This document shows positions 1-64,000 of a DNA stretch of 64,000 nucleotides, one piece after another (the stretch's first letter is position 1; each line of letters opens with the position of its first letter). This DNA comes from Macrostomum lignano. Lineage: Eukaryota. The DNA lies in contig NIVC01003113.1 in assembly GCA_002269645.1 (NCBI GenBank), positions 1 to 64,000 of the forward strand, in the 5' to 3' direction. The notes under the pieces were generated by a model that ran no database searches, was not told the DNA's origin, and was given only the letters and a program-made list of their open reading frames with translations. The translations under genes were made by a program, and so were the position numbers.

Positions 1-455
1 CTCCCTAAAAATTACTCAAATCTCACCCTGCCATCGCGCTAACCAATTAGTCAAATCTCACCTTGCATCGTAACCAATTAGTCAAATCTCACCCTACCAT
101 CGCCTAACCAATTAGTCAAATCTTACCCTGCCATCTCCCTACAATTAGTCAAGATCTCACCCTGCTATCTCCCAAAATTACTCAAATCCACCCTCATCTC
201 CCTACCAATTCGTCAAATCTCACCCTGCCATCTCCCTACCAATTAGTCAAATCTCACCCTGCCATCTCCTACCATTAGTCAAATCTCACCCTGCCATCTC
301 CCTACCAATTAGTCAAATCTCACCCTGCCATCTCCCTACCAATTAGTCAAATCTCACCCTGCCATCTCCTACCAATTAGTCAAATCTCACCCTGCCATCT
401 CCCTACCAATTAGTCAAATCTCACCCTGCCATCTCCCTACCAATTAGTCAAATAT
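1..455. repeat. 34-bp minisatellite (TCAAATCTCACCCTGCCATCTCCCTACCAATTAG)n, runs off the window start
   Basis: About 13 copies read directly, more degenerate at the left; ends about 30 bp before the GC-rich exon at 486, so probably intronic. Confidence 0.95.
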
Positions 456-485
456 CACCGTCACCTCGCCCCCCTTCACCGTCAG

Positions 486-855
486 GCCGCCGCCCTCAAG
501 TCCAGTCGGCAGCAGTCGAGTCCAGCGCCGACGCCTCGCGCAAAAGAAGCGCCAAGAAGGCTCGCCGCAAGATGCAGCTGTTCGCCCGCCGGCACGGCAT
601 GCCGGCCCTGGCCAATGTCAGCTGGTACAGCCTGCTGTTTGCCGAACGGACGTCCGGCCAGAAGGGCAAGAAGCGCTTTGCCGGGCAGGCGCAGCCGACT
701 GTGCAGAGGAGGAGCGCGAGCGCCTGCGCCAGCGAGCCGCCCAGGTGAACGCGGAGCGGTCGGCCGAATTGAAACGCTGGGCCGAATCGCACGGCATTAG
801 CGGCCAACTGCGGCCAAGTACTATTGTGCGCAAATTCTATAAGAAATATGCCTGA
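486..855 (+). CDS. Terminal exon of an HMG-box protein, TFAM-like (partial; apparent 1-bp deletion near 683-685)
   Basis: One frame gives RKRSAKKARRKMQLFARRHGMPALANVSWYSLLFAERTSGQKGKKRFA; the next frame gives AGAADCAEEERERLRQRAAQVNAERSAELKRWAESHG...KKYA* (TGA 853-855). Joined, this resembles the basic linker + HMG box 2 + tail of TFAM. Candidate acceptor CAG at 483-485; exact 5' boundary and frame there uncertain. Confidence 0.5.
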
Positions 856-1194
856 TTCAACTGCCTGTCCGAAGGGTAAACGAAGCTTGCTTCACTTCCT
901 TAATCTGTATTCGAATCGCTTGTTAATATTGAAGTATTGCGGTCAGTTTTGTCAAATATTCTTAACATTAAAAATTTCGTCATGTGTTCCAAACCCAAAT
1001 TCATCCCTATTTGGCTACCATAGTATGTATTAGTCTCATTAGTTAACTATTTGTTTATTCCATCGGACTGCATGTCAATCGTGTTTCAAATTTGTTTCCA
1101 GCGAATAATAAAACTCAATAAATTTCTAGGGCATTTTTTGTGTCCGTTAAATCGATTTGTGCTGTTTTCATTTGGGGCTTTTTATTATCAGCTA

Positions 1195-1352
1195 GGCTTA
1201 CTGGAAGGTCGGAGGTTCGATTCTTAACTCACACGGAACCATTTTTGTCCTTTGAGCAAGACACTTAAATCTGCATTGCTTCCATTTAGCCAGCTGTAAA
1301 ATGTGTGCCAGCATTAGCAATCTGGAGCTGGGTTGTGGGCTGAGCTGTCTGT
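1195..1352 (+). mobile_element. tRNA-derived SINE, truncated/internally deleted copy
   Basis: B-box-like GGTTCGATTC at 1214-1223, then TGTCCTTTGAGCAAGACACTTAA...CCAGCTGTAAAATG, a CORE-like central segment also present in the copy at 1837-2125. Confidence 0.75.
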
Positions 1353-1836
1353 ATATTGTTACTATTAGTAGGCCAAACTATTGAATTTGGTGTTAGTTGA
1401 AAGTATTGAAAATATTGATAGTACTCGTAGAATAGATTAGTTTAATCGTCTATTCCACGGACATTGCTAGCAAGTTGATGAGTAAAAACGTTTTGCTTTA
1501 TTAGTCAACAACTTTGCGTAACCCTAAACCTTGTCAACAGCAGCAACACAACATTTAGGTTAACAAACAATAGTCCCAGTACCGCTTACTGTTAATATAT
1601 AATAAAGTATTTTTAGCAATGCCATCAGCTATTTAAAAAGCTATTTAAAAAAACCGGTTTTTACGTTTTCGTTCACATTTGCTGACGAAATTTTCAGTGA
1701 GTCAGCCTAAAATAGCTCTACTGTAGGTAATCCGAGTAATTGAGTGGGCTGTGTGGGTGATGGGGGTAGAGATAGCGAAATGTAGGTATATAGGTCAAGG
1801 ACCTTTGCATACCTGTGGATTGGAAATCTTCCCAAT

Positions 1837-2125
1837 TGGGCCAGATGTGCAACCGACAGCTCAGCCGCAGCCATTGCGCGGTGCATCTGAAGGCTGTGAA
1901 GGCTGCGTACGGCTGTTCAGTCCAAGGACTCCTAGGGGGTCGCCACACACCCTCAATTACCCCAGCTAATGCTGGCACCCATTTTACGGCTGGGTGAACT
2001 GAAGCAATGCAGAGTTAAGTGTCTTGCTCAAGGACACAAACCGTTCCAAGTCGGATCGAGAAACGAACCCCTGACCCTTTAAGTCGCGAGTCCGACGCTC
2101 TGACCACTAGGCTCCAACCCCATCT
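1837..2125 (-). mobile_element. tRNA-derived SINE, near full length
   Basis: Minus strand: A box TAGTGGTCAGAGCG (2096-2110), B box GGTTCGTTTC (2060-2069), core GTGTCCTTGAGCAAGACACTTAAC (2014-2037). Flanked by ~27-bp direct repeats at 1809-1836 and 2126-2152. Confidence 0.85.
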
Positions 2126-2504
2126 ATACCTGTAATTGGAAATCTTCCCAATCTAAATCCCGAACTAGTAGAATAACTAAATTGCATTAGTTGGGACTGC
2201 GGGCTTTTTAGCGACTGCTCTGATGTATGGCTTGATTGAAATAACAGTCACAAGTTTTTTCTCGTAACGAGACGAGGAGACAAAAACAAAAGAAGCAACC
2301 TGAAGCAGAAAGACAAACAATGGGGGGTTGTCTGGAAGTGGGAATTCTCACTTCCATGTTTTCTCACTTCCAGCTAGCTTCATTGGTCAATTTGTCCATC
2401 AGGATTTAAGGAGGAATGGGGGTGTGGGTGCGAAGCCCCCACTTACAACCATAGACTTTTATTTTACGCTCATGGACTCGTTCGTTTTCTAAAATAATAT
2501 CCCG

Positions 2505-2770
2505 GTAAGTATTGACGGGTAATTGCCTTAACGTAAATTAACATAGACATTTTGAAAAATGTAGCTAGAGCACCCTGGTTAGTACCAGAGTAGCGCGAGC
2601 CAACAGAATAGCCACTTTTCTACCATAGACAAAATTCTGTAACTAATGGAAATGCAGAGTTGGCTGCAGATACTTTTATAGTCTAATTCTATTTGCAGAC
2701 TCTTGTCTATGTTCTGCTTCGGGCTATTGGAATTAATGCAATTTTAATTCCCTAATTTGATATTTTTCAG
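2505..2770 (+). other. Probable 5'-UTR intron of AP2S1
   Basis: Donor G|GTAAGT at 2505; polypyrimidine tract and TTTTTCAG acceptor ending at 2770, 16 nt before the ATG. Confidence 0.55.
2623..2712. mobile_element. ~90-bp degenerate inverted-repeat mini-element of the CCATAGAC family
   Basis: CCATAGACAAAATTCTG (2623-2639) pairs imperfectly with CAGACTCTTGTCTATGT (ending 2712); similar size and ends to the element at 15455-15551. Confidence 0.5.
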
Positions 2771-2786
2771 ACCCTGAACAGCAGGC

Positions 2787-3215
2787 ATGATCCGATTTAT
2801 CCTGATCCAGAACCGGGCGGGCAAGACTCGCCTAGCCAAATGGTACATGGAGTTTGCCGACGAGGAGAAGCAGAAGTTAATTGAAGAGGTACACGCCACC
2901 GTGACCGTACGCGACGCTAAGCACACAAACTTTGTGGAGTTTCGCAATTATAAAATCGTTTATAGACGCTATGCAGGTTTGTACTTTTGCATCTGCGTCG
3001 ATATTGGCGACAATAATCTGATGTACTTGGAGGCTATTCACAATTTTGTCGAGGTACTGAACGAATACTTTCAAAACGTGTGCGAACTGGACTTGGTGTT
3101 CAATTTCTACAAGGTGTACACTGTGGTTGACGAGATGTTCCTGGCTGGCGAGATCCGGGAGACCAGCCAGACTAAGGTGCTGCGCCAGCTGATGATGCTG
3201 TCTACCTTGGAGTGA
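2787..3215 (+). CDS. AP2S1: AP-2 complex subunit sigma, 142 aa, intronless CDS
   Basis: [20 protein letters not shown]...[13 protein letters not shown]...[33 protein letters not shown] is the highly conserved AP2 sigma sequence; ATG to TGA intact. Confidence 0.98.
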
Positions 3216-3674
3216 GAGTTCAATGAGAATTGAGGCACTGTAATTTCAACTAAACGGTACACTCTGCAACGAGAGAAGTGGATCGGGAACTTTTCAGTGC
3301 AATGTTTTGTATCTTATCTTTTATATCGCTGAGTCACCGCATATCTTAATAACTTGACTCTGTATTATAAAACAACTGGAGTTACTTTGCTTCAAATTTC
3401 AAGCTGGGTAGGGACTCAGCTCGTTTGCTCTGCCCAGTGCCCTGCCTCTCTCGATTGATTAATATTCTCTATTCGTGCGCAGATTCGTAAATCTTTGATC
3501 AATCGTTTCTTCTCTAGTTAAAACAATGAAATTCCAAAAAATTCAATTGCGCAGCCACCTTTAATCTTCATTTTTATATTGGGGCGTTTCTTTCTAGGGT
3601 CATTCAGACGGGGCGTGGCTCACTTAGAATTCAATTGCGCATGGTGCGCTCGCGCTTTGATAATAGTCTGACTC

Positions 3675-4945
3675 CGCCCAATCTAGCCCTCCAATCTGCC
3701 TCTAATCCGCTCCCTCCAGCCCTCCAATCTGCCTCTAATCCGCTCCCTCCAGCCTTCCAATCTGCCTCTACTCCGCTCCCTCCAGCCCTCCAATCTGCCT
3801 CTACTCCGCTCCCTCCAGCCTTCCAATCTGCCCCTACTCCGCTCCCTCCAGCCTTCCAATCTGCCTCTACTCCGCTCCCTTCAGCCTTCCAATCTGCCTC
3901 TACTCCGCTCCCTTCAGCCTTCCAATCTGCCTCTACTCCGCTCCCTTCAGCCTTCCAATCTGCCTCTAATCCGCTCCCTCCAGCCTTCCAATCTGCCTCT
4001 ACTCCGCTCCCTTCAGCCTTCCAATCTGCCTCTACTCCGCTCCCTTCAGCCTTCCAATCTGCCTCTACTCCGCTCCCTTCAGCCTTCCAATCTGCCTCTA
4101 CTCCGCTCCTTCAGCCTTCCAATCTGCCTCTACTCCGCTCCCTTCAGCCTTCCAATCTGCCTCTACTCCGCTCCCTTCAGCCTTCCAATCTGCCTCTGCT
4201 CCGCTCCCTTCAGCCTTCCAATCTGCCTCTACTCCGCTCCCTCCAGCCCTCCAATCTGCCTCTGCTCCGCTCCCTTCAGCCTTCCAATCTGCCTCTACTC
4301 CGCTCCCTTCAGCCTTCCAATCTGCCTCTACTCCGCTCCCTTCAGCCTTCCAATCTGCCTCTGCTCCGCTCCCTTCAGCCTTCCAATCTGCCTCTACTCC
4401 GCTCCCTTCAGCCTTCCAATCTGCCTCTACTCCGCTCCCTTCAGCCTTCCAATCTGCCTCTACTCCGCTCCCTTCAGCCTTCCAATCTGCCTCTACTCCG
4501 CTCCCTTCAGCCTTCCAATCTGCCTCTACTCCGCTCCCTTCAGCCTTCCAATCTGCCTCTACTCCGCTCCCTTCAGCTTTCCAATCTGCCTCTACTCCGC
4601 TCCCTTCAGCCTTCCAATCTGCCTCTACTCCGCTCCCTTCAGCCTTCCAATCTGCCTCTACTCCGCTCCCTTCAGCTTTCCAATCTGCCTCTACTCCGCT
4701 CCCTTCAGCCTTCCAATCTGCCTCTACTCCGCTCCCTTCAGCCTTCCAATCTGCCTCTACTCCGCTCCCTTCAGCCTTCCAATCTGCCTCTGCTCCGCTC
4801 CCTTCAGCCTTCCAATCTGCCTCTACTCCGCTCCCTTCAGCCCTCCAATCTGCCTCTACTCCGCTCCCTTCAGCCTTCCAATCTGCCTCTACTCCGCTCC
4901 CTCCAGCCCTCCAATCTGCCTCTAATCGGCTCCCTCCAGCCTCTA
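3675..4945. repeat. 33-bp minisatellite (CCTTCCAATCTGCCTCTACTCCGCTCCCTTCAG)n
   Basis: About 38 near-identical copies; accounts for the repetitive ORFs 3635-4975 and 4098-4952. Confidence 0.97.
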
Positions 4946-6845
4946 CTATCATGGTCAGAGATAGTTATTCATTAGTATTGCTGCTATTATTTTATTTGTT
5001 ATTAACGATGTTAGTCAGATAAATATTCAGGTGAACTTCTGCAGTGCAATAGTTTTATGATTCGCATAGATAAAAGCTTCCAGTATTTTTACATGTTATT
5101 ACACAGGGACAACAGGTTGCACTACAATCTGCTTTACAAAGTTATCTTTTAACAAAGTATCGAAAACATGATTTATTCCAAAACGCTGTATTCTTTATTT
5201 ATAACTTATTTTGCTTCAATCTGTGTTCCAGTTTGCGTACTTTCAGTTTCCATTTTTTCCACACCGCAAAAACTTATTGCTGTTTAATCAGTTTGCTTAT
5301 ATATATATAACTCTAATCATAAGCTATAGAAGGCATTAGTAATTAGTATGTGAAATTATTTTGTGGCAATATTAATATGCATACATTTAGACTTATTCAC
5401 TCTAATTAATACCAGTTTCCGCATAATATTTATATATATATTATTTATCATATCTATGATTTGCTGCTACGCTTGGTGATTTGCTATCAATAAATATAAC
5501 GAATCAAGAAGTTAAATTTACTATAAAATGTTATAAATATGCTTAACATTTCTGGTTGTGTAGTTATTTTTAAGCGATAGCCTGTTGCGACTAAGGCTGT
5601 CAAATGCATCCCGTTATGACAAAATAATTAACGAAAAGGGCTACTGACTGTTTTATCAGTTGCCATGGTGACCAAGCTGCTAGGCGCATAATGCTGAGAG
5701 TTATTGACACTAAACTATGCGCTTATAAACTATATTAACACACCTGTTTACCAAAAGAGACAGTACTAAACTGCACTTCCATGCCCAATTCAAGCCATGA
5801 TAGTTCACGCCAATGCTCATTCACTCGCCTACTATTCGTAAACACAATGAGTTCACAAAAACAACAAGAGGGTACTGAAGAGCTCAAGTTTCGTCATCGT
5901 TTGGTTGGGTTATTGAGCTGACGAATTTTGAATGAATGAATGAATGCAGTTTCAAAGCTCAATGCTGAGTGCATGCAGACAGGTGCAGAGATTGATGTAG
6001 CTAATTATCAGTCGCGGGAGTCTGGATTCGGTCTGGTTTGTAGTTCTGTCCTGCAGAGTGGGCGTCCACTGCGTCAGCATTCATCTATTGTTGTCTACGC
6101 TGTCTTTTGTCAACGAAATGTTTACAAAAACTCAAATTTGGCGAAGCTAATTCACTATAGTAAATAGTTTCTTAGTCGAAATCTAAGGCAGAATTCCTTG
6201 TCTTCATATACATCATCTCGCTGCACTGCATGGCCCCCTCAGTCCCAGTTCTTGGCTGACTCGTCTGAGCATGAATTGTACGAATTGAAGCTGACTCACA
6301 GCGTGCACTCACGCTTTCATCCACTGTACTACCAATGCTCCACACTGCTTCCCTGTTGCTAAACGTGCGGCAGCGTGTTCAATGTACGAGTATAAGACAG
6401 TTTCTTTACCGAATGTATACCTGCGTGACGATGACTTCTACTCGTAGCTCGTGCGTATACAGTTTTAGAACGGAAGGATCCAGCAACCAACTGAACACGG
6501 AATCTTATCGCAAGCAGACAGGATCGCGCTTATCGCTATTTCGCGCGCACACTTGAGCAAATAAGAAATCAACGACAGAACGGCAGAGCATCCTTTGAAG
6601 TTCGAACTGGCTATATTTAGTCACGCCGGGCCAAGATTCTTCAAACAAGGACTTTACAAGGGGTTACATGAACAAAAATTTGTAAGATTTGAGGCAGTCG
6701 TCTTACCAGAACTGAGCTCTGATCTAATACGGATATCAGATTGCAATACCAAAATATTATAATTACGCCAAAAACCTTTGTAAGGGCCATTCGTACCCGT
6801 AGAAGCTGAGTTCAGGAGACTGAACTCGAAACTCCAAAACTATAC

Positions 6846-7667
6846 CAAACCTCCCAAACTCCCAAACCTCCCAACCTCCTAACCTCCCAAACTCCCAAAC
6901 CTCCCAAACTCCAAACCTCCCAAACTCTCACACCTCCTAAACTCCCAAACCTCCCAAACTCCCAAACTAACCAAACTCCCAAACCTCCCAAACTCCAAAC
7001 CTCCCAAACTCCAAACCTCCCAAACTCTCACACCTCCCAAACTTCCAAACCTCCCAAACTCCCAAACTAACCAAACTCCCAAACCTCCCAAACTCCCAAA
7101 TCTCCCAAACTAACCAAACTCCCAAACTAACCAAACTCCCAAACCTCCCAACCTCCTAACCTCCTAAACTCCCAAACCTCCCAAACTCCCAAACCTCCCA
7201 ACCTCCTAACCTCCCAAACTCCCAAGCCTCCCAAACTCCGAACCTCCCAAACTCCAAACCTCCCAAACTCCCACACCTCCCAAACTCCAAACCTCCCAAA
7301 CTCCAAACCTCCCAAACTCCCACACCTCCCAAACTCACAAACCTCCCAAACTCCCAAACCTCCCAAACTCCCAAACCTCCCAAACTCCCACACCTCCCAA
7401 ACTCACAAACCTCCCAAACTCCAAACCTCCCAAACTCCAAACCTCCCAAACTCCCACACCTCCCAAACTCACAAACCTCCCAAACTCCCACACCTCCCAA
7501 ACTCCAAACCTCCCAAACTCCCACACCTCCCAAACTCACAAACCTCCCAAACTCCCAAACCTCCCAAACTCCCAAACCTCCCAAACTCCCAAATCTCCCA
7601 AACCTCCCAAACTCCCAAACTCCCAAATCTCCCAAACCTCCCAAACCTCCCAAACTCCCAAACCTCT
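6846..7667. repeat. 16/17-bp C/A-rich minisatellite (CCTCCCAAACTCCCAAA)n
   Basis: Read directly; the plus strand is almost G-free. Confidence 0.95.
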
Positions 7668-8964
7668 AGAAAGCAGGTTTTTAAGGAAACAAATCAATAA
7701 CTTTTGAGTTTAGGACACAGTACATTAGTACGTAAACGATACGCACAGCCCTTTAAGAAATAATTCGATACATGATGATAACCAAGTGCTTCATAATCCG
7801 TGGGAATTCTATGAAATGTGTTATTTTCTGTAGAAAGAAATCCAACTGTTGCAGTCTGTCGGCGACAGACTAATCAATAAAAAAAACTTTTGTACGACTT
7901 CTGGGACGCGCTCGCCATCCAGACACTCTTTATAGAAGAAAGCGAGAGCAAAGCTGACGAAATCGTAATCTGGATACAAGTTCAAGCATCAGTGCACTAT
8001 ATATAGTATTCAGACATTTAGCTGTCCTTGAACGAGTCGGTGGGTTTCTTTCATCTGGTTGTCCATGTGACTAATGCGATCTGGTGCAAGATTACATGCA
8101 ACTATCTAAGTATCTGATAGCTGCTGCTGCGCGTGTGAAGGTCAGAAGGTCTGTTGACAATATTTCAATAGTCTGTTAATGAGATGTTGGTGTTAATAGT
8201 CTTGTCTAAAAATCACAAAAATGGTACGGCTCAACTCATATGGTTTTATGAATCTATTTTATCATTCTGTAGCTAGCTTTAATAACTGTGTAACAAAATG
8301 TGTAACAGGTCAAAAATAAAAAATGAGAACCTCTAGATTCTCCGTAATGTATTTTCCATTAAGACCTGCCTCCTAAAAGTTTTTCCAGAAACGTTTAGTT
8401 TCCCGTCCCACTTGGTGCAGACACTGGGTGCTCTCCTCTTAGTGCTTGTTGCATCACGCGCTGGTTTCTGCACTTTGTACACAGGCATCAATTTTTTATC
8501 CTGCTGCGCAAAAACAGCAACCCGTGATCAACTGAAAGCTGCTTTCTGGGCGCGCGGAGACCTCGATAGGAAATCAATACAGATGAATGCTGGATTTAAA
8601 CTGCCTGTCACACTGAGGGCACAGCTGATGCATCCTAGTACATACGGACAGCTAATAGATACATTTATCTGTAAGCTTGACCAATTGTTAAAAATAGCAA
8701 ATTCATATAGAATTCCAACTGCAGCTCTGCATATCTATAGCTATTCGTGAACAATATATTTAGTATGGTCACTCGTACAGATTGCCCTATGCAGTGAATA
8801 CGAATATAAGACCATTCTTATCTAGTTATCATGGTCATGGAGATACTATTCGAATAACTAAGTTGTGGCTCGATTTAGAATAAAGATATTAATACCAGCT
8901 GCAGATGCAGTGCAAATCATGAGCCCTATGCATGCAGGTTAGTTCTTGGTGCCATCTCTATCAC

Positions 8965-10612
8965 AAATCCTAACCTTCACAAACGCCAATCTTCACAAAC
9001 CCCAATCTTCACAAACGCCAATCTTCACAAACCCCAATCTTCACAAACCCCAATCTTCACAAACCCCAATCTTCACAAACCCCAATCTTCACAAACCCCA
9101 ATCTTCACAAACCCCAATCTTCACAAACCCCAATCTTCACAAACCCCAATCTTCACAAACCCCAATCTTCACAAACCCCAATCTTCACAAACCCCAATCT
9201 TCACAAACCCCAATCTTCACAAACCCCAATCTTCACAAACCCAATCTTCACAAACCCCAATCTTCACAAACCCCAATCTTCACAAACCATAAACCTCACA
9301 AACCCCAATCTTCACAAACCCCAATCTTCACAAACCCCAATCTTCACAAACCCCAATCTTCACAAACCCCAATCTTCACAAACCCCAATCTTCACAAACC
9401 CTAATCTTCACAAACCCTAATCTTCACAAACCCCAATCTTCACAAACCCAATCTTCACAAACCCCAATCTTCACAAACCCCAATCTTCACAAACCCCAAT
9501 CTTCACAAACCCCAATCTTCACAAACCCCAATCTTCACAAACCCCAATCTTCACAAACCATAAACCTCACAAACCCCAATCTTCACAAACCCCAATCTTC
9601 ACAAACCCCAATCTTCACAAACCCCAATCTTCACAAACCCAATCTTCACAAACCCTAATCTTCACAAACCCCAATCTTCACAAACCCCAATCTTCACAAA
9701 CCCCAATCTTCACAAACCCCAATCTTCACAAATCCTAACCTTCACAAACCCAATCTTCACAAACCCAATCTTCACAAACCCCAATCTTCACAAACCCCAA
9801 TCTTCACAAACCCCAATCTTCACAAACCCCAATCTTCACAAACCCCAATCTTCACAAACCCCAATCTTCACAAACCCCAATCTTCACAAACCCCAATCTT
9901 CACAAACCCCAATCTTCACAAACCCCAATCTTCACAAACCCCAATCTTCACAAACCCCAATCTTCACAAACCCAATCTTCACAAACCCCAATCTTCACAA
10001 ACCCAATCTTCACAAACCCCAATCTTCACAAACCCCAATCTTCACAAACCCCAATCTTCACAAACCCCAATCTTCACAAACCCCAATCTTCACAAACCCC
10101 AATCTTCACAAACCCCAATCTTCACAAACCCCAATCTTCACAAACCCCAATCTTCACAAACCCCAATCTTCACAAACCCAATCTTCACAAACCCCAATCT
10201 TCACAAACCCCAATCTTCACAAACCATAAACCTCACAAACCCCAATCTTCACAAACCCCAATCTTCACAAACCCCAATCTTCACAAACCCCAATCTTCAC
10301 AAACCCCAATCTTCACAAACCCAATCTTCACAAACCCTAACCTTCACAAACCCTAACCTTCACAAACCCTAAAATTCACAAACCCTAACCTTCACAAACC
10401 CTAACCTTCACAAACCCTAACCTTTACAAACCCTAACCTTCACAAACCCTAACCTTCACAAACCCTAACCTTCACAAACCCTAACCTTCACAAACCCTAA
10501 CCTTTACAAACCCTAACCTTCACAAACCCTAACCTTCACAAACCCTAACCTTCACAAACCCTAACCTTCACAAACCCTAACCTTTACAAACCCTAACCTT
10601 CACAAACCCTGA
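8965..10612. repeat. 16-bp minisatellite (CTTCACAAACCCCAAT)n grading into (CTTCACAAACCCTAAC)n
   Basis: About 100 copies; the unit variant switches near 10330. Confidence 0.97.
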
Positions 10613-11264
10613 ATTTTTAATACTTTAAAAAACTCTGGCAACACCCTGTCTGAAGTTTTTGGTTTGTGAAATTTGATTCTAAGTTGAATTTCGTTCAAAA
10701 ACGGAGCGCTGCGGTAAGCGCCAGATTCCTAAACTGACCTCGCTAAGAAAAATTACCGAAGTTAATCAAATGTTAAACTCAAATAGCCGTGTAGCTCGTG
10801 CACGTGCACCTTCACCCTAGTTAACTATGCAGAGGTCAATTGAGGTCACCACCAGTAGGAACTTAGAAACTGAGAGTCACACCCACGCGAACAAGAAGAC
10901 CGTTAGAAGCAGGTGCAAATTGCCTTCTCAAGAGTTTTATAATTAGATTTTGAGCACGGCAAGGGTCACGCAGCCAAAGGGAAGAAATTTTTTTTTCAAG
11001 GGTCTCTTACCATACAGATAAGCGGGGGGCGAATTGCAGTGGAAAGTTTGCACTCGATTCTGTTGGCTTAATTTGGTTTCCAGTTTGCCATATCAAAGCA
11101 AAACCAGCTCAAGAAAATTCCACAGTAAGAACAGCATGCGTGTTTCAGTTCCGGTTTAGAATTCCAGTTCCCTAGTGACTCATATTGACGCTTAAACATC
11201 TGCCTTATAGTTTACTTTAGTTCTTGCTAGATTGTGGACTTCTTTAACCTCCTAGTGTCCTAGT

Positions 11265-11545
11265 ATCTCAGAGAGGAGAAAAGAGAGGGGAGAAGAGAGA
11301 AGAGCGGAGAGCGGAGAGAAGTGAAGAGAAGAGTGAAGAGAGAAGAGAGAAGAGAGGAGAGAAGAGAAGAGACAAGAGAGGAGAGAAGAGAAGAGATAAG
11401 AGAGGAGAGAAGAGAGGAGAGAAGAGAAGAGACAAGAGAGGAGAGAAGAGAAGAGATAAGAGAGGAGAGAAGAGAGGAGAGAAGAGAAGAGAGAAGAGAA
11501 AAGAGAGAAGAGAGAGGAGAAGAGAGAGAAGAGCTGAAAAGAGAC
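11265..11545. repeat. Purine-rich (GA) low-complexity repeat
   Basis: GAGAAGAGAGGA-type units read directly. Confidence 0.9.
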
Positions 11546-12629
11546 AAATTTCTAGCGGGTAGGATTGCTAAGAAATTGCTTTAAAAAGTCCCGAAGGCTT
11601 CTAACCCTAACCCTAATTTTAACGTTCCCCAAATTAGAACTGTGGGATCTAAGACCCTTTACATTGCCTTGTTCTTTATTTCTAGAACCCGCTTGCTTAG
11701 TCATTCAGGAAAAAAGCCAGACTGAAGGCTTGTCCTCATTCGCCCCCGGTATGACCCCCGCACTATGCTGTTTTATCTGTAAGTCTTCCCCTCGGTTCTG
11801 CCAGTTCCCTCCACAATTTTCCCCAGCATAGGGGGGGACATATGGGGCGTTCATCATCAGTTTAGCTGTACATTCAGGTTCAGAATGTTCAGGGTGATTC
11901 ATGCGCAGTGTGAGGTGGGCCTCAGTCTGCATTGGGCATTGGACGATGCTTCTATTAGTTATACTGCGCGATGCATCAACCAACGAGAGAAGGCCCGGCC
12001 AGGGGAAGGAAAACTACTATGGCACTATGGCATTGGTAGAACCTATAATATAACCTTTAGTGGCTATAAAGTGGCTCAGACAGGCCAGGAAAACGGAGAA
12101 TTGCATTAAAAAAGCAAGCTCCAGACCAACCTTAGTCTTTGTTCAAATCCAGATTCTTCCTGTTAATACTAAACGAAAATTGAGACGCATTTCAAAATGC
12201 AGTCTCAGCTGGCTTTTTGAAAGCGCATTGGGGAAGTTTGAGCCCAGAAGAATGAGCTGCGTTCGCGCACTGACGGTAGCACTGCTGCTTCTCAGCCTCA
12301 TCAACGAACCCACGTGACTTATTGGAACCTACGGTGAGTACAATGAGCTTTGTCTTTCTCATTCTATTGTTGTTCTTATTGTTAATTTTTTACATTGTGA
12401 ATTAACTTTGCTCACTTTATCGAAAGTCAAAACAATGGGATTAGGATGTGTATTGTATTGTTTTGCCTCTGAATGGAAGAGTTGCAACTAAAGTTCCTGT
12501 GTTAAAATGTGAAATAGTTGACACTGATGATTACGAGCAATTTATTGTCGTTCTTTGTCAAAAATCTTATGATTAGTTTGTATAATCCATATAAGCCACG
12601 TTTCCCTCCTTGACCATCACCCTACTGTG

Positions 12630-13796
12630 TCTCCCAGACTCTCCCTTCTCACAATCTCACTTTACTGTATCTCCTTCTCCCCCTCTCGCTCTCATGTCTT
12701 CCCTTACCTTACCGACTGTCTCCCTCCATCCCACCCTCTCGTGTCCCCCTCTCCGGCTCTTGGCCCCCCTTTCACCCTCCCGTGTCCCCCTCTCTCCCCC
12801 TCCCGTACCGACTGTCCCCCTCCCGTGTCCACCTCTCCCCCTCCTGTGTCCCCCTCCCCCCTTCTGTGTCTCCCTCTCCCCCTCCCGTGCAAGGACTACT
12901 CAAGTAACATATATATAGGACGCTACACTCGAAATCTGGTAAATGTCGAAAAATACACTACAGAGATAGGAGGTTCTAATTTTTTCAGCACAAAAATTGC
13001 TATTGCTTTTGATGGGAGGCAGATCCAGTGTTCATCTTTTGATATTTTGCGCCTTTCTTATTGCTCTTATCGATATTCTTAAAAAAGCTTTTCGTTAAGA
13101 AATTGTTTTAAAGGCAGGTTTCACCGGAAAAATGCACTACGGAGATAGGAAATTTCACGATTTTCAACACTAAAACAGTGATTGGGTCTCTTAACAGTGT
13201 CAGAAAGTCCTAATCACACTATTTTGTGCCTCACATGCTGCTCTAACGACGCATTAATCGATTTTCATGTTAAATTGGTCTTGTCATTATTTTAAACGTT
13301 TTTTCAAGTGACAGATATATGAATATTATGAATAGTTTCATGACTATCGATAGAGCAATAGGAAAGGCACAACATATCAAAAGATGAACACTGGGTCTGC
13401 CTCCCATCAAAAGCAATAACAATTTTTGTGCTGAAAAAATTAGAACCTCCTATCTCTGTAGTGTATTTTTCGGCGAAAAGTTGCCTTCAAAACATTTACG
13501 AGCGTACCATAGATTTCGAGTGTTGCGTCCTTCTACTTAAGTTGTCCTTGCTCCCGTGTCCCCCTCTTGGCCTCTCCCCCTCTCGTGTCCCCCTCTTGGC
13601 CTCTCCCCCTCCGTGTCCCCCTCTTGGCCTCTCCCCCTCTCGTGTCCCCCTCTTGGCCTCTCCCCCTCCCGTGTCCCCCTCTTGGCCTCTCCCCCTCTCG
13701 TGTCCCCCTCTTGGCCTCTCCCCCTCTCGTGTCCCCCTCTTGGCCTCTCCCCCTCCCGTGTCCCCCTCTTGGCCTCTCCCCCTCTCGTGTCCCCTG
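12630..13796. repeat. Pyrimidine-rich minisatellite (29-bp CCCCTCTTGGCCTCTCCCCCTCTCGTGTC on the right, degenerate on the left), split by a MITE
   Basis: Degenerate units at 12630-12889, regular units at 13551-13796. Confidence 0.85.
12890..13550. mobile_element. 661-bp non-autonomous hAT-like / foldback MITE
   Basis: Termini CAAGGACTACTCAAGTA / TACTTAAGTTGTCCTTG (15/17 complementary). Inverted arms continue about 190 bp (12948-13078 vs 13345-13470). 8-bp direct repeat CTCCCGTG at 12882-12889 and 13551-13558. 8-bp TSDs are typical of hAT (established). Confidence 0.8.
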
Positions 13797-14492
13797 GAGA
13801 TATTCGGCATGTAACAACCTACTCTGATGCCGAGTGAGGGCATCGGGCACACATTACACACACATACACGAGCAGCATGTGGAGTGGACAGACTGACTGA
13901 CACGTGAGCATCTTGCTCTGCGTACGATGCAGCGAGCCTTACAAAATATTGCAAAAACACGCTGAGGCGCGCCTCTCGGAATGCACAACTGCAAAAAAAC
14001 TACTCCACACCACAAGCACATGGGCCAAGTCGAGAATTCTCATGGAGGCTTTAGTAAACGCTACAAGCAACTCGGTTCGGTGCTAACCCACCCAGCATGC
14101 GCAGAGTAAACTGTGTTTCGTCAGAGGGGAGGGACATCGGTCATTTTGTGTCGGCCATGCTTTTTTGGACTTGCCGTGTATTGATTGGCTGGTTCTAAAA
14201 ATAGAATTTTTTTATTTGAAATTCTAAAAAACGCTTATCTATTTGAAGTAGGAAAATCAGGTTTTTAGTTGATTTCACAGCTTCTAAAATAACTAGTGAA
14301 TGAAGACGCTGTCGTCTTCAAAGGTGGGACGATGGCTATTGTGTTTTTATTGTTTATGTATTTAGCCTAAATTAAAAAACTACGAGCGTAAGAAGCTTAT
14401 TGGGCAACGAGTATATATACTTTAGTTGTTGGGTAGGGTCGCCGCCCCCACACCTCCCGCATTTAGTTTCTAAAATAACCAGATAGGCCAAT

Positions 14493-14898
14493 CTCAGGCA
14501 TATACTTAAAAAACAGCTTTCTACTTACAGTTCAGTAGCAAAGAAGAATAAAAAAGCTATTTTATAAAAATAAAGGCAGCTGAAATGACTTTGATAAGTT
14601 TAGAAGCCCAAGCTTGCAGGCGTAAACAACTTGCTAATTGGTTCAGCAGTAATGTACATTAGCCAGTCCACTCAAATGTACATGGAAGCTTTAGGCTGGA
14701 ATTCCGAGAAAGGCAATAAAAATTGGGGCAGGGGGTAGCGTGGACAGGCGCCGGTTGGAGGGTTTAAGCTGCGGGTAAGAGTCTATAAATGAGCCTTGAC
14801 TTTAAGAATACATATGCTTTTCTGTTTAACTTACTACTGAACTGAAAGTAGTTTACACGCAAATGTGCTGAGGCACATCTAGCTATTATAGTATCTGT
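14493..14898 (+). mobile_element. ~410-bp dispersed repeat, copy A (old MITE-like)
   Basis: Clearly homologous to 41802-42223 (same strand) and 17250-17690 (opposite strand). Internal inverted subtermini CTACTT(T/A)CAGTTCAGTAG / CTACTGAACTGAAAGTAG. Confidence 0.8.
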
Positions 14899-15163
14899 GG
14901 TTGACTTCTGCAGTGTCTCAGCTCAGGAAATAAAAAATCATGCTTTCGCCCAACCTCTGTCTCAATTGCAATTTCAGATCAATCATCAAGCCATTTTTGT
15001 TCGCAACAATTTCACTTCGTTCCGATTCATCCGGCATCAGCTACTCATCGCTCCCTTGTACATCATCTCTCTGATTGGTTGAGAAACCCCAACCACCGCC
15101 TAAGTCAATAAAATTCGTAATTAATTATCTATTCGGCACCGAGTACTACCAACTGCTGCAAAA

Positions 15164-17075
15164 ATGGTTGTACACGACTTCATCTCGGCAGCTGGCAAGA
15201 TGGAGCTGCTCACGCATGTGGGCTTGGACGATTTTGCGGACAGGTTAAACTGTCTGTTCACAGGTGAGCGGTACTGCAAAATTATACAAAGTGACTTACT
15301 AATTGACTCCAAGCGTGCGCATATGGTACTGTTTTAAGTGGGGTGGGGTGGGGGGGGGGGTTCGCCCCCATGGCCCCATACCGAATCTGGTAGTATGACC
15401 AGAGAGTACCGAGATTAGCTAACAGATAGAGAGAGAGAGCCAATGTATAGCTTCGACCATAGACAAAAGTCTTTCACTGAAATTAGACTGAAACTCTCCG
15501 TGGCACGTTCATAATACCAATATTTTTGTCTATTGACTTTTGTCTATGGTCTAAAAGTTAGAGCCCGAGGATTTTATTGCTTCTTGGTGCCTTTGTTCGG
15601 GTCTGGGGTAAAGGCCCCAGCCAAGAAACGCGTCCTAAGCCTAAAAATCCCCATAACTAACTCCAAATTCCAGTCTGCTTCCTGATGGTGTTCAGCTGCG
15701 CCACCACCATCAAGACCTACTTTCTGAATCCCATCTTCTGCTATCTCCCCAACATCGTCGGCTCCCACGAGGGCCAGTCGGCCTACGTCAACAACTACTG
15801 CTACACGGAGGGCACTTACAATGTCCCGCTAGAGGATTTCAAAATTGACAACACCAAAGCCTACTGGGACGAAGAGTTCCGCAGCAGAAAGATCTACTAT
15901 TACCAGTGGCTGCCGTTCCTGCTGGGCGTTCAGGGCATCATTTTCTGCATTCCGCGATTCACCTGGCAGCTGCTGGTGACCCAGCGCGCCGGCACGGACC
16001 TGTTCCAGCTGGTGCGGGTCGCCTGCGACGCCGGCCGGGCAGACGGCGAGAAGCGGGAGAAGCTCAGAGGTCATGTGACCCGCCAGCTGGAGCTGTGGCT
16101 GTTCAACACTCGCGAGCTGAGCAGCAGCCCGATGAAGCAGACCAGGCGGCGGCTGTACGGCTTCCTGTCCTGCTGCGTGGCCTCCAAGCGACTGGGCACC
16201 TGGCTGGTGTTCTGCTACTTCGTCATCAAATGCGCCTACATTGTCAACCTGATTTGCCAGCTGCTGCTCATGTGCCACGTGTTGCAGGTGAAAAGCTCGC
16301 GGTCTTACAGCGGCTCCCTGCTGTGGCTGACGTCCACCTTCGGGCTGGACCTGCTGTCGGAGCTGGCGCAGGGCCGCGACTGGCAGGACACGGGCCTGTT
16401 CCCCGGAGCGGCGCCTGCGCCATCAAGACTCGCCAGACAGCCGATGCGCAGTACATCTTTGCCCAGTGCGCCCTGCCAGTCAACATGATCCACGAGAAGA
16501 TCTTCATTTTCCTGTGGTTCTGGTACGTGGTTGTGCTCGTGCTGACGCTACTCAGCGTTGCTCTATGGTGCTACCGGCTGCTCAGCCACCAGCGCAGCCG
16601 CCTATTCAAGAAGTACCTGTTCCTGGCCGAGAAGCTGTCCCAGAAGAACAAGGACGACGAGCGGCCGGTTGTGGAAAATTTTGTGACGAAATTTTTGCGC
16701 CACGATGGCGCCCTGGTGCTGCACATGATGGCGCTGAACTGCGGTGACGTCATCACCACGGAGATCTGCGCCGATCTCTACGGCGAGTTCAAGACTCAGT
16801 ACTCACACCTGGACCTGCGCAATCCAACAGACATCGGCGATGCCATCGCGTTGAACGTCAGCCACAGCAGCATCGCCGCGATGTCACCGAACGGCGCCGT
16901 CGGCACCATCGGCAAGCGGCGACGTCGTCGGAGTAACAGCGGCGCCGGCGCAGACGAGAAGCACAACAGCCGGGCGAGCGTCTTCTTCGCTGAGCCGTCG
17001 GCCCCGCTGATGGAGGAGGACGCTGGGGCGGCCCCGGTGGCCCCGTCTGCGGACGCTTCCAGCACCGCGCTGTGA
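15164..17075 (+). CDS. Innexin A, ~500 aa; join(15164..15263,15674..17075) with a 1-bp deletion at CCCC 16401-16404
   Basis: Exon 1 MVVHDF...GLDDFADRLNCLFT, phase-1 GT-AG intron, exon 2 VCFLMVFSCATT...PIFC...NNYCY...YYQWLPF...FP(R)SGAC...QCALPVNMIHEKIFIFLWFW. Adding one C restores 1503 nt (501 codons) and collinearity with innexin B. Confidence 0.93.
15455..15551. mobile_element. 97-bp mini-element with perfect 17-bp terminal inverted repeat GACCATAGACAAAAGTC
   Basis: 15455-15471 is the exact reverse complement of 15535-15551; lies in the innexin A intron; no obvious TA or 8-bp TSD. Confidence 0.8.
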
Positions 17076-17249
17076 GCCGCTCCTCAGCCGATTTGAGCTC
17101 ATAGCTTATAAAATTTCAACTTCACTGAATGATTCGCATTGAGCTTGCTAAAGTACATAGTGTACCTGACCCCAAAAAATCAATATCTTGCCTGCTGTGT
17201 GGCTAATTAAAATTTTACATTTATCAGAAAAGTTTCTTCTAGTCGGTTT

Positions 17250-17690
17250 ACAGATACTAGAATAACTAGATGGGCCACTCAGCACATTTGCATGTAAGCT
17301 ACTTTCTGTTCAGTAGTAAGTTAAACAGAAGCATTTTAATGTATTTTCAAAGACAAGGCTCATTTATTGGCTCGTAAATCTTACCCCCCAAAGCTTAAAC
17401 CCTCAAACTACACACAGAACCTCTTACCCCTGCCCCGCCACCCAATTTTTATTGCCTTCCTCGGTTGTTCCAGCCTAAATCTGCCACGTATCTATCTATT
17501 GGCTAATGTACATTATTGCTGAACCAATCAGCAAGCTGTTTACGAGTACGTCCGCAAGCTTGGCTTCTCAACTTATCAAAGTCATCTCAGCTGCCTTTAT
17601 TCTTATAAAATTCTTATAAAACCTTATGTATTCTTCATTGTTACAGAACAGAAACAGAAAGTAGTAAGTATCTGTTGTTTATGGCTAAAA
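17250..17690 (-). mobile_element. ~410-bp dispersed repeat, copy B (inverted relative to A and C)
   Basis: Reverse complement aligns to 14493-14898 and 41802-42223 (AATAAAGGCAGCTGA, TAATGTACATTAGCCA, GGCAATAAAAATTGGG blocks). Confidence 0.78.
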
Positions 17691-18879
17691 ATTCTGCTTC
17701 TAAATCATAGAAAAATAAAAGTGTCAAACAAACAACTACAGCGGAAAATCAATCTGGTTGTCAATCATGTCAAACTCTTGGCTTCAACCACGCTCCAAGC
17801 ATCCTCTATTTAGGTGTACAACTTTTCTCAACGAATTCCCTATTCACCTCGACGCCCTTTTTATCCACTGATCGAGATGTTAACACGATGAGTCGATGAC
17901 AACACAAGTTGAGCTTTTAAAATGAAGCCATTTCTGCGTTTAGGTGCAATCTGGTTGATTTAAAACAGGTTCTAACAGCCAACTTATGGGGAACTCCGTC
18001 CCAAAGGAATACAATGGAAACTTACTGGTTAATTCTTAGCAGAATAGTCAAGTAGTCTGTCGCCTAGCAACCCTAAACTTAACGTACAATTGTCAAACAC
18101 CTTACATTGCATTATTAGCTCATCCTTTTATGTTTTTGAAATCTCCTTTAATGCGCCGGCTTTATCTCATCCGCCAGGCAAATTCCAATCTTTAAAGTAT
18201 GCGAGCTACACAAGGCTGGTGTTTCTGCCATTTATCATGATACCGTTTTTTCCTCATTGAATTTTCAATGCAATGAGCTGGGTCGGTTTTTTCAGTTTAA
18301 AGTGAACTCAAAACGCAAAGAATTTGCATACTTTACTACTTGTGCGATTGACTCTAAACCGTACACAATACGCCTGCTGCATGTTCCTGAAAGTGCCACT
18401 CTACTGTTTATTTATTAATTTGCCCTTGTTTTATTATTTTGATCTGTACACATGTTTAATATCCTCAGCGTGTGAGCATTAATTTAAGAGCATGATTTAA
18501 ACTGCTTCAAGCTGTTACAGCAAATACTTCTAATTCTACAATGAACTACTGTCAGTACTAATAGTAGCCAGTAAGGATAAATTTTACAAGTAGCCGGAAC
18601 ATTGAATTCAAGTAGTGCCAGAGAATTTTTGTAAAATTTAATCTTTGCTGTTTTTAGTCAATATCAGTTGCCCATTTTTCAATCACTGATTGTTTTGCGC
18701 CAATGCCATGTTTCAACTTTCTGCATGTGTGACGTTATTTGAATTCGTGCTTTTTATTAATTACTAATGTCAGTAATTTGCTGCCAAATACAACAAATAA
18801 TGAAATCTACTGCTGGCAATTCAGGTTTCAAGTTATGGAACTAAGACTGAATAATTTTTGAGTCTTTGTTTGATTTTCT

Positions 18880-19352
18880 GCGATTCCGGACTGGCCCAAG
18901 TGCGCAGATTCTGGACTGCCGGACTGGCCCAAGTGCGCAGATTCCGGACTGGCACAAGCGCGCAGATTCTGGACTGCCGGACTGGCACAAGCGCGCAGAT
19001 TCCGGACTGGCCCAAGTGCGCAGATTCCAGACTGGCACAAGCGCGCAGATTCTGGACTGCCGGACTGGCACAAGCGCGCAGATTCTGGACTGCCGGACTG
19101 GCACAAGCGCGCAGATTCCGGACTGGCACAAGCGCGCAGATTCCGGACTGGCCCAAGTGCGCAGATTCCGGACTGGCACAAGCGCGCAGATTCCGGACTG
19201 GCCCAAGTGCGCAGATTCCGGACTGGCACAAGCGCGCAGATTCCGGACTGGCCCAAGTGCGCAGATTCCGGACTGGCACAAGCGCGCAGATTCCGGACTG
19301 GCCCAAGTGCGCAGATTCCGGACTGGCACAAGCGCGCAGATTCCGGACTGGC
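18880..19352. repeat. 25-bp GC-rich minisatellite with two alternating variants
   Basis: CCGGACTGGCCCAAGTGCGCAGATT and CCGGACTGGCACAAGCGCGCAGATT, plus occasional 10-bp insertions. Confidence 0.95.
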
Positions 19353-19714
19353 ATATTTATGTCTCTCGCTCACAACTTATTCTAAAAATGAAATAAAATA
19401 GTGAAAACGCATACACTATTGTACTTTTTCAAGCTGGGATTACATGTAAATAGTTGCTATGCAATAAAATTATATTTGAACTATATAGTAATTGACAGAT
19501 TTCAATAGTTCGTTCCGTTTCGTTGATGTCGCGTCAATCAAACTGTCTCGCTCCGGAGGTCAGAAAACTGTCGATTAATATTGCAATTTTCTGCATCGAA
19601 ATTTTTATATCAGTTTCGAAAACAAACTTGTGCTCTCACAAGATCGAAATTTCCCATCATCTAAAAGTTATATAGCTCGCACATGTATCCACTCTCATGT
19701 CTAAAACTTCTTAA

Positions 19715-20565
19715 GATCTGAATTTGACAGCGCAAAATCTTCTTAAGATCTGAATTTGACAGCGCAAAATCTTCATGAGATCTGAATTTGACACAAACCA
19801 AATCTTCATGAGATCTGAATTTGACAGCGCCAAATCTTCATGAGATCTGAATTTGACAGCGCCAAATCTTCATGAGATCTGAATTTGACACAAACCAAAT
19901 CTTCATGAGATCTGAATTTGACACAAACCAAATCTTCATGAGATCTGAATTTGACACAAACCAAATCTTCATGAGATCTGAATTTGACACAAACCAAATC
20001 TTCATGAGATCTGAATTTGACACAAACCAAATCTTCATGAGATCTGAATTTGACACAAACCAAATCTTCATGAGATCTGAATTTGACACAAACCAAATCT
20101 TCATGAGATCAGAATTTGACACAAACCAAATCTTCATGAGATCAGAATTTGACACAAACCAAATCTTCATGAGATCTGAATTTGACACAAACCAAATCTT
20201 CATGAGATCTGAATTTAACAGCGCCAAATCTTCATGAGATCTGAATTTGACAGCGCAAAATCTTCATGAGATCTGAATTTGACAGCGCAAAATCTTCATG
20301 AGATCTGAATTTGACAGCGCAAAATCTTCATGGGATCTGAATTTGACAGCGCAAAATCTTCATGAGATCTGAATTTGACACAAACCAAATCTTCATAAGA
20401 TCTGAATTTGACAGCGCAAAATCTTCATGAGATCTGAATTTGACACAAACCAAATCTTCATGAGATCTGAATTTGACAGCGCAAAATCTTCCCGGGATCT
20501 GAATTTGACAGCGCAAAATCTTCCCGGGATCTGAATTTGACACAAGCCAAATCTTCATAAGATGT
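19715..20565. repeat. 32/33-bp minisatellite (ATGAGATCTGAATTTGACACAAACCAAATCTTC)n
   Basis: About 26 copies, two variants (ACAAACC vs AGCGCA/C). Confidence 0.96.
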
Positions 20566-21383
20566 GAATTGAAATTTATGTGATGTGAAATTCAAGTCTT
20601 TGTGTGGCATGAATCTTGGCCCATGAATTTCATACAACAGAGGTTTTGAGAAGCGGTACTCAACAGTCTGCAGGTTGGAAGCCAGGTAAGTGTGTACACA
20701 CGCACTTACTATACACAGTGAAAGGAAGATTAAAAATAGTAAGTTAAATTCCAGCGAAAATACAGAATTTTGCGGGGGCAGCGGGGCAAACTGCCGGATT
20801 TGAGAATCAAACAGTGTCGCCTATTGACGCTTAAAATTTTATCGATTTTTGCTGCAGTCTGTCTACTCTCAGTTTTTATACAGCGAGAGAGAGATTGCGC
20901 CTGTCTGGCTGGCCCCAGGAATTCAATGGCGCGCATGTACAGTCGGACAGCAAAGCTGCAGAGTTTCTAACTCGAGCGACTGAAAGCCGATCAATCGATT
21001 CAAGTTCAACTAGAGGAGCAGGAGGAATAACCCAACTCTCTCGCTCCGCTCAACACTGGCTGATCCCGCACCTGCGCCCCGTGTGTGTACACCTTCGGTG
21101 GAAACTCGCCTCCCAGCTAAGCCAATACTTTGTTTCTCTGGTTGCTTCCCAAGTGGAGAATATTTCACAGTCTGCTCAACCCAGGAGTGAGTGTAGTAAG
21201 GGGAGTGAGCAGAGGCCATTGGCTTAGCCATATAATTGTCCTCACTAATATTTAGTTCATTCCATTGCGTGTTTGTGCAGTTTGGCTGACGAAACCTTTC
21301 CTGTTCCAGAATTTTGCCAAAGGGGCCCATAAAGGTAAGGGATTTATTTCTTTTGACTAAGAGCCAACTTTACTAAATTGTTG

Positions 21384-22505
<1,122 letters not shown>

Positions 22506-23114
22506 CCTTTTTGACTATGAAGTGGGTTGATTGAGCTCACCTGAAGGAGTTCCGCTGTAAATCCAAACCGACTGAATTCAGGCAGACGAAAATAAATAAT
22601 AAAAACTCAATGCTTCCGCCAGCAAGAGACTCGTGGGAGCCAAAAAGCATCCGGTGTCCTTGAGTTGGGAACCCGATTACTCAGATTGACGGGGGGCAAT
22701 CGAGGACAAGGCAGCGCCACCAAGAAGAGTATGGACTGGCTTTATTAGCTGCTCAAGCACTGAGTGGCTGACCATCTGCTTCCAGTCTGCACAGGGGATT
22801 CAAAAGGTATTTTTAGTCAAACAAAAGCTTAACTTGGGAGCTTGGGAACTGTGCAGAGAAGAAATATATTGAACTAATAGTGTGGCTTCAGATTTCCCTA
22901 ATTTAGAAGCTTAAATGCCACCGTTTAATACTGCTGTGCCATTCTGCAGTGTCCGGCAGGCATTCTCGATGCGAATTACCGCGAGTTCGTTTGGAACTGG
23001 ACTACTCTGCTCACTGCTCTACTGACAGACACTTCTCCGGCAAACTGCAACACAGACTCATCGTCTTCCTTCTGACTTTTTTGACTTCAACCCCAGAAGC
23101 AGACCAGCTTGACA

Positions 23115-25374
23115 ATGGTTGTTCAGGAGTTTCTGGACCGCATGAGCAAGATGGAGGTGCTGACTTATGTCGGCCTGGATGACTGGTTTGATCGGCTCAA
23201 CTTCCTAATCACGGGTGAGTCGCAGGCTTGGCACTCCACAGGCAAGAGGGGAAAGGGGAGGGAATGGAGAGAGAGGAGAGAGGAGAGAAGAAGACTGAGA
23301 AGGAGACAGGACCACCAAGAGTAACCCACCAAGAGACAGGGACACCCACCAGGAGACAGGGACAACCACCAGGAGGCAGGGACACCCACCAAGAGACAGG
23401 ACACCCACCAAGAGACAGGACACCCACCAAGAGACAGGACACCCACCAAGAGACAGGACACCCACCAAGAGACAGGACACCCACCAAGAGACAGGACACC
23501 CACCAAGAGACAGGACACCCACCAAGAGACAGGACACCCACCAGGAGACAGGGACACCCACCAGCAGACAGAGACAACCACCAGGAGACAGGACACCCAA
23601 CAAGAGACAGTGAAACCCACCAAGAGACAGGGACAACCACCAGGAGACAGGGGCGCCCACTAGAAGACAGAGGGCGCCCACTAGAAGACAGAGGGCGCCA
23701 CCAAGAGACAGAAGCGCCACCAAGACACCAAATACTGGCGCCCCTTGAGTCTGGTGTCTACTCCAATTAAAATCCGAAGGCGGACTGGTTAAGTCGGAGC
23801 GTTACTCTGGGCCTTATTTCCGTTACTAAGTGACGAATCTTTATAACCGATCTTCCAAAATCCTGCCACCGCCCACGCACTCAAGCTGGGGTGCTGCTAT
23901 TGTAGCTTACAAAAAGTACTTTTGCAGACACAAAATCTTTCCCTATGATGATATTCCAGTGTGGCTACTGCTATTGATGAGCACAGTCACTACAGTCAAG
24001 ACGTACTTTCTCCAGCCGATCATCTGCTACATCCCCAACATCGTCGGGTCGCACGAAGGCCAGGCGGCCTACATAACCAACTACTGCTACACAGAGGGCA
24101 CTTACAATGTCCCACTGGCCGAGTTCAAAGTTGACAACGAGAATCCGCGCTGGATGGAGGCCTACAAGGACAAGAAGATCTATTATTACCAATGGCTGCC
24201 GTTTGTGCTCGGCCTGCAAGGCGTTCTGTGCTACGCGCCCCGCATAGTCTGGTACCTGTTCATCAACAACCGCTCCGGCACAGACCTCACCCAGCTGGTC
24301 CGCCAGACGGTGGAACTGCAGAAGGCCGAGGGCGACAGGCGCGAGAAGCTCATGAAGCACCTGTGCCGCCAGATCGAGCTGTGGATCCGCGGCAACATGC
24401 CGATTCACAAGTATGGCAAGTGCAAAACTGTGCGCGACTTTGTCCTCAACTGGGCGCCCGGCCTGCTGTGGTCCAAGCGGCTGGGCACCTGGCTCATCAT
24501 TGTCTACCTATTGGTGAAGCTGTTCTACATCTGCAACGCGGCCGGACAGCTGGTGCTCATGACCCGCCTGCTGCAGCTGACTGAGCTGCCAGAGAACAAG
24601 AACAGCAGCCTGCTGAGAATCACATCGACATTTGGCGCTGACCTGCTGAGGGACCTGCTGCAGGGCCGGGACTGGCAGAACACCGGCGTCTTCCCGCGCT
24701 CCGGCTGCTGCGCCATCGAGACCAGGCAGGCCAGCTCATCCCAGTTCATCTTCGCCCAGTGCGCCCTGCCGGTGAACATGATCCACGAGAAGCTGTACAT
24801 CTTTCTATGGTTCTGGTTCGTGTTCCTGCTCTTGATGAATGTGCTCAGCGTGCCGCTGTGGCTGTTCCGCTTCTGCAGCGCATACGGACGCAGCAGCACG
24901 GTGATCAAGCACCTCAGGCTGAGCGGCGCCGTCAGCAAAGAGAAATCCGGCAGCATTGATGCTGGCCTGGAGTTCTGCCGCGAGTTCCTCCGCTTTGATG
25001 GCGTCTTCCTGGTGCACATGCTGGTGCTGAACGCTGGCGAGGTGGTGGTGACGGACATGTGCACGGAGCTGTTCAGCATCTACAATGCGTCATATCGGGA
25101 GCAGCTGGACGAAGTAGTCAGCGAGGCCGGCAGCGCTGGTCGGCGCCATCGGCACCGCAACGAGAACGGCCGGCTGCCGCCGAACCTGCCGTCGGATCCG
25201 CAGATGATGCCGCTGGTGGCCAAGTGCAACAGCTCCAGCAGCTTGAACAGGCGCAACGGCCAGCGCAGAGGTTTGCAAACACTCAGCGAGGATGTCGCCG
25301 AGGCGCAGACGCCTTCGTCGCCCGGAGCTGACCTCAGGCTGCCGACCGCGCCACCAGCCGAGTGCTCCGTTTGA
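23115..25374 (+). CDS. Innexin B, 504 aa; join(23115..23214,23960..25374)
   Basis: Exon 1 MVVQEFL...GLDDWFDRLNFLIT (100 nt, phase 1); exon 2 VWLLLLMS...PIIC...TNYCY...YYQWLPF...FPRSGCC...QCALPVNMIHEKLYIFLWFW; 1515 nt, intact. Confidence 0.96.
23305..23735. repeat. 19/20-bp minisatellite (CACCAAGAGACAGGACACC)n in the innexin B intron
   Basis: Read directly; related to the 37400-38470 array on the opposite strand. Confidence 0.92.
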
Positions 25375-25599
25375 CCTGAGAAGCTCAGCGTCTTTCCTCT
25401 TCATCTATAGTGAGTCAGTTTGGTGTGTCTTGGGTGAGAGAAGATAAAACCAATCTGTTTAAACAGACTGTTTGAGCGCAATCGACCTGAATCATTCGGA
25501 ACGAGCGCAGGCACGGTCGGCGTAAGCTGCGGTGCGGTGCCAGCGAATTGGACAGCTGTCCGATGCAGCCGCCTCTCTTCGAACTGGGTTGTTGCAGAC

Positions 25600-26404
25600 C
25601 AGGGGTTGGCAAGCTTTTCTACCTCAGGGCCAGGCAGAGAATCTATACTATAGTGCACGACTGCGGGCCAGGGGAGGGGAGAGAGGAGGGGGTCAAAGGG
25701 AATAGAGAAGAGACATATAGAAGAAAGGAGAGGAGAGACGAGGAGAGGAGAGGAGAGGAGGAGAGAAGAGAAAGAGAGAGAAGAGGAGGGGAGAGAAGAG
25801 GAGGGAGAGAAGAGGAGGGAGAGAAGAGGAGGGGATAGGAGAGGAGAGGAGGGAGAGAAGAGGAGGGGAGAGAAGAGGAGGGAGAGAAGAGGAAGGAGAG
25901 AAGAGGAGGGGATAGGAGAGGAGAGGAGGGAGAGAAGAGGAGGGGATAGGAGAGGAGAGGAGGGAGAGAAGAGGAGGGGAGAGGAGAGGAGGGAGAGAAG
26001 AGGAAGGAGAGAAGAGGAGGGGATAGGAGAGGAGAGGAGGGAGAGAAGAGGAGGGGATAGGAGAGGAGAGGAGGGAGAGAAGAGGAGGGGAGAGGAGAGG
26101 AGGGGAGAGGAGAGGAGGGGAGAGAAGAGGAGGGAGAGAAGAGGAGAGGAGGGGAGAGGAGAGGAGGGGAGGGGAGAGAAGAGGAGAGGAGGGTGAGGAG
26201 AGGAGAGAAGAGAAGAGAGAGGATAGAAGTGAGAGAGAAAAGGATAGAAAAGAGAAGCGTCTATTAGAGAGAAGAGAGCTGGGCAGCGACACAAGCCTTG
26301 AGCGGGCCGCATTGCTATTGTGAAGCTTCAAAGGACCCGAGGGCCGGATAGAGAGGCTTCGCGGGAGCCGCACGTGGCCCGAGGCCGGAGTTTGCCGACC
26401 CCTG
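25600..26404. mobile_element. hAT (Charlie-like) MITE containing a ~590-bp purine-rich expansion
   Basis: TIRs CAGGGGTTGGCAAGCT / AGTTTGCCGACCCCTG; GCGGGCCGCA and GTGGCCCG subtermini; TSD TTGCAGAC / TTGCATAC (7/8). GA-rich array at ~25690-26275 inside. Confidence 0.85.
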
Positions 26405-27617
26405 TTGCATACTTCCTCCGGCTCCGCGTCGTATATCATCAAGTGACGAAGACTGCTACAAACTGCTGCTTGCATATCTCCCAATGTCCAGAGACACAAA
26501 CACACTGGGATTCCAGAGATTCGGCCAACGATTGTTAAGATAAAAACACGATTGTCTGAATGTAATACTTTGCCCTGAAATGCCATTTTATTGAATTTTT
26601 GTCGTGATCGGTCTTGCAATACCAGCTACCTTTATGGCTACTTCTATGCAGCTTGAATTAACTAACCCAATCTATCCATGCCCGATATTTTCCAGACTAG
26701 TTTTGACCTAATTTTTAATTAAGTGCCTTGCCAAGAAATCAGTGCTTTGCTGATTACACACCTGCCTTATTCAATTTATGCCAATCAGATTTATTGCCTA
26801 TGATTTACTTTTTTAGCCATGCTAATTAGCCAGACAGTTGTTATGGCAACGTCCTTCCCATGTCTGAGTTCAGGTGCTGCAAAGTGCCAGTGACTGTGGA
26901 GCCTGCGATTTTTGTGCATTTTTTCAAGTTGAAAAGCCTAATGAATGCCTCACCATGGAAATACTGCAGCACTGTGCCTACCTTCCATAAACTCGTAATA
27001 TTTTGCTTGAAACTCTGCCAAATATTGTGTATAAATTGACTAAACGGGGGCTTCCATATTGAAATACAAACTAGCCACAATGCAATCTGCTTTTTTTCTG
27101 TTGCCATTTAAACAATTTAGCTATCGATAAAGAGTTTTGTTTTAATCAGACTGGATTATTGCTGCTTAAAGTTGCTGTTGAGCTTTGAAACAATCCAAAA
27201 TGAGATCGCAGCAGTGCGTGGTGTGTCTGTGAGATCATGTGACAACTGCAGTGAACTCACCCCCAGAGGAACGATTCCCGAGACTGCTCAAAGCGGGAGA
27301 GTGGGCGACTTTTCTGATCAATAAATTAAGCTCCCAGATCGGAACTGGCGCATACTGCTTGAGGATCGGGGAGAATTCCGTGACTGCAGACGAGAGACAG
27401 AATGGGGAAAACTTGCCAAGCTTGAATTCCTTTCCCGACATGAACGGCCAGGCTCTCAGCTATGCAGAAAGCAATAGGTATGGAAAGTTCTCAGGCACTG
27501 ATTCCAGTTTGCTTGACAAAAAGCAGAAAGCTTGCCTTTCCTGAAGATAATAAAGAAGCTTAAGATCGCATGACAATAACACTTTATTGACTTCTCTATA
27601 ATCCCATTTTTCGTTCT

Positions 27618-28221
27618 GCACTGGGCGCGGCAATTGCAATTTCCTCAAAATATGAGTACACCTTCGAAGCGTCTACGAGCGTAGTTTATACATAACCCAG
27701 ACTTCTTCCTGTAGAGCCATTCAAATCCAGACAATGTATACCTCCCACATGTTGCTCATGGTACACCGCCAACAATAAGACTCCAGTTATAAAAAATCAA
27801 CAAGCACAACCAACAAGACAATCTACAGGCAACAACAGCACAACCAACAAGACAATCTACAGGCAACAACAGCACAACCAACAAGACAATCTACAGGCAA
27901 CAACAGCACAACCAACAAGACAATCTACAGGCAACAACAGCACAACCAACAAGACAATCTACAGGCAACAACAGCACAACCAACAAGACAATCTACAGGC
28001 AACAACAGCACAAACGATCTAATCTTTGAAAAATGACAATTATTAAAACTACAAATAAATTCAAATACAAAAAGGGGCATCCAGCAGTGCATGGAAAGTG
28101 AAATCGAAACTTTTAGAAAATATATTTGGAGAGACAAAATTTAAATTCCTATAGAAATTTAATATTCCCGTCACAACTACGAGAATTAGGAAACATATAA
28201 AATTCCGCATGCGCCCAGTGC
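27618..28221. mobile_element. ~600-bp inverted-repeat element carrying a 34-bp tandem array (27798-28012)
   Basis: GCACTGGGCGC (27618-27628) / GCGCCCAGTGC (28211-28221) with weaker complementarity further in; internal (CAACAACAGCACAACCAACAAGACAATCTACAGG) about 6.5 copies. No clear TSD. Confidence 0.5.
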
Positions 28222-28595
28222 TTGCACGGTGCCTTATAACTAAATTTAGCCAGCACGGTTTTTGTAAACTGACGAAACTCACTAATAATCATACGCCACT
28301 TGATTCTTTTCTAGCAAATAGACTGCAAACAGCTGCATGATTGAGAAGAAAACTGTAAAATATGAAACTCCTACGAAGAAGCCCACTGAGCCGTTCTTTC
28401 TTGTGTTCTCCAACGGCTCTTCTAGACGAAAAAGCATTTGAATGAGCTTGAAATCAGAAAACTTCAATGTGTTTTACGATTGCAGGCACCGCTGCAACCA
28501 GCTGTTGGCCTGGCTTTCTCTTTTTCACTTTTGGTTTCTTCGTATAAGCAATATTAGAAATAATAAACTTATGTAGTACATACGCCTACGCCTCA

Positions 28596-29080
<485 letters not shown>

Positions 29081-29964
29081 GGATCTGCTCACCTGCGCAG
29101 AGCCGGTGGTAGCTGTCAGCGGTGGCTCAGCAGTGCAATTATCAGAGCGGGTCTCCAGCCCAGTTCCCGAAGCTCCCAGTTCCCAAAGCTATATACAGCA
29201 TACAGCAGGTCCTACACAAACGGAACCAAAGCTTAATTTTAGAACTGATGCACTGAGTCTATATTTAGCAACAAACACTTCAAGCTTGCAGTTGTCAGAG
29301 TCAGTGACTGACTGCACTAAACTAACCCAAATAATAACTTTCCAGTTGGCAACACCGCCTTTATGACCGAAACTTGAGCCGCCATAATTACCTAATAAAT
29401 CAGGCCTCAATGATTTCCGACCTTGTAATGAACCGTAAAATAGGTGCGGGTTCAACCGTATTTAGGAAACTATTGTACTATCATTAAAAAGAACTGCCTT
29501 AACTAGCTACTTCTAATTAAAGAAGAGTAGTATAATCAACGTTTTTTGTATAGTTTATCATACGACGTGGATAAATAGCTCGTAAATAAATAATGTGGAA
29601 AATAATGCTTACTGTATGCTACATTTTGCATGCATATTACACACACGAAAACCAATGTAGATGGACTTTGGCCAACTCCCAACTGCCCTTAGAAGTTCTG
29701 TGTAGATAAACACGCATTTCCTTTGGCCTAGGATGTAGCAGGATAGGATGCTGAGACAATTACCAAATGAGAATAGGGGCAGGGGGATTGGGGAAGCGGA
29801 TGGGATAAATGACTGGGGATGCCTCGCTTGGGGATTTGGTGAGCCCGACTGTCTCCGGGGGAAGCAGCTTTGCCTGAGTCTGTTTTTTGGCTGCTGAGAA
29901 GGGAATTCGCTTCTAACGAGTTCTCTGGAACCCTGACTAAGAGACAATTCATATTTGCCTGCTC

Positions 29965-30187
29965 ATCATCATTCTCATCCCCATTCTCATCCACATTCTC
30001 AACATCATTCTCATCCCCATTCTCATCCACATTCTCACTCCCATTCTCAACATAATTCTCATCCCCATTCTTATCCCCATTCTCATCCCCATTCTCATGC
30101 CCATTCTCATCCCCATTCTCAAGCCCATTCTCATCCCCATTCTCAACACCTCATATCATCCTCATACCCATTCTCATGCCCATTCTG
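29965..30187. repeat. 12-bp-based repeat (CCCATTCTCATC)n
   Basis: Read directly. Confidence 0.9.
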
Positions 30188-30619
30188 ATCCCTAGAAAAT
30201 CAATCATGCAATCCACTGTACAGTTTCATCATCCAACTCTTTGGCAACAGTAGGGTTAATCCTTATCAAAGACGGCCTCTTCAAAGAATTTCTCGGCAAA
30301 AAAATCAATCAGTGATATTCGGCTTCGCATCCAAGTATCCCCTAGAAGATTTATATGAAAGACGCGATGCTTCTTGAAGCAATGCAAGCAAAGGGGAGGC
30401 TACCAAAGCTGTAGAGATTAAAAGAAGCAACTTGTAGGCCTTCAGAAGCGGCTGTCACGCAAACTGACTAGCTGAGCTTCTTGGCCAAAGCAGACCGAGG
30501 GTATGTGATTAGATTTCAAAGAGCCAGCAGAGGTGAAACGGAGGGTGGGATGCGTCTGAAATGAGCTTCTGTGGACTTTAATTACCTATCTGTTCTCACA
30601 CCATTCTTAACCGAAATTA

Positions 30620-31495
30620 CTGTATCATTCTCATATCATTCTCATATCAGTCTCATATCATTCTCATATCATTCTCATATCATTCTCATATCATTCTCAT
30701 ATCATTCTCATATCACTCTCATATCATTCTCATATCATTCTCATATAATTCTCATATCACTCTCATATCATTCTCATATCACTCTCATATCATTCTCATA
30801 TCACTCTCATATCATTCTCATATCATTCTCATATAATTCTCATATCACTCTCATATCATTCTCATATCACTCTCATATCATTCTCATATCATTCTCATAT
30901 CATTCTCATATCACTCTCATATCATTCTCATATCAGTCTCATATCATTCTCATATCATTCTCATATAATTCTAGTACCATTCTCATATAATTCTCATAGC
31001 AGTCTCATATCATTCTCATATCACTCTCATATCATTCTCACATCATTCTCATATAATTCTCATATCACTCTCATATCATTCTCATATCACTCTCATATCA
31101 TTCTCATATCATTCTCATATCATTCTCATATCACTCTCATATCATTCTCATATCAGTCTCATATCATTCTCATATCATTCTCATATAATTCTAGTACCAT
31201 TCTCATATAATTCTCATATCAGTCTCATATCATTCTCATATCACTCTCATATCATTCTCATATCATTCTCATATAATTCTCATATCACTCTCATATCATT
31301 CTCATATCACTCTCATATCATTCGCATATCAGTCTCATATCATTCTCATATCAGTCTCATATCATTCTCATATCATTCTCATATCATTCTCATATCAGTC
31401 TCATATCATTTTCGTATTATTCTAATATCATTCTCATATCATTCTCATATCACTCTCGTATCATTCTCATATCATTCTCATATCATTCTCATATA
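30620..31495. repeat. 11-bp minisatellite (TCATTCTCATA)n
   Basis: Read directly; shares the CATTCTCAT core with the preceding array. Confidence 0.95.
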
Positions 31496-31957
31496 AGATT
31501 TCAGTCTGAAAGAGAAAAAAGTTGCAGAGAACTCCTGCAAACAAGTTGCAGAGTTTTGAGTCACATCAAACAAGAGCGGGAAATTTATTTCAAATTTTAT
31601 TCAGCTAGTAAAACAAATAACAGAACAGCTACACAAAAATACACAACAGTTGGTTATACAGACCTGTTATTTAAACTAATTGTTTATAAAAATTCTAAAT
31701 AATTTTTTTATTTTAATATAGCGCAGTTCAAAAACGACACAATTACGCCTTCTTGGCAGGACTGTCTCTCTAATTACTGTTTGATTGACAGCAGTGAGTA
31801 AAAACAGGTGTAACATTATTTCGCCGCACGAATTTAAATGACGGCTAGGCAAGTCACGTGACTCTATGGCGATGGACTAATAGTAAGTAGGTACGGCTTA
31901 ATTAATTACAATATGATGTTTTTCTAACAAAACTGAAGCTTTTTTACCTAGAGGTTC

Positions 31958-32200
31958 ATGAGCCTTGGCACCTGTCTAAACAATTCCCAATGAGCCTTGG
32001 CACCTGTCTGAACAATTCCCAATGAGCCTTGGCACCTGTCTGAACAATTCCCCATGAGCCTTGGCAACCACCTAAACAATTCCCCATGAACCTTGGCACC
32101 TGTCTGAACAATTCCCCATGAGCCTAGGCACCTATCTGAACAATTCCTCGTGAACCTTGGCAACTACCTGAACAATTCCTCCTGAGCCTTGGCCACCTGA
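31958..32200. repeat. 32-bp minisatellite (ATGAGCCTTGGCACCTGTCTGAACAATTCCCC)n downstream of the GPCR stop
   Basis: About 7 copies. Confidence 0.9.
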
Positions 32201-32339
32201 GCCAAAGTTTTCAATTGGTTGGAGACTGGCAAACCAGCAAAGTGCATTTTACATTTATCATCGAATTTCTCTCACTAAAAATCAATTTATTAGTTTGTTG
32301 CTCAGCCTGAATTTACTCTGCTGCTACTATGAGTAGCTG

Positions 32340-35300
32340 CTACTTTGCCGGAATGCTTCGCTGACTTGCTCGCCGATTTCTCTTTGTTGAAGCTTCGTGC
32401 CAGGCGGCACTGGCGGCGCTGCACCGTCCCAGAGGCTGCAGCTCGGCCATGGGCACCGCCTGCTGTTCTCCGTGCCGCCTCCCGCCTCTGCCACCGCCTT
32501 CGCCTTCACCACCGCGGCCGCAGAGCTTCAACAGCCGGCAGGCCAGCAGGCTAGCAAACTCCTGGCGGAATTTCCGGCTGAACAAATAGTACGGCACAAT
32601 GTTGATGGCGGAGTTCAGCACCACCAGCAGGTTGGACACCTCGTAGAAGGTGAACACCGGCATGCCGACCGTGCCGTTGGTGTGCACCGGCCGGACGCTC
32701 CAGAGCACGTGCGACACCGCGGCGGGGATCTGGCAGGTGAAGAACAGGCAGATGACGCCGATCAGCATCAGGTTGGTGTCGCTACGACGCCGCTCGCTGG
32801 CGTTGATCTGACGGCCGCGGCGGCGGGAGCGGCGGACCTCCAGGATCAGGAAGACGTTCATGACGGCGATGCAGACGAAGGGCAGAGCCACCACCAGCAG
32901 CAGCCACGCGGTGAGGTGGTAGGCGATGCGGAAGGAGTCTGACAGGCCGAAACCGGACGTGTGAAACCACTGGATGGTGCCGAGTTCCTCGTACACCTGC
33001 AGTTTCTCCAGCTGCTCGCTGTGCAGCCAGCTGGACGCATTGCCGAGGCCCTGCAGGGTGTCATTCAGCCCGAGCCGGTAGGGCCAGTCGTGCCGGAAGA
33101 TCACCTGTTCGAAGGCGCGCGGCAACGAATAGACGCCGGCTCCGGCGAAGATGGCGCCGATCACGCAGTAGACGATTCGGCGGCTGCAACGACGCTCGGC
33201 GACGAACGGGTGGCAGATCATCACGTAGCGGTCGACGGTAAAGGCCAGGGTGAGCCAGACCGAAGCCACCTGCGGCATGGCAGGGTGGGGAGGCTGAGTG
33301 AGTGATGGAGTGGAGTGACTTTGAAGCTGAGCTGAGTGACTGATGGAGTGGAGTAACTCTTTGAAGCTGAGTGACTGATGGAGTGACTCTATGAAGCTGA
33401 GTGAGTGATGGAGTGACTCTTTGAAGCTGAGTGAGTGATGGAGTGACTCTATGAAGCTGAGTGACTGATGGAGTGGAGTAACTCTTTGAAGCTGAGTGAC
33501 TGATGGAGTGACTCTATGAAGCTGAGTGAGTGATGGAGTGACTCTATTATGAAGCTGAGTGAGTGATGGAGTGACTCTATTATGAAGCTGAGTGAGTGAT
33601 GGAGTGACTCTCTTAGGCTGAGTGAGTGATGGAGGGACTCTATTATGAAGCTGAGTGAGTGATGGAGTGACTCTATTATGAAGCTGAGTGAGTGATGGAG
33701 TTGAGTCAATCTATGAAACTGAGTCAGTGATGGAGTGACTCTATTATGAAGCTGAGGGAGTGATGGAGTTGAGTCAATCTATGAAACTGAGTGAGTGATG
33801 GAGTGACTCTATTATGAAGCTGAGTGAGTGATGGAGGGACTCTATTATGAAGCTGAGTGAGTGATGGAGGGACTCTATTATGAAGCTGAGTGAGTGATGG
33901 AGGGACTCTATTATGAAGCTGAGTGAGTGATGGAGGGACTCTATTATGAAGCTGAGTGAGTGATGGAGTGACTCTATTATGAAGCTGAGTGAGTGATGGA
34001 GGGACTCTATTATGAAGCTGAGTGAGTGATGGAGGGACTCTATTATGAAGCTGAATGAGTGATGGAGGGACTCTATTATGAAGCTGAGTGAGTGATGGAG
34101 TGACTCTATTATGAAGCTGAGTGAGTGATGGAGTGACTCTATTATGAAGCTGAGTGAGTGATGGAGTTGAGTCAATCTATGAAGCTGAGTGAGTGATGGA
34201 GTTGAGTCAATCTATGAAACTGAGTGAGTGATGAGTGGAGAGACGCGATCAGCCTGAGTGCGTACACACAGGTATGCAGTCTGTGCAAAAGATAAAAAGG
34301 CATAAATCTGTAGTTCCATGCACGTGCTCAAGTGCGAAAGCAGCAGAGCAGGAGCAGCATGGGTCCCGCAGTAACAGATCTGTTGAGAGCGCTGCTCCGA
34401 GCTCTCAAGTGCTCGAGTACGGACAGATAGACGGCAATAATCCTCAGCTTCCAGCATCCTATTAAATTTCCAATGCAATGCATTCTAACATGTTGGACAC
34501 CTTGCAGAAACTGAGGATCTGTGTTTGTCAGGTGAGACTAAGGAAAATTTCGCACCTTCAGTTTGGGGTAAGCAGTAAAGTACATTCCTGCTTCGCAAAT
34601 TTTCCAGACTTTCGAATCAAATATCTCGGTTCTAAATAAAAAATTCAACTGCACCTTATTTTTTAATTTTCGCTACTATGACATCTGTCCCAGATAGCTA
34701 CTGATCCTGTCTACTGACAAAATCTGACAAAATTAGAATGCTCGCTACATCTTCACAATCAGTGTGGCGCACTGGTTATAACTCTGGGGAAAGGAAAAAA
34801 AATTGAAAAGTGCAAGAGGCTGGGAGGGACGGATAGCGAAATCGCGCGCATGGGGCAACTCTGGTAGATCTGTCAAAAAAAGCTGTATGACTGCCTGCTC
34901 GCTATTATTCAATTTTCATTCCCATTGCGTGCTGGAGAGAGTCGAATTTTTTTGTCTTGCTCAACAAAATTTAGAATTTCGAAGGGCTATGGTTAAGCAT
35001 ATGGAATAGCTATGATGAGCGTTTTCTACTCTATCCTGCAGTCATTGGGTGAAAGGATAAGCATTGGTTTGAGGATTTCAATTGAATTCATTCCATATTA
35101 TCTTATTCGTTGCTAGGGGCAACGGTTGAACTCTAGGCTATAAATGAATGAATGAGTGAGAGTCGAAGAACGGTTCGGCCATAGACAGTTTGTCTGTGCA
35201 CTGGGATTGACTTTATGATGAGACCATAGACAGTCGCTCTCTACTGCAGTGTGTAATGATTAATGAATGACGTAGAGTGAGGCCAGGAGCTTTGGCCATA

Positions 35301-38300
35301 GACAGTTTATTATTTGCAGTGTGGAATGAACGAATTAGAAGTGAAACCAGGGGGTTTCAGCCATAGACAGTTTATTATGTGCAGTGTGGAATGAATGACT
35401 CAGAAGTGAGGCCAGGGGGTTTCAGCCATAGACAGTTTATTATGTGCAGTGTGGAATGAATGACTCAGAAGTGAGGCCAGGGGGTTTCAGCCATAGACAG
35501 TTTATTATGTGCAGTGTGGAATGAATGACTCAGAAGTGAGGCCAGCAGGGTGGTTCGGCCATAGAGAGACTATTTCTACAGCCAGTCGGGCGTTCAAAAA
35601 GCCGAAGAATTACCCAGAAATCTAATAAAATTAATTCTGCTCCTTATTAACAAAAATTCGGCCAAACAGCTAGCACCAAACAGCAGCAATGTCAAGACAT
35701 TGTGGCACCAGTGATTTGGGCTTCCACCGTCAACCGTCAACCTTCTTTATTTTTGAGCAGCCCTATTAGCTACCGTCCCGCTCTCATATCCGGTGTCACA
35801 GAGCCAGCTTTATTGCAATTCCATATGCGAGCATATATCTATTTAGAACTGCGGCGGGAGTAAAAAACAAAAGAATTCATTGCAAGCATTTGCGCGAGAC
35901 TAAAAAAATCTGCTTCTTTCGCCAAAGAGAGAGAGAGAGAGAGAACTTCTGCTCCCAGGAGATTCGTTAAAGGCTCGAATTTTGGCCATATTTTCGACTT
36001 ACTCCCCGGGGGAAATCTTTTTCAACGAGTTCTGGGAAGAAAAAAACTTCGATAAAAAAGCTTGCTTATGAAACTTTATGGGTTAATAAATATTATAATC
36101 CATTTTATTCCTGCTTTAATCCTTAATATTCGCTTAACTCGGATTAGAGCTGAGCGAAGGTCGGTTGAGGATCTTAGCGTCAACCACTGGGGATCGGGAA
36201 ACTCTTTTTTGCATGCACGGGATTTTTTACTTTTACTGACACTTTGTACTGAGGCTCTGAATGCATGGGAAGAGCGCTGGAAAGAGAGATAGAGGGAGAG
36301 AGGGAGAGAGGGAGAGAGGGAGAGAGGGAGAGAGGGAGAGAGGGAGAGAGGGAGAGAGGGAGAGAGGGAGAGAGGGAGAGAGGGAGAAAAGGTGAGAGGG
36401 AGAGAGAGTGAGAGGGAGAGAGGGAGAGAGGGAGAGAGGGAGAGAGGGTGAGAGGGTGAGAGGGAGAGAGGGAGAGAGGGAGAGAGGGAGAGAGAGAGAG
36501 AGGGAGAGAGAGAGAGGGAGAGAGGGAGAGAGGGAGTGAGGGAGACAGGGAGAGAGGGAGTGAGGGAGACAGGGAGAGAGGGAGAGAGGGTGAGAGGGAG
36601 AGAGGGAGAGAGGGAGACAGGGAGACAGGGAGAGAGGGAGAGAGGGAGAGAGGGAGACAGGGAGACAGGGAGAGAGGGAGAGAGGGTGAGAGGGAGAGAG
36701 GGAGAGAGGGAGACAGGGAGACAGGGAGAGAGGGAGAGAGGGAGACAGGGAGACAGGGAGAGAGGGAGAGAGGGTGAGAGGGAGAGAGGGAGAGAGGGAG
36801 ACAGGGAGACAGGGAGAGAGGGAGAGAGGGAAAAGGGAAGGAAGAGGGAAAAGAGAAAGAACGGCGATGAAGTGAGATGGAACTAATCACAGACAGATGG
36901 CCCATAAGACGGTGGAATACACAAGTAAAAAAGGAAGTGAAATAGCTATAAAAAGTGGAAGCGATTCAGAGGGACATTATCAGATAGAGCATGCACAGAG
37001 AGACTGGTGCAGAGAACACACACAGAGAAAGAAGCTGAAAGCTGGGGCGATACTGAAATGGGATGGAGATACGAAAGGCCGGTAGACAAGGGGAACCAGT
37101 TTCTTTTTGCTAGGATTGCAAAATCCCGAGATTCCAAATTTAGTTATAGTTTCAGTCACGAAGTGGCTTTGCAATAAAAATAATGCAATTTTCTCGGAGA
37201 CAAATGGATAAAAAAATTCTTGGTCTGAGCTGATGAGACTGGCCCATCATCAGTCATAGTGGAAAGTACACATCAAAGTTTTATAGCCTTGAAGCCCGAG
37301 GGTAGACTGTAGACTCAATAATTTTATTAATTATAGGAAAAAGTAGCTATTATTTTCCAACTGAATGGTAAAATACCATATTTTCACCAGCATAAAAGCC
37401 TGTCTCTTGGAGGGCGCCACTGTCTCATGGTGAGTGCCCCTGTCTCTTGGAGGGCGCCACTGTCTCATGGTGGGCGCCCCTATCTCTTGGAGGGCGCCAC
37501 TGTCTCTTGGAGGGCGCCACTGTCTCATGGTGAGCGCCCCTGTCTCATGGAGGGCGCCCCTGTCTCTTGGTGGGCGCCCCTGTCTCTTGGTGGGCGCCCC
37601 TGTCTCTTGGTGAGCACCCCTGTCTCATGGTGGGCGCCACTGTCTCATGGTGGGCGCCACTGTCTCTTGGTAGGCGCCCCTGTCTCTTGGAGGGCGCCAC
37701 TGTCTCTTGGTGGGCGCCCCTGTCTCTTGGTGGGCGCCCCTGTCTCTTGGTGGGCACCCCTGTCTCATGGTGGGCGCCCCTGTCTCTTGGTGGGCGCCCC
37801 TGTCTCTTGGTGGGCACCCCTGTCTCATGGTGAGCGCCCCTGTCTCATGGTGGGCGCCCCTGTCTCATGGTGGGCGCCACTGTCTCATGGTGGGCGCCCC
37901 TGTCTCTTGGTGGGCGCCCCTGTCTTTTGGTGAGCACCCCTGTCTCATGGTGGGCGCCACTGTCTCATGGTGGGCGCCACTGTCTCTTGGTGGGCACCCC
38001 TGTCTCATGGTGAGCGCCCCTGTCTCATGGTGGGCGCCCCTGTCTCATGGTGGGCGCCACTGTCTCATGGTGGGCGCCCCTGTCTCTTGGTGGGCGCCCC
38101 TGTCTTTTGGTGAGCACCCCTGTCTCATGGTGGGCGCCACTGTCTCATGGTGGGCGCCACTGTCTCTTGGTGGGCACCCCTGTCTCATGGTGGGCGCCCC
38201 TGTCTCATGGTGGGCGCCCCTGTCTCTTGGTGGGCGCCCCTATCTCTTGGAGGGCGCCACTGTCTCATGGTGGGCGCCCCTGTCTCTTGGTGGGCACCCC

Positions 38301-38970
38301 TGTCTCTTGGTGGGCAACCCGTCTCTTGGTGGGCACCCCTGTCTCTTGGAGGGCGCCACTGTCTTTTGGTGGGCAGCCCCTGTCTCTTGGTGGGCAACCC
38401 GTCTCTTGGTGGGCAGCCCCTGTCTCTTGGTGGGCACCCCTGTCTCTTGGTGGGCAGCCCCTGTCTCTTAGGGGGCCTTTATGACTTTATTACCAGACTG
38501 TAAACAAAGCAGTAAACCAGACCATAAACCAACTTGTAAACCAGACAGTCAGACAGTAAGCCAGACCATAAACCCCTGTGAACCAGACAGTCAGACAGTA
38601 AACCAGACCATAAACTGCACTGAAACGCTGCAAACCAGGCCCAAATTCGCACCTGAAACATAAGGTTCAACGCGTGCGAATAAATATAGACATGCGGCAG
38701 CCAGGTCGAGTCCCGCCAGACCAGGTACTCGGGCTGATCAAATTCCGGGCGAGTGTCCTTCAGGAAGGTGAGCAGCGACATGAGCAGCACCATGGTGTCG
38801 GCCACCGACAGGGCCATCAGGTACAGATTGGTGCTGCTGCTCCGCATGGACTTTTTAGACAGCACTACCAGGGAGAGGCAGTTGGCCAGCACGCCCAGGC
38901 AGCAGATGGCTGTGCCCGCGCAGCCGAACATGTAGAAGCTCAGCTTCCGAGCCTCTCTGAACTCCGCCAT
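32340..38970 (-). CDS. Rhodopsin-class peptide GPCR, FMRFamide-receptor-like, 415 aa; complement(join(32340..33269,38653..38970))
   Basis: TM1 GVLAN, TM2 LMALSVAD, phase-0 junction LNLMFQ|[24 protein letters not shown]5 ALPF, TM6 FFTCQIP, TM7 [13 protein letters not shown] intron 33270-38652. Ligand assignment is inference. Confidence 0.92.
33293..34232. repeat. 33-bp minisatellite (GAAGCTGAGTGAGTGATGGAGTGACTCTATTAT)n in the GPCR intron
   Basis: Read directly; abuts the acceptor region. Confidence 0.95.
35165..35566. repeat. 65-bp tandem repeat, each unit starting CCATAGACAG
   Basis: CCATAGAC at 35296, 35361, 35426, 35491 (exact 65-bp period), degenerate units at 35179 and 35224, and CCATAGAG at 35559. 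Confidence 0.9.
36292..36835. repeat. (GAGAGGGA)n 8-bp purine repeat
   Basis: Read directly. Confidence 0.95.
37400..38470. repeat. 20-bp minisatellite (TGTCTCTTGGTGGGCGCCCC)n
   Basis: About 53 copies in the GPCR intron. Confidence 0.96.
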
Positions 38971-39239
38971 CGGTTTCAATGGAAGCTAGTCTCTTGTGAA
39001 ATCTGAAACTCCCGAGAAATGGCGACGCAGAGCAGAACTCACAGGCTGCCGCATTCTGCACTTCACATTCGAAGCAACTAAAGTCTGGCCCGTACTTGTC
39101 ACCCGACAAACACTTTGATTGGCTCGGTCTGTCTGGATGCGGCAGCTGGGCTTGGCTTGCGATTGGCCGACAGCTCATTTTAAGCAATAACTGCAGAGAG
39201 AGAAGAATTAAAGCGACCGGGCCCGTCTAGTTAGAGTTA

Positions 39240-40240
39240 GACTGTAGAAAAGATTACACTATGTGGAAGACTGTAGAACAGACTGAATAACAGACTGTAG
39301 AACAGACTCTAGAAAAGACTGTAGAACAGACTGTAGAACAGACTGTAGAACAGACTGTAGAACAGACTGTAGAACAGACTGTAGAACAGACTGTAGAACA
39401 GACTGTAGAACAGACTCTAGAACAGACTGTAGAACAGACTGTAGAACAGACTGAAGAACAGACTGTAGAACAGACTCTAGAACAGACTGTAGAACAAACT
39501 GTAGAACAGACTGTAGAACAGACTGTAGAACAGACTGTAGAACAGACTGTAGAACAGACTGTAGAACAGACTGTAGAACAGACTGTAGAACAGACTGTAG
39601 AACAGTCTGTAGAACAGACTGTAGAACAGACTCTAGAACAGACTGTAGAACAGACTGTAGAACAGACTCTAGAACAGACTCTAGAACAGACTGTAGAACA
39701 GACTGAAGAACAGACTGAAGAACAGACTGTAGAACAGACTGTAGAACAGACTGTAGAACAGACTGTAGAACAGACTGTAGAACAGACTGTAGAACAGACT
39801 GTAGAACAGACAGTAGAACAGACTGAAGAACAGACTGTAGAACAGACTGAAGAACAGACTGTAGAATAGACTGAAGAACAGACTGTAGAACAGACTGTAG
39901 AACAAACTGTAGAACAGATTCTAGAACAGACTGTAGAACAGACTGTAGAACAGACTGTAGAACAGACTGTAGAACAGACTGTAGAACAGACTCCAGAACA
40001 GACTGTAGAACAGACTCTAGAACAGACTGTAGAACAGACTCCAGAACAGACTGTAGAACAGACTCCAGAACAGACTGTAGAACAGACTGTAGAACAGACT
40101 CCAGAACAGACTGTAGAACAGACTCCAGAACAGACTGTAGAACAGACTGTAAAACAGACTACAGAGACTGTAGAAAAGAGTCTAAAACGGATTGTAGAAA
40201 AGACTGTAGAAAAAACAGTAAAAATGACTGTAAAACAGAC
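39240..40240. repeat. 12-bp minisatellite (AGAACAGACTGT)n
   Basis: About 80 copies upstream of the GPCR start. Confidence 0.97.
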
Positions 40241-41067
40241 TATAAGAAACAAATCCCTAAATCAAGACTATAAAGAGTGCTTCCCATAGAAAACGGCACT
40301 GCTTGTGTGTGGATCTTCCTGTATCGAACTGTTTGCATTGAATCGAGCAGCTAATTAGCTAGCTAACATTCTATAAATGGCAGGCTTATTACATGTACTT
40401 GTCCGCCTGAGCGCAAAGTGAGCCAAGGATGAAATAAATGAAGCGAATGCACACAGGACTAATTGCTCAGCAGATTTGCTCAACTTCATTGAGCAGAGCC
40501 AGGCCAGACAGAGAAAATATTTGCTTATCTACCAGGTCATTAGGCTTGAACAAAGACTAAAGTTACCTTGCAGACATGTATTTATTGGGAAAATAATCCG
40601 ATTTTGAGCTGAACACGCGGCGCCACCTGCCCGTAAATCGCATCCGGCATGCAATATAATAAACGATTCGAGCCCCAGCTCTGCCTTGTCAACAGAACTA
40701 TGAGCTAAAACGATTTGCCAATTGGCCTCAATACCTGCGATATTCAGCTGTAAAAATAATTGAAATTTACCGAGTAGTGAGGGAGCACGAGAAATGCCCG
40801 CCGAGAATTGCCCTTTTTTACTGCAGCGCATTTGGCAGCTAGATTGTCTGCATTGCCCGGCCCCCCAAAAATTATGCATTTGATATGCAGTTACTATCAA
40901 AAAGTTTTGATCGTGTAAATCTCTTTACTAAGATGTATTACATGTAATAAGCATTGGGAAGACAATGCAGACAAAATCTGCAGTAAAAAAGCATTGCGGG
41001 CAAACCTCGGCGGGCAACTCGCTCGCGGGCAAATTGCACTGCGGGCAAATCTCATGGACCCGAGTAA

Positions 41068-41228
41068 TGAGTAGTAGTAGTAGTAGTTATAGTAGCAGTA
41101 GTAGAAAAAGTAGTAGTAGTAATGGTAGTAGTAGTAGCAGCAGTATTAGTAGCAGCAGCAGTAGTAGTAGCAGTAGTAGCAGTATTAGTACCGGTAGTAG
41201 CAGTAGTAGCAGTAGTAGTAGTAGTAGT
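41068..41228. repeat. (AGT/AGC)n trinucleotide repeat
   Basis: Read directly. Confidence 0.9.
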
Positions 41229-41801
41229 GTAATTTTAAATTATGCTTGATAAATTCTAGAAATTTAAGACAAGTTGCAGGCGCAAAGGACGCTACTTGCA
41301 GTAGAAACAACCCCCTACGAGCGTACATGTAATTCTTTTCCGCTAAGCAATTTAACCTACAGAACATTACTGATTAATGAACTAAGAAAATAGGTACAAA
41401 CAAGTACTTACATTGTAATAAGTACTTTTATTAAACATAATCCTTCAGTTCCCGAAGTATCTTTGCCGAATTATCGAGTCAAAATTCCGATAAAATAATA
41501 TTAAGGATAACAGCGAATAAAATATTTATTGTCAAACCGATTTAACGGAAAAAAATCGTTCTGCATTAACAAATCAAAAGTTAATACTATTCTTTATATT
41601 ATTATCATTATTTTTTATTATCAATACGCTAAAAATTAAAAGCAAGAACATTTCACTAAAAAAACATTGCAAAAGCTTTTCCTCAGTTAAACTAAAAAGT
41701 CGAAATCAACAGCTCTCCAAGTACATTTTCTAGCATCCCTGATAAGCAGTAGACAAGTGCGAAAGATTCGAACCACAGATTCTAAAATAAATAGATGAGC
41801 A

Positions 41802-42223
41802 CTCAGGCATATATACTTTAAAAAACAGCATTCTACTTTCAGTTCAGTAGCAAAGAAGAATACATAAGCTATTTTATAAAAATAAAGGCAGCTGAAATTA
41901 CTTTGATAAGTTTAGAAGCCCAAGCTTGCAGGCGTAAACAGCTTGCTAATTGGTTCAGCAATAATGTACATTAGCCAGTCCACTGAAATGTACATGGCAG
42001 CTTTAGGCTGGAATTCCGAGAAAGGCAATAAAAATTGGGTTGGGGCGGGGGGGTAGTGTGGAAAGGAGCTGGTTGGAGGGTTTAAGCTGGGAGGGGTGAG
42101 AGTTAATAAGTGAGCATTGGCTTGAAAAATAAATTAAAATGCCTCTGTTCAACTTACTACTGAACAGAAAGTAGCTTACATGCAAATGTGCTAAGTGGCC
42201 CATCTAGTTATTCTAGCATCTGT
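41802..42223 (+). mobile_element. ~410-bp dispersed repeat, copy C
   Basis: High similarity to 14493-14898 along its full length. Confidence 0.82.
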
Positions 42224-42367
42224 GATACGGACTGATCATGAAGCTAACTCCGACGAATCAACCGCAATCTCCGATATTTTGGCAAGAAGAATCCAATTTT
42301 GCTTTGCAAAAGACAAGAAATTGGAAGCAAAATTCAAATAGAGAAGGCAAAAAAGGTAGAGTCCACA

Positions 42368-45300
42368 TTAGGCTGCGAGCTCAGGAGATGAGTATTTTTC
42401 TGATTCCTGCTCAGCAGACTCAGATTCAGCTGGGGAATCGAGAACAGATGTGCGCCACTCCTGCTGCTGTTGCTGCTTTTGCAACTCATTCAAATGTTGC
42501 AAATCCTGGCATTTGGTTATGCTGCGAACAGAAAAAGGCGCGGGCAAGTTAAAATAATTGAAAACAGAAAACATTTAAAAAGAGAACTGCTAAGCCACCC
42601 GTGAAATAGACTACTCCAGGAACACGATCATACAGGGTGCACAGCGGACCGGACTTTCTCATCCTAGAACATAGAACTTGGAATCGCACGACAAACCGCC
42701 TTGCCTTGGCCAATTTTCGTGCACAAACCCGCGCACGGAAAGGTTAACTATCAGATATGGTGCAAGAGTCAGACGGCGTGCACCCCGCTGAGCTGCTCTG
42801 CCACCGCAAGATACACTATTTAACTACGAGTACGTGATTGGGAAAACAATAGTGCCACCAGAGACAGCACAGCAGCTGCAATCTCGGACCAGGTGCATTG
42901 GACAGCTTAGTGAGTTCAATAATTCAGTAAGTTCAGCTTTTCAAATAGCCCAAACCGGCACTTGATTTAGAAAACGCACAGAATGGAGTATTTTTACTGT
43001 CAATCAGACCACCGACAGGCGCAATTTTTTTATCCCAGGAGCGCTTGGATCGATTGAGTTGGAAGGAGAAAAGCGGTATGTAAATGCCATTAGTCTGGGC
43101 TCTTCCGGTTGCAAGGATAATGCTTTAAAAATGGAAAAACTCAATGCACCGCGTTTGCATGCTATCGTTTGAGCAAATCCTAGTAAAAGTTTTCTAGCAG
43201 AAAAAACCGCTTCACCCACTCTACCAGCAGCTGCCTACCTTAGTTCACTCCCCCGACCAACAAGAGGCGAAAGGCTAGTAAAACGGATCAAAACACAATG
43301 AAAAAACAGCACAGCGCAACTCACCGATTCAGATAGACTTGCGTCACAAACGCAATAAACATAAAACCAGTGCAGCACTTGAAGATTAGAGCGAGCGGGA
43401 AGTTCTGGGTCAATATGACCACAACAATCAGATTGAGCGGTACGCGAAAAAAGTTCATGACTGTGGCTCGGGCTAAAAGAAAAAAAGAGAAATAAAAGTA
43501 GGGTGAGAATAAGAGTGGGTGGCTGTTTTACAGAGCGGGAGTGGGGTGGCTGTTTTATATAGCGGGAGTGGGGTGGCTGTTTTATATATCGGGAGTGGGG
43601 TGGCTGTTTTAAAGGGGCGAGAGTTGGGTGGTTGTTTAAAAGGAGTGAGAGTGGGGTGGTTGTTTTAAAGAGCGAGAGTGGGTTGGTTGTTTTAAAGAGC
43701 GAGAGTGTGGTGGCTATTTTAAAGAGCGAGAGTGGGTGGTGGTTGTTTTTAAGAGCGAGAGTAGGGTGGCTATTTTAAAGAGCGAGAGTGGGTGGTGGTT
43801 TTTTTAAAGAGAGTGGGGTGGCTGTTTTAAAGGGGCGGGAGTAAGGTGGCTGTTTTATAGAGCGGGAGTGGCGTGGCTGTTTTATATAGCGGGAGTGGGG
43901 TGGCTGTTTTATATAGCGGGAGTGGGGTGGCTGTTTTATATAGCGAGAGTGGGGTGGTTGTTTAAAAGGAGTGAGAGTGGGGTGGTTGTTTTAAAGAGCG
44001 AGTGGGTGGTGGTTGTTTTAAAGAGCGAGAGTGGGGTGGCTGTTTTAAAGGGGCGAGAGTAGGGTGGTTGTTTAAAAGGAGTTAGAGTGGGTGGTTGTTT
44101 TAAAGAGCGTGAGTGGGGTGGCTGTTTTAAAGAGCGGGAGTGGGATAGTTGTTGTAAAGAGGCGAGAGTGGGGTGGTTGTTTAAAAGGAGTGAGTGGGGT
44201 GGTTGTTTTAAAGAGCGAGAGTGGGGTGGTTGTTTAAAAGGAGTGAGTGGGGTGGTTGTTTTAAAGAGCGAGAGTGGGGTGGTTGTTTAAAAGGAGTGAG
44301 TGGGGTGGCTGTTTAAAAGGAGTGAGTGGGGTGGTTGTTTTAAAGAGCGAGAGTAGGGTGGTTGTTTAAAAGGAGTGAGTGGGGTGGTTGTTTTATATAG
44401 CGGGAGTGGGTGGTTGTTTTGAATAGCGGGAGTGGGTGGTTGTTTTGAATAGCGGGAGTGGGGTGGTTGTTTTGAATAGCGGGAGTAGGTGGTTGTTTTA
44501 AAGGGGCGAGAGTGGGGTGGCTGTTTCAAAGGGGTGGCAGTGGGCTCGCAATCAGCGAAGGTGCAAGCATTCATGCCTATTCCGCTGACCTCTGAGTAGA
44601 CTCACACAGGGTGTACAGCAGCCCTGACTTTCTAATCGTCAGGCTTGTTCACTCTCTGTGCCTTGGGGGTTGGCCCCCATGGGCGGGAATCGCACGACAA
44701 GCCATCAAGCTAATTTTCGTGCATCTCCGAATGAATGGGACCGTGCATGGAATCGAACCAGTGTTGCTATACCCCTGGGCTGTCCCTCCTCCTATACTCT
44801 TATGCACTACCGAGTTAGAAAATTTGAATTTTATGCATATAAATGTTTCTTGTTTTCTTATTTTTTTCATCATGGCGTGACTGCTTGTTCCACGTAGCAA
44901 TAGCAGCAGAGTCTGAAAGTTCAAAGCTATGAAAATGTCGCATTAAAACGCAATAGCAAGATAAGAATTTATCTGCTTTTACATAGCCATAGAAACTGGG
45001 CGAGTTCTTCACTAATTAAGGCTTAGAGAGAAAAATCTATCAGATAAGCTGGAATGCGTTTGAGCTGACATTTTCTGGCCAGAAAGATTTCTTGGATTAA
45101 CGCCAATTACGCCATATACAGCAGCGGCAAACGTGTCTGACCATTGCCCCACGACCTTTGGTTCGATGTGCACGAAAATTAACCTGAGGGCTTGTCGTGT
45201 CATTCACACCGCGCCTGTATTGTGCTCAGGAGTCAGCAGAATGGGCAGAATTGCCTCAGTGCTGGTTGCGGGGACGATATCGTCGAAGGCTTTGCGTTTC

Positions 45301-47779
45301 CTTGCTTGCGTAGCCGCCTGCTTATCCGGAATTCCGGAGTTTGGGAGCTGAGAATTGAGTGCTAAAAAAGCTGAAAACACTCCGAGCCCCCGGCTCACTA
45401 GCATCCGGCACGTAGCGGCCCCGCATGGTGCCAATGGCCGGCCAGAACAGTCCAATGCAGGCCTCGAACGCCAAGAAGCCGCCGAAGGTGGCCGGGATCA
45501 GGGCGTCGGTTTTCTTCCAAGCCGGCAATGCGAAGCACAGAGCGCTGACGGCGAACACCCAGCGCATGAAGCTCTCGGGCCTGGCCTGGGCTGAGCACAG
45601 GCTGTAGAGCTGACTGCCGATCATCATGCTCACCATGTAGGCCGCGAAGATGTAGCCGTGCGGGATCCTGCCAGCATGGCCGGCCGCTACGGAGGGCACT
45701 GCGGAGGGTTTAGAGCTTCTCTTTGTAGCTGAACTTATTTGTGGCGCTGCCTGAACTTTCTTGTAGCACTGCCCGAATTTTCATGCGGCTCTACCTGAGA
45801 TTCTTTGCAGCAACTACCTGAGATTCTTTGCAGCAACTACCTGAGATTCTTTGCAGCAACTACATGAGATTCTTTGCAGCAACTACCTGAGATTCTTTGC
45901 AGCAACTACCTGAGATTCTTTGCAGCAACTACCTGAGATTCTTTGCAGCAACTACCTGAGATTCTTTGCAGCAACTACCTGAGATTCTTTGCAGCAACTA
46001 CCTGAGATTCTTTGCAGCACCTGCCGCAATTCTTTGCAGTAATACCTGAACTTCTCTGCATAACTAGCTGAACTTTGTTAAACTACATGGGATTTTGGCA
46101 GCTCTGTCTGAGCTTATTTTTAGCACCAACCGAACACGACACGGCATCGCAGCCGCAACTCACTGAGCTTCTCTGGAGTCAAGGCCGGGGTCCACTCCAG
46201 CACAAAGCAGTACATGCTGCCCTCGAACATGGCCTGAGTGATGCCCAAGCTGAGCACTTTGCGGTCAGTGCGCACCGCATTCCATGCAGCAGCGAAGTTG
46301 GCCCCGAGTTGAGCACCGGAGTCGCCATAATTCTCTGGCCAGCGCAGCCAGGCGATGGCAGCCATGGCCAGCAGCACCAGCAGGGCGCAGTCGAAGGGGC
46401 AACGAAGCCGAACCAGTCCACGGCGTACTGGGACACCAAACCGCTGGCTATGGCGCCAATGCTGTTGAAGAAGATTGCCAGATTAAATGTCTCCTCTAAT
46501 TGGTGCTCGCTGTAGCCTCTGCTATGATGCTCGTGAACTAGCCAGGACTCGAACCCGCTCCACAGTATACTAGTTGCTGTGCCACCTAGCAACCGGCCAA
46601 TCAGCAGCACCCAGAAGTTATTGAAGTGTTTAGTAATGCAGGTCAGGCCATAGACGATGCCATAGATGATGCAGTTTTTCCGACGGCCATACTTGTCAGC
46701 GATGGAGCCGACTATGGTGCCAAACAGCATGCTGGCACCAAATCCGGCCACAAATAGGAACTCAATATCTCGCTTGGACATGCCATAGTGCTCATAAAGT
46801 GCATATACATATGGACCCTGTAGCCAGTCTCCAGCTGTGTGGGGATATTGAAGAATAATTCTTTTAATAAATTATAAGTCTGCTAAGCTTTCTATAAAAT
46901 TGCTTTGTCAAAGCAGCAATGGTTCTTTTAACTAAAAGGTATTTTGGCCATAAACCAGTTTGACCTAAGATTATGTAGCTGTAAATATAAATTAAAATTA
47001 AGACTTGAATTATAAACTAATATAACTTATAGGTTAAATAAAAAAATTTATACATGTATCTAAATATTGCTAGGGGTTAGCAGAATATTTGTTGACACCT
47101 CTCTGCTTGTATCTAGATGCCTAGAGCCTCTAGCTAAGTCAAGAACTATGCTTGAATTTAAAGATTTGCTAAAAATAATTTAAAGATTCCCCATTTATAC
47201 AAACTATTTTTTAATCTATAATTTAATTTAACAATTTGATACAATACATATATACTTAAGTCTAATAATTCACCCAAAAGCATATAAGCTACTTTACAAA
47301 TGTATGAAAAAGATACACACAATTTAAGAAAAGCATTTATAAGCATATGATATTGCAATTGATATCCTATGGACTAGGTTAACAGAAATTAACTTTAATA
47401 TTTAAACTAGTTACCCAGCAAGGCTTTTGCATGATTATACATTTATATATTCTTAAATTGACTAGAGTAGCTTACAATCATAAAATAAAATTGACCTAAT
47501 ATAAATAATATAATTAGTATACTAGTTTAGCAAATATTTTATAAGTCACTACTCTCTCTAGTCAATGCTGCAGTATCAAGACTCATGAAGCAAAAAAATT
47601 AAAATGCTGAAACTATACTTACCCATTCCAAGAGTATAAACAATAAGATATGAATTTCGAAATGAAACGAATTCTGCATCATTACTGCCTTCTGGTGGAG
47701 TGTTTGTTTTGCGTGTAAATATATATAGCCCAAAACATACTAAACATAAAAAATAGAAAGAGAAAATAAACAGCGACAT
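42368..47779 (-). CDS. MFSD5: Molybdate-anion transporter MFSD5, ~476 aa; complement(join(42368..42521,43325..43472,45399..45698,46164..46834,47623..47779)) with a 1-bp deletion near 46394-46399
   Basis: Motifs FRNSYLIVYTLGM|AGDWLQGPYVYALY, LFVAGFG, GRLLGG, FESW, QAMFEGSMY, WTPAL, FEACIGLFWPAIG, RATVMNFFRVPLN. All introns are GT-AG with matching phases; the exons sum to 1430 nt, and one extra base gives 477 codons. Confidence 0.92.
43515..44530. repeat. ~27-bp G-rich minisatellite (GAGTGGGGTGGCTGTTTTAAAGAGCGG)n in MFSD5 intron 3
   Basis: Read directly; degenerate units. Confidence 0.92.
44687..45205. mobile_element. ~520-bp MITE with ~38-bp imperfect TIRs
   Basis: GAATCGCACGACAAGCCATCAAGCTAATTTTCGTGCA pairs with 45168-45205; a related solo end sits at 42681-42725. 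Confidence 0.65.
45792..46025. repeat. 23-bp minisatellite (ACCTGAGATTCTTTGCAGCAACT)n in MFSD5 intron 2
   Basis: About 10 copies. Confidence 0.95.
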
Positions 47780-50700
47780 TTTATAAAAGTTCAGTCAATG
47801 ATAAACTGCAAATAACATAAAAGTCGTTACTAATTTAACACTAGCCACCATTAGCAGATTCGTTTGTCAATTGTCATTGTCACGTTTGGGCACACAGGCC
47901 TACTGGCCAGAGGCCTAGTCATACATGCATTACCACTAGGCACTAGCACTAGTGGTATAAAAAATTTTATCAGCAAGACCTGAAAAAATTTCTGTGACTT
48001 GCCTTTATCTCCGCAAATCAGTAAAAAAAGACAGGCTAAATATATAAAATTTATGACTAATGACTATGACTAATGACTAATGCCACAATGTGTTGACAGA
48101 GCTGTCAGAAAGTCAATAAATTGTTCACATGTTACAAATTGAATCTCAGCGAACTGTACTCTTATACAATTCTTTCTATGAAGTACAAAGTGTAAAACAA
48201 ATAATACGGTCATTTTTAGTAGTGTTCTTCGAAAGTAAAAATCATAATTTTTATATACTTTTTTAGCTTTAAAACACGAATCCCAGAGTAGTAGTAAAGT
48301 TAATCGTGTACTATAGTAACGAGTAACGAGTTGAGCACCGGAGTACCAAAACATAAAGTTTACAGTGCATATTATTCTATTTTGTTGACTTAAATATTTG
48401 AACACAGTGATTTCTGAATGAGCCACACTTCTTATTTTTATTCGTCCTGTAGCCATTTCTAACACCGCTCGCATGCAGCCAAATGATTTATACATGCACA
48501 CTGGTATATATTGTAATAATCTGTTAGCTGTTTAATTGATATAAGTTTTGAGCTGTTGGAGCTTTTGCTTATAGCGCTCCTGAGCGAGTATAATTCTTGT
48601 TGTAAATATGTGCATGCACAAGCCCCAAAGCTCTGAGCTTACTTTGCAGCGTACAGTGATGTATATGGTTGATATGGGAATTGGCAACGAAAGGGAATTA
48701 GAAAAGTACGACAATCAAGCTTACAAAAACTGCATGCTACAAATCAATTGGGCAAATTCAATAGTCATGTACATTGTATATATTGACTAAATGCTATAAC
48801 ATGTATGTTGCAGCAGTTTATTTTGAGCGGAAAGAAATTTTACGTGTATAGCCCGCATAAAAAAGATAACATGTTTGATGAAAAACCTCTAGAATATATA
48901 TGTACGAGTACATTGTACATGCATGTAGATCAGATAAAATCTTAGAAAACCATGTAAATTTGCAAGTTCAAATATTATTATATGTAGCCAGAATTGGCAG
49001 CTGTTTTTTTTAAAGAATTCCATTGAATTTTACGATCACTAAGGGGACTAGTGAAGCGCAAGTCGTCGACTTGCATGTACGTACTGTACGTACGTACGTA
49101 CATGTAATTCGTTCTTTGCACATTCTTAATGTATTCTTTATCCCTTGTGCACAAAAATCCGTGTTGTTCGGTCTCGTTTAATATATATAGCGCTACTACG
49201 AAACTCAAGGAATCATGGCACATGGCTAAATGGCCAAGGCACATGGTTAAGTGCTCAGAATCATTGCTTACTCAGCAACATTAAAAATACAAATGCCAAT
49301 CAAGTCATTTTAGCATTGATTTCTTGAGGTTGTGACGCTATCTTTTTTGATCATATAATCTTAATTCTGCCTGTCTATTCAGAAAACTACATTACACGGC
49401 AAAAAATGAAAAATGATTAAAAACCGGCTTTGATACAAGCATTTCTCGAATGAAATGCAGCCCTCCCCTCTGCGCTAGTACAAGTATAGCGATCGGTTCA
49501 AATTCTTTATAGCTTAAGTTTCTCCGCTTCTCTTACTAGATCCACTTCGATCTTAACTCCAAAACTTGAGCAGTCCGCCCGCTCTCTATAAAAATCCATG
49601 CTCAACCCATATATTGGCAAAGCGGTGGAGAATGGGGAGAAAGTTTTATTCTAAAAAACTGAAAGAGAAAGCCAAGGCAGACACGCGCAAACAAGTGCCA
49701 GATGTAACTTTTAGTGAGCGTTTTAGAGTCAAACCTGTGACTCAGAAAATTCCTAGGATAGTTGAATAGAGTGGCGGTTGAGAGAGCTGGAGGCCAGGAA
49801 GTGGGGAAGAATTCCCCCCCCCCTAACTAAAGCATAGCGAAACGCATTTCCGAATTCCAGCCCTCGACAAGGGTTCCTAGAAGGGGAGCACTGGCATAGT
49901 TAATAATCCTCAACAGTCAGTGCGAACCTCTTGTATTTGATCAGTGCTCACAACACAGCGCGCAGAAAAGCTGCGCAAACTTAAAAAACCGATTGGCGGG
50001 AGGGTAAATATATAAAAACGCTGCGAAGATTAGAGTCAGAGAAAGCCGTGTACACAGCCTTGCATGCATATGGGGAAATTTCTGGGGTAGTAGCAATTGG
50101 GACAGAAGTTAGCCCCCCCCCCCCCGACTCTAACTACAAACTTCACTTACTTGCAATAGCACTGGCCAATAAGTCAGAAATTGGTGCTAAAGGGGCTGCA
50201 AGGGGGGGGGGGCAGGGATCGCGGCAGAGGGCGGGGGTGGGTCCCACTGTAGGAACAGGTGACGGTCAGCCGCTTGAGAACGGGGATTAAAATGCTTGGT
50301 CGGAACCGGCTCTGACAATCAGCGAGCGAAGGCAAACCATTCCCAGTCACCCTGTCTGCGTCTAGAAAACCGCGACAAACGGCACACTGAAGCAACAGCT
50401 TAAGCAGGTAAGTTTGGCAATGAGCTCGAAAATTTACCTGAGTAGCAGAACTCTGCACTGATTTCATGACTAACGGCTACAGTTAGTGTTAATTGCGTAT
50501 TCGTTGTCAGTGAAATCAGCTGCAAGGCTCTGCAAGCGACACTGATGGGTGTACATAATTAATATTGTCAATTTCTAATGTGAAAAATACACACAGTTGT
50601 AATTAGTAAGCTAAAAATAGCCGTAGTGTTATTTTTATTCAGAATCAAGTCCGGATTCTTAAGATTTATTTATTTTATTTTGCAAGCAGACAGCAACTGA

Positions 50701-50984
50701 TCTAAATATGCGTGTATAAAAATGCGATACTATTCTACTGCAAGTAGCTAAACGCCTTAACATATCAGCGAAAGTTGAGCAGTAAAAAAGTCAACTGAAA
50801 ACTAACACATCAGTAGGGAATTGAAACCGACACTAATTGCAGCTTTAGCAATACAGTAAGAGGTGTACTTAGATTGGCTTCTGGGATGCACAGTAATCCG
50901 TCACTGTTATGAAAATATACATCCACATGCACGAACCATCCAGTTAGCCTATCAAGTATTAATATGGCAGACTGACCGCAAACT

Positions 50985-51215
50985 GCCATCTGTCAGCTAC
51001 TAAACTGTAATCTTTCAGTAACTAAACTGTAATCTGTCAGTAACTAAACTGTAATCTTTCAGTAACTAAACTGTAATCTGTCAGTAGCTAAACTGTAATC
51101 TGTCAGTAGCTAAACTGTAATCTGCCAGTAACTAAACTGTAATCTGTCAGCCATAAAACTGCAATCTGTCAGCCATAAAACTGCAATCTGTCAGCTACTA
51201 TAAACAGTCTGACAG
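50985..51215. repeat. 22-bp minisatellite (AAACTGTAATCTGTCAGTAACT)n
   Basis: About 10 copies just downstream of the MRPL23 stop. Confidence 0.9.
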
Positions 51216-51320
51216 CAACTTCCCAGCAGTAGTCTCATAGCAAAGACGCTGCAATGATAAGAAAGCAATTCACAATAATTTCAATAACAATAATGCACTA
51301 ATAGCAACAGCACAGACTCC

Positions 51321-54300
51321 TCAGTCATCCTTGTCGCCAGCCTCACTAGCCCGCCGAGTTGCCCGCTCCAGCTCGGCAATCAGCGCCATACTCCGCTTCT
51401 CCCTGTGCTCGTCAGTCCCATCGCTGACGTCATCCTCCGAGTCCCGGCTGGCCATCAGCTTCCTGAACTCATCACTGCCAGACGGCCGGCGTTTCTCAAA
51501 CAGATCGGGGAACTGAAAGTCGCGGTACTCTTCGGCTAAAAATACATAGGCAACCTTTCTATAGAGATCTAACGGCTGCGGCTTCATGGTGTACGGACTG
51601 AACACCATGCGGCTGGGATGCGCGTGATCCGACTCCGGGGCGCCCTCGACCGGGTGAACCTGCGCGTGCAGCAGCCGAACTCCGTACAGCTTCTCAAGCA
51701 TCTGGCGCACCTCATCAGCTGACATTTGCGGTTGAACTTCGAATTTGAGTACGCCTGGCGGCAAAGGGAATCTGGGTCGGACTAGCTTCATCCAGTAGTT
51801 GGGCATGTACAGGCGCACCTGTTGATGGCGTCGAATTTGTTACTGAATAAGATTTTACGAAAAAATTGCTACACATACTAAAAGTAGTGATTAGCACATT
51901 TAACATTAGCACAGTTTAGTTTCAAACTTTTAAGAAGTAAATGCGGTTAATGAGAATAGAGGAGAGAGAGTTTCTTTATATGGGTCAGAGGGCGATTCTT
52001 TATGCGGGTCAGAGGGCGATTCTTTATGCGGGTCAGAGGGCGATTCTTTATGCGGGTCAGAGGGCGATTCTTTATGCGGGTCAGAGGGCGATTCTTTATG
52101 CGGGTTAGAGGGCGATTCTTTATGCGGGTCAGAGGGCGATTCTTTATGTGGGTCAGAGGGCGATTCTTTATGTGGGTCAGAGGGCGATTCTTTATGTGGG
52201 TCAGAGGGCGAATCTTTATGTGGGTCAAAGGGCGATTCTTTATGTGGGTTAGAGAGCAAATTCTTTTTTACGGACTACTTAAGTGTCGCTTATAAAAAAT
52301 TTCCCCATTATAAATCCATTAATTCAGGCGTTGTAAGTATGTAGGTGTAATGTATAATTTATTGAAAATGTTGTCAACATTCGTCAGTAGACCTTATACC
52401 TTTTTTATCTATTGACTATTGTATTCACTGTGGGCTAGAGAAAATATATTAGACAGTTTAAACTATTTTGATATATGATAAGAGACCATAGCTTGACGTA
52501 GACTTTAGGCTATATTCCAGGTTGTTTTTATAGGATACGATTTATTATGCCTATATTTTTTAACTTTGATTGATTAATACACTATGACTAGTTTTTATAT
52601 ATTATATCTCTTGATACCATAGGGCATAGACCTACAAAAATTGATAGCCTACCTATTAGATAGGCTATTCCCTACTTTGAAGCATTTTGCAAGTCATCTA
52701 ATATTACTATATCGCTACCAAGGCTGCTGGAAAGGAAGGCAATCCGCATTGGCTCTCCCGCCAATCCCAACCCCTCCCAGGGTAGAGAGGAAGATGGGAC
52801 CAAGGATGATAGAGTACATGGCTTGTCAGTCTACCCCCGCCGTGCGGCCAAAACTGGTTTGCGCTGCCGTCACTTCTATCTTACTGGCTGCTCTGAAGGC
52901 CGTGGGAGTCCCGGCGGGGAGAGCGCAAGGAGAGGGGAGGGGGAGGGAGGCGATTAATATAAGCAACGTTCATACTTTTCGAGAAGAGAAGGCCTTAAAT
53001 AAGGCGCGAGGTGGGGTAGAAGCTGTCTCAGCCAGAGTGAAGTGACGGCTATGCGACACAATTTATGAGAGGGACCATTATTTGACTCGATAACCATCTA
53101 CCTCTCGGCGAAACCAGAAAGTGAACCAGATAAGAATTACAGTACATATGCTAAGCATTATGGTTCAGGCTGGGCCGCATGTACACGAAATTGCAGTGTT
53201 GGGCACCGGTCCGTTAATAAGCGTTAAGATTTTTTTAAACTAACGGATTAACGAATATGCGTTTATAATTTTGTGAGTTAAAGGACAAATTCATCGTTAA
53301 CGTTAATGACAGTATCAAGACCAACGACTCAAAGAAAGAAAAAAAATACAAGTCTGACGAGAAGTTACAACATTACGAATGTATTCGAATTTACCTAAAT
53401 GCCTAATTAATCTCTTTGTTTATGACGATGATCATGCAGATGTAACAACTTCTTACTAATGAACTTTAATAACGAATTAAAATTGTGAACTTTATTGCTT
53501 GCGCGTGAGCATCGATCGCTTTGATTCACTTCTTTGCCAATCTTTCGTAACTTTCTGCTGCGCCTGCTAATGCTACTGAAACAACCTTCCTATTCGTATT
53601 TTATTACTAACTAATTAGCTTTCAAGTTTCAAATAAATAAGTAACTTAGTTTACCGTTTGCTTACTTTTAGTAGTATTATACTTACAAGTTTTTACTATC
53701 ATTATTATTTGTTATTTTTAGCTTGTAAATTTCTTAGATGACCTGTGTTTCACTAAAAAGATAGAAAAGCAGACAGTGCATTATGAAGTCTGCTTAGGAA
53801 AAAAGTGCAAGATTTCTGTATTTTCTGTGTTAAATTTAACGGATTAACGCTTATTAACGATTATCAGTTAAATTTCAGTTAACTTAACGAAATTAAGAGT
53901 GTAAAAGTTAAGATTTTTTTGTTTTAACGCTAACGCCTTTGCCATTAACGAAAGTTAAGATTTTCATTAACGTTGCCCAACACTGCGAAATTGCTACATT
54001 TGTGAAGAGTGAGAGAGTAGGCGAACTGCTTCTTCACGAAGGTAACTTTTTTCATACTGACAAAAAGACAAACGCCACATCTTACTACAAATACTGAAAT
54101 ACGCATTATCATTCCCGCGTCGTTGTTAGCGTCGGGTTCGGGACGTCAACTTCTGGAGCGCATGATCACCCAGCGCCAACATCTGCCAACATGAATTATT
54201 GTGACGAGATAATTGTCCATAATAAGCTGCGCGAGGCGCCAGCAAAAGAGAATAGGCGACGCTGCAGCACTGGGTGCAAATTCAAATGCACGCTTATGAA

Positions 54301-57300
54301 AATTTGTTTGGAATGCAAATAAATGAAGCAGCAAGCGCGAGACGTGGCCTTCCTGCTACGGGGGTTTATTGAGACAAATTAGCTGCTGCTGAAGGAGCTG
54401 ATCGTGCAATGCTGCCTACTTTTTCTGGCGTCAAATCATCTGCCCATAGATCTCGACTAGCGGTTCTTCCACAACTGCCTCAGCCAGTTCAAGACTACAA
54501 TGTCGATCTGAAGGTGTTGAACAATGCGACAGTCCTGGATACAAATTGTGGGATTCACGAACGACGCTCTCCTCCTGCGACTTGGCGAATGTCAAAAGCT
54601 GCAGATGGATGGCACTTTTAGTAGCTGCCCTCATATTTTCAACTAACTCTTCATCGTCCACGGAAAGGTTCTCAATGCGTGGGAACCGTTTGTCTTCTTT
54701 TTGCTCCCTGCAAAGGATCAGAGGACCTATGAGGCATGCTGGGGCCTGCTGCATGCAGAAGTTCGCGAGGTGACAGGAAAAGACTGCGCCGGCTTTCTCA
54801 CCGACTTTGAAGTCGCAAGCATAAACGCCGTAATTGGGAGGTGGCCGCGATTTCCACCTCTAAACCCACGTGGCTGCTTTTACCACTTGCCAATGCATTC
54901 TGCGTCGCGTCGCTTCCGGAGGACTGAAGTCAGCGAATGAAAATGATACTGAAGTACTCGTAAAAGCGACTGTCAGGTGTCTGATGGCTCGCCCCTGATG
55001 TCGCTGGCTAGCGTGGAGGATGCTTTTCAGTTAGTCATGGCAGACATAACTGGTCATGCTTACTTAAATCTTGCCAGACACAGGCGGAGCTGCAAGAGTG
55101 TCGAAACAACGGACCTAACATAAGCAAAACAGCAAGGGTTTACAAAAGGAAATCGAGAGAGTGCCCGGGATGTAAGCGGGCACTAGCGGCGACCAACATG
55201 GCGCGACACCATAGGAGGTGCGACGACGACGGTCCCTGAGAGCTGTGGGGTGAGGCATAACCTCTGCGAAGGACAATGGTCTTTCCTGAGCTCAATAGTA
55301 ACATTCGGTTGCTATGCTTGGTTTAAAATCCAAGTAATATTTGCGTTTCATGTGTTTTTGCAAACATCGCCAAAAGTGCTAGGGCCCGTTATCGAACCTT
55401 ACAAATACGAGCTTATCTTGCATTTATATTTTTGTTTGCTATATATTTTATAGACACTCAACTTTTAAAGGAACTCACATCCTATAATGGCTTTATTGTT
55501 TCAGAGACATTTTACTTTTTTAAACCAGTGTTTCTATTAATATGCAGATTATGTCATTAAAAATTGTTTGGTATGTCATAGAAGTGTTGTAGACCTCTTT
55601 GCAATTCAAACTATGACATTGGTATTAAAGCTACAGTGCAAAGATTTTCATTAGACAAGGATGAGTTTAGACGTTGGCTAGGTCACTAGGTGCCCTTTCA
55701 GCACAAGTTAAGGTAAGATTTTTTTTGTTATGAATGAATTACATATTTCCAAAAGAAAATCTCATAATATTACCCTTATTCTATGTGGTAATGCTTGCTG
55801 ATAAAATAAGATGCTTTCAATGCAAAGGACAGAATACAAAATTGGGAAACATTTATTGGCCATGCAATGCATAATCTACTACCCACAATGCCTAGTTGCG
55901 TACATTTCTTTTGCCATTTTTGGCTGGGCTGCATAGTTGTCGGTTTGCCACATACATCAATGCAGCTGGAGTTATCGACAAGAATCGAGGGCAGCAGTTG
56001 CTGCTGTACGCCGCAGGGAGGAGCTGTTGTCGAAGAGAACGAAATAGTCTCTAGTGAAGACCATAGCAGCCATTGGAAAAACATCCAGGCGTTCTGGGAC
56101 GGCAAGAACAAGTTTCTGCGATGCAAGCTCGAGACCTGCAGGCAGCAGCCGGGCGAGCCAATCGGCCAGTGGTTTTCACCAGCGTCTGCGCAAAGCGGCG
56201 GAGCCGTGCGAGCTCGGGACTCTCAGAGACTCGCTGATTCGAGACAAAATCATCGCCTATGCGAGTCCGAGAGACTTAGGAGACTTCTTGCAGACCAACA
56301 ACATCTCCCTGGCAGATGTGCTCAAAAAAGGCTAGAGAATGAAAGAAGTCTCAGAGCAGCAGGCTACAGAAATCGAAAGCGACAGACAGGAGAAACTGCA
56401 TCAGTGTTCATCAAAGATAAAATCTCAGCTATGTCAAGGACTCACAGTCAATTTTCAATGATACTGACTCCTTAGACAGCTACAACTTAGTACGAGTCAT
56501 TAATAATGCGTTACGCATATTGAGGACATTCTGTTGTCTGCTCGCATGATTTTCATTGGACATGAACGTGCTGGCTATCATGCAACAAGAGACATCCTGA
56601 CAATGCCACATCCAGATACCCTGAAGAGCTATTTTGGTGGACTGGGCACAGTTGGACTGATGCTGACTTTCAGAAGCTACCTAGTTAAAGCAGTTACCTG
56701 CTGCCACACATTTTCGAAATTGTTGCTCTATTATATTTGATGAAGCGCATGTGCTGCCCTCACTTCGACTTCGTGGATGTCACATCATTGGCTATTCAGA
56801 GGACGAGCCAGCAAATTGGCGCACACAGTTCTGGCAAAAATGTTTAAAACCTTTACGAGCTATTGGGTACCACACGCTATGCTGCTGTTTCCATCTACAG
56901 TCTACAGCCAAACTTTTGTACAAACAAATTTCTGTTATTCATCAATGTGGTGGAGTAGTTGACAGTTTAGTCTGTGATAATCATTTTTTTCAAATCGTAA
57001 TTGCTTTAAACTGTTCGATCCTGATTCTGCAACGCCATGGAAGACTGCTGATCTGACAGATTCTATGCAACCACTATTTTTTGCTTATGGGACGTGCACG
57101 GTGCACCCTTAATTGATAAAATTCTCAATAATTGGCTTGAAACTGATTTTTAACTATCAGCGTGAACTTAGATTTGTTGTGCTAAATGGAGTCACATTGT
57201 TGACATTGAAGTTCGCAGTCGATCACATATCATACGCTTAACTACATTGAATTCTGTTTCTGTTTAGTGTTGCCCACACCAACTTTGAGCGGAAAAAAGT

Positions 57301-57547
57301 AATGTGGGTCTGACAGCGTTCGCTAATAAACAATTAATGTCCATATCTTACGAATGTACTTCATAGAGTATAAAGCCAATTTTAGGCACTACATTGCCAC
57401 AAAATATTCAATTCACTGCTTAGTTACCTGAGGGTCGCCTGGCTGATACACTGGATATTCCATGTGACGACGCCACAGTGGAATGTACCGACTAGCCTTG
57501 GTCAAAGCAATTGGCTTGGCTAGTACAGTTGGTCGCAAGCTGCTCAT
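51321..57547 (-). CDS. MRPL23: Mitochondrial ribosomal protein uL23m, 205 aa; complement(join(51321..51818,57428..57547))
   Basis: Exon 1 MSSLRP...EYPVYQPGDPQ|GTAACT (120 nt, phase 0) joins CAG|VRLYMPNYWMKLVRP...YRKVAYVFL...FQFPDLF, matching the uL23m YPxYxxGxPQLRVF...KxAYV...FxFPDLF pattern. Confidence 0.9.
51975..52255. repeat. 24-bp minisatellite (GGGTCAGAGGGCGATTCTTTATGC)n in the MRPL23 intron
   Basis: About 12 copies. Confidence 0.95.
53160..55030 (+). pseudogene. Decayed Mutator (MULE) transposase with FLYWCH-like N-terminus, interrupted by a hAT MITE
   Basis: After removing 53194-53993 it reads MVQAGPHVHEIATFVKSERVGELLLHEG...HDHP, then MDGTFSSCPHIFN*LFIVHG...LLPAKDQRTY...LTDFEVASINA...GCFYHL. 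These are MULE DGTF, DFE and CxFH motifs, with stops and frameshifts. Confidence 0.85.
53194..53985. mobile_element. 792-bp non-autonomous hAT element
   Basis: Perfect TIRs CAGTGTTGGGCA / TGCCCAACACTG, perfect 8-bp TSD CGAAATTG (53186-53193, 53986-53993), many subterminal TTAACG repeats. Confidence 0.92.
55950..56400 (+). pseudogene. Ty3/Gypsy gag relic
   Basis: Across frameshifts: QLLLYAAG...KFLRCKLETCRQQPGEPIGQW / QRLRKAAEPCELGTLRDSLIRDKII...SLADVLKK, matching the gag pattern RxQxxGE...RLRxLAxxCEFG...xxIRDxI. Confidence 0.7.
56450..57360 (+). pseudogene. P-element-superfamily (THAP9-like) transposase relic
   Basis: Fragments TMPHPDTLKSY, IFDEAHV, GCHIIGY, GGVVDSLVCDN, KILNNWL and PTNFERKK resemble the P transposase motifs LPSxxTL, FDE, VCD, KNIRNNW and PxNxExQKV; many frameshifts. 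Confidence 0.6.
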
Positions 57548-58258
57548 TGCTGAAGAGAAGAGCAAAACTCTGAGTTATTAACTATAAATTGTCTTACATG
57601 TTAAGGTCTTCATCATAGGACACACTACCTAAGATATAACCCATTACTATATGACTACAAAGGTCTTTGCATGCTGTCTATATTAAAAAAGAAATATAAA
57701 AGATCATTGAAAGTAAAGTAACTATCTATACCTATAAAAATGATGTCATGCATATAGCAGATGTTATTGCTTAAGGGGCCCACTCTGAATTTCCAAGTGC
57801 ACTTGACATGAGAACAAAGTAATACATAATAACTAAAACAATACGAAATTGAATCGTTATAGACTTTTTACACATGGACTTAAACCCCTCACTTAAAACA
57901 AAATTATTGAATACATAATTTTACATACATATAGTATATTACTTGATATACTATATATATCAATATAATAGTCCGACTCATGAGTGCGCGCAGCGCACGA
58001 GTGAGCATAGGACTATTATCCTAAAGTCTCACTTACGAATAACCGCATTGTCGAATTTCAGTGGGGCCATAGACAAAAAGGGCATCGAAAGGAGAGAGGG
58101 GTTACCGAGGAGAGAGAGACATAAAGACTGAGGTGGTTTACTGGAGTTTGGGCCATAGACAACGAAGTTGCAAACAGGCTGGGGGTTAAGAGGGTGGAAA
58201 GGAAGGAGATGTGGAGAGAAAGAGAGAATAAAACGTAAATAGCTACATTCGCTTGGCC

Positions 58259-59751
58259 ATGGAGAACCAGACGTCATATCCGATCAACTGGGGCAATCTG
58301 CCTGTCGAAAGTTTAGCCAACGTATCTAGCAGCAAACTCAATTGGATCTCAAGACTTTCCACATCTCAGAAGGACATGAAGGATAACGAAGACTTTTTGA
58401 ACTTCTTGCACTTGCACCGGCCGAGGATAATGCTCCAGCTGAAGAGGATGGAGAGAATGAAACTGAGCCGAAACGAGTTCCTTTGGATATGCAAGAGGCA
58501 ATGACGAAAGATGAAATAGTGAGCCTACCAACCAAGACGCGAGAGCAGATGATTGCTCATGGTAACGGTTTTGTGCAGTTCCTTCGCGAACATGGAGCTG
58601 CTGTTCATGAATTGAGTCGTGTTGAGATGTGTGAGTTTCTTAGGTATTACTACTACCAATTGCGTCGCCATGATGGCGGTCCATACTCGCCTGCAAGTCT
58701 TGTGTGCATCCGCGCCGGGATACAGCGCTTTCTGACTATGGTGGCTGGATTAACGATCAACATGATCGATGGTGAGGAATTCGTTCTAGCGAATAGAATG
58801 CTCCGAATGAAAGTCAGGGAATGGCACAACTCCGGCGGTCAGGCTCGATCATATCCGCCAATCGAGGAGGGTGATATGGAGAAGCTACGGACGTATTTCG
58901 ACAGATCAAGTGCAGAGACCACTCAGGATGAATTTCTATTTCGCGTTATGTACGGCCTAGGAGAACGAGGAAGGGAACATCTGGAGTCGATTGAATCCAA
59001 GAAGTGGTTGGTGAAGCGCGAAGACTCGGATGGAAGACCGTACTACGCATTGCCTGTACTGAATTCCAAAAACAAGTCTGCCGATCCCAATCGAGCCAAG
59101 CGTGACATCGACGTAAAGCAGGCGAGAATCTACGATGTTGGAATTGTGGACGACTACATGGCTATATTACCAACGGATACGAAGAACGACTCATTGTTTC
59201 CCAGGCCACTGAAGAATGCAGGAGGCACCAGACGATTTTGCTCGAAGCAGAAACGAGGGATAAATTACCTGAGGACTTTCATGAAGGCGCTGAGCAAAAA
59301 AGCGAAGCTGTCTAAGGAATACACCAATCATAGCATTCGGTGAGTCAGTTGGTCGGGGAAGTGCATGTGATGTTTTCAACTTATGTCTGATTGAGTCTAA
59401 TTTACAGTTCAATTGCTCAATTGTTCTAGAGTTAGCAGAGTGTGTGACCTGGAATCGGCTGGGCATTCGATGAGCGAGATCATGGCTATCACGGGTCAAA
59501 AGTCCGAGAGCACGGTCCGGCGCTACCTGGCAGTTAAACGGGACAAGTCCCTGCAACAATGCAGCGATGCAGTGTCGCGTGCGTTGAACATGGGACAAAG
59601 CGCCGCGACCCACGGTCAAGTAACAATGCCTACTGACATCAGCATCCAAAGTTCCATCGTGCAAGCAGTGAGCGTGTCTGATGGTCGTCAGATGAACGGT
59701 CGGAATATCTTTATTATGAACAACTGCACTTTTAACAATTGCAATCTGTAA
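58259..59751 (+). CDS. Crypton/DUF3504-type tyrosine recombinase YR1, ~467 aa; join(58259..59339,59430..59751) with a 1-bp deletion near 58405-58416
   Basis: YSPASLVCIRAGIQRF, LGERGREH (R), SKN (K), YTNHSI-R (HxxR split by a 90-bp GT-AG intron), ITGQKS (H replaced by Q), VRRY (Y), C-terminal NNCTFNNCNL. 1403+1 nt = 468 codons. Confidence 0.88.
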
Positions 59752-60191
59752 TGGTCTTCGGCACTATGACAATTGCGCCATATTGATACTGCACAATTAA
59801 CTTTCCATAGCGCTAATCTTTTGTTGTTGGTGTTTGCTGTTTTGTTCTAAAAATAGGCGTCCATTATCCCGAGTTTGAAATCATTATCCTGAAGTTTAAG
59901 TGAAAAAATAAATAAATGTGCTCATGGTTTAACCATAGACGATTGCATTATCCTAAAGGCATTTTGAGCATTATCAAAGCCTAAAACCATAGACACAATA
60001 TTATTGTCTCATGATTTCTACACAAAATAGGCGTTTAATAATCTTTCATTATCAAACGGTTGATAATGCATGACTAAATTTAGATACCGTCTATGGTAAT
60101 TCGTCAGAAACTTTGGTCTTAAATGTTAGAAGTTACAGCGAAGACTTCTCAGTTTTTCATTTTAAGCCGTCTTCGCTTGCCTGCCTTAAAC

Positions 60192-61609
60192 ATGACCGCT
60201 ACGCATCTTATCAATTGGTCTCATCTGCCGGTTGATAGTCTGGATGGCGTTTCATCAAGCGAATACTCATTCATTGCTGAGCTGAGCAGTGACAATCACC
60301 GAGATGACAATCAGCTGGAGGACTTTATTAAATTCATTACCGATCATTCACGATCTGACGATGAACTGCTTGGTGTCGATCTGCCGGAATGTGAAGATGA
60401 TGGAGCTTCTGTTGCTACTGATGTCATGGACAAGGCCGAGGTGGATTCTCTACCAAGATCGACCAAGGAGCAAATGTTCCTTTATGGCAAAGCGTTTGCC
60501 AGCTACATGAGTGACTTGGGTCATCCTGTTGAAAGTCTTAAAACAATGGAGCCCAGTAGCCTCAACGAGCACCTGCGGTTCTACTACTTTCGGCTTTCTA
60601 AACCGAATGGAGAGTCGTACTCGCCATCTAGCTTGGTCTGCATTCGGGCCGGCATCCAGCGATTTTTTCACTTCATTATCAAGCGTGAACTCAACATCGT
60701 CGATGATCCTAACTTTGCTACTGCCAATCGCATGCTTCGAGTTAAGGTGCGGGATTTTCATTCTAAAGGCGGGAGCGTGAAGCGTTACGAACCGATAGAG
60801 CGCGCCGATCTAACCAAGTTGTCCAGTTACTTTGATCGCTCGACTGGAGAACGACTACAGGATGAAGTGATTTACACTTTATTGTATGTCTTGGGAGAGC
60901 GCGGTCAAGAGCACCTCCAACACCTTCGTCAGAGAGACATACTCGTAGAAAAAGAAGACGGCGACGGCAAGAAGTATTACGAGCTACCTAACCTCAGAAC
61001 CAAGAACCAGAGTGCCAATCCAGTCAAGGCCAAAGGTTTCAACACAAAGCAAGCGAGAATCTATGGCGGTCAGTATGAACTCATTAAGACCTACCTTCAA
61101 GTCCTGCCCAACGAAACCAAGGACAATTCGTTTTTTCCAAGACCGATGGCAAATAAAGAAGGACAGCTGCAGTTTTCAACTAAGCAGGTTCGTGGGATCA
61201 ATTGGTTAGGATCGTTCATGACTCGATTAAGCACCCTGTGTGAGCTCAGCAAAAAGTATACAAACCATTGCATTCGAGTAACTAGGACGGCTGATCTACA
61301 CGAAGCTGGCTATACTCTGTCCGACATCATGAATATCACGGGACATCAATCTGAGTCGACAGTTCGGCGGTATCTATCGAGGAAACGTGACCACACGCTG
61401 CGAGACATGGCTACGACTGTGGGGAAGCTTTGCAATCAAGTGAATCTCGTACGAACACAGAATTGGTTAGGACTGATCAGCCATCTAACGCTGGATCGTC
61501 AAGCACGATGGACGTGAGTAACCAGAACATTACACTTAGTAGGCAGAACGTCTCAACTATCTTCACGGATTGTCATTTCTCTGGCTGCACTTTCAACTTG
61601 AATGGTTAG
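60192..61609 (+). CDS. Crypton/DUF3504-type tyrosine recombinase YR2, ~472 aa, intronless, with a 1-bp deletion at GGGG 61421-61424
   Basis: YSPSSLVCIRAGIQRF, LGERGQEH, RTKN, YTNHCIR, ITGHQS, VRRY give a complete R-K-HxxR-H-Y set. Adding one G extends the frame to ...TIFTDCHFSGCTFNLNG* (TAG 61607-61609), like the YR1 C-terminus; 1418+1 nt = 473 codons. Confidence 0.92.
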
Positions 61610-62140
61610 AGACATCTGCGTCATTGAGAATTGCAACTATAAACAACTAAAAACTGTAAACTGTTCATTGCTTAACCATTGAAGCTGATTTCTCGTTGAT
61701 ATGAAAAATAAACTCGCAGTTCCACCATAGTCTATGGTAGATGTTGAAAAGTTGGCGTTTGATAATCACAAAATTACACAACGAGAAATAATAAGAGAAA
61801 GAATGTGACAATGAGGCCTTTTTCATATTTCTTTTTATTTCTTTATTTCTTTAGCTACTCAAGTCAGCTCTTACTGTAGCTAAAAATCCAAAATCCTAAC
61901 CATTGTCAATGTCTATGGTGTTCACCCATAGCAAACAAAATAAAAAGGATTAATAGTGCATCACAACAAAAACAGCATAGCAGTAGTAGCCAATGCCTTG
62001 CAAAAGCAAAGACACTTAAGCAGCTAAAGCTAGAATAGAAGCTGATTCTGCTAGTTTAGTATTGCTTCCCTTGTATACATCATTTGTGGGAAATAATTTC
62101 AAAAAATGTTATATAAGACTATATACTGTTTAACTGTCAC

Positions 62141-62734
62141 TAGTGTTCTGCTGTAGCTATGGCTATGGCTATGGGATCTTATGGCAAAAATGGTAAAATA
62201 GGTGCCTATGGTAGATAGCTGCTCTTATGGCTACCACTACAGAAATATGGTAGTTGTTGTCACATTCCATAGATTCCTATAGCCATAGTTATTAATTTAA
62301 AAAAATATTAGAAACAGGTAAAGTAAAACAAAGATCCTTTGGTAAACTGTATTATAGACTTAGAAACTTATAAATTATGCCTAATAAAGAACAATAAAAC
62401 ATTAGCAAACTCTAACTTTTATCAATGTGAGAAATTTCTGCATTAGTACTTTCAGTAGTGATTAGGTATTGTTACTCTTTGTAAAAAGGATAAAATATAA
62501 TCTTACAAAGGCAATTGAGTGTTTGTTTTATTTTCTACCTTAATTTGCAGTTGTTTAAGCACTAGGTTATCTTCTTGATTCAAAATATTTTGTTTCCTAG
62601 ACTTTTTGTTAAAACTACGGCTATAGCAATGGGAAATAAGGGGATATGGTAATATTGGAGTCCCTATGGCTACAGCCATAGTTTTGCTTATGGCTATGGC
62701 TATGGCATATTGACCCCCTTATAGCGGAACACTG
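62141..62734. mobile_element. Old hAT-like MITE with CTATGG/CCATAG subterminal repeats
   Basis: TAGTGTTCTGCTGTAG (62141) pairs imperfectly with TATAGCGGAACACTG (ending 62734); dense GCTATGG/CCATAG repeats at both ends; no clean TSD. Confidence 0.45.
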
Positions 62735-63753
62735 TCACACTAGTCAAATCTATGATGGAGAAAAATGGCATGCTTCATGCCATGAAATTCCTAGATCTAG
62801 GACTGTCAGAATGCCATATGATTGGAAGAAGTCAACTGATCCAACTATCAGGGACCTTGTAGAGAAAATCATAGCAGTATCTTTAAAATAGGACCATGAC
62901 TTTGAATTTTCTAAAGATCCTAATTGTGGTTCTAAAGCTAAAACCAATGAAGCATCTAAAGAGAGTACTAGGCTAGTTGATAATGAAGCTGCTACTGCAG
63001 CATTGACTATAGCATTGACTTGTGAAAGTACTATCCTAACGAATATGGGTGTCAAGTTCCATGACATTAAAATTGTCAGTGTCAATGAGACTTGCAAGAG
63101 CCATGAGCCTATAACAATAACTACAAATCTATTAGTCATACCAGATGGCAATAGCAGCATGGACACTAGTATTATATTTAATTCTCACCATCTTAAATCA
63201 TTCATATCTATGCCATTTTTTGCATCACAATCTTTATTTATTTGAATAATATCAAGTTCAACCAATATACCACTTGCAATCAGTGCTACATTCTAGGTTT
63301 ATTTTTTGTATGCGAAGTGTGTGTTTGCATCCTAAATTTTCAAATTGCACCCTGAAATTAAAAAGTGGGTGCCATTTAGGTGTGGTCTCATAACCTCTTT
63401 TTCCATTGAAGCCTCATTTGCATTGCCTTAAAATAAAAAAGAGAGAAATTGCATTTTGAGCCTTAAAATTGCACTATGAAAGTAAGCAAATGAGTCTTTA
63501 TGAAAGTATGAAAGTAATGAAAGTCTATATGAAAGTCTTTAGCAAAAAAACTTGGCTATATTCTAATAGCAGAGAGCTACAAAATACTAGCTAGATGAGA
63601 GCTGCAAATCTATGTAGATTTGTAGATATAGATATAGTAGATATAGCTATGTAGATATAGTTACAAAATACTAAACCAGTGTCTGCATTTGTTTATCAAT
63701 CTGAATCTAACAAAAAAGCAATGCTAGTTCATGCTGCCTATATTACTGTAGAC

Positions 63754-63913
63754 CAGGGGTATAGGGAGGGGGATAGAGGGGATATATCCCCTCGAAGAGC
63801 CTGACCAAAACTTTTTTGCTGCCCTTTGTTGCTATACATGCTACTATGTGACTCTGTCATAGCACTTTTACCTTGGTGTATCCCCCTGTAGGAAATTCCT
63901 GGCTATGCCCCTG
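63754..63913. mobile_element. 160-bp hAT-like MITE, CpG-eroded
   Basis: CAGGGGTATAG / CTATGCCCCTG termini; flanks CTGTAGAC / CTGTTAGC resemble a decayed 8-bp TSD. Confidence 0.55.
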
Positions 63914-64000
63914 CTGTTAGCATTATGCATATGCAAGCAGAGACTAGGACTCTTGTTTCTATATGGCAGACAGTTAATTCTATATGACATGCAAGTTATA

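What the first reader, a model, noticed from the sequence alone, without database searches (positions are those of the whole stretch)
58015..61931. Head-to-tail pair of anciently diverged, full-length Crypton-type tyrosine recombinases in one ~3.9-kb block
Seen: two same-strand YR genes about 440 bp apart, collinear end to end (INWxxLPVxSL N-terminus to CxF C-terminus) yet only roughly 40-50% identical by eye. Both frames are full length once one base is restored in each, and the block is CpG-rich between CpG-poor flanks. Established: described Cryptons generally carry a single YR, while two- or three-YR modules are known in prokaryotes (XerC/D, Tn554, RIT). Inference: this may be a eukaryotic two-recombinase element, or a domesticated plus active pair, rather than a recent tandem copy.
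Basis: partly seen in the sequence, partly recalled or inferred. Interest (0 to 1): 0.88.

Follow-up and report, generated by a model that had tools for sequence, protein, structure and literature searches.

The report
Two Crypton transposons inserted in tandem
The block holds two distantly related Crypton transposon units of the flatworm Macrostomum lignano, sitting head to tail as one 3.9-kb insertion that a second copy of the locus lacks; it is mobile DNA stacked at a shared recombination motif, not shown to be a new two-enzyme machine.

Summary
Two same-strand tyrosine-recombinase (YR) genes, YR1 at 58259-59751 and YR2 at 60192-61609, are collinear and 44.7% identical, and both keep the catalytic residues. 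The window is Macrostomum lignano DNA.

A second copy of the locus in assembly GCA_002269645.1 lacks the whole block. Homology stops at 57947 and resumes at 61808, at an ACAATG. That motif bounds related Crypton units in metagenome contigs. So the block is a mobile insertion, not a domesticated gene pair and not a local duplication.

YR2 is intact at the same locus in GCA_002269645.1; the window lacks one G in a G-run. YR1 carries a real frameshifting deletion of about 10 codons. Its second interruption is a 90-nt intron, conserved in a relative.

Each gene has its own promoter-type motifs and polyA signal. Relatives occur solo. They also occur as head-to-tail pairs of different families (L015, L007-L009). 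One unit is 99.9% identical next to neighbours only 92% alike, which indicates repeated insertion at a resident Crypton's end.

Best reading: two independent CryptonA-like units stacked by site-specific integration. A composite that moves as one unit is not excluded.

The parts
57948..57964 (.). Left junction: 17 nt of AT-rich sequence, ending in TCAAT (57960-57964), between the last base shared with the empty locus and the YR1 palindrome.
   Evidence: Homology to L060 stops at 57947. TCAAT is the imperfect counterpart of the ACAAT crossover motif (inference).
57965..58019 (+). 5'-terminal palindrome of the YR1 unit. Arms are ATAATAGTCC and GGACTATTAT, with a GC-rich apex GCGCGCAGCGC flanked by CAYGAGTG twice.
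   Evidence: DNA fold of -16 kcal/mol, z -4.9, 0 of 200 shuffles as good. Homologous to the palindrome upstream of the solo element in L002. Relatives L006 and L015 have palindromes of the same design.
58067..58160 (+). Two CCATAGAC motifs, 99-192 bp upstream of the YR1 ATG; promoter-type elements.
   Evidence: The motif occurs 18 times in the window against 1.6 expected. Pairs also lie 140-340 bp upstream of the host AP-sigma and innexin genes.
58259..59339 (+). YR1 exon 1, broken near 58405-58415 by a frameshifting deletion of about 10 codons.
   Evidence: Three-frame translation. Other M. lignano copies (P0004, P0029, P0028, P0033) read ..NFLHFLESG[DN]TADDLPLLPAED.. here. The lesion is identical in L061.
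59340..59429 (+). YR1 intron: 90 nt, GTGAGT..TCTAG, phase 2, directly after the catalytic HSIR box.
   Evidence: Sequence. L004 (P0006) has an intron at the same site and phase. YR2 has no intron there.
59430..59751 (+). YR1 exon 2, with the nucleophile Tyr (VRRYL), the C-terminal NCTFNNC motif and the stop codon.
   Evidence: Y417 is invariant in alignment A1.
59862..60068 (.). Cluster of six CATTATC motifs, five direct and one inverted, in the intergenic region. It includes the 12-nt repeat ATTATCCTAAAG (59947), also found at 58015. Candidate recombinase-binding sites.
   Evidence: Six of the window's 12 CATTATC fall within 207 bp. An analogous CATTAT cluster lies upstream of the solo P0002 element.
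59907..59912 (+). AATAAA polyA signal of YR1.
59995..59999 (+). ACAAT, the best candidate for the junction between the YR1 unit and the YR2 unit. It is followed by ATT and ATTGT, forming a mini-palindrome.
   Evidence: By analogy with ACAATG at every unit boundary in L006-L011 and L015. The inverted repeat of the YR2 unit starts at 60003. This is inference: ACAAT also occurs at 59769 and 59793, and L001 starts only at 60054.
60003..60059 (+). Imperfect inverted repeat of the YR2 3' end (partner 61755-61812).
   Evidence: Local alignment with 1 of 500 shuffles as good in the focused test, but weak in the broad test (111 of 500). Its outer edge falls exactly at 61812.
60047..60068 (.). CATTATC-AAACGGTT-GATAATG: 7-nt inverted arms around an 8-nt spacer, a classical YR core-site layout.
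   Evidence: (repeat I17). The independent YR2 contig L001 begins at 60054, the first base of the spacer.
60192..61609 (+). YR2 gene with no intron. The window copy lacks one G of a five-G run at 61420; otherwise it is an intact 472-aa ORF.
   Evidence: L061 differs from the window only by this G over 4001 bp and encodes the 472-aa protein at 100% identity. Upstream CCATAGAC motifs lie at 59933, 59987 and 60089.
61707..61712 (+). AATAAA polyA signal of YR2.
61808..61813 (+). ACAATG, the right end of the block and the crossover/target motif.
   Evidence: L001 (another YR2 copy) diverges from the window after 61812. Homology to the empty locus L060 resumes at 61808, and L060 reads ..TTTGAG ACAATG AGGCC... 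The same motif ends units of the P0019 family and of L015.

Best explanation
The block is two separate CryptonA-like DNA transposon units from two long-diverged families of Macrostomum lignano, lying head to tail.

Anatomy:
- YR1 unit, about 57965-59999: a 5' palindrome, promoter-type motifs, a YR gene with one intron, and a polyA signal. It is disabled by a frameshifting deletion.
- YR2 unit, about 60000-61812: promoter-type motifs, an intact intronless YR gene, and a polyA signal.

Mechanism, following the Goodwin/Kojima model (PMC3212892) with support from Chlamydomonas (PMC9977147):
- Each unit excises as a circle. Its tyrosine recombinase then joins it to a short chromosomal sequence that matches its own terminal crossover motif, here (A/T)CAAT(G).
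- Integration leaves that motif at both ends of the resident unit. Those ends are therefore ready-made targets for the next Crypton that uses the same motif, so units of different families pile up head to tail.

What is shown and what is inferred:
- Shown: the genes, their catalytic residues, the outer ends of the block, its absence from a second copy of the locus, and insertion next to resident units in relatives.
- Inferred: the exact internal junction, the order of the two insertions, and that CATTATC and the palindromes are the recombinase-binding sites.
For: 1. Identity. YR1 is 95-98% identical to M. lignano UniRef proteins. Alignment A1 (22 sequences) shows invariant R260, K294, H382, R385 and Y417. 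Of its members, 15 hit the QRICH1 domain, 14 hit Phage_integrase and 10 hit DUF3504. The best solved-structure match is XerA, over the HxxR..Y region.

2. Mobile insertion. L061 is the same locus with both genes. L060 is a second copy of the locus, with flanks 97.9% and 95.8% identical and no YR anywhere in 26.8 kb. It carries 73 bp of AT-rich filler in place of the 3860-bp block, and homology resumes exactly at ACAATG.

3. YR2 has its own 3' end. Contig L001 is 99.3% identical over 60054-61812 and then runs into unrelated flank.

4. Separate transcription units. Each gene has upstream CCATAGAC motifs of the kind found upstream of host genes, and its own AATAAA.

5. Relatives show what the unit is.
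- P0002 is a solo YR with the same upstream palindrome and motifs.
- The P0019 family has a unit of about 1825 bp bounded by ACAATG. It occurs solo (L006) and as a 3'-to-5' junction through a single ACAATG (L011).
- In L007-L009 a P0019 unit abuts a different Crypton unit that has its own palindrome and its own YR N-terminus.
- L015 carries two intact YRs, 56% identical, head to tail, with ACAATG at positions 57, 2149 and 3932.

6. Targeted, sequential insertion. In L007 versus L008 the left units differ at 1 of 1832 positions. Their right neighbours are only about 92% alike, and the left flanks are unrelated.
Against: - No state of this locus with only one unit was found, so the two could have arrived together.
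- The left junction reads TCAAT, not ACAAT. The 17 nt left of it do not match the filler in L060, so the empty site is not perfectly clean.
- The internal junction is only inferred. ACAAT occurs 11 times in the block.
- YR2 lacks a large 5' palindrome (fold z -2.0).
- L001 starts at 60054, not at about 60000.
- I could not search the M. lignano genome for other YR1 and YR2 copies with their flanks.
Confidence: 0.68

Rival explanations
1. It is a composite two-gene Crypton. The pair moves as one circle, cut out at the outermost ACAAT sites. It may or may not need both recombinases, in the way XerC/XerD or the Tn554 and RIT modules do.
For: The whole block, not one unit, is missing from the second copy of the locus. 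The right edge is a clean crossover motif. Head-to-tail pairs recur in other organisms (L015, L007-L009). In L015 the two units share a 116-nt palindrome region that is 92% identical although the proteins are 56% identical.
Against: YR1 is frameshifted here, so the pair cannot now work as two enzymes. Each gene has its own promoter-type motifs and polyA signal. Relatives are often solo (L002, L005, L006, L018). L007 versus L008 shows very different ages for the two members of a pair. UniRef holds 7 YR1-type M. lignano models (an eighth comes from MetaClust) but no YR2-type model at 90% identity or above.
Confidence: 0.2
2. It is a local tandem duplication of one YR gene, and the two copies then diverged in place.
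For: Same strand, collinear and adjacent.
Against: Identity is only 44.7%, yet a copy of the locus just 2-4% diverged lacks both genes. Only YR1 has the intron, which it shares with L004. YR2 is closer to P0002 and P0003 (50%) than to YR1. The non-coding parts do not align with each other.
Confidence: 0.02
3. One or both genes are domesticated host genes, like the DUF3504 genes KCTD1, ZMYM and QRICH1, kept at a fixed locus.
For: There is a weak QRICH1-domain hit. YR2 versus L001 gives pN/pS of 0.34, from only 11 changes.
Against: The block is absent from the second copy of the locus. The genes are multicopy with different lesions. The catalytic residues are kept. They are not annotated as genes in L061. 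The block carries transposon-type ends.
Confidence: 0.03

Closest known systems
CryptonA elements of animals (Kojima & Jurka 2011, PMC3212892; Goodwin et al. 2003 model)
   Same: Each unit has a single tyrosine-recombinase ORF of about 450-500 aa and no reverse transcriptase. There is no GCR1_C C-terminal domain. The family is related to DUF3504 and QRICH1. The ends carry a short direct-repeat motif consistent with circle integration, and unit length is about 1.8-2.0 kb.
   Different: Animal Cryptons were reported to have no terminal repeats. Here the YR1 unit and its relatives (the solo L002 element, the P0019 family, L015) start with a 55-125-nt palindrome. Units of different families lie head to tail at a shared (A/T)CAAT(G) motif. 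I found no paper in the held library describing Cryptons in Macrostomum or Crypton tandems.
CryptonF-1_cRei of Chlamydomonas, seen transposing in mutation-accumulation lines (PMC9977147)
   Same: A terminal 5-nt motif (CACCG) is matched to a near-identical target (CAYCG). Clean excisions leave only the target. Insertions favour gene-proximal intergenic DNA; this block lies about 400 bp upstream of an MRPL23-like gene.
   Different: It belongs to a different Crypton group (F, with another domain make-up) and uses a different motif. Stacking of different families was not reported there.
Tandem accretion of integrative elements at one att site in bacteria; two-recombinase modules (XerC/D, Tn554, RIT)
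   Same: Site-specific integration regenerates the att site, so related elements stack head to tail. This is what the block works like.
   Different: Those systems are prokaryotic. XerC/D, Tn554 and RIT need their several recombinases to act together, which is not shown here and is unlikely with YR1 broken. This comparison rests on my own knowledge, not on a tool result.

Membership tests
Tyrosine recombinase superfamily | Catalytic Arg, Lys, His-x-x-Arg, His/Trp (or variant) and the Tyr nucleophile, in order. | tested here: met
   R260, K294, H382, R385 and Y417 are invariant in the 22-sequence alignment that includes YR1 and YR2. The fifth position is H in the window's YR2 and Q in YR1 and L001. 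Phage_integrase gives E 2e-5 to 4e-5, just below the gathering score. XerA is the best PDB hit over this region.
Crypton DNA transposons | The YR is the only transposition protein; no reverse transcriptase or methyltransferase (which would indicate DIRS or Ngaro). | tested here: met
   The only long ORFs in 57948-61812 are the two YR genes. Units in relatives are 1.8-2.1 kb with one ORF each.
Crypton DNA transposons | Mobility: multicopy, with presence/absence at a defined site. | tested here: met
   An empty second copy of the locus, L060. Another YR2 copy with a different 3' flank. Eight YR1-type models in UniRef/MetaClust with varied lesions.
Crypton DNA transposons | Short (4-6 bp) direct repeats at the termini, matching the target. 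| tested here: inconclusive
   The right end ACAAT(G) equals the target in L060. The candidate internal junction is ACAAT. The left end is TCAAT (4 of 5), and its flank differs from L060. The pattern is clear in relatives, with ACAATG at all boundaries of L015 and the P0019 family.
Crypton DNA transposons | Circular intermediate and recombinase-dependent integration. | not testable with these tools
   L011 shows a 3'-to-5' junction through one ACAATG, which could be a circle or a tandem, in a relative. There are no read data for M. lignano.
CryptonA group | An animal host, no C-terminal GCR1_C domain, and a YR related to DUF3504 genes. | tested here: met
   The host is M. lignano. Pfam finds only Phage_integrase and QRICH1 in YR1 and YR2, and DUF3504 in 10 of 22 relatives. 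No tree with Repbase CryptonA/I/F/S references could be built, because the references are not available here.
CryptonA group | No terminal repeats (as reported in PMC3212892). | tested here: not met
   There is a 5'-terminal palindrome in the YR1 unit (z -4.9) and much stronger ones in L002, L006 and L015 (z -10 to -15). There is a weak inverted repeat for YR2. This departs from the published description rather than from the family definition.
Multi-recombinase elements (XerC/D-like, Tn554, RIT) | Two or more recombinase genes always together within one pair of ends, and both required. | tested here: inconclusive
   Against: solo relatives, separate promoter-type and polyA signals, a broken YR1, and the unequal ages of the pair members in L007 versus L008. 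For: the block is absent as a whole from L060. Co-occurrence across the M. lignano genome could not be searched.
Domesticated Crypton genes (DUF3504: KCTD1, ZMYM2-4, QRICH1, KIAA1958, WOC) | A fixed orthologous locus, loss of most catalytic residues, and fusion to host domains. | tested here: not met
   The block is absent from the second copy of the locus. The catalytic residues are kept. There are no extra domains.

The most novel reading that the evidence does not exclude
The YR1-YR2 block, together with pairs such as L015, could be a true two-recombinase eukaryotic transposon. Two long-diverged Crypton recombinases would be carried within one pair of ACAAT ends, would move as one circle, and would act together on asymmetric sites, as XerC/XerD do. 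The window copy would simply have lost YR1 function recently.
Probability: 0.1. Interest if true: 0.75.

Novelty: new member of a known kind. Interest (0 to 1): 0.4.

Why it matters
Cryptons are among the least understood eukaryotic transposons. Their ends are hard to define, and animal Cryptons were reported to have no terminal structures.

This locus, with its empty counterpart and the metagenome relatives, gives three concrete and testable things:
- a conserved crossover motif, (A/T)CAAT(G);
- a 5' palindrome and clustered 7-mers as candidate binding sites;
- evidence that the ends of a resident Crypton attract other Crypton families, which builds mixed arrays.

That would explain pairs like this one without invoking a new kind of element. 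YR2 appears intact in the public assembly of a transgenic-friendly flatworm model, so it is a candidate for a first biochemical test of an animal Crypton recombinase. The wider importance is modest, because the mechanism is what the existing model predicts.

Tried and rejected
1. Exact-product look-ups of the window's own YR ORFs found nothing.

2. I looked for other M. lignano copies with flanks. The protein index holds only one YR2-type contig (L001) and no DNA for YR1-type copies. The long UniProt/MetaClust models P0028 and P0033 proved to be chimeric gene models. They splice host exons, absent from the window, onto a cryptic acceptor in the YR1 leader, so they say nothing about neighbours.

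3. I first took CCATAGAC for a Crypton end motif. I rejected that because it is enriched across the window and sits upstream of host genes.

4. I considered the 12-nt direct repeat ATTATCCTAAAG (58015 and 59947) as the ends of the YR1 unit. That was not upheld, because the empty locus puts the left end at or before 57965.

5. I considered terminal inverted repeats for YR1 and found none. For YR2 they are weak.

6. dN/dS between YR1 and YR2 was not attempted, because synonymous sites are saturated at 45% protein identity. YR2 versus L001 has too few changes (5 synonymous, 6 non-synonymous) to be significant.

7. A tree with Repbase reference Cryptons and a Repbase/Dfam look-up could not be done, because those libraries are not available here.

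8. The literature searches found no Macrostomum Crypton paper and no tandem-Crypton paper in the held library.
Full report
**1. What is in the sequence**

Region 57800-62200 holds two long reading frames on the + strand. Conceptual translation gives YR1 (58259-59751, 467 aa) and YR2 (60192-61609, 472 aa). They align end to end, with 202 of 452 aligned positions identical (44.7%). Both start with the (L)INWxxLPVxSL motif and end with C-x-F-x-x-C. No other YR-like sequence is in the window.

Pfam gives Phage_integrase (E 2e-5 to 4e-5) and the QRICH1 domain, both below the gathering score. Across a 22-member alignment of relatives, 15 members hit QRICH1, 14 hit Phage_integrase and 10 hit DUF3504. 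The catalytic Arg, Lys, His-x-x-Arg and Tyr are invariant in that alignment, in both window genes. The nearest solved structure is the archaeal recombinase XerA, over the HxxR..Y stretch.

**2. The organism**

YR1 is 95-98% identical to UniRef proteins of Macrostomum lignano. A third family member, P0002 (BOX15_Mlig009749g2), lies on a contig of assembly GCA_002269645.1.

**3. The reading-frame breaks**

- YR2 lacks one G of a G-run at 61420. A Logan contig (L001, 99.3% identical) and the same locus in GCA_002269645.1 (L061) have five Gs and an intact ORF. L061 is identical to the window over 4001 bp except for this base. So the break is an assembly difference or a polymorphism.
- YR1 has a true lesion near 58405-58415. 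About 10 codons present in other copies (..NFLHFLESGDTADDLPLLPAED..) are missing, out of frame. L061 shares this lesion.
- The second interruption of YR1 is a 90-nt GT..AG intron (59340-59429, phase 2), directly after the HSIR box. Relative L004, from another sample, has an intron at the same site and phase. YR2 has none.

**4. The block is an insertion**

An MRPL23-like host gene (51321-51818, minus strand) encodes protein P0035, which is found on two contigs of GCA_002269645.1.
- L061 is the window's own locus.
- L060 is a second copy of the locus: a homeolog, a paralog or a divergent haplotype. Its flanks are 97.9% identical on the left and 95.8% on the right, and it has no YR anywhere in 26.8 kb.
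- Homology stops at window 57947 and resumes at 61808. L060 has 73 bp of AT-rich filler in place of 3860 bp, and it reads ..TTTGAG-ACAATG-AGGCC.. where the window reads ..AATGTG-ACAATG-AGGCC...
- Independently, L001 leaves the window sequence after 61812. So 61808-61812 is a true element end.
- The left side is less clean. Seventeen unmatched bases ending in TCAAT precede the YR1 palindrome.
- The block lies about 400 bp upstream of the annotated 5' end of the MRPL23-like gene, in divergent orientation. This follows from the coordinates.

**5. Each gene looks like its own unit**

- CCATAGAC is strongly enriched in the window, 18 occurrences against 1.6 expected. Pairs of it lie 140-340 bp upstream of host genes, the AP-sigma gene (2787-3215) and an innexin gene (15685 onward). 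I therefore read it as a promoter-proximal motif.
- Two copies precede YR1 (58067, 58153) and three precede YR2 (59933, 59987, 60089). Each gene also has an AATAAA about 100-160 nt after its stop codon.
- The YR1 unit begins with a palindrome (57965-58019; fold z -4.9). It is homologous to the larger palindrome upstream of the solo P0002 element.
- The intergenic region holds six of the window's twelve CATTATC motifs within 207 bp. They include CATTATC-AAACGGTT-GATAATG (60047-60068), a classical recombinase core layout.

**6. What relatives show**

- P0002 is a solo YR with the same upstream design.
- The P0019 family is 29% identical to YR2. An identical protein is encoded on seven metagenome or Logan contigs, of which six loci (L006-L011) were read. 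Its unit is about 1825 bp, starts with ACAATG plus a 90-nt palindrome, and ends in ..GGTAACAATG.
- That unit occurs solo (L006) and as a 3'-to-5' junction through one ACAATG, which is a tandem or a circle (L011). In L007-L009 it abuts a different Crypton unit that has its own palindrome and its own YR N-terminus.
- A scan of metagenome contigs found L015, with two intact YR genes (459 and 455 aa, 56% identical) head to tail and ACAATG at the left end, the junction and the right end.
- In L007 versus L008, the left units differ at 1 of 1832 positions. Their right neighbours are only about 92% alike and the left flanks are unrelated. A young unit has therefore inserted twice at the 5' end of older units of another family. 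This is direct evidence for targeted stacking rather than movement as a pair.

**7. Mechanism**

The published model has a Crypton circle recombining with a short chromosomal sequence that matches its terminal motif (PMC3212892). It was supported by observed transposition in Chlamydomonas, where the element ends in CACCG and targets CAYCG (PMC9977147).

Under that model, every resident Crypton is flanked by two copies of the motif. Those copies are natural targets for any Crypton that uses the same motif. I propose that this built the window's pair. The outer ends are shown. The internal junction is inferred to be ACAAT at 59995-59999, for three reasons:
- it is followed by a mini-palindrome;
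- the weak inverted repeat of the YR2 unit runs from 60003 and ends exactly at 61812;
- the YR1 polyA signal stays inside the YR1 unit.

ACAAT also occurs at 59769 and 59793, and L001 starts only at 60054. The junction could therefore lie anywhere in about 59775-60054.

**8. Rivals**

- In-situ duplication is excluded by the empty locus and by the intron difference.
- Domestication is excluded by presence/absence, varied lesions in multiple copies and retained catalytic residues.
- A composite that moves as one piece is not excluded, because the locus was seen only with both units or with none. It cannot at present depend on both enzymes, since YR1 is broken.

**9. Novelty**

These are new Crypton families in a flatworm. 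I found no paper on Cryptons in Macrostomum or on Crypton tandems in the held library. The terminal palindromes and the conserved ACAATG add to the published description of animal Cryptons, which reported no terminal repeats (PMC3212892). The arrangement follows from the known mechanism, so I rate it as a new member of a known kind, of moderate interest.

Noticed in passing
window 2449, 2623, 15457, 15542, 35179-35491, 46648, 58067-61918: The 8-mer CCATAGAC occurs 18 times against 1.6 expected. Pairs lie 140-340 bp upstream of host genes (AP-sigma, innexin) as well as upstream of both YR genes. It looks like a common promoter-proximal motif of M. lignano. It is also embedded in a 65-bp tandem repeat at 35262-35545.
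   Followed up: partly
window 61420: The window has GGGG where the same locus in GCA_002269645.1 (L061) and a Logan contig (L001) have GGGGG. This is the only difference in 4 kb, and it alone breaks the YR2 frame. It is probably a homopolymer error in one assembly.
   Followed up: yes
window 1-64000: The window is packed with minisatellite arrays (47 TRF rows with periods of 3-197 nt, several over 1 kb) between a few host genes. The genes are AP-sigma (2787-3215), innexin (15685-17075), a rhodopsin-type GPCR (32340-33278, minus), MFS_5 (46179-46781, minus) and MRPL23-like (51321-51818, minus).
   Followed up: partly
proteins P0028, P0033, P0034, P0007 (UniProt/MetaClust M. lignano models): Several M. 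lignano gene models in UniProt/MetaClust fuse a Crypton YR to unrelated host exons; two of them (P0034, P0007) are named after the host part ('Neprilysin', 'PIPK domain-containing protein'). In P0028 and P0033 the fusion uses an AG just upstream of the YR1 start codon (about 58240). They look like annotation chimeras.
   Followed up: partly
L015:57-172 and L015:2149-2264: In this metagenome pair the two 5' palindrome regions are 92% identical although the two recombinases are only 56% identical. The sites may be homogenised or exchanged between stacked units.
   Followed up: no
L011:1-147 with L011:142-1965: The 3' end of a P0019-family unit is joined to its own 5' end through a single ACAATG. 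This is either a same-family tandem or an assembled circular intermediate.
   Followed up: partly
L016:1933-2172 (minus) next to L016:115-1617 (plus): A second YR C-terminal fragment lies tail to tail with a full YR gene that has an intron-like gap. Not all neighbouring Crypton units are head to tail.
   Followed up: no
alignment A1, N- and C-termini (YR1 58280-58315 and 59720-59748; YR2 60207-60245 and 61571-61600): An N-terminal (L)IN(W/F)xx(L/I)P..(I/L)SG motif and a C-terminal F-x-N-C-x-F motif are conserved across families only 25-30% identical. They lie outside the recombinase fold, and their function is unknown.
   Followed up: no
window 57948-57964 versus L060 9284-9360: The AT-rich sequence left of the insertion (17 nt) does not match the 73-nt filler of the empty locus, which contains ATATTGA four times. 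The site has changed since the two copies of the locus split, or the insertion was not a simple one-step event.
   Followed up: no
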